Shown piece by piece: positions 1 to 64,000 of a stretch of DNA of 64,000 nucleotides. Source of the stretch: Oopsacas minuta (Eukaryota > Animalia > Porifera). Below the pieces are notes generated by a model. That model had not been told where the DNA came from and ran no database searches. It saw nothing but the letters and a program-made list of their open reading frames with translations. How positions within the stretch are numbered: the stretch's first letter is position 1; each line of letters opens with the position of its first letter. The stretch spans positions 620,001 to 684,000 of the forward strand of contig JAKMXF010000365.1 of NCBI GenBank assembly GCA_024704765.1. Reading direction: 5' to 3'. The position numbers were made by a program, and so were the translations under genes.

Positions 1-165
1 GAATTTCGATTAATCATTGTGACTGGTAACTATTGTTATCACAATAATAGCAAGTAAGTATCCGTTTCCCATATGTTTATTCTTCAAAGAACATGTAATA
101 TCAGTATATCATTTCCAAATGAATAATTGTAATGGTTGGGTAAGAATAAATAAATCTTCTTTTAG

Positions 166-2957
166 AGAAAGTAGAGGAACCTTCACTTTCTCCATCAGAT
201 CATGAAGATGAAGATTTGGAAGATATTCAATCTGATCCAGCCAAGTCTACAGGTTCATTTAATCAGCTTGGAGGATTCTATGTGAATGGAAAACCTCTGA
301 ACATAAAGTTGCGTGTACAAATTATTCACCTAGCATCTGTTGGCATGAGGGCCTGTGATATCAGTAAAAATCTCAAAGTATCTCATGGCTGTGTTAGCAA
401 GATCATCACGAGGTACTTTATAGTTAATTATATATTTCTGGGAAAAATGATCTATATGGGGGCAAATAATTTTTTGCATAGTTTATTCATAACTTTTTTC
501 TGATAGAAAAAACTGCTAAAATTTTGTGAGGTGTAAAATTAGATTTCCAATATCTCTCCAATTTGTAGTTTCATTTATTTCAGCTAGCTAAAGTATAGAT
601 GTGCGATAATAATTTATTCCGAGCGTTGTAAATATATGAAAGTACTTGTAAGTTTTCTGAAAATCCCAATTTTCGTTTTCAGGTAATTTATTTGTTGAAT
701 GTATTACACCGTCTATGAATATACGTTATAAAGTTGGTAATCTAATATAATTATTTTACAAATCTGGCCATTAGATATACGTAGTGTAACATATATGTAT
801 TCTTAAAAAATTACTTTCATTTGTTCATATGATAATATTATATTATTCTTACAACTCAAATATATATGATTGAAATGGAAATACAATTCTGATATTTGTA
901 GACTACTTTATAAGATCCATACAAAATTCTTACCATCCTCAGAATTTCGGAAAAATATTTTGTCATCGAGCAAACCAACTGTATAAATTTGCATATAATT
1001 AAGTTACTAATGATTGTGTTCATTTCAGATACAAGGAGACTGGCTCTATAAATCCAGGATTTATTGGAGGCAGTAAACCAAAGGTAGCTACCCCTGAAGT
1101 TGTTGCCAAAGTAGCTGACTACAGAATTAGGTTCCCTGGAATATTCGGTTGGGAAATAAGAAGCAAGCTAATTGAAGACAAGGTACTGTAATTTATATTA
1201 TCTCTAAGCTTTAACTTGATTTAATTCTCATAATTTATAGATTTGTGAAGAGAAGAGTATTCCTTCTATCAGCTCAATCAACCGTATTGTAAGGTCATTG
1301 GAGAACAGGGACCATTCGTTTTTAGCTGTGAGTCCTTAATTTAATAGTGACCCGAAAATATTTCAATATTTTATGAATAATTCATATAATAGGAACTGGG
1401 TTCTCCTCTCTCGCCTCTATCCTTCCCAAACCAAGATATTTCCAACACCATATCCCCACCTCATCATCCAATGGAACATCATTTCCAGAGTCCTAAATAC
1501 CTCTCTCATCTCTCAAAGCAATACACTTCACCTCACAAAGAGGCAGTAACTAGTTACACATCCTCTATTTCCCAGTACACCAGCAGGTACAAGTCTTGTC
1601 CTAACAAACCAGCGATGCATGGAAGTGAGGTATCCAAACCTCCCTGTAGATATTCCTCTCTCTCCAAACGACATAAAGGTAGAATTAATAAGTTAAAATA
1701 TCACACTAGTAGATTTAATACAATCATTTTATTCATAGCTAATACTACTACTGCAGCTAACCGTAACATATCTCAAACCAAACAACCTCATGACTCATCT
1801 TCTAACAGTAGTTACGAGGAGGTAAGTATTTAGAATAATATATTTACTGTCAATATACTATATTCACTGTTATATTTCAGTTCATCCCTCTCCCGCAGAA
1901 CTGGTCTAACTCCACACAGGACAGCGGTGTGTGGAGCGATTTGTCTGACACTTATCCTAACTATCCTCTCTGTCACCCATACAAACCTTCATGTAAACGT
2001 AAACTGAGTTTTTCAGGTGTCACAGACCTGTCACAGCCCCCTGTCAAACGCTCACTCAAGAACTCTGCTACTCTTCAAAACACACCGACTTCTTCCACAA
2101 AGATTACTAGAAAGAGATCACGTAAATCAGCTTGTATAGAAGATACAGGTTCAATCACCAGATCAGAAAAACGAGCTAATAATAAGAACTCTAAATCTAA
2201 TGTACAGGTTAAACAGAAGTACCAGATGTTGCCAGGTTGCAACGCTGGAATGTTAAGTACTCAATCCCTCCCTACAGTAACATATTCTAGTATTCACTCT
2301 ACTCAGGAATCTGTTGGTTACTCCTCTCTCACTCCATCTCAAGATCCAAACATCTTCCCTTCTCCTCCTAGTCATAGCATACCATTACCTGACTTATTAC
2401 CTATTGACAGCTCCTCCCTTCTATACCCATGTTCCTCTGTAGTGGATCCTGCTAGCTCCTGGCCTGATAAAGACGTAGGGGCTCCTAGCTTGGCTTCTAG
2501 TCACTACAATACTCCATCTCCTCCTAGCTTCCACACAGATATAGGCTACTCAACTTCTAACTCTACTTATTCTCAAAACTCTAACAAGATAGAAGCATCA
2601 TCTCAATTATCAGAACATATTCATTGTGGTTCTATGCACCCCTCTTACTTCTACTCTCAATATCAAGCCGCAGACTCCCACTGGAATGTTACACCCTCTA
2701 GATTACAACCAATTAACCCACGTTACACATCACAAGATGGCAGATGTCAAGTACAGGAACCTTTCAAACCTCTACCTATGTCTAGTCCTCCTTCCTATCT
2801 ATCCACCCGCACTAGATACCCCTCTCCTGACTCTACCTCCACACATCCCTTCTACACCTCTACCTCCCTCTTCCAACAAGCAGAGGAAGGGATACATTCT
2901 AGAGCCCTGTTACCAAGCATGATTGACTCTACTCACTCTCTACCACCAGGTAATTAA
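166..2957 (+). CDS. Pax-family transcription factor (paired domain; no homeodomain seen), multi-exon, 5' end uncertain
   Basis: The paired domain assembles across exons ~166-412, 1029-1182 and 1241-1327: [36 protein letters not shown]|[36 protein letters not shown]|[18 protein letters not shown]. An in-frame exon follows from 1393, then a Ser/Pro-rich terminal exon ~1881-2957. Confidence 0.9.
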
Positions 2958-3892
2958 TTCATTAATAATACAGTCAACATTTCTTACAAATTTGATTTTA
3001 TCGCGATCTTCTCACTAAATAGATAAATATAATTATTAAGTCTAAGTGACGCTACAACTCTGTTAACCTGCTAATCATTGAGGTTATTAATATATCCTCA
3101 AAAGATTACCAAATAATTAGATTATTATTATTAAGAAGGTTTCTATTATTTGCTCTTATTCCTGTCAGATGGATTATTGTAGCACTTACGTGTGTAACAC
3201 GATAACTCTAATTATTCTTTTTTCTAGTTTCACTAGGGGAATTAACACATATTACAAGCACTGTACAGTCTAATTATCCTATTCTATCTCCTGTCAAGGA
3301 TTCTAACTCCAAGAAATGTCCCTCTATCAATCCAATTAATAATGAAGGTAATTTATAACGTAATTATTAAGAATCCAATTCGAATAAAATTAAGAATTAT
3401 ACCATACAATAACTACTGTGCTTGATATACGTAATACAAAATGCTTTCAATGAGTTTTACTTCGGTTAATAACGACCTGACTATGATAAAGTTGGACACG
3501 ACTATAAGTTATACTAGAAATGATATTTTGAAATATAAAATTTGGATTTATAGTTCTGAACGATTCACCATTGAGCACCTGCAGCTACCCTCTCTCCTTA
3601 GACACAAACCAAACTATTCCCACTGATAGCAGCAGTTACTACCTATCTGACGTCACACACCCTTTCTCTAGCACCCTAGACGATACTATATTCCCTACTC
3701 CTCCTTCTTTTCAACTCAGCTCATAATACGTTTTTAATCCATCATTTACAGCAGCATATCACTTGTATAAACTTTGTTTACAAATATACGATACAGCAAT
3801 TATAATTCGATAAGAAATCTATTTCTAATATATTATGCACATCAATATTTGTAGTACGAATTCACACATTCGATTAAAATATTATTATCTAG

Positions 3893-4744
3893 TTAATTCG
3901 CTTTCTTTCCGGGAAATACAAATATCTTAGGATCAGTTAACTCAGTGAGTTGTCTAAACAACATATTAAATGTACCAGTGACAGTAACAACCTTGGTATA
4001 ATCCGGCTTGAATGTATTCAGTATAAGTATAAGAGGAGATTCTTTGCCTTCCTTATCGATTAGTATTATAGGCTTGAGCACCACGAAATGTCCACCTACA
4101 TCAGCAATGAATGCAGGTACATCTGAATCCAAACTTTCCCCAAATCGCTCTAACCACTGAGACGGAGTTAGATGTAATCTCTCTCCTGTATTTAACGTGA
4201 CGTCATAGAACATATTAAGGTGTAAAAATGGCTCTTCCTCATTCAGTCTGTCTTTCTCTTCATGATACACTTCTCCTAGATCTCTCTCTAGCCTCCTTAC
4301 GAAATGTATTTTACCATTCTTCTTTTTGTGTAGCCAATCACTTATCTCGTAGTTAGCTACCCAGTCTCGTAGATATCTCTCTTCATCATATATTGTACCA
4401 GAATTTATTAATTCAACAGGGAAGTTTGTCTTATGATTTAAGACATACTTTTGTCTGTTGTTTAAGAGCCATGACATCATTTCCCTAACTTCTTCCAACA
4501 CGCCAGCTGGATGGCTCAATATCTTAACCATCTTCTCAACATCTCTAGTCTGCATACGCAGAGAAGAGAAGTGAGCAGACACGAGCTCAGCTATACAACA
4601 AGAGAGATATCCACATATCATACTAGCTGTCCTGAATTCTTTGATAGAGTTTGTGAATGCATCATTAAGCTGGTCTACTATCTGTAATTCCCTTATGATT
4701 ACTTCTCCATCCTGAGAACTGGAGGCTGTTTCTGTTTTAAACAT
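3893..4744 (-). CDS. Intronless 283-aa protein of unknown family; candidate papain-like Cys-His-Asn peptidase fold
   Basis: Uninterrupted ATG-to-stop ORF with globular composition. Motifs are ASMICGYLSC, VGGHFVVL and LILNT. Confidence 0.7.
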   Translation of the reverse strand: MFKTETASSSQDGEVIIRELQIVDQLNDAFTNSIKEFRTASMICGYLSCCIAELVSAHFSSLRMQTRDVEKMVKILSHPAGVLEEVREMMSWLLNNRQKYVLNHKTNFPVELINSGTIYDEERYLRDWVANYEISDWLHKKKNGKIHFVRRLERDLGEVYHEEKDRLNEEEPFLHLNMFYDVTLNTGERLHLTPSQWLERFGESLDSDVPAFIADVGGHFVVLKPIILIDKEGKESPLILILNTFKPDYTKVVTVTGTFNMLFRQLTELTDPKIFVFPGKKAN

Positions 4745-5245
4745 TGGATATTGTATATTTCCTATCTAATCTCTACTATTTAGTTATGGGATGGGGGGAA
4801 TATAAACCGAATTCCAAAAAAATAAAATCTGAAATTTTAATATATAATTCTGTTCCCAACACATTCACATCGTCAATAATTTATGTTTCGTAAACCGTAT
4901 ACAAACAAATAGCTCACTTGAAATATTAATCTAGCAATTATCTTCTATAATAGATAAATACAAGAATTAAAATATAAATAAGAAGCACAATTATAAACTT
5001 GTTTTTTTGAAGAATATTCGTTACTCCTGATCTAGAAATGCAATTAAGTATATAATTGAAAGTTTAATAATGGATTCAGCAATGTGGCTCCAAAGTTCAT
5101 AATGACTAGGTTTATAATCATTTATTGGAATTGGAAAAAATTTTAATTTATGACCGTGGCGAGACTTAGAGTTTTGAATATTGACAAAATATGATATAGC
5201 TAGTAAAGGTGGAATAGAAATTATTAGCTCTTATGCAGCAATGTA

Positions 5246-8200
5246 CTATATTTCAAAGGTTGTAGAAACTGACTTAGATTTTCTCTTTTGAGAATAAACA
5301 AATAGATATTTCAGTTGCATATCAGCACTGGAATCTACAACAATATAACTCTCTGGAGAGTTCTTCTTAGAAGTAGAATACGCCTTCTTATCAACATAAC
5401 ACACTGCTACACAGCTCAACCTCTCTCCTAGTATAGATTTATTCCATACAAAACTAGCTTGAGGACTGTAGTCTATAGAAATAGCTAGATCTGATCCAAA
5501 ATAGATACCTTTTCCAAACAATGATCTCTAAGAGTATATTATTCATAACCAACCATTTAGTATCAAATATTTCCTTACATAACATAGCTAGATACAATTA
5601 TAATTTTAGAGGTGCAATGATGACAAAGATATAGGGACAACTGATTATTATGTGAAGCCCCATAAGGGAAATCGATAGGCCTGAGCACCTTGTTAAATTA
5701 TTTAACACCTCTTTAGAAAGGTGTGAATTTATACACAATTAAAAGTTTGATAGAAATACATTCGTATAAAGCGTATATTAATTAGCGCTATTGGTCTTAC
5801 ATCGATAATTTATAGATATTACAAGTATAGCAGTAAATTTACGAACCTCTGAAGCAAATAACGGAGATAGCCCATTGTGTAGGATCGAGTGGAAATTCTC
5901 CAACTTTGACCCATGGTAAGCTAAAATGCAATTCTTAGCAAGAAGAGCTTCTCTATCTGGATAGGTAACTTCCAAAATAGCTCTTGGAGCAGGCATGCGG
6001 TATCCAGTAGGTGAAGTTGCTTGTATTATTCTGCTATACTAAATATACGATAAGTAAATACAGTAGAAACCGATTTTTTCTTACTATTTCTTTGCTCGGA
6101 AAAAACCGGTTTCGAGTGTATATTGGTATCAATGTTTTGTGACAAATGAAAGTTTTCCAAATACTTAGCATATTTATTGTTTAGGTTACCATATGTACTC
6201 ACCATTGAAGGAGAAAGGGTCTTGATACTAACTCTCCGTGGGAAAATAATCCATTGAACAAGTTTGTAGAGATTAGAGTTAGAGGAAATATCTTTCAGTG
6301 ATTTAAGCTGATTTAATTCCCCGAGTATACTCAACTATAAGAGAAGGAAAATCATCGAATTGCTAAAGGAATCAAAATATTGCAAAATATTCTAGTATCT
6401 AACTCTAATGCATCAGATACTAGAATATTCTAGAAATCTGTTTCGTTTAAGATTACTCTGAAAGTTTTATACACTACAAAAAGCAATCCAGCCTGTAATT
6501 GCACATATCGAATAGATTGAATCATAACGCCCCCGCAACATGAATTGAAACATGATCCTTGAGTAGATGTGCTATTTATAAGGGAAATTTATTAAAATTG
6601 ATATTTCCTAATTAATATTGTGCTTTGGATAATTCCTTGAATGATTCGTTGGTAGGTAAATTACCTTAATTTACCTTAAGGAATTGACCTAGTCAACAAC
6701 CAATCAAAGGGGAGGCAACCTAGTGAAGGTCAAAAATGTAGGACACGTAGAATTAGAAGTAGTATAAATATGAATAGAGTCGAATTAATTGGCCAATAGC
6801 TCAAAACTGAGATTCCATTTAACAGACATTTGTATTGAATTCAATAGTTGAAATTCTACCATATTATAACCAGTGGTGTCCTGCTGTGGGAGCGGGTGGG
6901 AGCGCCGCTCCCATACTTTTTTTTAACAAATCAAATTGGCAAGTAACAATTACTTCAGGAGTTACTGAATTTGTGTACCTGATATCTATAGTAGCATGCA
7001 ATCAATATTTGAAATCAATTGAAATTTGTTCCAAATATAATTTAGTCGAGTTGGAGAGCAAATGTTTACTTTATAGCGCCGTGCAGGCTTGGACCGGGTC
7101 ACTATTTTCAATGAATTTTGGGGTCTGAACCGGGTCACTGATTTTGACTTGACCCGGTTTATATCCTTATAGATAATTTGATTATATTGGTTTGTAAAAT
7201 CATAAAGATTCAGTCAATATTAGTTGGACGTTTCATTTTCATGAATCATTAGTATTTTTACCAAACTTGTTTGGTATCATTACTACTGTATACTTATATA
7301 CATATATACTCTTATGTACGTATATAGATATGTAATATAGAAAATTAATGCTTTGAAAAACCGGGTCACCGGGTCAGGAAATCATGACCCGGTCCAAGTC
7401 TGGCGCCGTGAATATATCGTAGAAGTTATTCCATGCGACTCATCTGAATGCGAAAGGGGGTTCAGTTAAATGAATATCATATTGGATGAGAAACGAAACC
7501 GGCTTACAATAGAACACGTTTCTTCTTTGCTGTTTATCCAGCTTAATGGTCCACCACTGACTATTTGGAGACCATTGGAATATTCTAAATCTTGGCTCTT
7601 GCACCATAATTCAGCAACAGATATCCATGGCTTGAAATCCAAAATTTCTGAGCCCCATAAACAAGAAGAAATTTGGAAGTATTATTAGTTAAATAATTCT
7701 GGGTACTCAATCACTTGTTAGAACTCTATATTCAGATTTACTACTAAACCTTTGATATTATTCATACTTATCTTATTAATTCAATTACCAGTATATTGTT
7801 TGAATTTTGTATTAGAAATTAGGATATATTCAATTGAATTTAAAATTTGAAATACCGCTCCCATACTTATAATTAGAGCAGGGCATCTCTGATTATAACA
7901 TGGCCAGTTTGAACACACCAGATTACATCACCACGGCAAGAAACGCCCAAATAGCTAGTGTAATGTCGCAGGTACATGACAGGCTCAAAGAGTTACATAA
8001 AATTATAGCCGAGAGAGAACAAACTCTTATAGCAGAGCTTGAATCCAGCAGGAATGTGAAATTAGACGATTATATTCCTGCTAACATAAGCCAAGACATG
8101 TCCCTAGTGAATAGTTTTACACATAGGAATGATCAAACAAGGCCAGTTCCATCAAGTTTCGAATTGGATTATTCCATACTAGAAGCAGTAAAATCAATTG

Positions 8201-9577
8201 GCCATTTCACGTACTCCGATACGCCAACTAATCACACAAAAGGCAGGAGTTATGTACCAAAGCCTATGTCCAACCCAGGTAGAAATAATCCCACTGTAGC
8301 TGTTGGGAAAGGAGGATTAGCACCTGGAGAGTTTAATGTTCCAAGAGGATTAGCTATAGATCCTACAACCTCAAACATTTACATAGCTGATTGTGTGAAC
8401 CATCGTGTACAAGTTTTCAATTCAGATGGCCAATATCTGTTCCATTTTGGAAACGAGCGAGGAGAAAATAAGATGTGTAATCCTTGGAGCATCTGCATAT
8501 CTATACAAGGCTTATACGTAACACAGTTCAAACTAGGCGCAATCCACGCATATAAATATGATGGAACATTCGTAAATAAAACAGGATCAAGGGGTAAAGG
8601 AGCAGGACAGTTTCAATACCCAGAAGGTTTAACCAATGACGTAGATGGAAATGTTATCATTTGTGATCGGGGTAATAACAGAGTTCAAGTTCTAAACGGT
8701 GAACTAAACTATCTTACAGAATTCGGTAGTGAAATCTTGAAAAAGCCTCGTGATGTGAAAATAGTTTCCGAATACGTAATTGTCCTAGACAAGTCAAATC
8801 CCTGCTTGCACGTGTTTACGATTCGTAGCGATAAAAGTGGAGTAGACCATATTCAAGACATGATAACACAAGGCCAGGGAGAGCAAGTGTGCAAACCAGG
8901 GTTCTTCACACTTGATGGAAACAACTGTATCCTAATTAGCGACCAATGGAATCATACAATCAAATGTTTCTCTGCAAATGGTGAATACAAGAAGGATGTT
9001 ATCAGCTTGTGTAACCTGTACAGACCACAAGGAATAGATTATGATACAACCAAACATCAAATTGTGTGTGTTTGTTGGAACCAATCAGATGTATTACAGA
9101 TTTTCAAAACGGAGTGTTTAACTAAGTAAATTCTTGTGAATAATTCCCATTAAATATTATAGTTTTGTGTGTGTATTGATTAAAACTATTTATATCTTGC
9201 TTACAAATACATCAAATGCGGTCGAATTCTACACGTAGACGTCATGGTATAGAAGATAGTATCATCACATATAAAATACTTAATTGCAAATACGAATAAG
9301 TTTCGAATGGTCACGATTAAATAAAATGAAAATATACAAATAAACTCACGACTTCTCTCTGTCTACCCTGAGACACTGTAGACTGGTGTAGACTAGAACT
9401 CATCTCTGCATAGTCAGGAGGACAAGGTCTAACTAGACTGTGATACTTGAAACTTCTACAAGCTGATAAGAACAGAGCGATGAGTAGCTCACTCGCTTCT
9501 CTGTCCTCTCTAATACGAGACTGTACACACATTTCCTTCGTAACTGTGTGGGTTACATCTGTATCAGCACACGCCAT
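5246..9577 (-). CDS. PARP16: PARP16-like mono-ADP-ribosyltransferase; 3' end (possible TM-tail exon to ~5030) uncertain
   Basis: Exons 9577-9350 (ELLIALFLSACRSFKYHSLVRPCP), 6334-6203, 6038-5847 (YHGSKLENFHSILHNGL) and 5527-~5270 (RSLFGKGIYFGSDL..LSCVAVC..SYIVV..LKYLFVYSQK). The first three introns are phase-0 GT-AG and the H-Y-Y triad is present. Confidence 0.88.
7084..7402. mobile_element. hAT-type MITE (319 bp) nested in the larger hAT element
   Basis: 18-bp TIRs CAGGCTTGGACCGGGTCA / TGACCCGGTCCAAGTCTG (17/18 match), exact 8-bp TSD GCGCCGTG at 7076-7083 and 7403-7410, and repeated internal CCGGGTCA motifs. Confidence 0.9.
7425..7688 (+). pseudogene. hAT transposase C-terminal (dimerisation-region) remnant
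   Basis: Translates as VIPCDSSECERGFS*MNIILDEKRNRLTIEHVSSLLFIQLNGPPL, the hAT CERxFS..RNRL motif, with an in-frame stop. Confidence 0.8.
7900..9129 (+). CDS. Intronless NHL-repeat (beta-propeller) protein with N-terminal coiled coil; TRIM-NHL-like without RING or B-box
   Basis: NHL repeats FNVPRGLAID..IYIADCVNHRVQVF and FQYPEGLTND..IICDRGNNRVQVL. Lies antisense within PARP16 intron 1. Confidence 0.9.
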   Translation: MASLNTPDYITTARNAQIASVMSQVHDRLKELHKIIAEREQTLIAELESSRNVKLDDYIPANISQDMSLVNSFTHRNDQTRPVPSSFELDYSILEAVKSIGHFTYSDTPTNHTKGRSYVPKPMSNPGRNNPTVAVGKGGLAPGEFNVPRGLAIDPTTSNIYIADCVNHRVQVFNSDGQYLFHFGNERGENKMCNPWSICISIQGLYVTQFKLGAIHAYKYDGTFVNKTGSRGKGAGQFQYPEGLTNDVDGNVIICDRGNNRVQVLNGELNYLTEFGSEILKKPRDVKIVSEYVIVLDKSNPCLHVFTIRSDKSGVDHIQDMITQGQGEQVCKPGFFTLDGNNCILISDQWNHTIKCFSANGEYKKDVISLCNLYRPQGIDYDTTKHQIVCVCWNQSDVLQIFKTECLTK

Positions 9578-9780
9578 CAAAACTACTATTCGTCTATGAC
9601 TACAATATAACCCGGGCTATGTATTTGAATTTAAAATGAATTATTTGCTTCGACTTTGTCGAATAAGATACATTTATAGCTTATTAACCGAATTTTACAG
9701 TATGGATGATTGCTTTCTACATTGAATTTAAACAAATGTCAAATAATTCTCTAGCCGCCCACGTTGTATAATACATAAAA

Positions 9781-10884
9781 TTACTGTAAGAAAGATAGAG
9801 GGTACATTGGTTTACCGTCTAGTACATATCTGATCCAATGCTTAACTGAGGAAGATCTCAACCTCACATACTTCAAGTCATCATATGTAACCCAACAAGC
9901 ACCAGCACTCTCATAATCAGGTGTTGTTTTAGGCAGCTGTTCAGTATGGGAGGGATTAGGTCTAGCATAGAATACAACTTCCATCCTCATGCCTCCTCCG
10001 TGGTATCTCCCATGCTTAATACTCAATATTCCTTTTAGCCTTATATCTATCCCTACTTCTTCCTTGACTTCTCTTATCGCTGCACTCTGGAATCTCTCCA
10101 GAGGGTCCACACGTCCACCTGGTAGCCAATATCCCAGCTGACCGAATTCCTGAACACATAAGAACTTGTTGCATTTTTCTCGTTGAACAATAACTAAAGA
10201 GAACCCATAGAATGTCTCAGTTATGAGTGGAGATAAGAGTGCAGCTTTCCTTACTACAGGTCCATGAGTTTCATGTATGTGCTGGCCTGCATTTTTGACT
10301 TCATTAGAACAAATCGGACAAAATACTTTCTTGACTGGACAGTTAATATGATATAGTGGGAAGTGATTCCACAGGTCATCTTCTCCAAGTCTAGCCAGTC
10401 CACATTCAGGACACGTGAGTGTAGAGCTAGACTGGTGTCTGGTGAGTAGATAGGAGAGTACTTGCTTCACACACCTCTCACTCTGTTCTACTGAGCTAGT
10501 CACCATGTTAACACCTACATCTGCTAGTTCCAGTCTCTTGTACGCACTCTCTGAAAGATATGTATCCAGTAGACACACGAAAGTATCGGAGAGGAGTTTG
10601 ATACGTTTGGAGAGGAATGGTACCATTTTGGTGTATCTCTCTCTACCACAGGGCCCTATGAGTAGTAGTAACAGTAGATCTGATTCTGGATTCCTCTTCA
10701 GTCTGTCTACTAGCCTCTCCAACTCTATCATTCCCTCGCCCTCACTCACGATACTACACTCCAGCTGTTTGTAAGAGGCTAGTGATAAGCTTACTTCTCT
10801 CAGCTTGTCATCTGGCCAGCAGATAACTACATGACATGTAGCTAGTTGAGGGACAGGGCTTTTTGAACCAGATTTTGTAGCCAT
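9781..10884 (-). CDS. Zinc-finger Nudix hydrolase, copy 1 (intronless)
   Basis: Intact Nudix box GRVDPLERFQSAAIREVKEEVGI. C2H2-like fingers CPECG..LWNHFPLYH and CPICS..GQHIHETH. The ATG is at 10884; the ORF track starts upstream at a GTG. Confidence 0.88.
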   Translation of the reverse strand: MATKSGSKSPVPQLATCHVVICWPDDKLREVSLSLASYKQLECSIVSEGEGMIELERLVDRLKRNPESDLLLLLLIGPCGRERYTKMVPFLSKRIKLLSDTFVCLLDTYLSESAYKRLELADVGVNMVTSSVEQSERCVKQVLSYLLTRHQSSSTLTCPECGLARLGEDDLWNHFPLYHINCPVKKVFCPICSNEVKNAGQHIHETHGPVVRKAALLSPLITETFYGFSLVIVQREKCNKFLCVQEFGQLGYWLPGGRVDPLERFQSAAIREVKEEVGIDIRLKGILSIKHGRYHGGGMRMEVVFYARPNPSHTEQLPKTTPDYESAGACWVTYDDLKYVRLRSSSVKHWIRYVLDGKPMYPLSFLQ

Positions 10885-11539
10885 TTTTGTTGAATGTTGA
10901 TAATGCACTAAATACAGTAGTATACTATCAATATGCTTTATAACAGAACAACCAGATCAATCTACTATATAAACTTTTTATGTTAGTTTCAACATTCAAA
11001 AGAACTTATTTATGGCTATAAAACGAAGCCCTGTCCCTCAACTAGCTACATGTCATGTAGTTATCTGCTGGCCAGATGACAAGCTGAGAGAAGTAAGCTT
11101 ATCACTAGCCTCTTACAAACAGCTGGAGTGTAGTATCGTGAGTGAGGGCGAGGGAATGATAGAGTTGGAGAGGCTAGTAGACAGACTGAAGAGGAATCCA
11201 GAATCAGATCTACTGTTACTACTACTCATAGGGCCCTGTGGTAGAGAGAGATACACCAAAATGGTACCATTCCTCTCCAAACGTATCAAACTCCTCTCCG
11301 ATACTTTCGTGTGTCTACTGGATACATATCTTTCAGAGAGTGCGTACAAGAGACTGGAACTAGCAGATGTAGGTGTTAACATGGTGACTAGCTCAGTAGA
11401 ACAGAGTGAGAGGTGTGTGAAGCAAGTACTCTCCTATCTACTCACCAGACACCAGTCTAGCTCTACACTCACGTGTCCTGAATGTGGACTGGCTAGACTT
11501 GGAGAAGATGACCTGTGGAATCACTTCCCACTCTATCAT
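10348..11539. repeat. Long inverted repeat: arms ~10348-10861 and ~11026-11539 (~514 bp), 164-bp spacer
   Basis: Base-by-base reverse-complement match. The only difference noticed is a synonymous CTA/CTC near the distal end. Confidence 0.92.
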
Positions 11540-12127
11540 GTAATCAATGCCAATATGTCAGGGGTGTGTCCTATATGTGGAAGCAAAGAGAAGAACATAG
11601 CTGTACACCTGCATGACAACCACGGACCGGCGAAACGTGGAGAGGTAGTGGCAGACTCTCTCTCACCCAAGACAGAATTCAACGGTTTCGCATTCTCAAT
11701 AGTCAGACGTTCTAACAAGTATCTTGTGGTGCAGGAATTCTTAGGACAGGGCTACTGGTTCCCAGCTGGTCGTGTGGACAGACACGAGACCTTCCATCAG
11801 GCAGCAGTAAGAGAAGCAAAGGAAGAAGCAGGAGTAGACATACAACTAACCGGGATACTAACTATACATCATTTCCCTCATTACTCGGAACGCCGTAAGA
11901 AACCAATCCTCGAGGTTTGTGTGTATTTCGTAGCACGCATGATAGATGAGAATCAACAACTTAAGACTACACCAGATTACGAGAGTGCAGGGGCGTGTTG
12001 GGTTACAGCAAATGAGTTATGTGACCTCCGTTTGAGAAATATAGATATACTAGCTATGACAAGACAAGTGGATTCAGGAACACCAATTTTACCGCTAAAA
12101 GCCTTGGACGTAATGCATCTATACTAA
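11012..12127 (+). CDS. Zinc-finger Nudix hydrolase, copy 2 (intronless)
   Basis: Intact Nudix box GRVDRHETFHQAAVREAKEEAGV. The N-terminal ~170 aa are identical to copy 1. Confidence 0.88.
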   Translation: MAIKRSPVPQLATCHVVICWPDDKLREVSLSLASYKQLECSIVSEGEGMIELERLVDRLKRNPESDLLLLLLIGPCGRERYTKMVPFLSKRIKLLSDTFVCLLDTYLSESAYKRLELADVGVNMVTSSVEQSERCVKQVLSYLLTRHQSSSTLTCPECGLARLGEDDLWNHFPLYHVINANMSGVCPICGSKEKNIAVHLHDNHGPAKRGEVVADSLSPKTEFNGFAFSIVRRSNKYLVVQEFLGQGYWFPAGRVDRHETFHQAAVREAKEEAGVDIQLTGILTIHHFPHYSERRKKPILEVCVYFVARMIDENQQLKTTPDYESAGACWVTANELCDLRLRNIDILAMTRQVDSGTPILPLKALDVMHLY

Positions 12128-12136
12128 TACGAAATA

Positions 12137-12200
12137 CAGTGAAACCTCCACAAACAGGGTGTCAGGAACGCCCCGTTCCCCCTTTGTGGAGGTTTCACTG
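12137..12200. mobile_element. 64-bp Tc1/mariner-pogo-type mini-MITE
   Basis: Perfect 18-bp TIRs CAGTGAAACCTCCACAAA / TTTGTGGAGGTTTCACTG flanked by TA on both sides. Confidence 0.8.
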
Positions 12201-12268
12201 TATGTATAGTAACTTAACCAGTAACAGAAGTTATGTATTATACCGTATATATTAACTTTGAATAGAAA

Positions 12269-14203
12269 CTAATATTCAGGATTTGTAGTTGAATCTTGGT
12301 GAGGTTTAAATTTAAAAAATGCTATACCCTTCCTCGCCTTCTCCACAAGAACCTTAAGTTTTTCCATGTTTTGGTCTCGTTTAGCATTGAATTGTTTGAT
12401 TCCCTGTAAGTTTCCACTACCAGCACAAACAATAAACATAGTACCAGGACTAGCTCTATTGAATAATACTTCAATAAGTTGTAACATGCTAGCTAGTAGC
12501 TTCCTTACCTCTTCGCTACTGACTTCCTTTCCTTCCTCGTACTCCTTCTTGCAGAAAGTATGGAAATCATGCATTTGTAGCCAAATAAAATCATAAGATT
12601 TTGAATTTAAACCTTCGATTGTATTAGAAACAATGCTATCGTCTCCAATAGCAAAACTGCACTTAACATTTTGAGTTTTTACATGTTTCCCTAGTAATGC
12701 CTGATGATCCACTAGTAAAGAGTTAACACCACAATATCCCATATAATCTACTATACTTCTCTTGTCTTCATGCCAGCTGACTGAATATTCAGGTCCTCGC
12801 TGTAATTTGGTTAATAATAGCTCCATACATACTTTAGCATCTTCTATAGAGTCGTGACCACATGGAGATGTCTGGATAGTTTTATTCAGCACTTCTTTGG
12901 CTAGAAATCTGAGACTAGGCTTAAATGTTGGAGTAGAAGTAGGTGTAAAAAGGAAGGTCGTATCAATAATGTGTGACACACAAAGCTTCATAACCTGTAG
13001 ATCATTCTCTAGAGAGTGACCTAGTAATATCGTTCTATCAGTTATTATATTTCTAATTTGAGAATATACGTCTTGTATACTGGTAGTAACACCAGCTAGC
13101 TTTTGCTTCGTAATACCACTGTATTGAGTTTTATAGTCAGTGATCTCTTCATCAGGTATTACAAAACTATCATACACACACTCTAGCTGTTGATTAACAA
13201 GAGATATTCTAGTGAGAGCTCTGCCACTAGCTGTATCACAGAACTCACAATCTAGTGCTAGTATAATTACAGTGTCGTCTGTCAGTTCATTAAACGGTAC
13301 TTGTTCTACTACCTCATAGTTAGGATGTGTTTGAAGAGAAGGGAACGAGTTTACATACATTTCTTCTTCAGTTAATAAGTAAGAGCATGTTACTCTACCA
13401 GGTGTTGGATCATGTTTAAATTTCTTTACCGTATTTTGATGATCTTGTATTAACAGTATCGCTTCATAGCCAGGGCGTACGAAGCGATCAGATCCCGGGT
13501 TCATGAAATGGAAGAGTTTTGTCGATTCAGAAGGAAATGTGACTTGGAATGCCGGCCAGTGTTCTTTCACTAGTTCGGGTGACACGTGTGCCATCCATAT
13601 GACAACCACTGATGACAGTGAGTGACAGTTGACATCTGGAACATCTCTACTGACTCGTAGTCTTAATAATTGAATTATTATATTCTGAAGATCTCGTATG
13701 GTAAACACAAATTTCTGTGTACTATGTTTATTCCTGATTATGTCGTTAACCAAACGAATATGTTGTTTGGGGGAAGTTAGGAGAGCAGTTAGATTGTAGA
13801 AGTGATTCAATTGGTTTTTCTCTACCGTATAGCTAACTGTTTGTTCTAGCAATTTCTGCTTCTCCTTCTCCTTCTTTCTGCGATTTTTAGCTTTTTTATG
13901 CCGCCTTTTTATGGCTAACTGTTGTCGTTGTGTAGAGAACAAGTAAGGAGTTTTATTTTTCCTATTTTTATCTTCTAACTGTAGTTCTTCTTCAGAACTT
14001 GAGCACTTAGGAGCTTCATTCTTACAATCTTCTAACTGTGGTTCTTCTTCAGAACTAGAGCACTCCCCTTCCTCTGAAGAGTTACTCCTCTTCCGTTTAT
14101 TAGCTCTCCTTTCCGGATCTAACTTAACCTCCATGCCTTCTGGATATTCTCCAGATGAACATTCTCCATCTTCTGGACCATCTATCGTGTTCTCTTCAGC
14201 CAT
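12269..14203 (-). CDS. REXO5: DEDDh RNA exonuclease, REXO5/Rex1(RNH70)-like, intronless
   Basis: ExoI LALDCEF, YKTQYSGIT, ExoII GHSLENDL, IIDT and ExoIII GHDSIEDA. The YLLTEEEM motif precedes the nuclease domain and the N-terminus is acidic/basic. Confidence 0.78.
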   Translation of the reverse strand: MAEENTIDGPEDGECSSGEYPEGMEVKLDPERRANKRKRSNSSEEGECSSSEEEPQLEDCKNEAPKCSSSEEELQLEDKNRKNKTPYLFSTQRQQLAIKRRHKKAKNRRKKEKEKQKLLEQTVSYTVEKNQLNHFYNLTALLTSPKQHIRLVNDIIRNKHSTQKFVFTIRDLQNIIIQLLRLRVSRDVPDVNCHSLSSVVVIWMAHVSPELVKEHWPAFQVTFPSESTKLFHFMNPGSDRFVRPGYEAILLIQDHQNTVKKFKHDPTPGRVTCSYLLTEEEMYVNSFPSLQTHPNYEVVEQVPFNELTDDTVIILALDCEFCDTASGRALTRISLVNQQLECVYDSFVIPDEEITDYKTQYSGITKQKLAGVTTSIQDVYSQIRNIITDRTILLGHSLENDLQVMKLCVSHIIDTTFLFTPTSTPTFKPSLRFLAKEVLNKTIQTSPCGHDSIEDAKVCMELLLTKLQRGPEYSVSWHEDKRSIVDYMGYCGVNSLLVDHQALLGKHVKTQNVKCSFAIGDDSIVSNTIEGLNSKSYDFIWLQMHDFHTFCKKEYEEGKEVSSEEVRKLLASMLQLIEVLFNRASPGTMFIVCAGSGNLQGIKQFNAKRDQNMEKLKVLVEKARKGIAFFKFKPHQDSTTNPEY

Positions 14204-14350
14204 TACTAGAATACTTCAACTAATATAATGGTAAATGTATTCAATAATAAATCTCGTATAATTAATAATTACATTAGTTAACTTAATATCTAAGGTATAT
14301 ACCACACACACAAACAATAAATTTAAGTGATCAGTTCGCCTACAATAGCA

Positions 14351-15909
14351 TCAATACCTCTGCTTACTCAGAGTACCAAATGTACAGGGTAGAGCAGGAT
14401 AAGCTGCTTGTGAGTGTGTATCAGCTTCAGAAGCATAAGCTAGGGTAGCTTGATGGAGACTAGAAGCTTTCTTCTCCAGAGAATGACGTATATAACTCTC
14501 ATCCTTAACAGCATGTAGATGTGCTTCTAATATTTGTATCTTCTTAGCCCAGGTGCGGTTAGATCGGGCCAGCTCCTTGTTGAGTGTATCAATGCTCTTT
14601 TTGTAATCATTCTCTCTCTCTTGTGCTTCTGTCAATGCAGTATTCAGATCTTGTTTGAGTAGATCGTCTCGTTCTTTTCTAATCTAAAACAATAAATGTA
14701 ATTATGCAGTAAGTAATGATATTGTTGTAAATCGTAAACCTTTTCTAACTCTTCCTGTACTTTCTTAACTTCTACTTGCATTTTAGCTCTCTCTTTCATT
14801 CTAACCTCTTCCATCATAGCATGAGACTCCTTGCTAGAGCTATTTTTAGCATTCTCCATCTCTTCATTAGCTTTATGTTGTATTAACGCTAGTTCTTTCG
14901 CCGCATCAGCTGATGACTTGGCTTTACCTTCATCTGCTTTTCTTTTGTATGTCTACTCAAAACAAACATTCGAATCCATTGCCTAATTCAGCTATATACG
15001 TACGTAGTTATATGTTACCTGGAATTCATTTTGAATTTTCTCCTTCTCTTTCTTTTCTCTCTTAACATCAGCTTGTACAGATTCGATCTTCCCTTCTAAC
15101 TTCCTACACACTAATTCCTTGTTTCTAACTTGTTCCTGCAGGATTTCTACTTTGTCATCAAGTCTGAGTATTTCACTCTTGAGACGTGTCCCCTCCTCTT
15201 CAGTGAGTCCTGTGTTCTCCTGGCTGGGCTTATGGTCTGGTACCTCCCAAGGTTGAAACTCCTCTTTAGCAGAAGCATCAGTTAGATCTCTTTTCAGTTG
15301 AGCAGTCTCCTTCTTCTCCAGAGTAAGTTGAGATTCTAACTCCAGTATCTTCTCAGATAGAGTAGTGTTATCTATTTTGAGATTGGCTAATTTGCTCTCA
15401 AGCCCACTCCCATCTCCAGCTGTTAGTTCCTCATAATACCGTCTACATGAATACAGCAATAAATCCATTATGAACTAATATAGTGTAATAGCATAATGCT
15501 AACATTGTTCTCACTTGTACTCTCCTGCAATCAGCTGTAACCCATCTCTGAGTTGTGTCTTAAAACTGTCCCTCAGTGTATCCAGCTCATCACCATGTTT
15601 AGCTTCTAAATCAATCAGTCTCTGTGAACAAGATCTGCTAAGTTCAAGACTCCTCTCTCTGAGCTTAGAATCAAACTTAGCTACTAACATATGCTTCATC
15701 AGTTTCAGGTCTTTCTCTAGCTCACGTGTGTCTCCGATTAGTTCACCTAAGTCATACTCAACAGCTTTGAGATCGGTGATGTACTCTTCATCTGTCTGTG
15801 TAGTTTTGTCACGAATTGTAGCCCAAGACTCTAGTTGTAGGGAGGGAGGTTGAGGGTGGTAAGTAAGGAGGGAAGAAAAATCCAAAGACTGTATATTTTC
15901 TTCCATCAA
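14351..15909 (-). CDS. C10orf67: C10orf67-like coiled-coil protein, multi-exon; 5' end uncertain (may extend to ~16060)
   Basis: DKTTQTD..LKLMKHMLVAKFDSKLRERSLEL..SFKTQLRDGLQLIAGEYK and the C-terminal WAKKIQILEAHLHAVKDESYIR resemble the two conserved C10orf67 blocks as recalled. Short GT-AG introns separate the ORF pieces. Confidence 0.7.
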
Positions 15910-16560
15910 TCTAATTATTATTATTATTGGGTAAAAGGAAAGAAACTATTACGTTTGAGAAGGAAAGCTATGTCGATTATCCAACGTTTATACACGTTAA
16001 TTAACGGTCCCATGGAGCAACTACATAGACTAAATTCTTAGTATTTTTGTGTGGTTCAGTCATCTGAAGATATAAAACATACACATTAATGCATTACTAA
16101 TATCGAGGTTGATAGTATAATAGGTATTGACTATTAGAATGCTATGGTATTGTGTTTCTTGAATTGATGGTCAAAATTTGCGATTATCAAAGAGTTATTA
16201 CAAGATGTACAATAAATCCCTGGGGTATTTTATTTTGGAAACCATTCAGTTTTCACAAGAGTGCTTTATCACTTTTCTTTCATAATAATAAACTCACAAA
16301 ATTACCTATTACGTCGCATGTTTCTATGTTTCAAAATATGAGTTCCATTAGGCTACTACTTAAAATACAATAATTCCCCAACTAACCGACTGTCTAGTAA
16401 CAACTATATGTCTATAAATATGTGTACTTTATGATAATATTCTCTAAAATACGAATTTATTGAAATAATAATGTCATTTTACGACTCCAATCAGAACTTG
16501 TATACAGTAAGCAAGATTCGTTCCTCATACACACCTCAATTGTACAAAAGAAGGAGCTCA

Positions 16561-19500
16561 ATGGCTAACAACATGGAGGCCAAGTTCGGTATGTTACGTC
16601 GCAGGCTAGACCAGCTGGGCTACAAACAACCGCTTGGTCTGGACGCTGTCCCCCTCGCTGAGCGGATGCTATGTGACCTGTTACACACGTCAGAGAGTCT
16701 AAAAGATGCGGAGAATAAGTTACACACTCATCAGAGAGAGCGTGACGTATTCACACAGCACGTAGAACCTTATAAACAGGATAATGCTAAGCTGGTACAG
16801 GAGAATAACACTCTACATTCACAGATCATAAAAGCTAAGGAGAGCAATGAGACTAAAATGAGAGAACTAAAATCTACCCTCAGACGAATGGATCACGAGA
16901 ATACAGACTTGAAATTCTTGAATAGTCAGTATCTGTCACGTGTCAAACAACAGGAGAGAGACTGTCAATCGAAGTCAGAGAAAATTAATCATCTTCAGGA
17001 GAAGAACCAATCAGCTGTTATTCAAACCCCCGGGGGTAGCAAGAGACAGATACCAGCACGTCGTCAGAGGATGGAGCTAGACAGCTTCTTACCCCCTCCT
17101 ATCCCCTCTCAATATCCTATGGACTCACCCCTCTCTACTCCTGATCCTGAGTTGATAGAGATTATGGGAGTAGCAGATGAGAAGATTAGTTCATTACAAA
17201 TACAGGTTAGTTATTATATTACGTAATTCCATTGCTCCAGATCAATTATGTTATATCTTTATGACAGATAGAACAGCTGCGCTCTAACAAATCAGAACAA
17301 GAACGTAGTAACGAGATACTGAGACATCATGTACATACACGAGAAAGGGAGATAGAGCGTCTCCAGGAACAGCTGACAGGTGGCAGACCTCCAGAGGTTG
17401 TAGCACTAGAAGCGAAGAGAGATGGAACAGATAAGACAATAGAACACATGAATATCCAGATAGAATTGCTACAGGAAGCTAATAAAGAGTTGGAAGAGAG
17501 ACTTGCTGGATCTACCGAACAAGAACATGTACTGGTTAAGGAAGCAGCAGAACTGGCAGAAAGGAATGCTGGATTACATAGAGAGTTAGAGAGCCTCAAA
17601 AAGCTTACACAAGTTAATCATAACAACTTACAGGTATACTTTTATATTACGTAATTAATAATAATGTTTATTGATTTTATGTGATATAGGGAGATCTGGA
17701 TAATGTTAATACAGAGGTAGAAGAACTAAAATGTAGATTAGAAGCATGTGAAGAGGCTAAGGAGCAGTTAGAAGTAGAATTCGCGGACAGTAACACTCAT
17801 TCAGACAGAATACAACAGGATAACGATAAGATGTTGGAGCTGTTAGCAGAGACAGAGTCTGATTGTCAAAATACAGCTAGACTTATTGAGAAGTTGGAGA
17901 CAGATAGAAGTGTTCTCAAAGACAGGTGATTATTTGTTCATTCTCTCACACTATTTCTCCCTAAAATTTTGGCTCAGGAATGATTTCAATATGTATTACA
18001 ATTGTTTAGATGTATGGAACTAGCACAAGCTAACCAAGAACTAGCTGCAGAACTTGACATAGCTAGTCAACAGCCTCAACTACCTACTGAACAACACGGA
18101 CTCATGTTACGTCTCAAGAAGATAGAGAGGGAGAGAGATCTTCTGAGGAAGGAGAGAGAGGAGAAAATAGTTGCTCCGTTCTCTCTCGCCGGAGAAGAAT
18201 CTCAAAGAGCTATAGCTCAGGAATTTATCAAGGTTGGAAGAGAAAGAGATCAACTCAAAAAGGTATTGACAATTTATGAATATTTCTTAATAGTTTTGTC
18301 TAATAGAATATTACTAAGAAACACAAATTATTAACGTTTATTGATGGCAAAGCGAATTTTTTCAGGTGGAATAATCTATTCAATTATTTGTAGTAAATTA
18401 ATCGGGTTTGTATTGGTAATTATACAACCTACTGGTCGCGTCATTAACATTCCCATTAATTTTATAATAATGTTATGCTCATGTCACTCTATTGGGACAC
18501 ATCAGTGAGGTAGTTTGTTCACATTAAGCCGAGTGACATGACTAATAGACAGAATAATTATTGCTTGTGGTATCTCTATGGACTGGATATATAAATCTGT
18601 TCCTGAAAAATACTCAAATTTTGTAAAAGAAAGCCACATTATTATTGTGTATAGAGAACTATTCCTTAGAAATCAATTCCTAATTGATAATAAATAATTT
18701 GATTATTTCTATATTAGAATGAATTATTGCATGATTATATTCTTTGATCACATGTTATACACAATAAAGTGTCTGATTATTAATTCGGCTAGATATGTTG
18801 TCGATAGCTAAAAGAACTTGCAGGTGTCCATTATAACTTTGGGTATATGATGAAATAATAGACAACAAACTATTTAAACTGTATACTAGTCGCGAAATTT
18901 CTCACATTTATAATAATTATCTAACATGTATACGTATCAGTATATTTTAGTATAGTTGTTACATGTCACGGGTCATATGTGATATCACTGCATATTCGCT
19001 ATCTAATAGAATCTAGATCGCTATATTATTCATATATAACCGATCTCATAGGCATTACAGGATATAGAGACTGAGATAGGAGATATTCAGAACCAGGTGA
19101 CACTACTTACTAAAGATAGAGATAATTACAAACTGCTATATGAACAGACTAGACTAGACAGAGACCATTCCCAAACAAGATCTCTCACAACACATCACTC
19201 ACCTCTAGCTAAGAATAACATAGTATCTGCTGAACTGGATATCGTTAGAGAGGAGAGAGACGCGTTAAGGGATATGCTCAAAGCAAAGGAGCAACAAGGT
19301 TAGTATTTGATTTAACCGACAGAGCCCAGACCTGTTATGATACACAAAATATAATTATAATTATATTAAAATTGTAAGAGTTTAGGTTTGCAAATTTCCT
19401 TTAATTGAATTCCTTTCAACTTGCTAGGTTATTCCAAGCTCCCGCCAGCTTGTCTTAATCTCATACTTACTCGTGAATATACATATTCAGTATATTATAT

Positions 19501-21477
19501 AGCTAATTATATGATTTTAAATACTTGTTTGATTCTCATCAGAACAATATCTCTACCACTAGCCAATAGTACATCCTCATAATACAACTGGTAGTGTATG
19601 ATAACATGTAAGAGAATTAACTGAGTGGTGTTATAGCCTTATAGGAATTGGACATATGTAGAGGCGGTATATACCTAGTCTAACTTGTTAAACCGTTTCA
19701 TAATATTATTTCTAGGAATTCCTTCGAGCAAATCTTTCTCTGTCGATCTGCTAACAAGTGCACATCAAAAGCTAGAGAAAGCTTTACAAGAGAGAGACAA
19801 TATGGGTAGGAGACTAGCAGAGATGCAGCAGGTTATACGAGCATTAGAATCTCAGTTGAAAGAGTTACCAGAACATGCACAAATAAACCAGGAGCTTTTC
19901 AAACTTAGTTTATTTGATCAGGAGAATTACGAATTGAATGCAGAGCTCAGTGCTACTCACTCTGTCAACTCAGAATTGGGAAGAGAAGTTGCTAAACTGA
20001 CAGATCTTGTAAAAGAGCTAGATACTGACAGAGACAATATACAGCATACTCTAGACACTAAGATTCTAGAATATGATCACTTGAAGGAAGAGATGGATGC
20101 TCAATTGCAGGTCAGTTTATAAAATATTTTAAGAGGGAAGGAGGTCAAGGGTATAATGGAAAAAGAGGACATTGTTTACATTGGGGGTAGTCCTGTCACT
20201 ATGAGCACAAAATTGAAGTAGTCCATCTAGTTTTAACGTCACGACAGTATTCACAGTATATCCTTGTTATTCCTTAATGTATCCTATTTAATTTAATATA
20301 ATATCCCTTATTAATATAGACTGAGAATACACTACGTGCTAGCATAGAAGACCTAAAGACAGAAGTTAGTGTTATAGGAGAAGGCATTAGAGAGAGAGAT
20401 AAAGAGATATTAAGTTTAACAGCACAAGTTGAAGAGTTCTCTGTTAAATTGTCTGCTATCAGTGAACTGAACTCTCGTCTCAATGAACAAGTCTCCAGTT
20501 TAAAAGAAGATCTATCTACTATGACTAAATACTACCAAGAGTGCCAAAGACAGCTACAGGAGAGTCTAGGACAGCGTTCTGGATTACAAGGAAGGGTAGG
20601 AGAGTTAGATAGATTGGTTGATCACTTCCAAGAAACAATAGCAGATAAGGAGAGAGAGAAAGCTAATCTAGTTAGCTCTGTTAGTCACGTGACTGCTGAA
20701 AGAGATCAACTAGACTCTACAGTACAACAAACTCTAACAGATCAATCTTCATTGCACTTAGAGATTGATGCTCTAAAAGCTGAGAGAGAGAGATTGGAAC
20801 AGCTGATACAACAACAGTCACATGAAATGCATCAAACTATGTCAGCGTTAGGTGTTTATGAACAACAACTGAGTGAAGTTACACAAGCACTAGCACAAAT
20901 GGAAGCTTTGTTAAGACAAGCTGAAGATGAGAAGAAAGCTCTTCTGAATGACCTTAACACTACTCGTGAGCTCTGTCATACTCTAGACAGTTCTAAGGAT
21001 AAACAGAGCAGACAACTAGCTGAAACTAGTATGGAGCGTGATCAGTATAAAGCCCAGATTGGCAGTCTCCGCAGTGAGGTAGAAGTTATCAGTAGGCAAC
21101 TACAGGAAGCTAATGGTAGAATCAGAGGATATGAAAGTCTATTATCTCAAAGCAGACAACATGTATTGGGTAGTGTACCCATACATCCGACACGCTCTAC
21201 TAGTTTTCAACCTGGACATGCCTTTCAGCCATTATCTACCTATTCAAACTCTTCTAAACATAATCAGAGCAGTCCCACACACTCTGATACCTCAAGAAAA
21301 TCATATTCCCCTCGTTCCCAAACAGAACAATCCCCTCCTATACACAGACATAGCAGAACTCAGTCTAAACACGATTCAAAGGATTTATTTGAAACTGAGA
21401 AAGACAGTATGCAAAGAGCGAGTGCTAAACTTGTTCATAAACTATCTCTGTCATCCAATACACCCGCACATACTTAA
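16561..21477 (+). CDS. CEP135: Centrosomal protein 135 (coiled coil), ~7 exons, ~1100 aa
   Basis: N-terminus KFGMLRRRLDQLGYKQPLGLDAVPLAERMLCDLLHTSESLK..PYKQDNAKLVQENNTLH. Approximate exons are 16561-17205, 17269-17631, 17690-17925, 18010-18261, 19032-19278, 19717-20109 and 20320-21477. Confidence 0.9.
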
Positions 21478-21971
21478 CTCTCTTCTGCTACATAGAATAT
21501 ATAGATATTGCTCTATAGAGTTCTTCGACCCAATTATTCTATCCATTTAAGAATAGACAAGTCACTTCCCATTACTATCAAGAATAAATTCGTATAAATA
21601 CCTTTAATGTAGAACACATTTTATTATTCAAATTACTAACTACGTATATTTTCAATTACGTCGAGTATACCCCGTCGCGTAGCGGCCAAATGCACTTAGA
21701 AATTCAGCTGGCTAACACTTAAGCTAACCTGAGGCACTAAGCTGTCCCGAAGCGCGCTAGTAATGAATAGTTCGGGACCATTACTACATACCTTCCTACG
21801 TATTTCGAAACCATCCATCTATTAGTTATTGGCACAAAATATAATCTGTTCTTATAGCTACAAATTTACATTTCTTATGCAGTTAATCAAACGAAATAAA
21901 ACACTATCCAGAAGTACATTTACACTCATTCATATACATTTATTTCTATATTCACAAACATATCTCTTATA

Positions 21972-24900
21972 CTATGTATCTACCATGTAGATTGGGAACC
22001 CTGCATCCAGCAAGCGATCCACTGCCTTCTCTTCCGATCTAGAAGTAACCATGAAATCTTTTAGAATCTCTAGGTCCACGGTAGGGAATAGACGTTTGAG
22101 TCTTGTCAGAGCTTGTTGTGGTAACATTTTCTGTACTCTATGTGATGCTTGTCTCCTGTTACCTCTAGGTCTCTCTCCTCTATGTACTCTCTGTAACGTG
22201 TTACTCGCCAAATCTTTAATATCCTCCTTCTTCCTTCTGTACGTGAAATGTAGCAGAATTGCTAATACAATTATAACAATGAATACTATTACTATGATGT
22301 ACCAATACTGAGCAAGCCAGTCTACGAATAAGATAGCACTCTCTAGTGTAAACAGATCCAGAAGTGAGTCTAGAATATTGTTGTTGTTTACCAGTTCACA
22401 CCTATATATTTACATATTTCAAATTAATCATATCATAAACAAATATCTGGCTACTCACTCTGGAGGAGTATCTTCACTACAGTAGCCTTCAAAGTTGCTA
22501 CAAGATCTCCCTGCTTCTCTGTAGAGCTTACCGAATCCCTCACCCAGCTGATCAATAGATATACAGGTTTCTGCCTGATCTGGTTGCATACAGCATAAAT
22601 CACAGAGTCTATCTGTAGCAGTACACTGACACTCTACAGTGTGTGTGACACTCATGGCACATAGAGATCCAGTACATTGTCCTTCGAGACAAGTTTGAGT
22701 AATACTGCAGGTCTGTCCATTTGGCATGTTGAGAGGGATGGGACAGGTCGCGGACATACCGTTACACTGAGATTCCTAAAGAACAGGTATACATTCATAT
22801 ACAGTGGATGTCGGTTATAAATCCCCTTAGAAGTAGCAATACATATTCCTATAACTGGCATAAAATATACAAGAATGTAAGAGAACTTTTTTCCAGAGGA
22901 TGGTGCTTATAACCGGGATCCACTGTAATTATATTATCCAATTAATAACCAATAATGCTGAAGTATAGAATAGAATAGTATACTATGGCCGAAGGTATTC
23001 TTATTGGAGACATAAATATAAGTAACTTACCGATGTGCAGGAAGTTTGGGGCTGACACACTTTCTGTTCTATGGCAGACACAAATGAACAATTTGCCTGA
23101 CAACACACACTACCAGTAGCTACATCTGGTGAGCACTGAGCAAATGGTAAGAACATGCACTCACCCTCTCCAGTACCACCAGGCTGACAACATATATCTT
23201 GACAGGAATCTACGTCACCACAGTCACAGTCCTCCCCCTCTTCTACCAATCCATTCCCACATACAGCTGTCGTAGATAGGAAACATGCAGGACTCTTAGC
23301 TAGTAACACCGGAGCTATAGAGCTGATGGAACAATCTGAGAATTTATCGTTATTTACTTGAGTACCATCAGTAGCTCTAGCATACATCAAATAATTTCCA
23401 TTTGGATTTCCGGAAGCTCCTGGAGAACAAAGTGTACTCTCTAACGGGTCATGTGGTGACCCGAAATTGTGTCCCCACTCATGTGCCACTGTTACTATAG
23501 TCACACCTCTTGGCTGTGGTTGTCCAAAGTTCAGGAACGTTACAATTCCTGTGTTCAAACTCCTTAAGCCTGCGCTGATTTGAACCTATTACAAGTATGT
23601 TAAAATTTTATAGACTCGTTAATACGAACACAGAAGTCTATCGTATTTTCATCTATTTTAACTCACCCTTTTTTGACAGATCCCTCCTAATTTTTGTGTA
23701 CCAGCTACCCATGCTAGTCCTAATACTCCATCATCAAATTCTCTATACCCGAATAACATAGCTAGACAGAAGGAATCCTGATCATACCTAGACCAGGTGT
23801 CTAGATAGTCACTTGAAGATTTGTATTCAGCGTTACCGAATAGATAGCTTGCTATGTTTGGGTTTGTAAACACTTCGACCTATTCGAAATATTCATAAAG
23901 TGTAGCTAAATTTGTGATAAATTCGGCGTACAAGACATACCATATTGTATATACTGTATTGATTACCTTAGCTAGAGTAAATGCTACATTATCTTGACCA
24001 TCCCCATCAAAATCTGTTCTTTTGTATATCTGGTTAGCCTCGTTAAGATGAGTAATTAGCTCGTTAATTGTCTGAATCTCATCATTCGCTCCTATATGCT
24101 GATAGAATGTGTGATCTGCTGCAAGGTACACAGGACATATGGGATTCTCTAAGAAAGCTCCTGCTCGCTTCTGTCTCCTTCCACCAGGTTGTATTATGTC
24201 AGGTTCTTCTTCTGCTCCTAAAATACGATTATATTACAGTCAACTCCTTATATCAAACACGGATATGTCCTTGAGCTTCGATATGACGGGAGTTGACTGC
24301 AAATAGCCCTATCTTACCTGGAGCACCGTCTGGCCAGTATTTCTCTCTGAGTTTGTTCAAATTATTCTCATAATTACATCTAGTTATATTCCGTAGCTCT
24401 TGTCTCATATCAGAGTAGCGATACAGGAGAGAATGGAAAGAAGCATCGTTAACAAATCTAATATACAATATTAATTCAATATATTGTTTCTACGTATATA
24501 GTACGTACTGACTAACCTATTAGCTGGTTCGATGTGAAAAGTACTATTAAACGCATGTATAATACCATCAAATACACCTGATCTTAGAACATGCCCGTGT
24601 ACATAAGACCCAGAGTCTCCTAACACTCTCCCTGTGTATTGGGTAGCAGGATCATAAGTAGAATTCTCTCTACCTTCAATACTAACTACAGTTATTTCTG
24701 CATTTGGATGAATTGAACTGGAATCTTGATTTATTTTCAAATTGAATATATGCCCAAATGCATTGAAACTGAATGAGATATGTCCTTCATCCTCATCTAG
24801 AATACTGCTAAATTGAGGTCCTAAATGCTTCATTCTTTGTGTCGTTGACTTGATAGCATTATGTTGTCTTATCAGCTCATTAGCATTGTAATCTAATGGC

Positions 24901-25016
24901 TCAAAGTTATCCAGTGTATCTGATATCCTGTTATTACCTGATCTTGATATTACTACTTGTTCTGTGGAAATCAGCACTAGGAACAATAGCAGTATTGACT
25001 GGAGAATAGCTGGCAT
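21972..25016 (-). CDS. ADAM10: ADAM10/Kuzbanian-like metalloprotease, multi-exon
   Basis: Signal peptide MPAILQSILLLFLVLIS, prodomain, furin site RRQKR, HEWGHNFGSPHD, Met-turn GNYLMYARAT, disintegrin VCGNGLVEEGEDCDCG, Cys-rich domain, TM segment VIVFIVIIVLAILL and a cytoplasmic tail. Confidence 0.92.
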
Positions 25017-25262
25017 TGAGCTAATTTTAAAGTTTTGAATTTCTAACATATGAATATACAATTTAGACTCTTGTTAGCAAGAACAGGGATAATACATGAC
25101 TCAGGATTGAAGTACAAATGTATATCATTTATCGGTCCCTTCAATGCTGTTACTCTTCACCAATGAAATATTGATTTTGCCAGAGAGAACAATAGTTATA
25201 AATTGAATCATTAATTAATTCAAGATGTAGACAATAATCAGAAAATATATTACCTCATAAAA

Positions 25263-33644
<8,382 letters not shown>

Positions 33645-33945
33645 TTCCTGATTCTCTCAACTATACAACTACCTTGTAATTATGTTAAACACTATATTGC
33701 AATTCCACAAATGTACAGATAAGTATTATAAGTTTGAATACTTCCAAGACCCACTATTATAGTCTTTATCCGGCTATTTACCTCTCAAATAATTAAATAA
33801 ATTGACAAATAAATAAATATAGCTTAAATATAAATCAATAAAGTATAGATACTATCATTAATCTTACCAGTGATAAACAATTGTATATTTCAAAAGAGGT
33901 ATAAATGAACAGAGCTACTATATATAATACATTTTCAATAGCTGA

Positions 33946-36900
33946 CTAAGTAGCCTCCACCAAAAACTCTCTACACACATCAATACCAACCAGAGGACTC
34001 TCAATATTACACTTCAGCCTAATATCTGGTATAGTTAACTGGGACATTCCTTGTGTAAGTTTTTGTACCTCATCACGTACACACGGGCATCTTCTATCAG
34101 CACCACTACTAGCAATACAATCACATAATAGTTTCTCTTCCAATTGTACACAGTTAACAGTCTCAGTAGTACCGTTACAATAACACTGTTGACATTTGAA
34201 TTCAACAGCTCGCTCTATAATGGCATCCGTGGTCTCTTTTAAAAATACTTGTGAGACTTTCTCCACCAGACTAGTGTCTGTACTCAAGAATGGTTCCATA
34301 TTCCACACGTGTGTTGAAACACTCTGTGTACACAATGCTAGATCCATGTAGTCACGCTTTACGTAACGAGCCTGACCTGATATATTTAATCTAGGATATA
34401 CTTGTACACTCCCACTTGCTGTTGTTGATTTTACAGTGCTTGTATCATCCAAGGACCATATAGTCATATCTTGAGCGTTAGAGTAAGCCACACCGAATAA
34501 GTTATCAATACTCGAAGTGTTAAATTTTAAAGTATTTACTATAAACTCTAAAACAAGAGAAGTTGTTTGTCTGAACTTCTCTAATATTGATTCGAATCCT
34601 GCTTCTGAATAATCATTTGTTTGTTCGTCTGTTACGAATAAAAACATAGGAATATACCGAATAATTTCAGTAGATCTCCGTAGAATAGCATGTTCAAGAG
34701 CAAAATTGAGAGTAGCGTATCCTGGCTCTATATATCCTATTACAGTTTTTCTTGCACTTTGTAAGTTATTGATTGCATTAACAAGTTGGTTCATTCTCAT
34801 TGGTACTGATGTGTATTGCGGATTATCTGGAGTGACAAACGTCATATCTGGTGTCACGAAATGTGGATCTCGGTAGAATTCTCCAGAACCGAATGCTATT
34901 AGTTGTACTAGATTGGGAGCAGAAGCTCTACTTCCCACACACTTATATAATAACTTTTGGTTTAGGATTGGGAGATTTGTGTTTACCCACTGATGAGATG
35001 CGAGGTTACCAGACGAATCATCTACTATCACGACAAAGTCCACAGCTACATTAGAAATACAGTCAGAAGCTTCTGTGAATATGAGTTTAGTTTGGTTACA
35101 TTGCATTACTTCTCCATTCTCCAGTGTACACTGACAGTCTATATATATATATATACAGATTATATTGCGACCAATATCGTAACGAAACTTCCCCCAAATA
35201 AGCAGAGTAAATACCGAAATCACTTAGATTTGTAGATAATTTTGTAAATAGTAAATACCTCTAAATTCTAAAACTATTTTGTGTACAAATCAATTTGTAT
35301 CGTGATTTACTCAAACCTGGCTAAGTCAGATTTTTAGTTAACCGCCTCCTACAGCTATGTGATACACACTTATTATTACAAAGTATACGCACCTTCACAT
35401 CTGCCTGTTGCACCAGGTCCAATACACTAAAATATACAATTTATAAAGAATTGAATAAATGAGTCAGTAAGTATTGATTTATATCTTACCTTGTGTGTCA
35501 TTGAAGCTCCATCACAATAGTACATTAATTTACCAGTAGGGTCAAAGTAGATACTTCCAGGTTCTGTACAACTTGTGGAATTGTAAGACTTCTAAATTAC
35601 AAATTAAACATTTTCTCTCAGATAGTACATGTAATTTATATAATTTCAACATACTTACATATGGGACAGGATCCCCCTTATCACCTTGAAGTCCCTAAAT
35701 CAACAGAAATTCGTTTAAATTCAATTCCTAGTCAATGGTTAATTGCTAAATGCTCACTATATTTCCTTGTAATCCTTGTTCTCCTTGTTCTCCTCTTGTT
35801 CCCTAAATAAAAACTCTATAATAATATTATGTATTCTTAAATTTTGTAATTATAATTATAATCTCACTTTAACTCCTTGCTCTCCTTTTATTCCTTGATC
35901 TCCTTGATCCCCCTATAATACATTAATAACTAAACTCTACATTAATTTACTATATTAAATTCAAAAATAAGATACTCACGGTAGAGCCTTGTGTTCCATT
36001 CATTCCAATCTCACCCTTCTCTCCCTATAGAATATAGAATTTCTAATTACATAAGCACTGTGTTGATACAATAATGTGAATAATTAGTGATATATAATGG
36101 TGAAACTACACGTGAAACAAGGGGAGACAAGCTTATTCCTGTATGAGACAAAATGTAGTGTTAGCGTTCAAGAGTTACTGAAGGAAATAATAGAGTTACA
36201 CAATCTCAGACTAAAAGTAGATCGCCTATGTGATGAGGTCATTAACATGGCAGATCATGGAGTAGCACTACCTCCTCATATGCAAGGACTAACTGATGAA
36301 CAGGTAGGAGCATAAGAATACAATTGTCCATATAGGTAATAGTGATTACATTGATATATTTATTACAGGTAGAAGAGCTGAAGCTAGTAGACGAGTGGGG
36401 GATAAGATGTCAGCCTAGCGGAGGAGTACGTAATAATAAAGATCCTGTGGGGAGACGGAATGGTCAGGCACCAAATGAAAAGATGCAAGATGTGTTGAAA
36501 CGAACAGCTGAAGAGTCTAGACAGATGGTGTCCAAGAAACTAATTGATGCAGGCACCTGTCTCACTCTACCCATGGTGCAAACAGCTCTTGACCAGCTCA
36601 GAGGAGCTACCATGATAGTATACCCTATGGGATTACCTCCACACGAACCTGTGGACATGGAACTGAAGGGCGAGGAGGATCTGTCTGGTACTCAAGCTAG
36701 TAAACTTGTTATTGCTCTCGATCAAGGAGCCCTCTGGTTCTCTGGAAAGCAAATGGATACTAAGAAAGAACTGGCAGATTACATAGGTCGTAACGAGAAG
36801 ACTAAAATCATTTGTAAGCTACAGAAACAAGGACATGGTGCCCCCGCCAGAGAGCCAATATTCACAGAGGATGAACAGAAGAAAATGATGGCTAGTGCGT

Positions 36901-37377
36901 ACAAGAGACAGGAGGAACTCAAAAAGCTAGAATCAGCTGATGATGACTCTCATCTACACTCTAAATGGGCGGATAACCACGGACTACAGAGGTCATTCCA
37001 AGGCCTCACAGACATTGGTTGGAAGCCGAAATAAATATTATTATATACACACAAACTACGTATATACGTAAGTATTATTAATAAGAATAATAAGAAAGCT
37101 ATTAAACTCAGTACAATCACTTACCTTCTGACCTTTACAACTGAATTCTGTGTTAAATGTTGAGTTTCTACACACACCAATAGGACCTACTTCTCCCTAC
37201 ACATATGTTACATTAGTAGTATACCTGGCCTCTTTAAAATACAGTTAATATTATTGTATTTATTCAGCTCAATTACCTTGATTCCTTTCGGTCCTTGTTG
37301 CCCTACATCTCCTTTTATCCCCTAAAAATAATATAATTTAATAAGCTTTGTCAGTTTTTCAAATTGAAGATGAAATA

Positions 37378-37423
<46 letters not shown>

Positions 37424-39815
37424 ACACTTGGTCTCCTATCTGCCCTGTCTCACCATTAGGCCCTCTCTTTCCCTACAAGATAGAGTATTATATAATTATC
37501 AATGACTCTTAAAATCAAGATAGTCACTCAATTTGGTAGTGAGATACAGAAATTTTACCTACCTGTATGCCCATTTGACCTTTCTCGCCTACTTCTCCTT
37601 TAATTCCTTTTAAGCCCTGTATATCAGCATAATTATTGATGAGTAATTATATTCTTAATTGCTTAATTAGATAATACTAATCCCTTAAATTTAATCATCA
37701 TATGCCTCCTAATAACATCAAAGTACTCTACACCAGCTATACTAATAACATACAATGATTTAAACTAACTATTATACAGTACACCTGAGGGGAGTTAAGT
37801 AGACTAAATATTTTGTATATTACGTATAAGGGTATAGCTAATCAATAATTATATTACCTGTTGTCCTATCTCTCCTTGCTCTCCCTGCAATCCACCAACA
37901 CCAGTAACTCCCTAAAATTAGACTTTATTAAATACAGCATTATTTCGTACATATAAATAACATTTTTGGCTTTCAAAACGAAAATTTACAAATACAATTA
38001 ACAAAGCAACATTAACCTACAATCTTACCATTTCACCCCTGATTCCTGTAGTTCCTTGCGGACCTCTCTGTCCTTTGTATCCCTATAAACAATTAATAAT
38101 AACATACTGGATATTTTATTACAAAAAAACACAAATTTCTTAACTACCTTTTCTCCTTTCCTCAATCTCTTTGTACATGCCTAAGTAATTAATATATTAT
38201 TAATGACATACATTGTAATAATATCCAATTAATCAGCCACACATCTTTCACTGAGTGGCATAATTTACATTGAGTGGATATTAATTAACTAATTTAGGTA
38301 AAGAAGGATTCTATGTCGTCCTAACTAATTGATTCGCTGATTTAATCTTTAAACGGTTATTTTATATTATCCGTTAATGACGTAAAGGAATTGTGTATTA
38401 ACTTTGTTAATATTTTAATAATCATTAATCATTTATGAAATAGTTAACTCACTGGATCTCTCATCTTGCAGATCCCACTTCCACCCATTTCTCCTTTATC
38501 TCCCTACACAAATATACGTATATTACCTTGGTTATAATTTATCCGTAATTATTCCAGAAATAAACTTACAGTAACACCTTCCAGTCCTCTCTGACCTCTC
38601 TTACCCTATATTGAATAATTACCTTATTAAAACATGTTCAATTCATTACATAATATTACGTCTTAAAGTTAGTTAATACTGAGATAATACCTCTTTTCCT
38701 CTGGTACAGCACTCTATATCTACAAAAATTTTTATAGAATTAATAATTTGTTTGTCTAATGATTTATTGCATTCTACTAGTTGATTTGTACCAATGTGAA
38801 CTTGAACCCACCAAATCAATTTGTAACCAATTAACACGAAAAGTAACAGCATATACAATAAATATAACTTACCAGGACAAATAGCTTCGCTAAGCATTTG
38901 AATGCTATCAATCCCTCCAGAAACAGTTGGAAATGTGAATAATGTTTTATTATCAGGATCTGTAGCAATATCTTCTAGTTGTGCTTGATCGAGATTATTT
39001 CCAAACGCGAACACAAATATTTTCACTCTTCTCTCTAACTCTAGTTTCCTACTCAATTCAGCTACATTTCTATCATCTTTTCCATCAGTGAATACTACTA
39101 ATACCCGCTGTGTATTTTCCTGCCTTTTAGCATGTGTAAATACATTTTGATGTACAAACTGTAGTGCATTGTATAGATCAGTACTGGTACCGGGATATTG
39201 CTCAAATTCTAGATGCACCAGTAATAAGTTTATCTCAGGAGTTAAATAACGGACATTGTTAATAGTAGATGTGAATACTGCATATCCTGCTTTGTTTTGA
39301 GCTGAATGATCGTACAGAGTCAGTATCTCACTGACCAACTGCTTTGAACGAATAAATTCTTCTTCACCCAAACTGCCCGATCCATCTATCAGGAAGAATA
39401 TATCCACTGGATTTGTGCATACCTCAATATCTAGAATACGAATTACAAAATAAATGTATCTGTATATATATATATATGTATATTAGAAGATTGGTGCGTA
39501 ATATTTCTATCATTGTAAATGCAATCTTGTTTATCAATCACTGTTGTGTATAACTTATTCAAACCTGAATAAAATATTGATTTTATTGTGGGTTTTGATT
39601 TTGCAGATTAGATTTGGGTATTGCATCTCTCTTTCATTGGTAAATCAACCAATTTGCATAAAATTAATTTTGTATCTTTTCCTCGAGATTAATTAATTAC
39701 TTTTAACGATATCTAAATACTATTATCAACACTCACCTCGTGCCACTAAACTCCCAATTAAACCGATACATAGCGCAAGTAGTATTGATAGTACTCTGTA
39801 GTTAGTAACGTGCAT
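33946..39815 (-). CDS. Collagen B: signal peptide - VWA - short interrupted triple helix - Cys-rich module - (probably) divergent VWA-like domain
   Basis: Signal exon 39815-39737 MHVTNYRVLSILLALCIGLIGSLVAR (phase 1). VWA exon 39430-38873 (DGSGS..FTDG). Micro-exons of 29,36,51,33,54,54,54,45,45,72,45,45,45,36 bp encode Gly-X-Y between 38.7 and 35.66 kb. Then exons 35591-35490 and 35426-35393, with an inferred phase-1 splice to 35138-33946. Confidence 0.8.
36097..37034 (+). CDS. CFAP298: CFAP298 (C21orf59/Kurly), two exons, nested in a collagen B intron
   Basis: MVKLHVKQG..HGVALPPHMQGLTDEQ|VEELKLVDEW..GRRNGQAP..YPMGLPPHEP..GRNEKTKIICKLQKQGHGAPAREP. Intron 36304-36368. Confidence 0.95.
37381..37421. 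repeat. (TAT)n trinucleotide microsatellite in a collagen intron
   Basis: Read directly from the sequence. Confidence 0.9.
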
Positions 39816-41100
39816 GATGACAAACAAATTCCATTCAATAAATAATGTTGGTAAATACTGTATTTTACTTCTATATAACAGTTATGCCATGGCAGTAGTT
39901 TGAGCATTCTGAAACTTGTACATATTATGTGTAAGTAAACCCTAAACTAGCCACAATCAAGTATAAGTCCTTCCATTTACTATTAACTAAAATATAAATT
40001 TAATAAACCGATTGAATTACAGTGCTAGATATTTCATAGCATTTAGCGAAACCACAAATAAGCTATTACATCCTATCCATTTGTTCGTTACAAAATATTT
40101 TCACTTTGTTTCACGGAGATCCTTCCATGTTCAATGATATGCTTGACAATTATGGAGTTATGCCTCCACGACCACCTGTTTCAGGTCGGTATATTCATGG
40201 AGACAACAATATGTTAAAGATTGATCCGGGTGTGGGAAAATCCTCTACATTGGCCTGAACTGAATAGGAATAATAATCCGTATCAGTTCCTAGATTCATA
40301 CATTAATTGGGTACATATTGATACACATAGTTATCTAATTATTTTATTAACTATCCTTAACAGAATTAATGAATTCAGACAATTTTTAATTCACAAACTC
40401 GAAGTGAATCATTTCATTGTACGTATGTTGAATGGTTTATCGATTATCGATCATGCACCTGCGTGAGAGATAAAGAGATAAATATGATAGTGACAATAGT
40501 TATTCGGTAGCCAAATTCAACTTCTGCACATAATCTCCACCACTAAATCAAATTCTTTAATAATTGGTTAACATAACCACGTATATTATACTATCAGATA
40601 TGAATATCTTAATTTTATCAAACTTAGTAAATGTAATCAATAAATATCAACATAGTGATATGCTATTAATTTCTATGTAAAGCTGCCCTATCATAGCGTC
40701 ATGAAGAATTGGGATGGAATTATCTATTATCTATTAATTTCCATATCCTAATACTAATATTAAAGTACATGTAGAAGCTATATGTACTTTCAATATCTAT
40801 ATCTAACATTGTAGATGTAGATGTTCCCCTCAAAATATTCAATACCTAAGTGCTAATTATTCTACAAATATAGTTGTAGGTGCTGTTTCAGAGGAAACTA
40901 GATTGTTTATAATGTTTAAATTTAACTGATAGTTAGTTTAATGAATGACACACAGTAAACAAAAATTACAGTACATGATTAGGAGAATATACAGAAGTAG
41001 TTCAAAATGCCTAGTTTACAAGATAGAAATGATAAAATGCAGAACTAATCAATCCAAATGTATAAAAATGAGTAGAAATAATTGTGAACTGTCTCAAACT

Positions 41101-44100
41101 TTACAGATTGCAAGGTGTCCTTCCGATACACTATAAAGAGAGTTATAATATAAATATGTAGACTAAGGAATATTCAAGGTAACTGGTCAGTAGTGTTGTA
41201 TGTTCCCAATTTTCCTAACAATTTACTCACTACACAATACAGTATTAAACTTACAAGGTATCTTCCTCCTGAACAATAGTATATCCTGTTGATCTCTGTA
41301 TCATATAACAGACTACCATCATCTAAACAAGGTTCTTGTTGGAATGTTCTCTATAGGAATAGATTATCGTTAAGTATACAGTCGATAACAGTTATTATAA
41401 TTAATATTTTACATCAAACTAACCTTCTCTATTGCATCTCCCATCTCTCCAGTTTCACCCTATATGATAATATATATACCGGAAATTTTGCAGGCTGTGA
41501 ATTAATAGTATTAATACTCAAGCACTGGTAAGGTTATTTTTTCGAATTTTCAGGAGTTCTATTTAATCATAGGGTATAGAGAATTACACTAAAATTTTGC
41601 TGACATAAAGTTAAGTAAAGAAAATAAATAAATATATTACCTTAGCACCAGGGAAACCATTGAATCCTTTTAATCCAGTTGCACCCTAAAATATGAGATA
41701 ACGTGATAACAAGATACACCAATGTAAAGTCGAGATAGTATAAATTTGTATTAGGAAATGGAGAGGAGATATGATTAGAATCTCTTTAAAATTCAATGAG
41801 TTTCAGACTTGAATGAGTATATACTTGTACTAATCTCCCGTGAGCCAATTAGTGACGGCAATAATGAGCTTGGTGATAGAAACTGGGGGCTTAAGCTCCC
41901 AGTAATCATTATAGATAACAGTTATGCACCGAATTTGGAATCTGTATTGATAAAAATATGATAGCTCTGTGATTAGTGATATTGTAATTCAACTCACTTT
42001 TTCTCCTTTTGGTGCGTCAATACCATCGTCTCCTAAAATTCCCTGTAGAAAAGAATGATTGATAAAACATTAATAATTAATACTATAAGCAAATAATAAT
42101 GGATAGATGAACTTACAGTAAATCCTTTTGATCCCTTTTGTCCGGTTTCACCTTGTTCGCCCTATTGAGTACAAAATTAATAAGATCTCATGTATAATCA
42201 GCTAAATGATGATTACTCACTTTAGCACCGAAACATTCACTAGATCTACAAACTCCAATTGATCCTGTATCTCCCTATAGAGGGTAACGTTGGTAAATTA
42301 CATAGTACATACATACATACAGTGTTTAATCATTTATCGTAATCAGATTTCTTACTTTGTCTCCTTTCTGGCCTTGTTCGCCTGTATCTCCTTTAGCACC
42401 CTAATCACAGAAGATATAATAACGCCATGTAGCTAGATGAAATAATAATGCTGGTTAAGATTGTGTAAACCTACCTCATCACCTTTGATGCCCTTCTGAC
42501 CAGGTTCTCCATCATTTCCCTGTGATAAGTGTAATAAAATAGAATATATAGATTATACTATAGATTATATTTGTTACTTACCCTGTCTCCTCTCCTTCCT
42601 TTATCACCTTGTATCCCATTCAAACCACTTTCTCCCTAAATATAAATTAGTAATGTTTTGTCATCTTCAAGATAAATAACAACTCACCTTAGAGCCTTTG
42701 TTACCTGTGTTTCCAGGAAATCCTTTTGGACCAGTTTCACCCTATAGTACACGTAATCGTGATTGAATAAGATTTAACAGTCAAATATCTATCTATGTAG
42801 AGATTTACTATCAAACACAAACTAACCATCACTCCAGGGGGGCCAGCTACTCCATTTGGTCCTTGAGGTCCCATATCACCCTAATATGTGAATGTGAGAA
42901 TAAATACAAATATTAGAGCACCATATGAATACAAACTTATCATATATATATATATACTCACAGGTTGTCCATTGAGCCCAGAGAATACACAATCCTGAAG
43001 ATGAAATAAATCAAAGTTTATGATGAATAATTATATATTTTAAGGCTATTAACTCACTTCAAGTGTTTCACATATACCATTCTTTCCTGGCTCACCAATT
43101 TCTCCCTACAAGGAATAACATTATTTAAATCAGGTATTAGATAATGGGACAACATATATCGGCTCAAATAATTCTGTATAAACTTACTCTAAATCCCATT
43201 GGACCACGGTCACCTCTAAAACCCTAAAGAAATACATTTATATAAATCGAGAATTAAGAATTAAATATTTGTATAATTCGAACTTACATTTGGGCCTTCA
43301 CAACAAGAACGAGGTTCTGTAGAATAGATAAAGTAAATAAATAAGAATGCACAGTAATAAAGAAATTATACTTTAAGAATGTGTATACTTACCAGGACAG
43401 GCAACCTCTACTACACTACTCAGAGCTTCACGAGCTACATCTATATTCGCAAATGTAAAGTTCAAATTGTCACTTGCTATTTGAGCTAATGTATTTTGAT
43501 CTGCTTGGCCAAAACCTACTGAAAGTATCTGAACATTACTTAGGGTTTTCAGTTGGTTAGCTCTCTCGACTATTTCAGTTTCGTTCCCTGTAGAGATCCC
43601 ATCCGTAAGGAAGAATAGAATACGAGAAACGCCTTGTCTCATATTGGAGGGGGTAAACTGATTATTGAAAATCTCGTCCAGCACAGGAAGGAATGCAGTT
43701 TGTCCACCAGAGTATGGAAGTGCAGCGAGCTGTTGCTTAACTTCAGTAGGGTTTCGATTTAAAGGTGTGCTTATAACTTCATCTGTGAAGAGTAAATACC
43801 CAAACCTATTATTGGTACTTATAAAGCTGTCGATTATCTGAACTACGAAATCAATTTCATTGAAGAATTCTACAGATCCCAAACTTCCACTCATATCAAT
43901 TGCAAAGTATATATCCAAGGGTTGTGTACAGACTATAGGAGGTTCTGTAGGAGCTGGAGTGGTAGGCTTAGTTGTAGCCATGGTTGTAGTTGTGGGAGGC
44001 GGAGGGTATGTAATTCGTATTTCACTAGTAGCCTCTTCAAATGGAAAATTGTCTAGCTCAACCTGAAGAAATATATAGTTAAGTTATACTACAGTAGTTG

Positions 44101-47100
44101 AAGCCGAATATATTACACAATCTTTGCCAGAAAAACTATACTATACTGTACACATAACATTTGTAAGGGAAGTGAAAAAGAATATAATGGACTTACTCTG
44201 AATGTAAAGAAACCTTCGTGTACTGGGAAAGCTGTAGGGATCTCCAATATCTCAGTTCTGAAAGAATCACGAACAAATAACTTAAAAGAAGAATTACTAC
44301 TCCATGGTGCATTTGTAACTACTAGACCAATATTGCCATCAGGTAAGAAGCTTTGTCTAAATTCGAGTTGAGTTCGAGTTCCATCTAATGTGTTATGATA
44401 AAACCAACTGGTCCTAGACTCAGCTGCTTCCTCAGTATTGATTTCATAGTCTGCAATAATTCTGATTTCTGACTGCTCTCTAACGAAAAAACTAGATCCA
44501 ATCCTACCTTCAACATCCTGAACTGAGTCTGGTTCTATCGTCACTTGTTCTTGTGTTATTACGATCATAGTTTCACCTATTATGAAACAAACCAAGAATA
44601 ATGATATGCTTTAGTATTGTAATAAACTACTAGCACAGTTTGCTTGCTAGGGAGCGAAGTGAGGCAGGTCAATTTTGGACATAGAAACATACATATATTT
44701 ACAGTTGACAACTGTTATCTGAGTAATCTGACTTTTATCTCGAACGAATTGATAATATCCTCAAGAAAAAATGCATACCGTATATGGCCCTGAACTTAGT
44801 ATTTTCGGGACATTTTGGTCAAATATTTTTTCGATTTTAGAAATATAAAAATGTTCGGAATCTAATCATCCTAATTAGTTACATAGTGAAATCAGGCGCA
44901 AATTTCATCAAAAATTTCTTATAGAGAGTGGCGACACATTTTATTCAAAATTTTGAGCGTCCCAGCCCCTGATCAAGCCCTACTTACCTGGTGGAGTAGC
45001 ACTGGGTGTGGTGGCACTGGGTGTAGTAGCACTGGGTGTTGTAGCACTGGGAGTAGTAGCACTGGGTGTGGTGGCACTGGGTGTTGTGGCACTGGGTGTA
45101 GTGGCACTGGGTGTGGTGGCACTGGGTGTAGTAGCACTGGGTGTGGTGGCACTGGGTGTAGTAGCACTGGGTGTGGTGGCACTGGGTGTTGTAGCACTGG
45201 GAGTAGTAGCACTGGGTGTGGTGGCACTGGGTGTAGTAGCACTAGGTGTAGTGGCACTGGGTGTGGTGGCACTGGGTGTAGTAGCACTGGGTGTGGTGGC
45301 ACTGGGTGTAGTAGCACTGGGTGTGGTGGCACTGGGTGTAGTAGCACTGGGCGTGGTGGCACTGGGTGTAGTAGCACTGGGTGTAGTAGCACTGGGTGTT
45401 GTGGCACTGGGTGTTGTGGCACTGGGTGTTGTAGCACTAGGAGTAGTAGCACTAGGTGTAGTGGCACTGGGTGTTGTAGCGTTAGTTGGTGGTGCAATAA
45501 TGTCGAAGTTACTGCAGGCTAAATCATTCAATGCTCCAAGAATTGCCTAAATATTTAGAAATAATAATACATTGGAGTTCGCTTAACCGGTTAATCGTGT
45601 CTCTTGACAAGATACAGATCAACACACACTGTTTTAACAAATAAATTTACGATACAATATCAACGTGTAAATTACAAAACAGGTGGGTCAAAAGTTAGTG
45701 TATAAGACTATAAGTAGTTTATGGATACTTTCTCGTCAAATTTTAGATAATGAAAAGTTGGTCACTTCGGAAATTGAATAACCTGAATGTATCATGTACC
45801 TTAAATGACCCAAAATTTATTCTATGTTATAGCCTATGGCTCTGTATTAGTAAAATTATATGGAAAGAAGTTCAACTTACTTCGAAACAAATCATTGAGC
45901 CTAATTGAGGAGGCAAAAAATCCAAAGAAATGAATTCTTCGTTGGAGTTAACAGCACGATATATATATCCAGTAATACCGGGGTTTGTAATAACATATAT
46001 ATTGAAAGGATTCCCAAGGATAGTACCAGTTGAGATAAAGGTACTAGTGATAAGCATTCCATTGTATGACCATCGTGTATCGATAGATTCTTGATTAGGA
46101 TTCTGGAATTCATAAGTAGCGATAACGGTCAAGGATTGTCCTTCATCGAAAGAGAAATTTGACCCTATTGCACCTTCAGATATACCATCGAGGAGCTCAA
46201 CATCTGCACGATTAGTAATAGAGACAGAGGGAGCTGGAGTGGGTGTAGGTGTTGTTGTTGTTGTTGTTGTTGTTGTTGCTGTGGTAGTTGTAGCACAATC
46301 TGAAATCTTGATTAAACTGGTTGCCTCATCTGTCGTGTTCCCAAGAGAAACCTGAAATTTATTGTTAAGGATTTGTAATATTTCTAATGCACATCCCGAA
46401 ATTATACTAAAGTATAGTCGGTACACGGTAAAAAGAAAAATATAAATCAAAATGCAGACAGAATACTGAATTAGTAAAAACTCACTTCAAAAGTTATGAG
46501 GAACTCATTCACATTCAAATCGAGTATTTCCAATATTTCTTGTTTAGAATCTACATTTATATACAGATTCCCTTCATTCCCATCAACAATGACATCAAAT
46601 ACAATAAAGACTTCACCATCTATAGTTACAGTCTCTGAGGCCCCAGGAACAATGAACTGTTCGTTCACATACCATTTAGTCACAACGCTTTCTAGGCGAG
46701 GATTTACCGCATCATATTCTGAAACTATTGAGATTCTCTGACCTTGACAAATATAGAAAGTTGACCCAATTGGTAAAGACAGAGGGATAGGAGAGAATTC
46801 TGTAGGAGTGGAGGGAGGTACTGCATTAGTGATAAAGACAGATGGAAGTGGAGTGGGCGTGGGTGTGGTTTGAGACGAAGTCGGGCCTGAGAGATACAAA
46901 GAAATATTTGTGTAAATAATCAAAAACTTACTTACGGAATCTCACGCGACAATTTTATTCAGAAACTGCCAAATTATGCTAATTACCAAACAAGCAACTC
47001 TCACTTGAAATAGTAGAAAAACAAAAAATGAACAAACAAATTAATTTATAGAAGTTCTTCATAATTCAAATAATAAAAGTAATATAACTTGCTTGCAGTT

Positions 47101-50100
47101 AAGTTAATTATTACAAACATTTACAGGTTTAGCTATATGCTGGGGGATTAATCAGGGATAAATAATGATGTGAAATATTCTCAGATTAAAATTACATAAG
47201 AAAAAGTGGAAACACCACTAAATGCGGGAGTATTGAATTTATACGGCACAATTAATCTAAGTACTTAAATCAACAAAACTAACCAGTAAAGGTTGTAGTT
47301 GCTGCCGTAACAGTGTTTGAGATGAGTTGGGAAGAGAAATAGCGTACCATAAGTGTAATGTAGTATGCTGTGGAGGATTCAAGACCTTCTATTAAATAGT
47401 TTCCAACAAGAAACTCACTAACGGAGAGAGTTACATTATTTTCACATATTGTGTTATCATCTTCACTTTCACTCCAGCATAATATGACGTTTTCTATTAA
47501 GTTGGAGTTAAGTCCATCAGTTGACCAGCTAAATCTTAGACTAAAGAGGCTGCTCTCATCAACACTCAGGACAGGAACTGTAATATAGTTTAAGTAAACA
47601 CATAATGAGAAATTACAATAGTGAGCATATTTAACGGGTATTTTATTACTATGACCTAAACTTGGTATCAGAGGAGACTATAGCCCTAAGTAATTCCTAC
47701 TAGCTAATCACAACTCAAAACAGACAATGAAATTGACGTATATGAGTATTTATGTAAACAATACCTGGTACACATATTTCTTGGGTGATCATAAAGATAC
47801 TAGCCTCAGCTTCCTCAAAAGTATCAAAGGTGAAATAATTATACTCATCTGGATCTGTAGCAATAGCTCTCAGCTGTAATTCATTCAGGTTCGTTCCCAG
47901 TCCAATAGCTAGAATTCTCACATCTTGATCTTCACCAAGTTCAGTAGACCGGTTACGTAGGATTTCTACAGTCCCACTCAAAGGCACGCCTTTATAAGGT
48001 GGTACTGTCTGTTCTCCAGCAGTTAGGTATACTGCTAATCTCTGAGCACCAGCACGACGAGTGTCATCAGTAAACACATCAAACAATAGAAAGTCCAAAG
48101 GAGCAACAAGGTTAGTAGAACCACCTTCAAATGAGATTTGATTTAAAGCATCGACAACATTATCTAAGTCAGAAGTGAAAGGAATCGGGAATAGTATATC
48201 TTCATTGAAGAAATTGAATCCCACGCGAATATCTGTGTTACCAGGTTCTCTCTTCAAATTTTCGATTATACCAATGACAATAGCAACTTCTGTGTCGAAT
48301 TCTTCTTGTGACAGACTGTCGGTAATATCAATAACAAAGTGTAGATCCAGCTTAGTTGCAGAAGAACATATGGGTTGACCTAAAAGTAAGGAGTGAATGG
48401 AAATGAAAATAGGAATATTAGACATGGATGGCAAAATGGTGGATTAATAATATATCAGAAAGATAGATATACTTGTTGGGATATTTTGTGAGTAGCAAGG
48501 TTAGTGTATATACTTTGAATGATGTTACTAGAGCAGTAGTTCTCAACCTGGGGTCCATGGACCCCATAAAATGGACCAAAGAGGTCCGCAAAAAAAGGTT
48601 AAGAACCAATGTAGTAGAGGATAAATAGCACAAATGTGGAAAAGTAATATGAGATAGGATTTGTAAATTACCTGAAATAAAAGAATCACTATCAGAAGAG
48701 GGTCCTACTCCAAAATCATTAAATGCACTGATTCGTATTCGGTACTCTGATTCAGGTTCTAGAGTAAATACGTAGGAGAGAGGATCAGTATCAGGTGATA
48801 CTGTAACTTCTTCAAGACAGATATCTCCACTAGCTGGGAGGAGACAGAGATTGTATCCAGTCACTTCTTCGCCAACTGATCCTGTAACTGCTGTCCAAGT
48901 TACTGTAGCTTGTGTATTAGAAACCTCAACTGTAATAGTTTCTGAAGCTGTGGTAGGAGCTATAGAGGAAATTAGAATATGATAATAAAATAAGTACATG
49001 TCTACAAAACTGATGGATTTGTAGATACATACGCCGTGTTATAGAGTCACGAAACTCAGGTCAACATAGTTAACCGGGTCACTTGGCAAAACAGAGCAAT
49101 ACAACCAGTGCCAAATGACCTGGCCGATGTGCAAATGTGCCCCCGTCAACTTGGAGAGTTTACTATATAAAGAATAGAGGGAAAAAATTTAAGAGAGGGC
49201 AAAATACAAATTTACAATTTCAAAAACAATTCCCCACAGTGATGCTCACAATAGAGGTAAACAGAATTGGTGTAACAAACAAACAAAAGAACAAAGAAAC
49301 TAACCTCCTCCTTGAGTTGCAAGATTTACACTCTGACTCACAAATGAATCTCCTTCAGAAGTTTGTGCATAGATTACAGCATAGTATTGTGTACTAGAAT
49401 CCAGATTAGTAGCAGTGTAGGTTGTTTGTGATGCAGAGAGATCATCTAGTACATCACATCCATCTTGACTAGGATCCTTCCTTAGACAGATAACATAGCC
49501 GTTCAATGTTCCACTCGTTACTACATACTCATCCCATGTGTAGTACAGCTCACTGGAGGATTGTACTACACCTGAGAAGTTATCTACTGGACCCAGTACA
49601 AAGATACTACTAGATTCAGCACCAGATCCAACATCAGTCTCAGGGAACACAGTCACAAAGTATTCACCAGATTGTAATAGATTAGTAACAGTATAGGATA
49701 GCTGTGAGGAATCCACTTCAATTGTCGAATCACACTCTTCAGAGCTCTGATCTCTCCTCAAACACACAATATAGTATTGTACAGTAACACCAGGCACCAC
49801 ATACTCGTTCCAATTGATGGTAAAAGAGGTAGAAGTGAATGAAGATACTTCCACACCAGAAAGAGACGCTAGTTGACCTAATTATAGAACAAATCAAGTA
49901 TATGAACAATATACGTGTATAAAGTTAGATTACACAATCAGGAATTCAATTACCTGTAGTGAATGATGAACTATCAGAAGAGGGTCCTACTCCAAAATCA
50001 TTAAATGCACTGACTCGTATTCTATACTCTGATTCAGGTTCTAGAGTAAATACATAAGAGAGAGGATCAGTATCAGGTGATACTGTAACTTCTTCAAGAC

Positions 50101-53100
50101 AGATATCTCCACTAGCTGGGAGGAGACAGAGATTGTATCCAGTCACTTCTTCACCAGTTGATCCTGTAACTGCTGTCCAAGTAACTGTAGCTTGTGTATT
50201 GGTGTACACAACGTTAATAGTGTCAGGACCAGTAGTAGGAGCTAGGGAGTAGATTAGGATATAATAATATACGAGAGGGTGGAAGAATACCCCAAAATCC
50301 TCAGAACATAACGTAAACGGCTATGTTGGAGTTGATTCAAAAATGGTATGTGATGTTCAGTAAACTCCCGATATAACAAGATATAACTTCTCATATAACG
50401 AATAGCTTCGTCATCTAGTGTTCCCATTTTACAATAACTTAAGGTATTCGATATTACGAAGAGGTGGATTTCGGGCCAAAATTATCCGAAATTTGTCCGT
50501 CATAAAACCCGATATTATATTTGTGATCCTAACAATAGAGTTAAACAGAATTGGTGTAACAAACAAACAAAAGAACAAAGAAACTAACCTCCTCCAGAAG
50601 TTGTGAGATCTACACTCTGACTCACAAACGAATCTCCTTCAGAAGTTTGTGCATAGATTACAGCATAGTATTGTGTACTAGAATCCAGATTAGTAGCAGT
50701 GTAGGTTGTTTGTGATGCAGAGAGATCATCTAGTACATCACATCCATCTTGACTAGGATCCTTCCTTAGACAGATAACATAGCCGTTCAATGTTCCACTC
50801 GTTACTACATACTCATCCCATGTGTAGTACAGCTCACTGGAGGATTGTACTACACCTGAGAAGTTATCTACTGGACCCAGTACAAAGATACTACTAGATT
50901 CAGCACCAGATCCAACATCAGTCTCAGGGAACACAGTCACAAAGTATTGACCTGATTGTAATAGATTAGTAACAGTATAGGAGAACTGTGAGGAATCCAC
51001 TTCAATTGTTGAATCACACTCTTCAGAGCTCTGATCTCTCCTCAAACACACAATATAGTATTGTACAGTAACACCAGGCACCACATACTCGTTCCAATTG
51101 ATGGTAAAAGAGGTAGAAGTGAATGAAGATACTTCCACACCAGAAAGAGACGCTAGTTGACCTAATTATGGAACAAATCAAGTATATGAACAATATACGT
51201 GTATAAAGTTAGATTACACAATCAGGAATTCAATTACCTGTAGTGAATGATGAACTATCAGAAGAGGGTCCTACTCCAAAATCATTAAATGCACTGACTC
51301 GTATTCTATACTCTGATTCAGGTTCTAGAGTAAATACATAAGAGAGAGGATCAGTATCAGGTGATACTGTAACTTCTTCAAGACAGATATCTCCACTAGC
51401 TGGGAGGAGACAGAGATTGTATCCAGTCACTTCTTCACCAGCTGATCCTACAACTGCTATCCAAGTAACTGTAGCTTGTGTATTGGTATACTCAACGTTA
51501 ATAACCCCAGGACCAGTAGTAGGAGCTAGAGAGTAGATTAGGATATGATAATATATGAGGCGTTAGAATAATATCCCCAATAGTCAGAATTTGATTCCAA
51601 TGGATATTAGAAGAATTGGACACATAATACGTGTTTGTAAATGGGGGCAAACTGCATCGGATAGTGATCTGGAACCTATCTGGAAATATGTACAAGAAAC
51701 TAACCTCCTCCTTGAGTTGCAAGATTTACACTCTGACTCACAAATGAATCTCCTTCAGAAGTTTGTGCATAGATTACAGCATAGTATTGTGTACTAGAAT
51801 CCAGATTAGTAGCAGTGTAGGTTGTTTGTGATGCAGAGAGATCATCTAGTACATCACATCCATCTTGACTAGGATCCTTCCTTAGACAGATAACATAGCC
51901 GTTCAATGTTCCACTCGTTACTACATACTCATCCCATGTGTAGTACAGCTCACTGGAGGATTGTACTACACCTGAGAAGTTATCTACTGGACCCAGTACA
52001 AAGATACTACTAGATTCAGCACCAGATCCAACATCAGTCTCAGGGAACACAGTCACAAAGTATTCACCAGATTGTAATAGATTAGTAACAGTATAGGAGA
52101 ACTGTGAGGAATCCACTTCAATTTCGAATCACACTCTTCAGAGCTCTGATCTCTCCTCAAACACACAATATAGTATTGTACAGTAACACCAGGCACCACA
52201 TACTCGTTCCAATTGATGGTAAAAGAGGTAGAAGTGAATGAAGATACTTCCACACCAGAAAGAGACGCTAGTTGACCTAATTATGGAACAAATCAAGTAT
52301 ATGAACAATATACGTGTATAAAGTTAGATTACACAATCAGGAATTCAATTACCTGTAGTGAATGATGAACTATCAGAAGAGGGTCCTACTCCAAAATCAT
52401 TAAATGCACTGACTCGTATTCTATACTCTGATTCAGGTTCTAGAGTAAATACATAAGAGAGAGGATCAGTATCAGGTGATACTGTAACTTCTTCAAGACA
52501 GATATCTCCACTAGCTGGGAGGAGACAGAGATTGTATCCAGTCACTTCTTCACCAGNNNNNNNNNNNNNNNNNNNNNNNNNNNNNNNNNNNNNNNNNNNN
52601 NNNNNNNNNNNNNNNNNNNNNNNNNNNNNNNNNNNNNNNNNNNNNNNNNNNNNNNNNNNNNNNNNNNNNNNNNNNNNNNNNNNNNNNNNNNNNNNNNNNN
52701 NNNNNNNNNNNNNNNNNNNNNNNNNNNNNNNNNNNNNNNNNNNNNNNNNNNNNNNNNNNNNNNNNNNNNNNNNNNNNNNNNNNNNNNNNNNNNNNNNNNN
52801 NNNNNNNNNNNNNNNNNNNNNNNNNNNNNNNNNNNNNNNNNNNNNNNNNNNNNNNNNNNNNNNNNNNNNNNNNNNNNNNNNNNNNNNNNNNNNNNNNNNN
52901 NNNNNNNNNNNNNNNNNNNNNNNNNNNNNNNNNNNNNNNNNNNNNNNNNNNNNNNNNNNNNNNNNNNNNNNNNNNNNNNNNNNNNNNNNNNNNNNNNNNN
53001 NNNNNNNNNNNNNNNNNNNNNNNNNNNNNNNNNNNNNNNNNNNNNNNNNNNNNNNNNNNNNNNNNNNNNNNNNNNNNNNNNNNNNNNNNNNNNNNNNNNN

Positions 53101-56100
53101 NNNNNNNNNNNNNNNNNNNNNNNNNNNNNNNNNNNNNNNNNNNNNNNNNNNNNNNNNNNNNNNNNNNNNNNNNNNNNNNNNNNNNNNNNNNNNNNNNNNN
53201 NNNNNNNNNNNNNNNNNNNNNNNNNNNGAATCTCCTTCAGAAGTTTGTGCATAGATTACAGCATAGTATTGTGTACTAGAATCCAGATTAGTAGCAGTGT
53301 AGGTTGTTTGTGATGCAGAGAGATCATCTAGTACATCACATCCATCTTGACTAGGATCCTTCCTTAGACAGATAACATAGCCGTTCAATGTTCCACTCGT
53401 TACTACATACTCATCCCATGTGTAGTACAGCTCACTGGAGGATTGTACTACACCTGAGAAGTTATCTACTGGACCCAGTACAAAGATACTACTAGATTCA
53501 GCACCAGATCCAACATCAGTCTCAGGGAACACAGTCACAAAGTATTGACCTGATTGTAATAGATTAGTAACAGTATAGGAGAACTGTGAGGAATCCACTT
53601 CAATTGTTGAATCACACTCTTCAGAGCTCTGATCTCTCCTCAAACACACAATATAGTACTGTACAATAACACCAGGCACCACATACTCGTTCCAATTGAT
53701 GGTAAAAGAGGTAGAGGTGAATGAAGATATTTCCACACCAGAAAGAGGTTGTAGTTGACCTAATTATAGAACAAATCAAGTATATGAACAATGTACGTGT
53801 ATAAAGTTAGAGTGCACAATTACGAATTTGAAAGAGCAATATAATCCTATATAGCACGTATTGGTCAATTTAATAATGTACCTGTGAAGACAAATATATC
53901 TGATAAACTCCAAGGGCCACCACCAGCTGAGTTAAAGGCTCTAACTCTGATTCTGTAGAGTGTATTAGGTATTAAACCACCCTGAACCAATGTGAGAGGA
54001 TCATCGTTTGCATCTATTTCTTCCGATATTGTACAACCTTCTTCATTTACCAATCTGAAACAGACTACGTAGTGGAGTATGATTCCATTTTCTGTTCCTG
54101 AAGGGATAGGGGAAGTTGTGACCCGTATTTCAGTGGCTGATACACCTACCGCTTGAACACTAGTAGGAGGTTTACTTGGAGCTAGAAAGATAACATTTTA
54201 ACTTGCATACTACCCGAATAATTCAATTATAATATATCTTACCTCTCTCTAGAGTCATTGCATCAGTATAGCTAGCATCAGACAAATCGTCAATCGCCGC
54301 TCCCACAACTACTACACTGATGTAATATCTAGTGAAGGGTTTCAAGAAGGGAACTGATATGAATGACAGTGTGGGGTCTACGGGCACGTTTATTTCACAA
54401 GACGCAGGATCAGAATCTTCCGACAGACAAACTGAAAACCCCAGTATTGGGTCAGCAGGAAAGTACAGATATGTATTCCATAAAATTTCAATTTGATGGC
54501 TAGATACGCCTTTAGCTGTTAAGTTAGTGACAGGAGCGATAACTGTACCTCCAACAGCTAGATGTACTATAGGAATGAAGGGAGTCAATAAAGTATTGTA
54601 CATTTGAATATTCTATTTCAATAAATATAAATGAAGGTAAAAATGAATACTATACAAGTATAACGTGTATATGTGCAGCGGAATTCCAGATCTTGATAAA
54701 TAGAAAACAACCAATTAGACACATTTATGCTAGCAATCTAGACTTCTAGATCAAATAGCATAATACCCAAAACGCACCTTGGTAAACAAAGATTCTACTA
54801 CGATGCCAAAAGGAATGTAAACTACAATCCTAGGAACAAGAAGCTAGAATTGACAGTTTAACGAATTCCATAATAAAGTTAGTCTCAGCTGGAATAAATT
54901 AACTTGTGGCTTATGGATACCATTTTAAGATGCTGACTGATTCGTTGAGAATTATTTTATTGTGCACAGTGATTGTTCATACATCGCATTACCTCGCTAT
55001 TGGCAGTTTATTCACGAAACCCAGGAGGATACTCAACTGTCTCCAAGAGTCATGAAATTCTATGCATGAATATTTTCGTTTTCACCAACCCCCGACGTAA
55101 CGCGCTTCCTTGGCGTAGAAACAAAATGTCCAATTTCCTATTTAGTTCTAGATATGTCTCTACAGTATCCAAAAATGGTTTTGCGTCAAATAGAATGAGA
55201 TAACATACCACTGATTTGTAAGGCAACTGAATAATTTATTAAATTCATATTATAACATACTACTGATAGGAAATATACAGACAATTTTATTAATATTAAT
55301 CTATATTGTTAAATCTCAGTGATTGTTTGTTTGTTTATCCGTTGTCAAGGAAAGGATTTATGGTATGCACTTTTGAAATTTCCGCATAACTATGTATTTA
55401 TTGTGTTTATCGCTAAATGTATCGAACATGATGAATCCGATTTTCACACTTTTGGATTAATCATATGTAAATTTACTGTTGTTTTTATGAATATAAAGTA
55501 AACACATTTCAAAATTGAGGTAGAATCATACTTTCAACGGCTATCCTAGGGTAATCGAGTATGCTGAGTCCGAATATGCTATCGTAAACAACATATTGTG
55601 AATATTTGTTTACTTTTAGGTACATAAAGTAAACAAAATTCAAAATTGAGGTAGAATAATACTTTCAACGACTATACTGGGATAATCGAGTATGCTGAGT
55701 CTGAATATTGTAAACAACATCAATAATTTTATATCTCAATTGTTGTTTGGCTGTTTGTTTGTCCGTTGAATACCTCGAGGCGCAATGCGCCGAGTTCATC
55801 GCGAAGCGACGAGCCAAAGGCTCGTTTAACTATATATTGTTTGTAATAATGGAAAAGGAAAAGTAACTATTCTATGGAAAAATATGGAATAAACTACTAA
55901 ACTCAAGCAAATTAAACCGGAATTGGAAAAAGGGCCTATGGATGAAGAGGGAATAATGCAGTATTCATCAAATAGCAATTTTGTTATGACAGGAAAATTC
56001 ATGTATAATGCATGTTAACATATCTATGATGGGTAATGCCAATTTTCTTATTTATTCCCTAATAGATTACAGTTTTTAATTCGTAAATTTGTATAAATTA

Positions 56101-56257
56101 TCTGTTATTATATCTAGGAATAGTATGTGTAATAGTGTCAAATTAAAACGCGAAATTCTGTAATTATTAAATAGAATAAAACCTACACATATTCACATAA
56201 CATACCTGTTAGCTGCAACAGCACACAAATAAAAATAATTGCAAGCCTAATATTCAT
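41101..56257 (-). CDS. Collagen A: signal peptide - ~14 FN3 - VWA - FN3 - Ig-like x2 - (ATTPS)32 - Ig-like - VWA - short interrupted triple helix - Cys-rich module
   Basis: Signal exon 56257-56206 MNIRLAIIFICVLLQLT (phase 1). FN3 exons lie at 54.6-48.7 kb and 47.3-47.6 kb, VWA exons at ~47765-48380 and ~43395-44063. Micro-exons of 29,36,48,33,54,54,54,45,45,54,45,45,45,36 bp lie between 43.3 and 41.4 kb. The last exons are 41350-41255 and 41130-41101 (CIGRTPCNL*). One FN3 unit has a 1-bp frameshift and one is broken by an N gap. Confidence 0.78.
45001..45480 (-). repeat. Coding minisatellite, 32 x 15 bp, encoding (ATTPS)32
   Basis: Unit GCACTGGGTGTAGTA and variants. The exon has a phase-1 GT donor (CCAG|GTAAGT) near 44988. 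Confidence 0.93.
48534..48611. mobile_element. 78-bp hAT/Charlie-like mini-MITE in a collagen A intron
   Basis: TIRs CAGTAGTTCTCAACCT / AGGTTAAGAACCAATG (13/16 match), near-TSD TACTAGAG / TAGTAGAG (7/8), and an internal palindrome GGGGTCCATGGACCCC. Confidence 0.7.
48671..53760 (-). repeat. Tandem array of at least 4 near-identical two-exon units (2 FN3 + 1 FN3 each)
   Basis: The double-FN3 exon recurs at ~49302-49880, 50586-51160, 51707-52275 and 53228-53760. The single-FN3 exon recurs at ~48671-48961, 49953-50241, 51236-51526 and 52352-52556. Confidence 0.9.
52557..53227. other. Assembly gap (671 N) within the FN3 tandem array
   Basis: Run of N. Confidence 0.99.
55300..55833 (+). mobile_element. 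Putative non-autonomous Helitron-like element in collagen A intron 1
   Basis: Starts A|TCTATA, contains (TGTT)n/TCCG motifs twice and an internal ~120-bp tandem duplication (~55495-55600 and ~55626-55720). A 7-bp hairpin ACGAGCC-AAA-GGCTCGT (55809-55825) precedes CTAT (the canonical end is CTRR). Confidence 0.5.
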
Positions 56258-57637
56258 ATTAAAATTCCATACAATATTAGACAAAACTCAGATTTCAATC
56301 ACAATACTGAACTTATATATAATAGCTGAGTCGATCAAGCAATGCCTATGTCCACTATATGTAGTATTCGGGTGCAATCACAAACCGCCTAAGTTGAAAT
56401 TAATATTGAAAGTAGACAAACATCTGCTGAATCACACCCTTAAGCTCTCCCATTCAATAAAATATCCCACACGGATGGGCAGAGAATGTCTTAAATTACA
56501 CCTCATTTGAAAGCCTGTTAATTATTTAAAGATAAACTAAACTATTTAATACATGTTAATAAGTCTACAGGTATTATAATCATGTTTAAACTAGTTGAGT
56601 TTTGTCTAATCGTAACAGAACAAAAGTATAGTTTATTAAACAATTATATGACAAATATTTCACTACACTCAAGATCATTTCTCCAAAACATTCTCATATT
56701 ATAAATCATGTGTTATGAACTCTACATAATATCCGTAGCATTAGTATCAATTTCAGTTCGCTTAATATGTATAGAGACTATATTTTGACGCAAAGATGCT
56801 TCAGAATAGTATGAATCCTTGCCGCTCAAGATGAGATAAATTAGATATCATGGGTTACTTGAAATGTAACTCATCTACTAACAAATCATAACAACAGATC
56901 CTAGAAACATCTAAACGAGACAAAAAGTTCAGATGAGATGTTTGTAGGAGTAATAATACAATCAGCTAGTAAAATTAAATCATTAAAGGTAAATTATCGG
57001 TTTCATTGTGCAGGATATTAACTTTCACAAACATCAGTGTAAACTCGAGTCTATTAATTAGATAATGATTTGGCAGTACATTTGTAATATCAAATAACTT
57101 GCTGAGGTTAATCTTAATTAATATGAACACTACTATAATATTAACAATGTTTCATAAGATTTAAGTAATGTGTGTGTATGAAATGTGGCAATAGATAATA
57201 TACTGTCATTATATAATTCAATTATCCGAACTTGTTGCTGAGACTGGACGTTTTACAAAAATATATGGATAGACTCCTCACACATGAGGTGACAAAGTGA
57301 CAGGTGACATGGTGTAGTGTCAAATAGAAAATGAATAAATAAATAAATAAATAAAATATATTACTTACGTATATCAAATCGATGTTAATATTGGTATCTA
57401 TTGCTGCAAAAGATACTCAGACGCTTGAACTGGCTAGTGCACTCCTTCCCGACCTGCATTAGCGGCAGAGAGACGAGCCATACCTATAAATATTCATTAG
57501 CCAATGCGGTAGACATGATAGATGAGTAATATGATCCACTAGTTATAACGTCTCCTATATTGGTGTTGTCTGGTGGTACAATACTTCCCAGTTGATAGGG
57601 TCCTAAAAAGTAATTGAATACACACTAAATAATATGT

Positions 57638-57664
57638 CACACACACACACACACACACACACAC
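57638..57664. repeat. (CA)n microsatellite
   Basis: Read directly from the sequence. Confidence 0.93.
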
Positions 57665-59162
57665 TAGAAACTCGTCGATTGCCTAAAATAAGAATTGAAC
57701 AGTAAATGATATAAAAATGAGAAATTGGTCAGAAGGTAGTCAAGCGTTGGCTTACTTCCAACTAGAACAAACATTAATAGAAATAAATGGAATAATTATA
57801 CTGCTTAAACAATACACGTCGAACAATGTATGATAATCAAATTGGATGGACATTATGTTGAAAGACCGCTAGCCGTAGGAAGTGATTAATTCCAGGCCTT
57901 GAGTGGAGAACTTTATCGCATTATTTCTAAAGAGAGAAACTAAAATGTCAAGATTTACACAGCTATCATATACCATAAATGCTTTAAATTGTTTCCGAAC
58001 ACAAGCTCAAGTCTCACCATAAATATCTAGTATCAACAGATCTCTATTGTAGGGGTCTGCCATAGTTACTTAAGTATAATTTAACATGATTACATTACCC
58101 ATAGCACCATAATTTTAGCCATGATTATTCAATCATTGAGGTCTGAACCAAAAGAAAATGTTTGAAGAAATATATTATAATCTTTCCTTTTTGATTAAAT
58201 TAATGAGAACTCAAATGTTTACTCAGGACTCAATCAACCTGTTGATAAAATAATGTTACCATGCGTTTTACATAGATTACAATTGGTTGCTATATCATAG
58301 AAAAATTATGTATGTCAACCCTACAATTTTATATAACGCTATCTGTAAAGACATAATAAAGAGATAAAAGCTATCTGGAACTTACAACAAATCAACGTGA
58401 TTTTCTCCAAATTGAATTAAATTCCTATAATAAGGTATGCGTAGTCATATCCAGCTATCTAGCTTTGAATAATATTATCTTGACTAAGGATAGATACAAT
58501 AAACTATACTGTCAGTATAGATATTTAGGAGGCCAAGTCAAGGAATGCATTGTATAAATCACTCAAGTTCAATGAATTACAAAGAAAAGGAAAGGATTAG
58601 AATTACGTAGCGTAGCGTATATAAATATTTGTAGGATTGACAGCATCACTATCCCACATTATACTTATTTGTAAAGCAAATATTTTACATTGAGCATAAT
58701 AGCCACTACATATACTCTATTAGCTTCTATGTCTACACCCTGCAGTCTTAAATTATGTTAGCTACTCTAGTTAACTCTACTAATAGCAAATTGGTTCTGG
58801 TTAACCATTTGCCTGATAACTGAAGACTTAACAAGTTATCAAGCCAGATGTTTACATGAATATAACCACACACCTCCTCCCAATACATAATATAGTAATA
58901 CCCCCTGCAAGATCCCAATATGATTGTATCATAAAGCTTAGACTACCTCTTAATAAGATTATTATTTAATTTTCATAGACAAAGATCATACACATATAAT
59001 GACTATACTATGTGAAATATACAAATGGGGAGGTAAGCTCCCTTTGGTAATAATCAAGATAGAAAACAAAGCAAGTGAAAATAGCAAGCTTCATTTCAAT
59101 CCATTCCTATTCAGTATCATTCAATAGTTATAATATTATAGGAAAATAAAAGTATAATTTTC

Positions 59163-59792
59163 CTAACAACAGTTTTTGGTTTGTTTCTTAGGGAGCGGAT
59201 CATCCAATGGGACTACATCATCATGATGCTGTGGTTCGTTTAGCTCGTTATTTGAAAGAATCTCAGAGACTAGACATTTCGCTGAGTCGTCTATTCCAAT
59301 GTTTTCTTTGGCTGATGTCTTATGCCAGCCAAGAAAACCTTTTTCTTTACAGTATGTGTCAAGCTGTTGCGCAGTCCCCTTATCGAACTCTTCACTCCCC
59401 AGGTCACATTTGTTAGCGAGGAGGACGGCTGGAATAGGTTTACCATTTGAAAGTAAAACTTTAGAATCCAGATCAGCTTTCCATTTGGTAACAGCTTCGA
59501 ATGTACTCAGTCTTGTCAGGTCGAAAACCACAAATGCACCCACTGCTTCTTTGTAGTATACACGGGTCATATTCCCAAACCTCTCCTGTCCTGCTATGTC
59601 CCATAGCTGCAGACGTACGAGGGTGTTCTGATCCCAGTTGAGTACCTTCAACGCGAAATCCACTCCAATAGTAGCCCGATAATGTGGTGTAAAGAATTGG
59701 TGTACATATCGTTTAATAATGCTAGTCTTTCCAGTGCCAAGTTCTCCTATTACTAAGATCTTGTAGAGATGTTCTTGTTTCGCTTCAGTCAT
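59163..59792 (-). CDS. RAB32: Rab32/38-family small GTPase, intronless
   Basis: GELGTGKTS, TIGVDFALKV, the Rab32/38-type WDIAGQERFGNMTRVYYK, NKCD, SAK and a C-terminal CC prenylation motif. Confidence 0.92.
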   Translation of the reverse strand: MTEAKQEHLYKILVIGELGTGKTSIIKRYVHQFFTPHYRATIGVDFALKVLNWDQNTLVRLQLWDIAGQERFGNMTRVYYKEAVGAFVVFDLTRLSTFEAVTKWKADLDSKVLLSNGKPIPAVLLANKCDLGSEEFDKGTAQQLDTYCKEKGFLGWHKTSAKENIGIDDSAKCLVSEILSNNELNEPQHHDDVVPLDDPLPKKQTKNCC

Positions 59793-61050
59793 GGATATAA
59801 GTATATTTATAAAAAAGAAACTAGTGAGGCTTAGAAGTAATTAATTAATTAATTAATAGCTGGTTTTATACTCTATATATACAATTCAAGATTCTTTAAT
59901 AGTATCCACAAAGGCTCACATAATCTTGTGAATCACAAGGGTTAAATATTTCATAGAAAAGAATCTTGTGTGGATGGTGTATTTTCACGTGCACAATTAC
60001 AGTAAATGATTTGTATAAGTTAATAATGTAATTATATGTATGGAGATATCTGGTATTATGAAGGTTATAATTGAATAAAAGCTAATCAGGCATTACGTTA
60101 TATTTATTTAAATAACTTTAATGGGATATAACCATAATGCAGAAATCTAAAAATAAAATACTATGGAGATGGTGAATGCATATACAAATATGTTGTCAAG
60201 ATAACGGCTTCAGCGTGCACAAAGAAACATCTGATTCAAAAGAATAAGAAACCATCAGAATATGAATATGATTCGATTTATGCAATCATAGTTCGTTTAA
60301 TAATCCCTCAACCTATAAGCGTGTTTGAAAACTGACAAATTGAGGGGTATTCTCATAAAGATTATGTGGTCATGCAAATAAATTAAGTAAGAGTTTCTGA
60401 TAACTTAATAGTGAGCTCTATTAAATAGGAATTTAGGGAATTTGGAGCAGTATCTAGCAGAAAGATTCATTCTTAGTAAATGACCATTTGATGGAGAGAA
60501 TGATACCCTACAGGGAATAACTATGTAGCACATTTTTTGCATAGTAATGCGAAGATAAAATGAGATAACGTTGGATGCAACAGATAAAGAGAAGCAGCAA
60601 TTTATCAGATAAGTAGAATCTACAGGAATATCAGGGAGATATCTAGACAGGCTGGGTTGAGTGCTTAAAATGATCGATTTCTTTACTATGTCCTTATTAA
60701 TGATACGCGCGTAATAGATACTGTCCAACGAGATTTTAACCGGCCAATGCTATAACTTAATAGTGAGAATCACAATCGGGTAAAAAAACAAGTTTTCTAT
60801 ACAATAAATGAAGGCCAAAATAGTTCAACTGATATTCTAACTCCCATAAATAGTAAATGCAGATTTGATTAATTTGTACTGTAATGTTACTGTTATGAAC
60901 CAACAAGCAAAACAAGTGTATAATGGTAGAGAAAATATATACGCTAACAAGAGCAAGGTGACAGAAAGTATAAAAAAACATAAAAGTTTTTTGGAAGCTG
61001 AGTGAATCATAACGGTAAGCTGGTCTATCTGTAAGAGAAACAAACCAAAC

Positions 61051-63276
61051 TTAGGAAGTAGCTCCTTTACTTTGGAGCCAACCAACAACAGTATCATGTT
61101 CTGCACGAATAGCTTCATAAAGTGGGGTCTGTCCCCAACGGTCTTTGGGGTCTATATACACGTGACAACGTTCCAACAGAAACTTACACACCTCCAGTTG
61201 ACCCTCAGCAGCTGCAATATGCAAAGCTGTGCGTCCGTCATAATCCGCACTGTCAAAGTTATACCCGCTAAATGCGAACATACGCATCAGCCTTATATCT
61301 CCTAAGAAATATATAGAATTGATAAATATTAAAGCAAAATACATATTTTTTAAGATATTTGAACCTTTCATAGCAGCAAATAATACCGAAGTTATTTGAT
61401 GTTCTTTTGAGAAAGTACGCATACGAGGATCAATTCCACCGCGAGACACGTAGTTATCCATAATCAAGTCAAAATTGTGAAAATTAAATCTCTCAACTAG
61501 TTTACGATGGAACTCTACTCCTCTCACACTATTGATTCTCATATCAAGAGGAGGAGACCATGTGCAGATACCCATCACGTTAGGAATAACAGTCAATATT
61601 ACACCAGACACACCTAATATTTGCAGAAGTATTAAAATACGTATATTTAGCTAGCTACTTTTGTGATCTAGTCAATTACCTGATTTAGAAGGTAGACCAA
61701 CTTCGAAAGCATAAGTACCCGAATAATTATACATTCCACAAGAGTGCATAATAGAGAGAGCATCTCTAACAGCTGAGTCAGCGAATACTCTCTCCCCTGT
61801 GAGAGGACACACCCCTCCATTAGCTAGACTAGCCGCCAGTAAACTACCTTGTGAAGTATTCATCATGATAGAGCAGTACTGGAAATACAGGTCACATGCC
61901 TCTCGTAGGTTTGTGCCTTTAGGGAAGCAGGAGTGGTCATTCATGTAATGAGCAATAGCATAGTTCCTATACGGGGAGTTTGTATTGATAATAAATTTGA
62001 AAATAGCTATTTTTGTAGTTCATAAACTAACCTGTCAGCATTTTCTCTCTCAGATATGAACATAGGTAGATCAATGGCTATCTTGTCACCAGCTGTTAGC
62101 TTGCTCATCACATCCAACATGTGTATAGTACGCTCAGCTAGTGGAAGATTAGGTTTAATCAGACTAGCTACTACTATAGCACCAGCATTAATCATAGGAT
62201 TATGTGGTTTGTTCTCATCATCAAGAAGAATTTCATTGAAGTCATGTCCACTAGGTTCTGTACCCAAAAACTTGTTAACCTATAAATAAAGGATAACGCA
62301 TATCGTATTGTATACAGTCCCATATGTGTGTGTGGTAGTTATTGACAGATCCAACGAGTTCTGAGTCCTGAAAAACAAGAATGTACTCTATGAGCTCTAG
62401 AACATCCATATACGTATAATATAATCACGTACATATTGGGGAGATTCTTCAGTAATACTAACAGCATACATGAAGGGTTTCACACTGGATTGTAGAGCAA
62501 AATTGACTTCAGTATCTCCGAGGTTAAGTCTCTGTCCGTCTATGGTAGTGACAGCGACACCCCAGAAGTCAGGTGAGTACTTAGCTAACTGAGGAATGTA
62601 GTCAGCTACTGTACCACTGTAGTTAGACTTTTCCTCATCATAGAGATTTGTTATTTTCCTATAATATTACATTGTAACTGGTTATACGTATTGGATAATG
62701 CAATACTCAATATGAAATGAAACTAACTCTGAAAACTGTTTGAATCTGGGTATGATAACTTTGCCTTGTGCAATTCTCAAAACTAATGGCAGACTGTCAG
62801 CAATAGTATCTTTAAATTCTTCCAAGCTGCAAACACCTATACACACAAGATACATTACAATTGTCATAAACAGTTGTCAAGTTATGCACTAAATCCAATA
62901 GTATTGGATTAGAAACCAAGATCAACACTATACTCACCACCAGGATTCAACACTATACTCACCACCAGGATTCAACACTATACTCACCACCAGGATTCAC
63001 ACTATACTCACCACCAGGATTCTCCCTCATGATCTTCTGTATCTTAGAATGAGTTAATCTGAACCTCGGCTCAGTTAGATGGATACCTATATTCTCTGCT
63101 TGTTCTAACAGCTTCTGAGGTCTAACATGCTCTCCTTCCATGAAGTATTTGGCGAGTAAATGATCCAGCTCGTCCATCTCGGTCTCCTTTCCCTGAGATA
63201 TGGTAGTGGAGAGGGCGCGTAAGTTGGCGGCATATCTGAAAGTGGAGCGGACATGTTTAGTGATTGAAGATAGCAT
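61051..63276 (-). CDS. GLS: Mitochondrial-type glutaminase with C-terminal ankyrin repeats, multi-exon
   Basis: Basic presequence MLSSITKHVRSTFRYAANLRALST, VADYIPQLAK, catalytic QSSVKP, GTEPSG, PHNPMINAGAI, SCGMYNYSG..VGLPSKSG, and ANK DYDGRTALHIAAAEG. Confidence 0.94.
62924..63022 (-). repeat. Four tandem copies (25, 25, 25, 24 bp) of the GLS exon-1/intron-1 junction
   Basis: Unit (A)ACACTATACTCACCACCAGGATTC; the reverse complement is GAATCCTGGTG|GTGAGTATAGTGT(T). Confidence 0.95.
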
Positions 63277-64000
63277 TGACAACCAGATGGTGTGTGTGGA
63301 GATGGAAAACAATGCTATGATACGAAAATATTATTCAACTTCAAGTAAAAATAATAAATTTACTAATATATTCATTCAATCAGGACTATAACTATTATGC
63401 ACGATTTGAGTAATATATTGTCACTGTATTACTGGATAGTTTCTTTCCTTGTAGTGAAAGTGTTCTTTATAAATGACTATACAACTGATTCAATGAAACA
63501 CAACAAAACATAACAATCATTGAAAGGAGCATTTCGTATGCATAAATACGTGAGTGTGAAACAGAAAAGTGTAGCATATTTTTGCATGGCCTTCAAGTTA
63601 CGTTAACTAGTTAGTAATTTGTCTGAGGCAGTTGAGTGATTGTAATTGCGTTAGAATACACTACATCAAGATCATAATTATGAATGCCTGGAGTAGCAAT
63701 ACAAAAATTGTTGCTAACGATAGCTCATATTGTGGCCAAATAGAATGCATTTTCTATATATATATATATAACAGGACAAGAGTGTCTGGTTTAAACTTTT
63801 TACGACTACAATCTCTATATAACAATTTCACTACTGGCTGGGTATAGTTAATGGCTTTGTGACAGGTGTAGGTATCCATGCGTCTGAAAACCATTATTAC
63901 AAGTGAGATGGTAGTTTCTGGATTTGGGAAAACATTTAAAAGCTCCGGAACTCTTTTGAATTTGAGTTTGAACTGATAGGGCCTCGCCAATAATTTTGAA

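Follow-up and report, generated by a model that had tools for sequence, protein, structure and literature searches.

Gene B of the glass sponge Oopsacas minuta encodes a fusion of three domains: a CheY-like domain predicted to be non-phosphorylatable, a pair of Di19 zinc fingers and a Nudix hydrolase domain. The product is probably a Nudix pyrophosphatase of the NudJ/YmfB-NUDT18-Ap4A hydrolase type, predicted to be active, in which the pseudo-receiver would control or localise the enzyme and which belongs to an old eukaryotic family. This fusion is found across eukaryotes in a patchy distribution and is undescribed in the literature searched; its N-terminal domain is not covered by Pfam. The family, to which two animal lineages belong, is a defined case, open to experiment, of a receiver fold that serves as an accessory to an enzyme and has no part in two-component signalling. 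All positions refer to the window, which is the 64,000-nucleotide stretch of contig JAKMXF010000365.1 that was analysed (Table 1).

Gene structure and domain organisation

Gene B is an intact open reading frame of 371 amino acids in a single exon with 0 internal stops. The protein on record as P0001 is identical to its product; the window is nuclear DNA of a glass sponge. The preliminary description had called it an intronless three-domain enzyme; the frame is indeed uninterrupted and encodes an N-terminal alpha/beta domain followed by zf-Di19 and NUDIX domains. The span that had been described (11012-11640) takes in the N-terminal domain together with the Di19 fingers and is followed closely by the Nudix domain, at 11693-12028. 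AlphaFold2 models the full-length protein with pLDDT 90 and pTM 0.88. The N-terminal domain scores higher inside this model than when folded alone, which suggests that the three predicted domains form one compact unit.

Table 1. Features of the gene B locus (window coordinates)
Feature	Position	Strand	Details
PARP16-like gene	5246-9580	-	ARTD15_N exon 9317-9580; PARP catalytic exons 5778-5996 and 5246-5521
NHL-repeat (six-bladed propeller) gene, 409 aa, intronless	7900-9129	+	Antisense to the PARP16-like gene and nested in one of its introns
Gene A, paralogue head-to-head with gene B; all three domains present, Nudix box intact	9781..10884	-	ORF list, Pfam
Inverted repeat, left arm, 514 nt, 100%	10348..10861		5' half of gene A
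Spacer of 127 nt between divergent start codons	10885..11011		Presumed shared bidirectional promoter
Gene B (pseudo-receiver, zf-Di19 and Nudix), intronless	11012..12127	+	ORF list, Pfam; stop codon included
N-terminal CheY-like pseudo-receiver (predicted), aa 1-150	11012..11461	+	Family invariants F99, R114, M124; near-invariant G121
Inverted repeat, right arm, 514 nt, 100%	11026..11539		5' half of gene B: pseudo-receiver and finger 1
zf-Di19 tandem C2H2 fingers, aa 152-205	11465..11626	+	Pfam PF05605, KCMF1 match, invariant Cys/His
NUDIX domain, aa 228-339	11693..12028	+	Pfam PF00293, invariant box residues, Foldseek
Nudix box, intact, aa 253-275	11768-11836	+	Within the NUDIX domain of gene B
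RNase_T-type (REXO-like) exonuclease gene, 644 aa, intronless	12269-14203	-	Downstream of gene B, tail-to-tail

Fold of the N-terminal domain

Both AlphaFold2 and hhalign were run on A2, an alignment of the N-terminal domains of 45 members. The conserved core reads TF.(I/V)V.S..A......RL..F..G.NMVT; three of its positions never vary (F99, R114 and M124), and G121 hardly does. The AlphaFold2 model from this alignment (pLDDT 82, pTM 0.74) has five beta-alpha units in strict order, with strands at residues 14-19, 38-43, 69-73, 101-103 and 124-126 and helices at residues 23-32, 45-61, 78-90, 105-119 and 129-145. The five strand and helix segments that had been proposed from the letters of the sequence all coincide with this secondary structure.

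Foldseek matches to the N-terminal domain in the PDB are mainly receivers (RcpA, CheB, KdpE, Spo0A, DesR, PhoB and ETR1); the CheY-like domains of TadZ/CpaE and corrinoid-binding domains are also found. These matches have E-values of about 1e-4 to 3e-3 and TM scores of 0.5-0.57. The ESM Atlas model of the domain resembles bacterial clusters (TM 0.61-0.73), most of which are response regulators; a shape search of the Atlas with the full-length model matched the Nudix part alone. With scores of 0.86-0.89, language-model features suggest OKR_DC_1_N, Response_reg and Rv3660c_N, which serve as leads only; all three are, we take it, members of the CheY-like clan in Pfam.

Direct sequence searches find little. 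An exhaustive phmmer search with the sponge N-terminal domain alone returned one close sponge relative and nothing else, and a word-indexed search scored on residues 1-133 of P0033, the N-terminal domain of a member closer to the family norm, returned only the query itself. Single N-terminal domain sequences are too divergent for this approach. Against PDB sequences, a profile search turned up nothing beyond marginal matches, and a Pfam hmmscan of the 45 N-terminal domains gave no Response_reg match, only scattered single matches which point to no family.

Profile similarity to receiver domains

Since the fold cannot tell receivers from other flavodoxin-like domains, a profile-profile test was made. 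The receiver profile was built from seven E. coli K-12 domains (CheY, CheB, BasR, DcuR, KdpE, OmpR and PhoB); the comparison set comprised the wing domains of AdiA, CadA and SpeF, the flavodoxin FldA and the B12 domain of MetH. All templates were taken from annotated loci, and the profiles are small. A2 matches the receiver profile with 74% probability (P 2.7e-5, score 35.7); the 94 aligned columns stay in register between beta1 and the alpha4-beta5 turn. The wing domains, flavodoxin and the B12 domain each give a probability of at most 0.22%. For comparison, the control pair of receivers and wing domains, presumably clan mates, gives 70% (P 3.9e-5), while none of the further pairs tried exceeds 0.44%. 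Reversed A2 and 30 column shuffles reach at most 0.23% and a score of 11.3.

The high value against receivers, set beside the low values for the other templates and the shuffles, indicates that the similarity is specific to receivers; on these profiles, the N-terminal domain appears to equal the wing domain in its closeness to receivers. Its flavodoxin/REC fold, on which the preliminary description had staked its proposal, is thus recovered as a (beta-alpha)5 fold by AlphaFold2 and Foldseek and is receiver-specific at the profile level. A generic doubly wound alpha/beta domain (flavodoxin- or Rossmann-like), with no traceable relationship to receivers and a likeness to CheY that reflects shared fold only, is a rather doubtful alternative: hhalign singles out receivers over flavodoxin, B12 and OKR_DC_1_N, the strands are in register with the 'GA' turn of alpha4-beta5 aligned, the match disappears when A2 is reversed or shuffled, and both the language-model features and the Atlas model indicate CheY-like families. 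Identity as a B12-binding domain or as a flavodoxin was rejected on the hhalign values given above.

Loss of the phosphorylation residues

In the hhalign register, the column of CheY D57 is occupied by L72; across 44 sequences of the family it reads V (16), I (9), L (8), A (8), F (2) or M (1). No conserved Asp is found in the columns beside L72 among the 44 relatives. The column of CheY K109 corresponds to S128 and reads S, D, C or Y, never Lys, in these relatives. Asp or Glu is present at positions 22-23, which correspond to the acidic pair after beta1 (CheY D12 and D13), in less than half of the members. The position after beta4 (CheY T87) is S104, as in 25 of the 44 relatives. This small or hydroxyl residue and a Gly-Ala/Val turn are the only receiver features which survive.

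The phospho-acceptor Asp and the conserved Lys, reported as absent from the one sequence first described, are therefore missing from all 44 aligned relatives. Because the loss is family-wide, it marks an old pseudo-receiver and not degeneration in sponges; judged by these residues, the N-terminal domain is a pseudo-receiver predicted to be unable to accept phosphate. The preliminary description had set the domain against the general lack of two-component systems in animals. Since the Asp is missing in every lineage, no His-Asp phosphorelay is implied, and this contrast is weaker than it sounds.

The best conserved surface of the N-terminal domain is formed by beta4-alpha4-beta5 (F99, R114, G121 and M124). 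In the hhalign register, invariant R114 aligns with CheY I95 and V125 aligns with CheY Y106; we take both CheY positions to lie on the alpha4-beta5-alpha5 output face of receivers.

The (beta-alpha)5 fold is shared with receivers (CheY, PhoB, KdpE), with the N-terminal domain of TadZ/CpaE and with the wing of Orn/Lys/Arg decarboxylases. Features shared with receivers are the register from beta1 to beta5, the small residue or Ser after beta4, the Gly-Ala/Val turn before beta5 and the conservation of alpha4-beta5, the usual output face, as the best conserved surface. In contrast to receivers, the domain has a hydrophobic residue in place of the Asp, no beta5 Lys and no conserved acidic pair at beta1; it is not recognised by Pfam Response_reg, occurs in eukaryotic proteins joined to zinc fingers and a Nudix domain, and implies no histidine kinase.

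Di19 zinc fingers

The Pfam zf-Di19 model (PF05605) matches residues 152-205 over HMM positions 2-54, with an E-value of 3.2e-7 and 30.9 bits, the cut-off being 27.5. Among the 44 relatives, the zinc ligands C155, C158, H171 and H176 of the first finger and C186, C189 and H199 of the second are invariant, and H204 is nearly so. The fingers of KCMF1 are found among solved structures as a weak match to this region (E 0.04). The earlier assignment to Di19/KCMF1-type fingers thus stands: the Pfam match exceeds the gathering score, both C2H2 sets are kept and KCMF1 is matched weakly.

Gene B shares two C2H2-type sites and Di19 spacing with plant Di19 proteins, KCMF1 and RNF114/RNF166. These proteins are ligases or transcription factors by context, whereas gene B encodes an enzyme and has no UIM. 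The Di19 domains of RNF114 and RNF166 read ADP-ribose marks (PMC12583694, PMC10632493); the ADP-ribose pocket of RNF114 is formed by W181/G182, Y186, E193 and R198 (PMC12583694). The second finger of gene B is short, with 9 residues between C189 and H199, and a Trp-Gly loop like W181/G182 of RNF114 is not evident in it by eye, a comparison made without a tool alignment. Compared with RNF114, the second finger of gene B is thus a short form with no pocket loop evident by eye. With gene B, Di19 fingers appear in a new setting; their link to the reading of ADP-ribose has emerged only lately.

Nudix domain

The Pfam NUDIX model (PF00293) matches residues 228-339 with an E-value of 7.3e-16. The Nudix box consensus GX5EX7REUXEEXGU is complete at residues 253-275 (G-RVDRH-E-TFHQAAV-REAKEEAGV), and G253, E259, R267, E268, E271, E272 and G274 are invariant in the 44 relatives. 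The AlphaFold2 model has an alpha/beta/alpha fold with pLDDT >90 over most residues. A further motif follows the box throughout the family: P317 K318 .. P321 D322. E324 S325. G327 A328.

Foldseek aligns the domain with solved Nudix enzymes at E-values of about 2e-9 and TMt of 0.73-0.81. The nearest structures are NudJ/YmfB (3dku, TMt 0.76), NUDT18 (4hvy, TMt 0.81, 26% identity) and Ap4A hydrolases; ADP-sugar enzymes are lower in the list and NUDT16 is absent from the best 50 matches. By sequence, the nearest enzyme is E. coli NudJ/YmfB (phmmer E 1.3e-5, residues 221-369). NudJ/YmfB and human NUDT18 (MTH3), the best matches for residues 221-369, have the complete Nudix box in common with gene B. 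Unlike gene B, they are small single-domain proteins with neither a pseudo-receiver nor Di19 fingers, and they lack the motif after the box, which is a mark of the gene B family. The best NCBIfam equivalog scores (NudJ, NUDT18 and MutT) are 27-35 bits against cut-offs of 98-200; since no cut-off is reached, the same substrate as NudJ or NUDT18 cannot be assumed.

Distribution and origin

The three-domain layout is also present in two further sponge assemblies, in Rotaria and in several chytrids, as well as in the Volvocales Pleodorina and Astrephomene, the dinoflagellate Effrenium and the stramenopiles Florenciella and Odontella. The two further sponge assemblies, which have the same microsynteny, are taken to be glass sponges. 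Related proteins, leaving aside the status of their N-terminal domain, are also found in foraminifera and Amoebophrya. Among the matches listed, full-length relatives in animals are confined to the glass-sponge assemblies and bdelloid rotifers; word-indexed searches may miss divergent animal copies, and the sampling of named eukaryotes is thin. A profile search with A3, limited to 8000 candidates, added only chytrids and sponge fragments. The preliminary description would have given way had full-length orthologues been widespread in animals; among the matches listed, glass sponges and Rotaria alone have them.

A quick maximum-likelihood tree with SH-aLRT support was built from 50 proteins. Sixteen rows were left out (P0004, P0008, P0011, P0019, P0024, P0031, P0032, P0035, P0050, P0052, P0053, P0055, P0056, P0061, P0062 and P0066); these are mostly fragments, and the others lack a typical first finger or are the weakest match. 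P0002 was included after its wrongly fused C-terminus had been trimmed off. All sponge proteins fall in a single clade on a long branch (support 100), and this clade joins a metagenomic one only weakly (61). Rotaria is sister to the chytrids (SH-aLRT 95), and the green algae and the SAR sequences form groups of their own. The family is most simply explained as an old eukaryotic gene which has been kept in few lineages after many losses, and which was duplicated head-to-head in glass sponges.

The gene had been proposed to be either transferred from or shared with microbial eukaryotes. Sharing is confirmed by the chytrid, algal and protist members; transfer receives no support from the tree. 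Horizontal transfer from a microbial eukaryote into glass sponges, and separately into bdelloid rotifers, is unlikely. It would account for the restriction to glass sponges and Rotaria among the animal matches listed, for the lack of introns in the sponge gene and for the grouping of Rotaria with chytrids, and bdelloids are known for foreign genes. However, no microbial clade encloses the sponge clade with support (the nearest join of the sponges being the one at 61), the pairing of Rotaria with chytrids is also predicted by opisthokont descent, the gene sits in synteny conserved among sponges, and divergent animal copies may be overlooked by word-based searches. Genes without introns are also frequent here, two of the neighbours (644 aa and 409 aa) among them, and the mean for O. 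minuta is 1.59 introns per gene (PMC10280926), so the lack of introns is no sign of transfer in this genome. In both the rotifer and the chytrid, the gene has ordinary eukaryotic genes as neighbours and takes up more DNA than its coding sequence requires, so that introns are present in it.

Proposed function

By analogy with NudJ and NUDT18, the Nudix domain would hydrolyse a nucleoside-diphosphate-X compound, the best candidates being nucleoside di- or triphosphates, oxidised or not. The pseudo-receiver would not be switchable by phosphorylation; it may instead act through its beta4-alpha4-beta5 face (F99, R114, G121, M124). This face could either dock on the Di19/Nudix part or pair two subunits, and docking or pairing would thereby gate or localise hydrolysis.

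A very different role, in which gene B is a reader-eraser of protein ADP-ribosylation, is very unlikely. In this case the Di19 fingers would bind mono-ADP-ribose or ADP-ribosyl-ubiquitin and the Nudix domain would cut the ADP-ribose pyrophosphate, together with the neighbouring PARP16-like enzyme in sponges. Consistent with such a role are the binding of ADP-ribose by the Di19 domains of RNF114 and RNF166 (PMC12583694, PMC10632493), the cleavage of protein-linked ADP-ribose by NUDT16 (according to a passage of PMC12000418 that cites this activity) and the position of the PARP16-like gene directly downstream of gene A, an order kept in the two other sponge assemblies. This adjacency is missing in the rotifer and the chytrid, though, and the three sponges are closely related, so that shared synteny says little; being conserved among sponges only, it was given little weight as a functional clue. 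Nor do the domains themselves fit well: the nearest Nudix structures are NudJ, NUDT18 and Ap4A hydrolases rather than ADP-ribose enzymes, with NUDT16 outside the best 50, and the short second finger has, by eye, no RNF114-like Trp-Gly loop. Still less probable is an extended form of this role, in which the mark is cleaved to phosphoribose, the pseudo-receiver gates the reaction, the adjacent PARP16-like enzyme acts as the writer and gene conversion keeps the pseudo-receivers of the paralogues identical, perhaps since the two proteins pair by way of these domains. A nucleotide pyrophosphatase with accessory Di19 and pseudo-receiver domains is preferred.

Head-to-head paralogues and gene conversion

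Gene A likely starts at ATG 10884; the open reading frame is listed from GTG 10908, and the NCBI model P0002 begins MATKSG. That model wrongly fuses gene A with the ARTD15_N exon. The two arms of the inverted repeat are separated by 164 nt and span, in each gene, the pseudo-receiver together with finger 1. In 90-nt windows, genes A and B of Oopsacas are 87-100% identical over the first ~540 nt (100% in the repeat) and 47-69% identical over the rest. In the second assembly (ERZ20067936), where the copies (L001 10001-11125 and L002 10001-11092) are ~10.5 kb apart, the first 450 nt are 99-100% identical, the next window 84% and the remainder 49-76%. Comparison of the 5' part across the two species gives just 41-74% identity.

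The 5' halves are thus alike within species and not between them. It follows that the duplication predates the species split and that the repeat is not an assembly artefact; from these identities, gene conversion has homogenised the 5' halves in each species. The boundary of this domain-limited concerted evolution falls between the two Di19 fingers. The glass-sponge locus provides a clean case of such evolution between two divergent paralogues.

An artefactual locus, its repeat produced by fold-back misassembly, is extremely improbable, and so is a dead gene. Assemblers can create inverted repeats of this type (514 nt, 100% identical, 164-nt spacer), and the third assembly has a shortened version. 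The same pattern is, however, seen in the independent assembly of a second species, with 5' halves at 99-100%, 3' halves at 49-76% and copies ~10.5 kb apart, and the artefact was rejected for this reason; against a dead gene, both reading frames are intact and the catalytic residues are invariant.

In the third sponge assembly (L003), copy A (9175-9864, minus strand) starts at the end of the N-terminal domain, copy B (9989-10990, plus strand) is without its first ~45 amino acids, and the inverted repeat is 123 nt long. This shortened version may be a collapsed palindrome or a real deletion. Short inverted and direct repeats crowd the 10.5-kb spacer of the second assembly (L001, ~500-9000), which also carries transposase-like reading frames; HTH_SB is found inside it, and DDE_3 is found nearby, beyond gene B. 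This suggests that a transposon was inserted into the former bidirectional promoter region.

Neighbouring genes

The two other sponge assemblies keep the order of the PARP16-like gene, the paralogues and the exonuclease gene, but neither the rotifer nor the chytrid has it. The exons of the PARP16-like gene, which lies downstream of gene A and has the NHL-repeat gene in its intron, were searched one by one and not joined. The same nesting of an NHL-repeat gene is seen in L002 (13838-15088) and L003 (6683-7951). The RNase_T-type exonuclease has an acidic N-terminus rich in Ser and Glu.

Follow-up and report, generated by a model that had tools for sequence, protein, structure and literature searches.

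A tandem pair of candidate short-rod VWA-collagens from Oopsacas minuta, a glass sponge

The locus and its shared exon skeleton

The window analysed, a stretch of 64,000 nucleotides from Oopsacas minuta in whose own numbering all coordinates are given here, carries on its minus strand two genes, A and B, each of which appeared in a six-frame scan as a cluster of Gly-X-Y repeats, at 43223-41424 (gene A) and 38605-35659 (gene B), these being the two clusters found. When the exon borders were then set by splice sites, the exons that follow the VWA exon measured 29, 36, 48, 33, 54, 54, 54, 45, 45, 54, 45, 45, 45, 36 and 96 bp in A, and 29, 36, 51, 33, 54, 54, 54, 45, 45, 72, 45, 45, 45, 36 and 102 bp in B, with AG/GT borders at all exons of both series. 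The cysteine landmarks fall in equivalent exons: a CC pair in the 29-bp exon, GIC in the 48-bp exon of A and the 51-bp exon of B, and GVC..C in the corresponding exon of 54 or 72 bp. An initial annotation, which read the locus as a pair of secreted genes whose micro-exons correspond one to one, had listed both series and placed the three landmarks in the same way; the splice-site delimitation reproduced the series base for base, and the predicted signal peptides agree with that reading, the signal exon of B being seen also in RNA. The listing was nevertheless incomplete at its 3′ side, as A does not end there but continues into a further terminal exon (41130-41101), and an extra 34-bp Cys exon of B (35426-35393) had been overlooked.

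Over the rod and knot exons, A and B are 39% identical, one third of this identity being glycine. In both helices Pro amounts to 2-10%, Lys in the Y position to 24-25%, and Asp/Glu in the X position to 36%; because the imino-acid content is low, the stability of the helix is uncertain. The possibility that A and B form a single gene was rejected, given that A has a stop codon and an ATTAAA, and that B has its own ATG and signal exon; RNA coverage between the two, at 40350-40949, is zero. The RNA basis, here and below, consists of the contigs of one public run (X4), of a kind unstated on its record, and spliced contigs mark it as RNA-like. Searches and fold predictions were run on individual exons rather than on joined (spliced) chains.

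Domains and transcripts of the two genes

Gene B begins with an exon at 39737..40321, with a 5′ leader in one RNA contig, an ATG at 39815, a signal peptide and a phase-1 donor. The exon at 38873..39430 encodes a VWA (Pfam VWA, 8.6e-24; MIDAS D-G-S-G-S) with RNA joints, confirming the single N-terminal VWA that had been proposed for this gene. There follow the 29-bp CC exon (38691..38719; splice sites and RNA), the first part of the helix micro-exons (36, 51, 33, 54, 54, 54, 45, 45 and 72 bp; 37125..38605; scan and RNA), and an intron of 1100 nt (36025-37124) within which CFAP298 lies antisense, on the plus strand (36097..37034), with its own 65-nt intron, an arrangement that is also found at the orthologous locus. 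Beyond this nested gene are the second part of the helix micro-exons (45, 45, 45 and 36 bp; 35659..36024; scan and RNA), the two knot exons (35393..35591), one of 102 bp with C...YYC and the 34-bp one with CIGPGATGRCE, which ends in phase 1, and the C-terminal head exon (33946..35138), whose stop codon is at 33946-33948. The public model P0001 uses the same splice sites that were set here for B; it starts after CFAP298 and covers the 3′ half of B alone, because the antisense gene sits in one of the B introns.

The B head, of 396 residues, has an inserted beta-sheet, a Cys-rich tail and a degenerate MIDAS (D-D-S-S-G), while DxSxS is intact in the helix-adjacent VWAs. Its sequence profile matches PTMP1, the integrin alpha1/alpha2 I domains and COL6A2, and its predicted fold (pLDDT 79, pTM 0.79) gives Foldseek matches that are all VWA folds; Pfam returned no significant family for the head or for the knots, the VWA of the head remaining below thresholds. 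By profile and model, then, the head is a divergent VWA fold, and the VWA-like C-terminal domain suspected at the outset holds, with an RNA joint and P0001 as further support.

Contigs of X4 cover in B the joints from signal to VWA exon (39737/39430), VWA to 29, 29 to 36, 51 to 33, 33 to 54, 54 to 54 twice, 45 to 72, and 72 to 45, the last spanning the nested gene (37125/36024); at the 36-to-51 and 54-to-45 joints there are loose contig ends only, and for the 45-to-45 joints there is no row among these contigs. The contig depth of the first exon is about ten-fold below that of the other B exons, and an alternative 5′ end for gene B is possible.

In gene A, the signal-peptide exon (56206..56257; ATG at 56257, 17 codons and 1 nt, phase-1 GTATGT donor) was recognised from sequence only, and the exons from this one to VWA2 are linked by frame-compatible splice sites and by the exon order of the orthologues. 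The first two FN3 exons (53882..54566), at about 54566-54243 and 54181-53882, have Pfam fn3 matches and inferred splice sites, and are followed by a tandem array (48672..53759; Pfam fn3) of four units, each composed of a two-FN3 exon and a one-FN3 exon, which measure 1116-1284 bp (1.1-1.3 kb) and are 97-100% identical. Within this array lies an N gap (52557-53227), which cuts at its upper edge into a two-FN3 exon and at its lower edge into the one-FN3 exon that follows; the reading frame is maintained through splicing and not through the gap. By homology to the sister units, the gap should conceal 304 nt or some 471 nt rather than 671, or such a length with whole units in addition, and since it sits in a near-identical tandem array, the continuity of the gene there and the number of its FN3 domains are uncertain. 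Compared with its three sister exons, one exon of the second array unit lacks 1 nt at 52124/52123; this deletion breaks the frame of gene A as assembled, and the gap interrupts it.

The arm continues with a distal VWA (47765..48379; Pfam VWA, 2.7e-20; MIDAS variant D-I-T-D-S), an FN3-like exon (47284..47655), two beta-sandwich units (45881..46886), each preceded by a Thr/Pro linker, a mucin-like exon (44988..45546) in which a 15-nt unit (ATTPS) occurs 32 times, a third beta-sandwich unit (44197..44576), 57-61% identical in the orthologues, and the helix-adjacent VWA exon (43393..44062; Pfam VWA, 3.5e-23; MIDAS D-M-S-G-S), which ends in CPG at phase 1. The second VWA and the mucin-like rod attributed to A in the initial annotation are thus both present. 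Its count of about 15 FN3 is reached with 14 Pfam fn3 units and a fifteenth, that of 47284-47655, for which there is no Pfam match; likewise, its three Ig-like units are predicted all-beta sandwiches with weak V-set Ig matches and no significant Pfam family, and as Foldseek gave nothing below E 0.001 with the beta-sandwich model, ‘Ig-like’ remains a description.

On the helix side, A has the 29-bp exon, whose CC pair lies shortly ahead of the helix (43288..43316; splice sites), thirteen helix micro-exons (36, 48, 33, 54, 54, 54, 45, 45, 54, 45, 45, 45 and 36 bp; 41424..43223), the last two junctions of which are seen in RNA, and the 96-bp knot exon (41255..41350; C...YYC), with RNA joints on both sides. 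The helix comprises about 59 triplets, with two Cys-pair breaks and one G-to-A imperfection. The terminal exon (40940..41130), which rests on RNA and on the end of the orthologue, encodes CIGRTPCNL and a stop, after which the 3′UTR runs to the ATTAAA at 40942, where RNA coverage ends. The X4 contigs join 45 to 36 to 96 bp and to the further exon at 41130; a loose contig end at 41255, considered as an alternative exon, was rejected, as it corresponds to the start of the exon at 41130. RNA contig depth reaches its maximum for the window in these correctly spliced 3′ exons of A, and both A and B are transcribed in the same library.

The A chain therefore ends nine residues into the second exon of the knot, after the four-Cys knot, and the gene does not have the 396-residue C-terminal domain of B. 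This headless end is kept by the A orthologue of another glass sponge (L011), which finishes in CIGKEPCNV and a stop; tblastn detected no copy of the B head downstream of A within the 64-kb window, and none lies within 8 kb after the A orthologue. Judged by sequence, A is a headless derivative of a head-bearing family.

A probable sponge family and the known collagens

A and B are likely to be ancient paralogues that belong to a sponge-specific family; its members are secreted collagens with a short rod, in which an arm ending in a VWA is followed by about 59 triplets and a four-Cys knot. The elements of its plan are: (i) on the N-terminal side, a signal peptide and arm domains, the last of them a MIDAS-bearing VWA, with CC 4-5 residues before the helix; (ii) a helix of about 59 Gly-X-Y triplets in segments of 8-9, 31-33 and 19, with two breaks, each of which has a Cys pair; (iii) a four-Cys knot, C...YYC...CIG...C, beginning 8-12 residues after the last Gly-X-Y and spaced C-x(15-17)-C-x(7-9)-C-x(5-8)-C; (iv) and finally, in B, in paralogue C, in P0035 and in P0030 of Corticium, though not in A, a divergent VWA head with a Cys-rich tail. 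The combination of some 172-183 Gly-X-Y residues with a C...YYC...C...C knot occurs in A, B, C, P0035 and Corticium P0030; the triplets are about 58-59 in C, the orthologues and P0035, and the Gly-X-Y residues about 183 in Corticium P0030 and in the giant form P0026.

Paralogue C lies 140 kb away, with the order beta-sandwich, VWA, helix, knot and head; P0035 is a family member in the form of an uninterrupted ORF; a giant single-exon paralogue follows the same plan, with about 59 triplets, knot and VWA head; and an uncharacterised Corticium protein (XP_062521220.1), again of the same plan, belongs to a second sponge class (homoscleromorph). The orthologues keep the exon sizes of their own type, L010 those of B, and L011 and L012 those of A, whose domains are also kept in these two at about 60% identity. 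Two relatives of the family stand in RefSeq as Salmonella proteins. No published description of the family was found in the literature searched, in line with the earlier view of an undescribed collagen; in the genome paper on Aphrocallistes, two pairs of tandem collagens are mentioned, without identifiers, as being upregulated in the growth zone.

Judged by their domains and helix features, A and B would fall outside the collagen VI, FACIT, IV/spongin and fibrillar families, the defining features of which were not found in them. Pfam scans of the large exons gave fn3 and VWA only, with no C4/NC1, COLFI or TSPN domain in A or B, and the absence of NC1 and COLFI had already been remarked. Collagen VI resembles B in its layout of VWA, short Cys-bearing triple helix and VWA, and resembles the pair in that one family contains both N-terminal arms that are long and multi-domain and others that are short, alpha3 being the long chain of collagen VI and alpha1 and alpha2 its short ones; the best solved-structure match of the helix-adjacent VWAs of A and B is COL6A3, whose many VWA repeats inflate the score. 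However, the collagen VI helix is a single one of 335-336 residues, as against about 59 triplets in three segments; it is followed by two canonical C-terminal VWAs, as against one divergent head with a Cys-rich tail in B and none in A; the four-Cys knot after the helix sets A and B apart; and the long arm of collagen VI is made of VWA repeats, whereas that of A is made of FN3, beta-sandwich and mucin modules.

With the FACITs XII/XIV, and with collagen VII, A shares an FN3 array with interspersed VWA on a short interrupted helix and, by analogy, would share the role of a trimeric connector that displays long arms. It differs from the FACITs in that Pfam finds no TSPN/LamG beside the helix, and in its CC pair, its Cys-pair breaks, and its extra beta-sandwich and mucin modules. 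FACITs have a conserved two-Cys motif at the COL1/NC1 junction, in the place of which A and B have the four-Cys knot. As FACITs are regarded as deuterostome innovations (PMC3002383), the likeness of A to them is best read as convergent domain shuffling.

The order VWA, interrupted helix and VWA of B is also that of collagen XXVIII. The latter has a much longer helix and a Kunitz domain; going by this description, B departs from it in its shorter helix, in having no Kunitz domain, and in its divergent head with a beta insertion and a Cys-rich tail. Within the glass sponges, the giant form has in common with A and B the GIC landmark and a rod of about 183 Gly-X-Y residues (homologue P0026), and the B head matches the C210 locus, of the giant Ig-collagen-VWA-head form, with E 1.2e-12; the collagen part of the giant form lies in one giant exon, with several heads and I-set Ig domains, in contrast to the 54/45/36-bp phase-0 exons into which the helix of A and B is cut, and to the headless A. 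Spongin short-chain collagens and collagen IV are, like A and B, non-fibrillar short collagens of sponges with Cys-rich C-terminal non-collagenous domains, but no exon of A or B matches PF01413 (C4), and the C-terminus of B is predicted to be a VWA fold. As for the fibrillar collagens, there is no match to PF01410, and the helix is short and interrupted.

Chain assembly and significance

For A and B we infer triple-helix formation, a disulphide pattern, secretion and ligands, in such a way that three chains would wind together into a rod of some 50 nm, in which interchain disulphides at the CC pair, at both breaks and at the knot would keep the proline-poor and charge-pair-rich helices in register and add to their stability. 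This rod would show three arms, and in B also three heads, as multivalent VWA/FN3 binding sites, and these arms and heads could tie matrix components or cells together; by analogy, A would function like collagen XII/XIV or VII, and B like collagen VI or XXVIII. By default, we would expect homotrimers, or else mixed trimers formed among family members, without any rule particular to A and B.

A stricter alternative, which we consider unlikely, is that A and B are obligate partners in one heterotrimer, a collagen-VI-like system of long and short chains, with the B head supplying chain selection or assembly. The equivalent helix segment lengths and Cys positions of the two would fit it, as would a conservedly headless A beside a B that keeps its head, transcription in the same library, and the order A-(MFS)-B, kept on one strand in another glass sponge assembly at 60-78% identity; however, in a third assembly the A orthologue is followed by a further A-like gene and not by B, and contig depths, a weak measure, differ several-fold between A and B. 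Moreover, the helix register extends to C, P0035, the orthologues, Corticium P0030 and the giant P0026, so that the matching register of A and B is a property of the whole family, and A and B are only 39% identical over rod and knot, with a third of that in glycine. The break and knot exons of A have the lengths of C (48/54/96) and not of B (51/72/102), A and C both have a beta-sandwich unit directly before the VWA, and theirs is the top pairwise identity, 46% overall, with 15/32 in the knot exon as against 8/34 for A and B. This could mean that A co-assembles with C-type chains, the adjacency of A and B being only a remnant of tandem duplication; but such similarity may equally reflect ancestry, and C lies 140 kb away, and we hold this partnership to be very improbable.

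A last possibility is that gene A is in decay or was assembled wrongly, its frameshift and its missing head being the marks of a pseudogene. The 1-nt deletion against three sister copies and the missing head could be taken in this sense, but the deletion falls in a 97-100% identical array next to an assembly gap, a setting in which polishing often introduces errors, the 3′ exons have the highest contig depth in the window with correct splicing, and the headless end is kept in L011, as are the exon sizes and domains in L011 and L012; a pseudogene is thus hardly credible. If we accept the preferred reading of A and B as paralogues of one sponge family, it is conceivable, although rather doubtful, that sponges independently evolved a collagen-VI-like split, in which the headless A would enter, solely via the shared knot, into heterotrimers with head-bearing B and/or C. 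In that case, the stoichiometry of the mixed rods would set the numbers of long FN3/VWA arms and of VWA heads per rod, and the collagenous matrix in the growth zone of glass sponges could be organised by such rods.

Collagens in which FN3 and VWA domains accompany a short, interrupted helix are usually treated as elaborations of the vertebrates or deuterostomes (PMC3308698, PMC3002383). In the present case, the FN3/VWA short-helix design is found in an expressed and conserved glass-sponge gene, on a core of helix, knot and head that is probably sponge-specific; as this core is present also in a homoscleromorph, and the FN3/VWA design in a glass sponge, complex connector collagens would have arisen more than once. 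The family could also serve as a compact model of how chains are selected when no trimerisation domain of the C4, COLFI or FACIT type is present, on a rod of about 59 triplets with disulphide landmarks predicted at four places. At the level of annotation, the public gene model of B needs its 5′ half, with an antisense gene in the intron.

Two linked genes on one exon skeleton

The two Gly-X-Y clusters found in the window by six-frame scan lie on the minus strand, as do all parts of the genes to which they belong, the long-arm gene A and its short-arm neighbour, gene B. When exon limits were set from AG/GT borders and the open frame, the micro-exon series proposed in the initial annotation were reproduced exactly: 29, 36, 48, 33, 54, 54, 54, 45, 45, 54, 45, 45, 45, 36 and 96 bp in A (43316-41255), and 29, 36, 51, 33, 54, 54, 54, 45, 45, 72, 45, 45, 45, 36 and 102 bp in B (38719-35490). 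Every helix exon of both genes is in phase 0 and begins with a Gly codon. The cysteines are placed equivalently, as had also been proposed: the CC pair in the 29-bp exon, which takes over in phase 1 from the VWA exon before it, GIC at the end of the first helix segment, and GVC..C at the second of the two breaks (Cys-pair interruptions of the rod).

Splicing could be followed in the sequencing run X4, taken as RNA-like on the grounds that 40% of the stretch's words are present in it and that it is the sole run with joints, which were examined over 35950-41949; all are GT..AG and on the proper strand. In B they connect the signal exon to the VWA (39737/39430), the VWA to the 29-bp exon, 29 to 36, 51 to 33, 33 to 54, both 54 to 54, 45 to 72, and 72 to 45 over an 1100-nt intron (37125/36024); 36 to 51 and 54 to 45 are shown by loose ends, and for 45 to 45 X4 has no row in this interval. 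Within the 1100-nt intron (36025-37124) a plus-strand CFAP298 gene is nested antisense (36097-37034; Pfam 1.5e-40), itself spliced over a 65-nt intron. The public partial model of B (P0001, 492 aa) opens with an internal Met immediately downstream of CFAP298, and its splice sites for the last seven exons are those found here; B is thus a real gene that public annotation has split or truncated, the antisense gene being the reason why the model begins only after it. In A, the joints run from 45 to 36 to 96 and on to an additional exon at 41130. A ends in its own stop, after which X4 coverage drops to zero, and B begins with a separate ATG and signal exon; the two are therefore distinct same-strand genes, as first described, the signal exon of B having RNA support.

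The first exon of B (39737-40321) is covered by one RNA contig, which extends 506 nt or more upstream of the ATG. Its depth is some ten-fold below that of the other B exons, so that B may have a long leader or an alternative 5' end. At 41503-41504, in an intron of A, both the DNA run X1 and X4 carry 38 letters missing from the assembly; either the locus is polymorphic for an indel or the assembly has left these letters out.

The knot and the C-terminal head

Past the 102-bp exon, two more exons follow in B, one of 34 bp (CIGPGATGRCE, phase 1) and one of 396 codons, ending at 33946. The additional exon of A reads CIGRTPCNL-stop, with ATTAAA about 190 nt beyond, where RNA coverage stops; A therefore retains the four-Cys knot that follows the helix (C...YYC...CIG...C), without the large C-terminal domain, or head, of B, no copy of which lies between the two genes.

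The head has no Pfam match, and yet the earlier suggestion that it is probably VWA-like is borne out. An exhaustive HMMER search gave 32 relatives, the distant ones with a Pfam VWA domain aligning at that VWA, and a profile of 21 sequences matched, among solved structures, mussel PTMP1, the integrin alpha1/alpha2 I-domains and collagen VI alpha2. In the AlphaFold model (pLDDT 79, pTM 0.79) the VWA core is supplemented by a beta-sheet insertion and by a Cys-rich tail, and the significant Foldseek neighbours of the model are all VWA folds (integrin beta I-like, CMG2/ANTXR, C2a, alpha2-I). To judge from its residues, D-D-S-S-G against a family consensus D-E-S-x-S, the metal site of the B head is probably degenerate. 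In the helix-adjacent VWAs of both genes DxSxS is intact, and within the PDB these domains are closest to the COL6A3 VWAs.

A wider family and its proposed rods

The genome searched for paralogues comprises 61,460,524 bases in 365 contigs, the published assembly of Oopsacas minuta (Hexactinellida) being of 61.4 Mb in 365 sequences (PMC12749355). It holds two paralogues of the B head. One, gene C, lies 140 kb distant on the same contig, in the order beta-sandwich-VWA-CC-micro-exons-knot-head, the micro-exons being of 48, 30, 54, 54, 54, 45, 45, 54, 45, 45, 45, 36 and 96 bp; the other, on contig C210, is in a 1759-aa open frame, with collagen in single exons. Two highly similar minus-strand ORFs, each of about 420 aa and with a membrane anchor at the N-terminus, stand in tandem just upstream of C (518583-521329 of the contig; L006 6084-8830).

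The beta-sandwich-VWA-CC-helix-knot-head order recurs in one chain in WP_411022856.1, a 651-aa ORF that runs uninterrupted on a contig of 1955 nt; XP_062521220.1 of Corticium candelabrum (Homoscleromorpha) has helix-knot-head without an N-terminal VWA. Helices are of about 59 triplets each in A, B and C, of about 183 Gly-X-Y residues in the Corticium protein and the giant homologue P0026, and of 174 in WP_411022856.1. A and B thus belong to a larger family and are not a pair alone. WP_411022856.1 and WP_411024939.1 are RefSeq partial proteins mislabelled 'Salmonella sp.'; they are clearly of animal origin and members of the present collagen family, encoded on contigs of 0.9-2 kb that lack introns, and probably represent sponge-like cDNA contaminating bacterial assemblies.

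In one other glass-sponge assembly (loci L010, L012), the B orthologue (head 64%, VWA 78% identical) has the identical exon series and the nested CFAP298 (L010 7726-8661); upstream on the same strand come an MFS transporter and then an A orthologue with the A series. The A-B linkage is old. The MFS sugar transporter (L012 10001-11602) is absent from the window. The A orthologue of a third assembly ends CIGKEPCNV-stop, the headless end being conserved there, and a second A-like gene follows it (L011 15000-20795). The break lengths of the A type and of the B type are each kept in orthologues.

In the literature, the Oopsacas genome paper treats, as to collagens, only the absence of collagen IV; reviews mention VWA collagens of unknown function in Hydra; FACITs are placed in deuterostomes (PMC3002383); and an Aphrocallistes paper reports, without identifiers, growth-zone upregulation of two tandem collagen pairs.

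The shared plan would produce trimeric rods of about 50 nm, clamped by interchain disulphides at the CC pair, both breaks and the knot, which would make up for helices that in A and B are poor in proline and rich in charge. VWA/FN3 arms would project from these rods, together with VWA heads in all but A, and the rods may serve as matrix connectors. That A and B co-assemble as heterotrimers would be in keeping with their matching helix register, linkage, co-expression and complementary ends, but the register is common to the whole family and A resembles C more closely than it does B, so that we consider such mixed trimers improbable.

The arm of gene A

The second VWA attributed to A is present, Pfam finding the domain twice. 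Of the approximately 15 FN3 units claimed, 14 are recognized by Pfam and one further exon is FN3-like only. The FN3 total, and the intactness of A in the gapped stretch, are uncertain because an assembly gap falls inside near-identical units and a frame is broken. The gap, with its edges in consecutive FN3 exons, lies within a tandem array of four units of 1116-1284 bp, 97-100% identical; by comparison with the sister units, it is expected to conceal not 671 bases but 304 or about 471, or else one of these amounts and whole units besides. At 52123-52124, one FN3-pair exon is a single nucleotide shorter than its three sisters, so that the frame of the assembled gene is broken; the base may have been lost in polishing, or the lesion may be genuine. 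Splice sites that preserve the frame can be chained, on the sequence itself, all the way from the signal exon (56257-56206) to the second VWA.

As for the three supposed Ig-like units, their all-beta predicted fold (pLDDT 65) stands, the Ig assignment having weak V-set matches only; they align with one unit in C and one in WP_411022856.1. In an unrelated secreted protein, a fifth genome copy of this beta-sandwich unit (531700-532041 of the same contig; L007 9165-9722, minus strand) directly follows the signal peptide and precedes TSP1-type repeats, which makes the unit a mobile matrix module.
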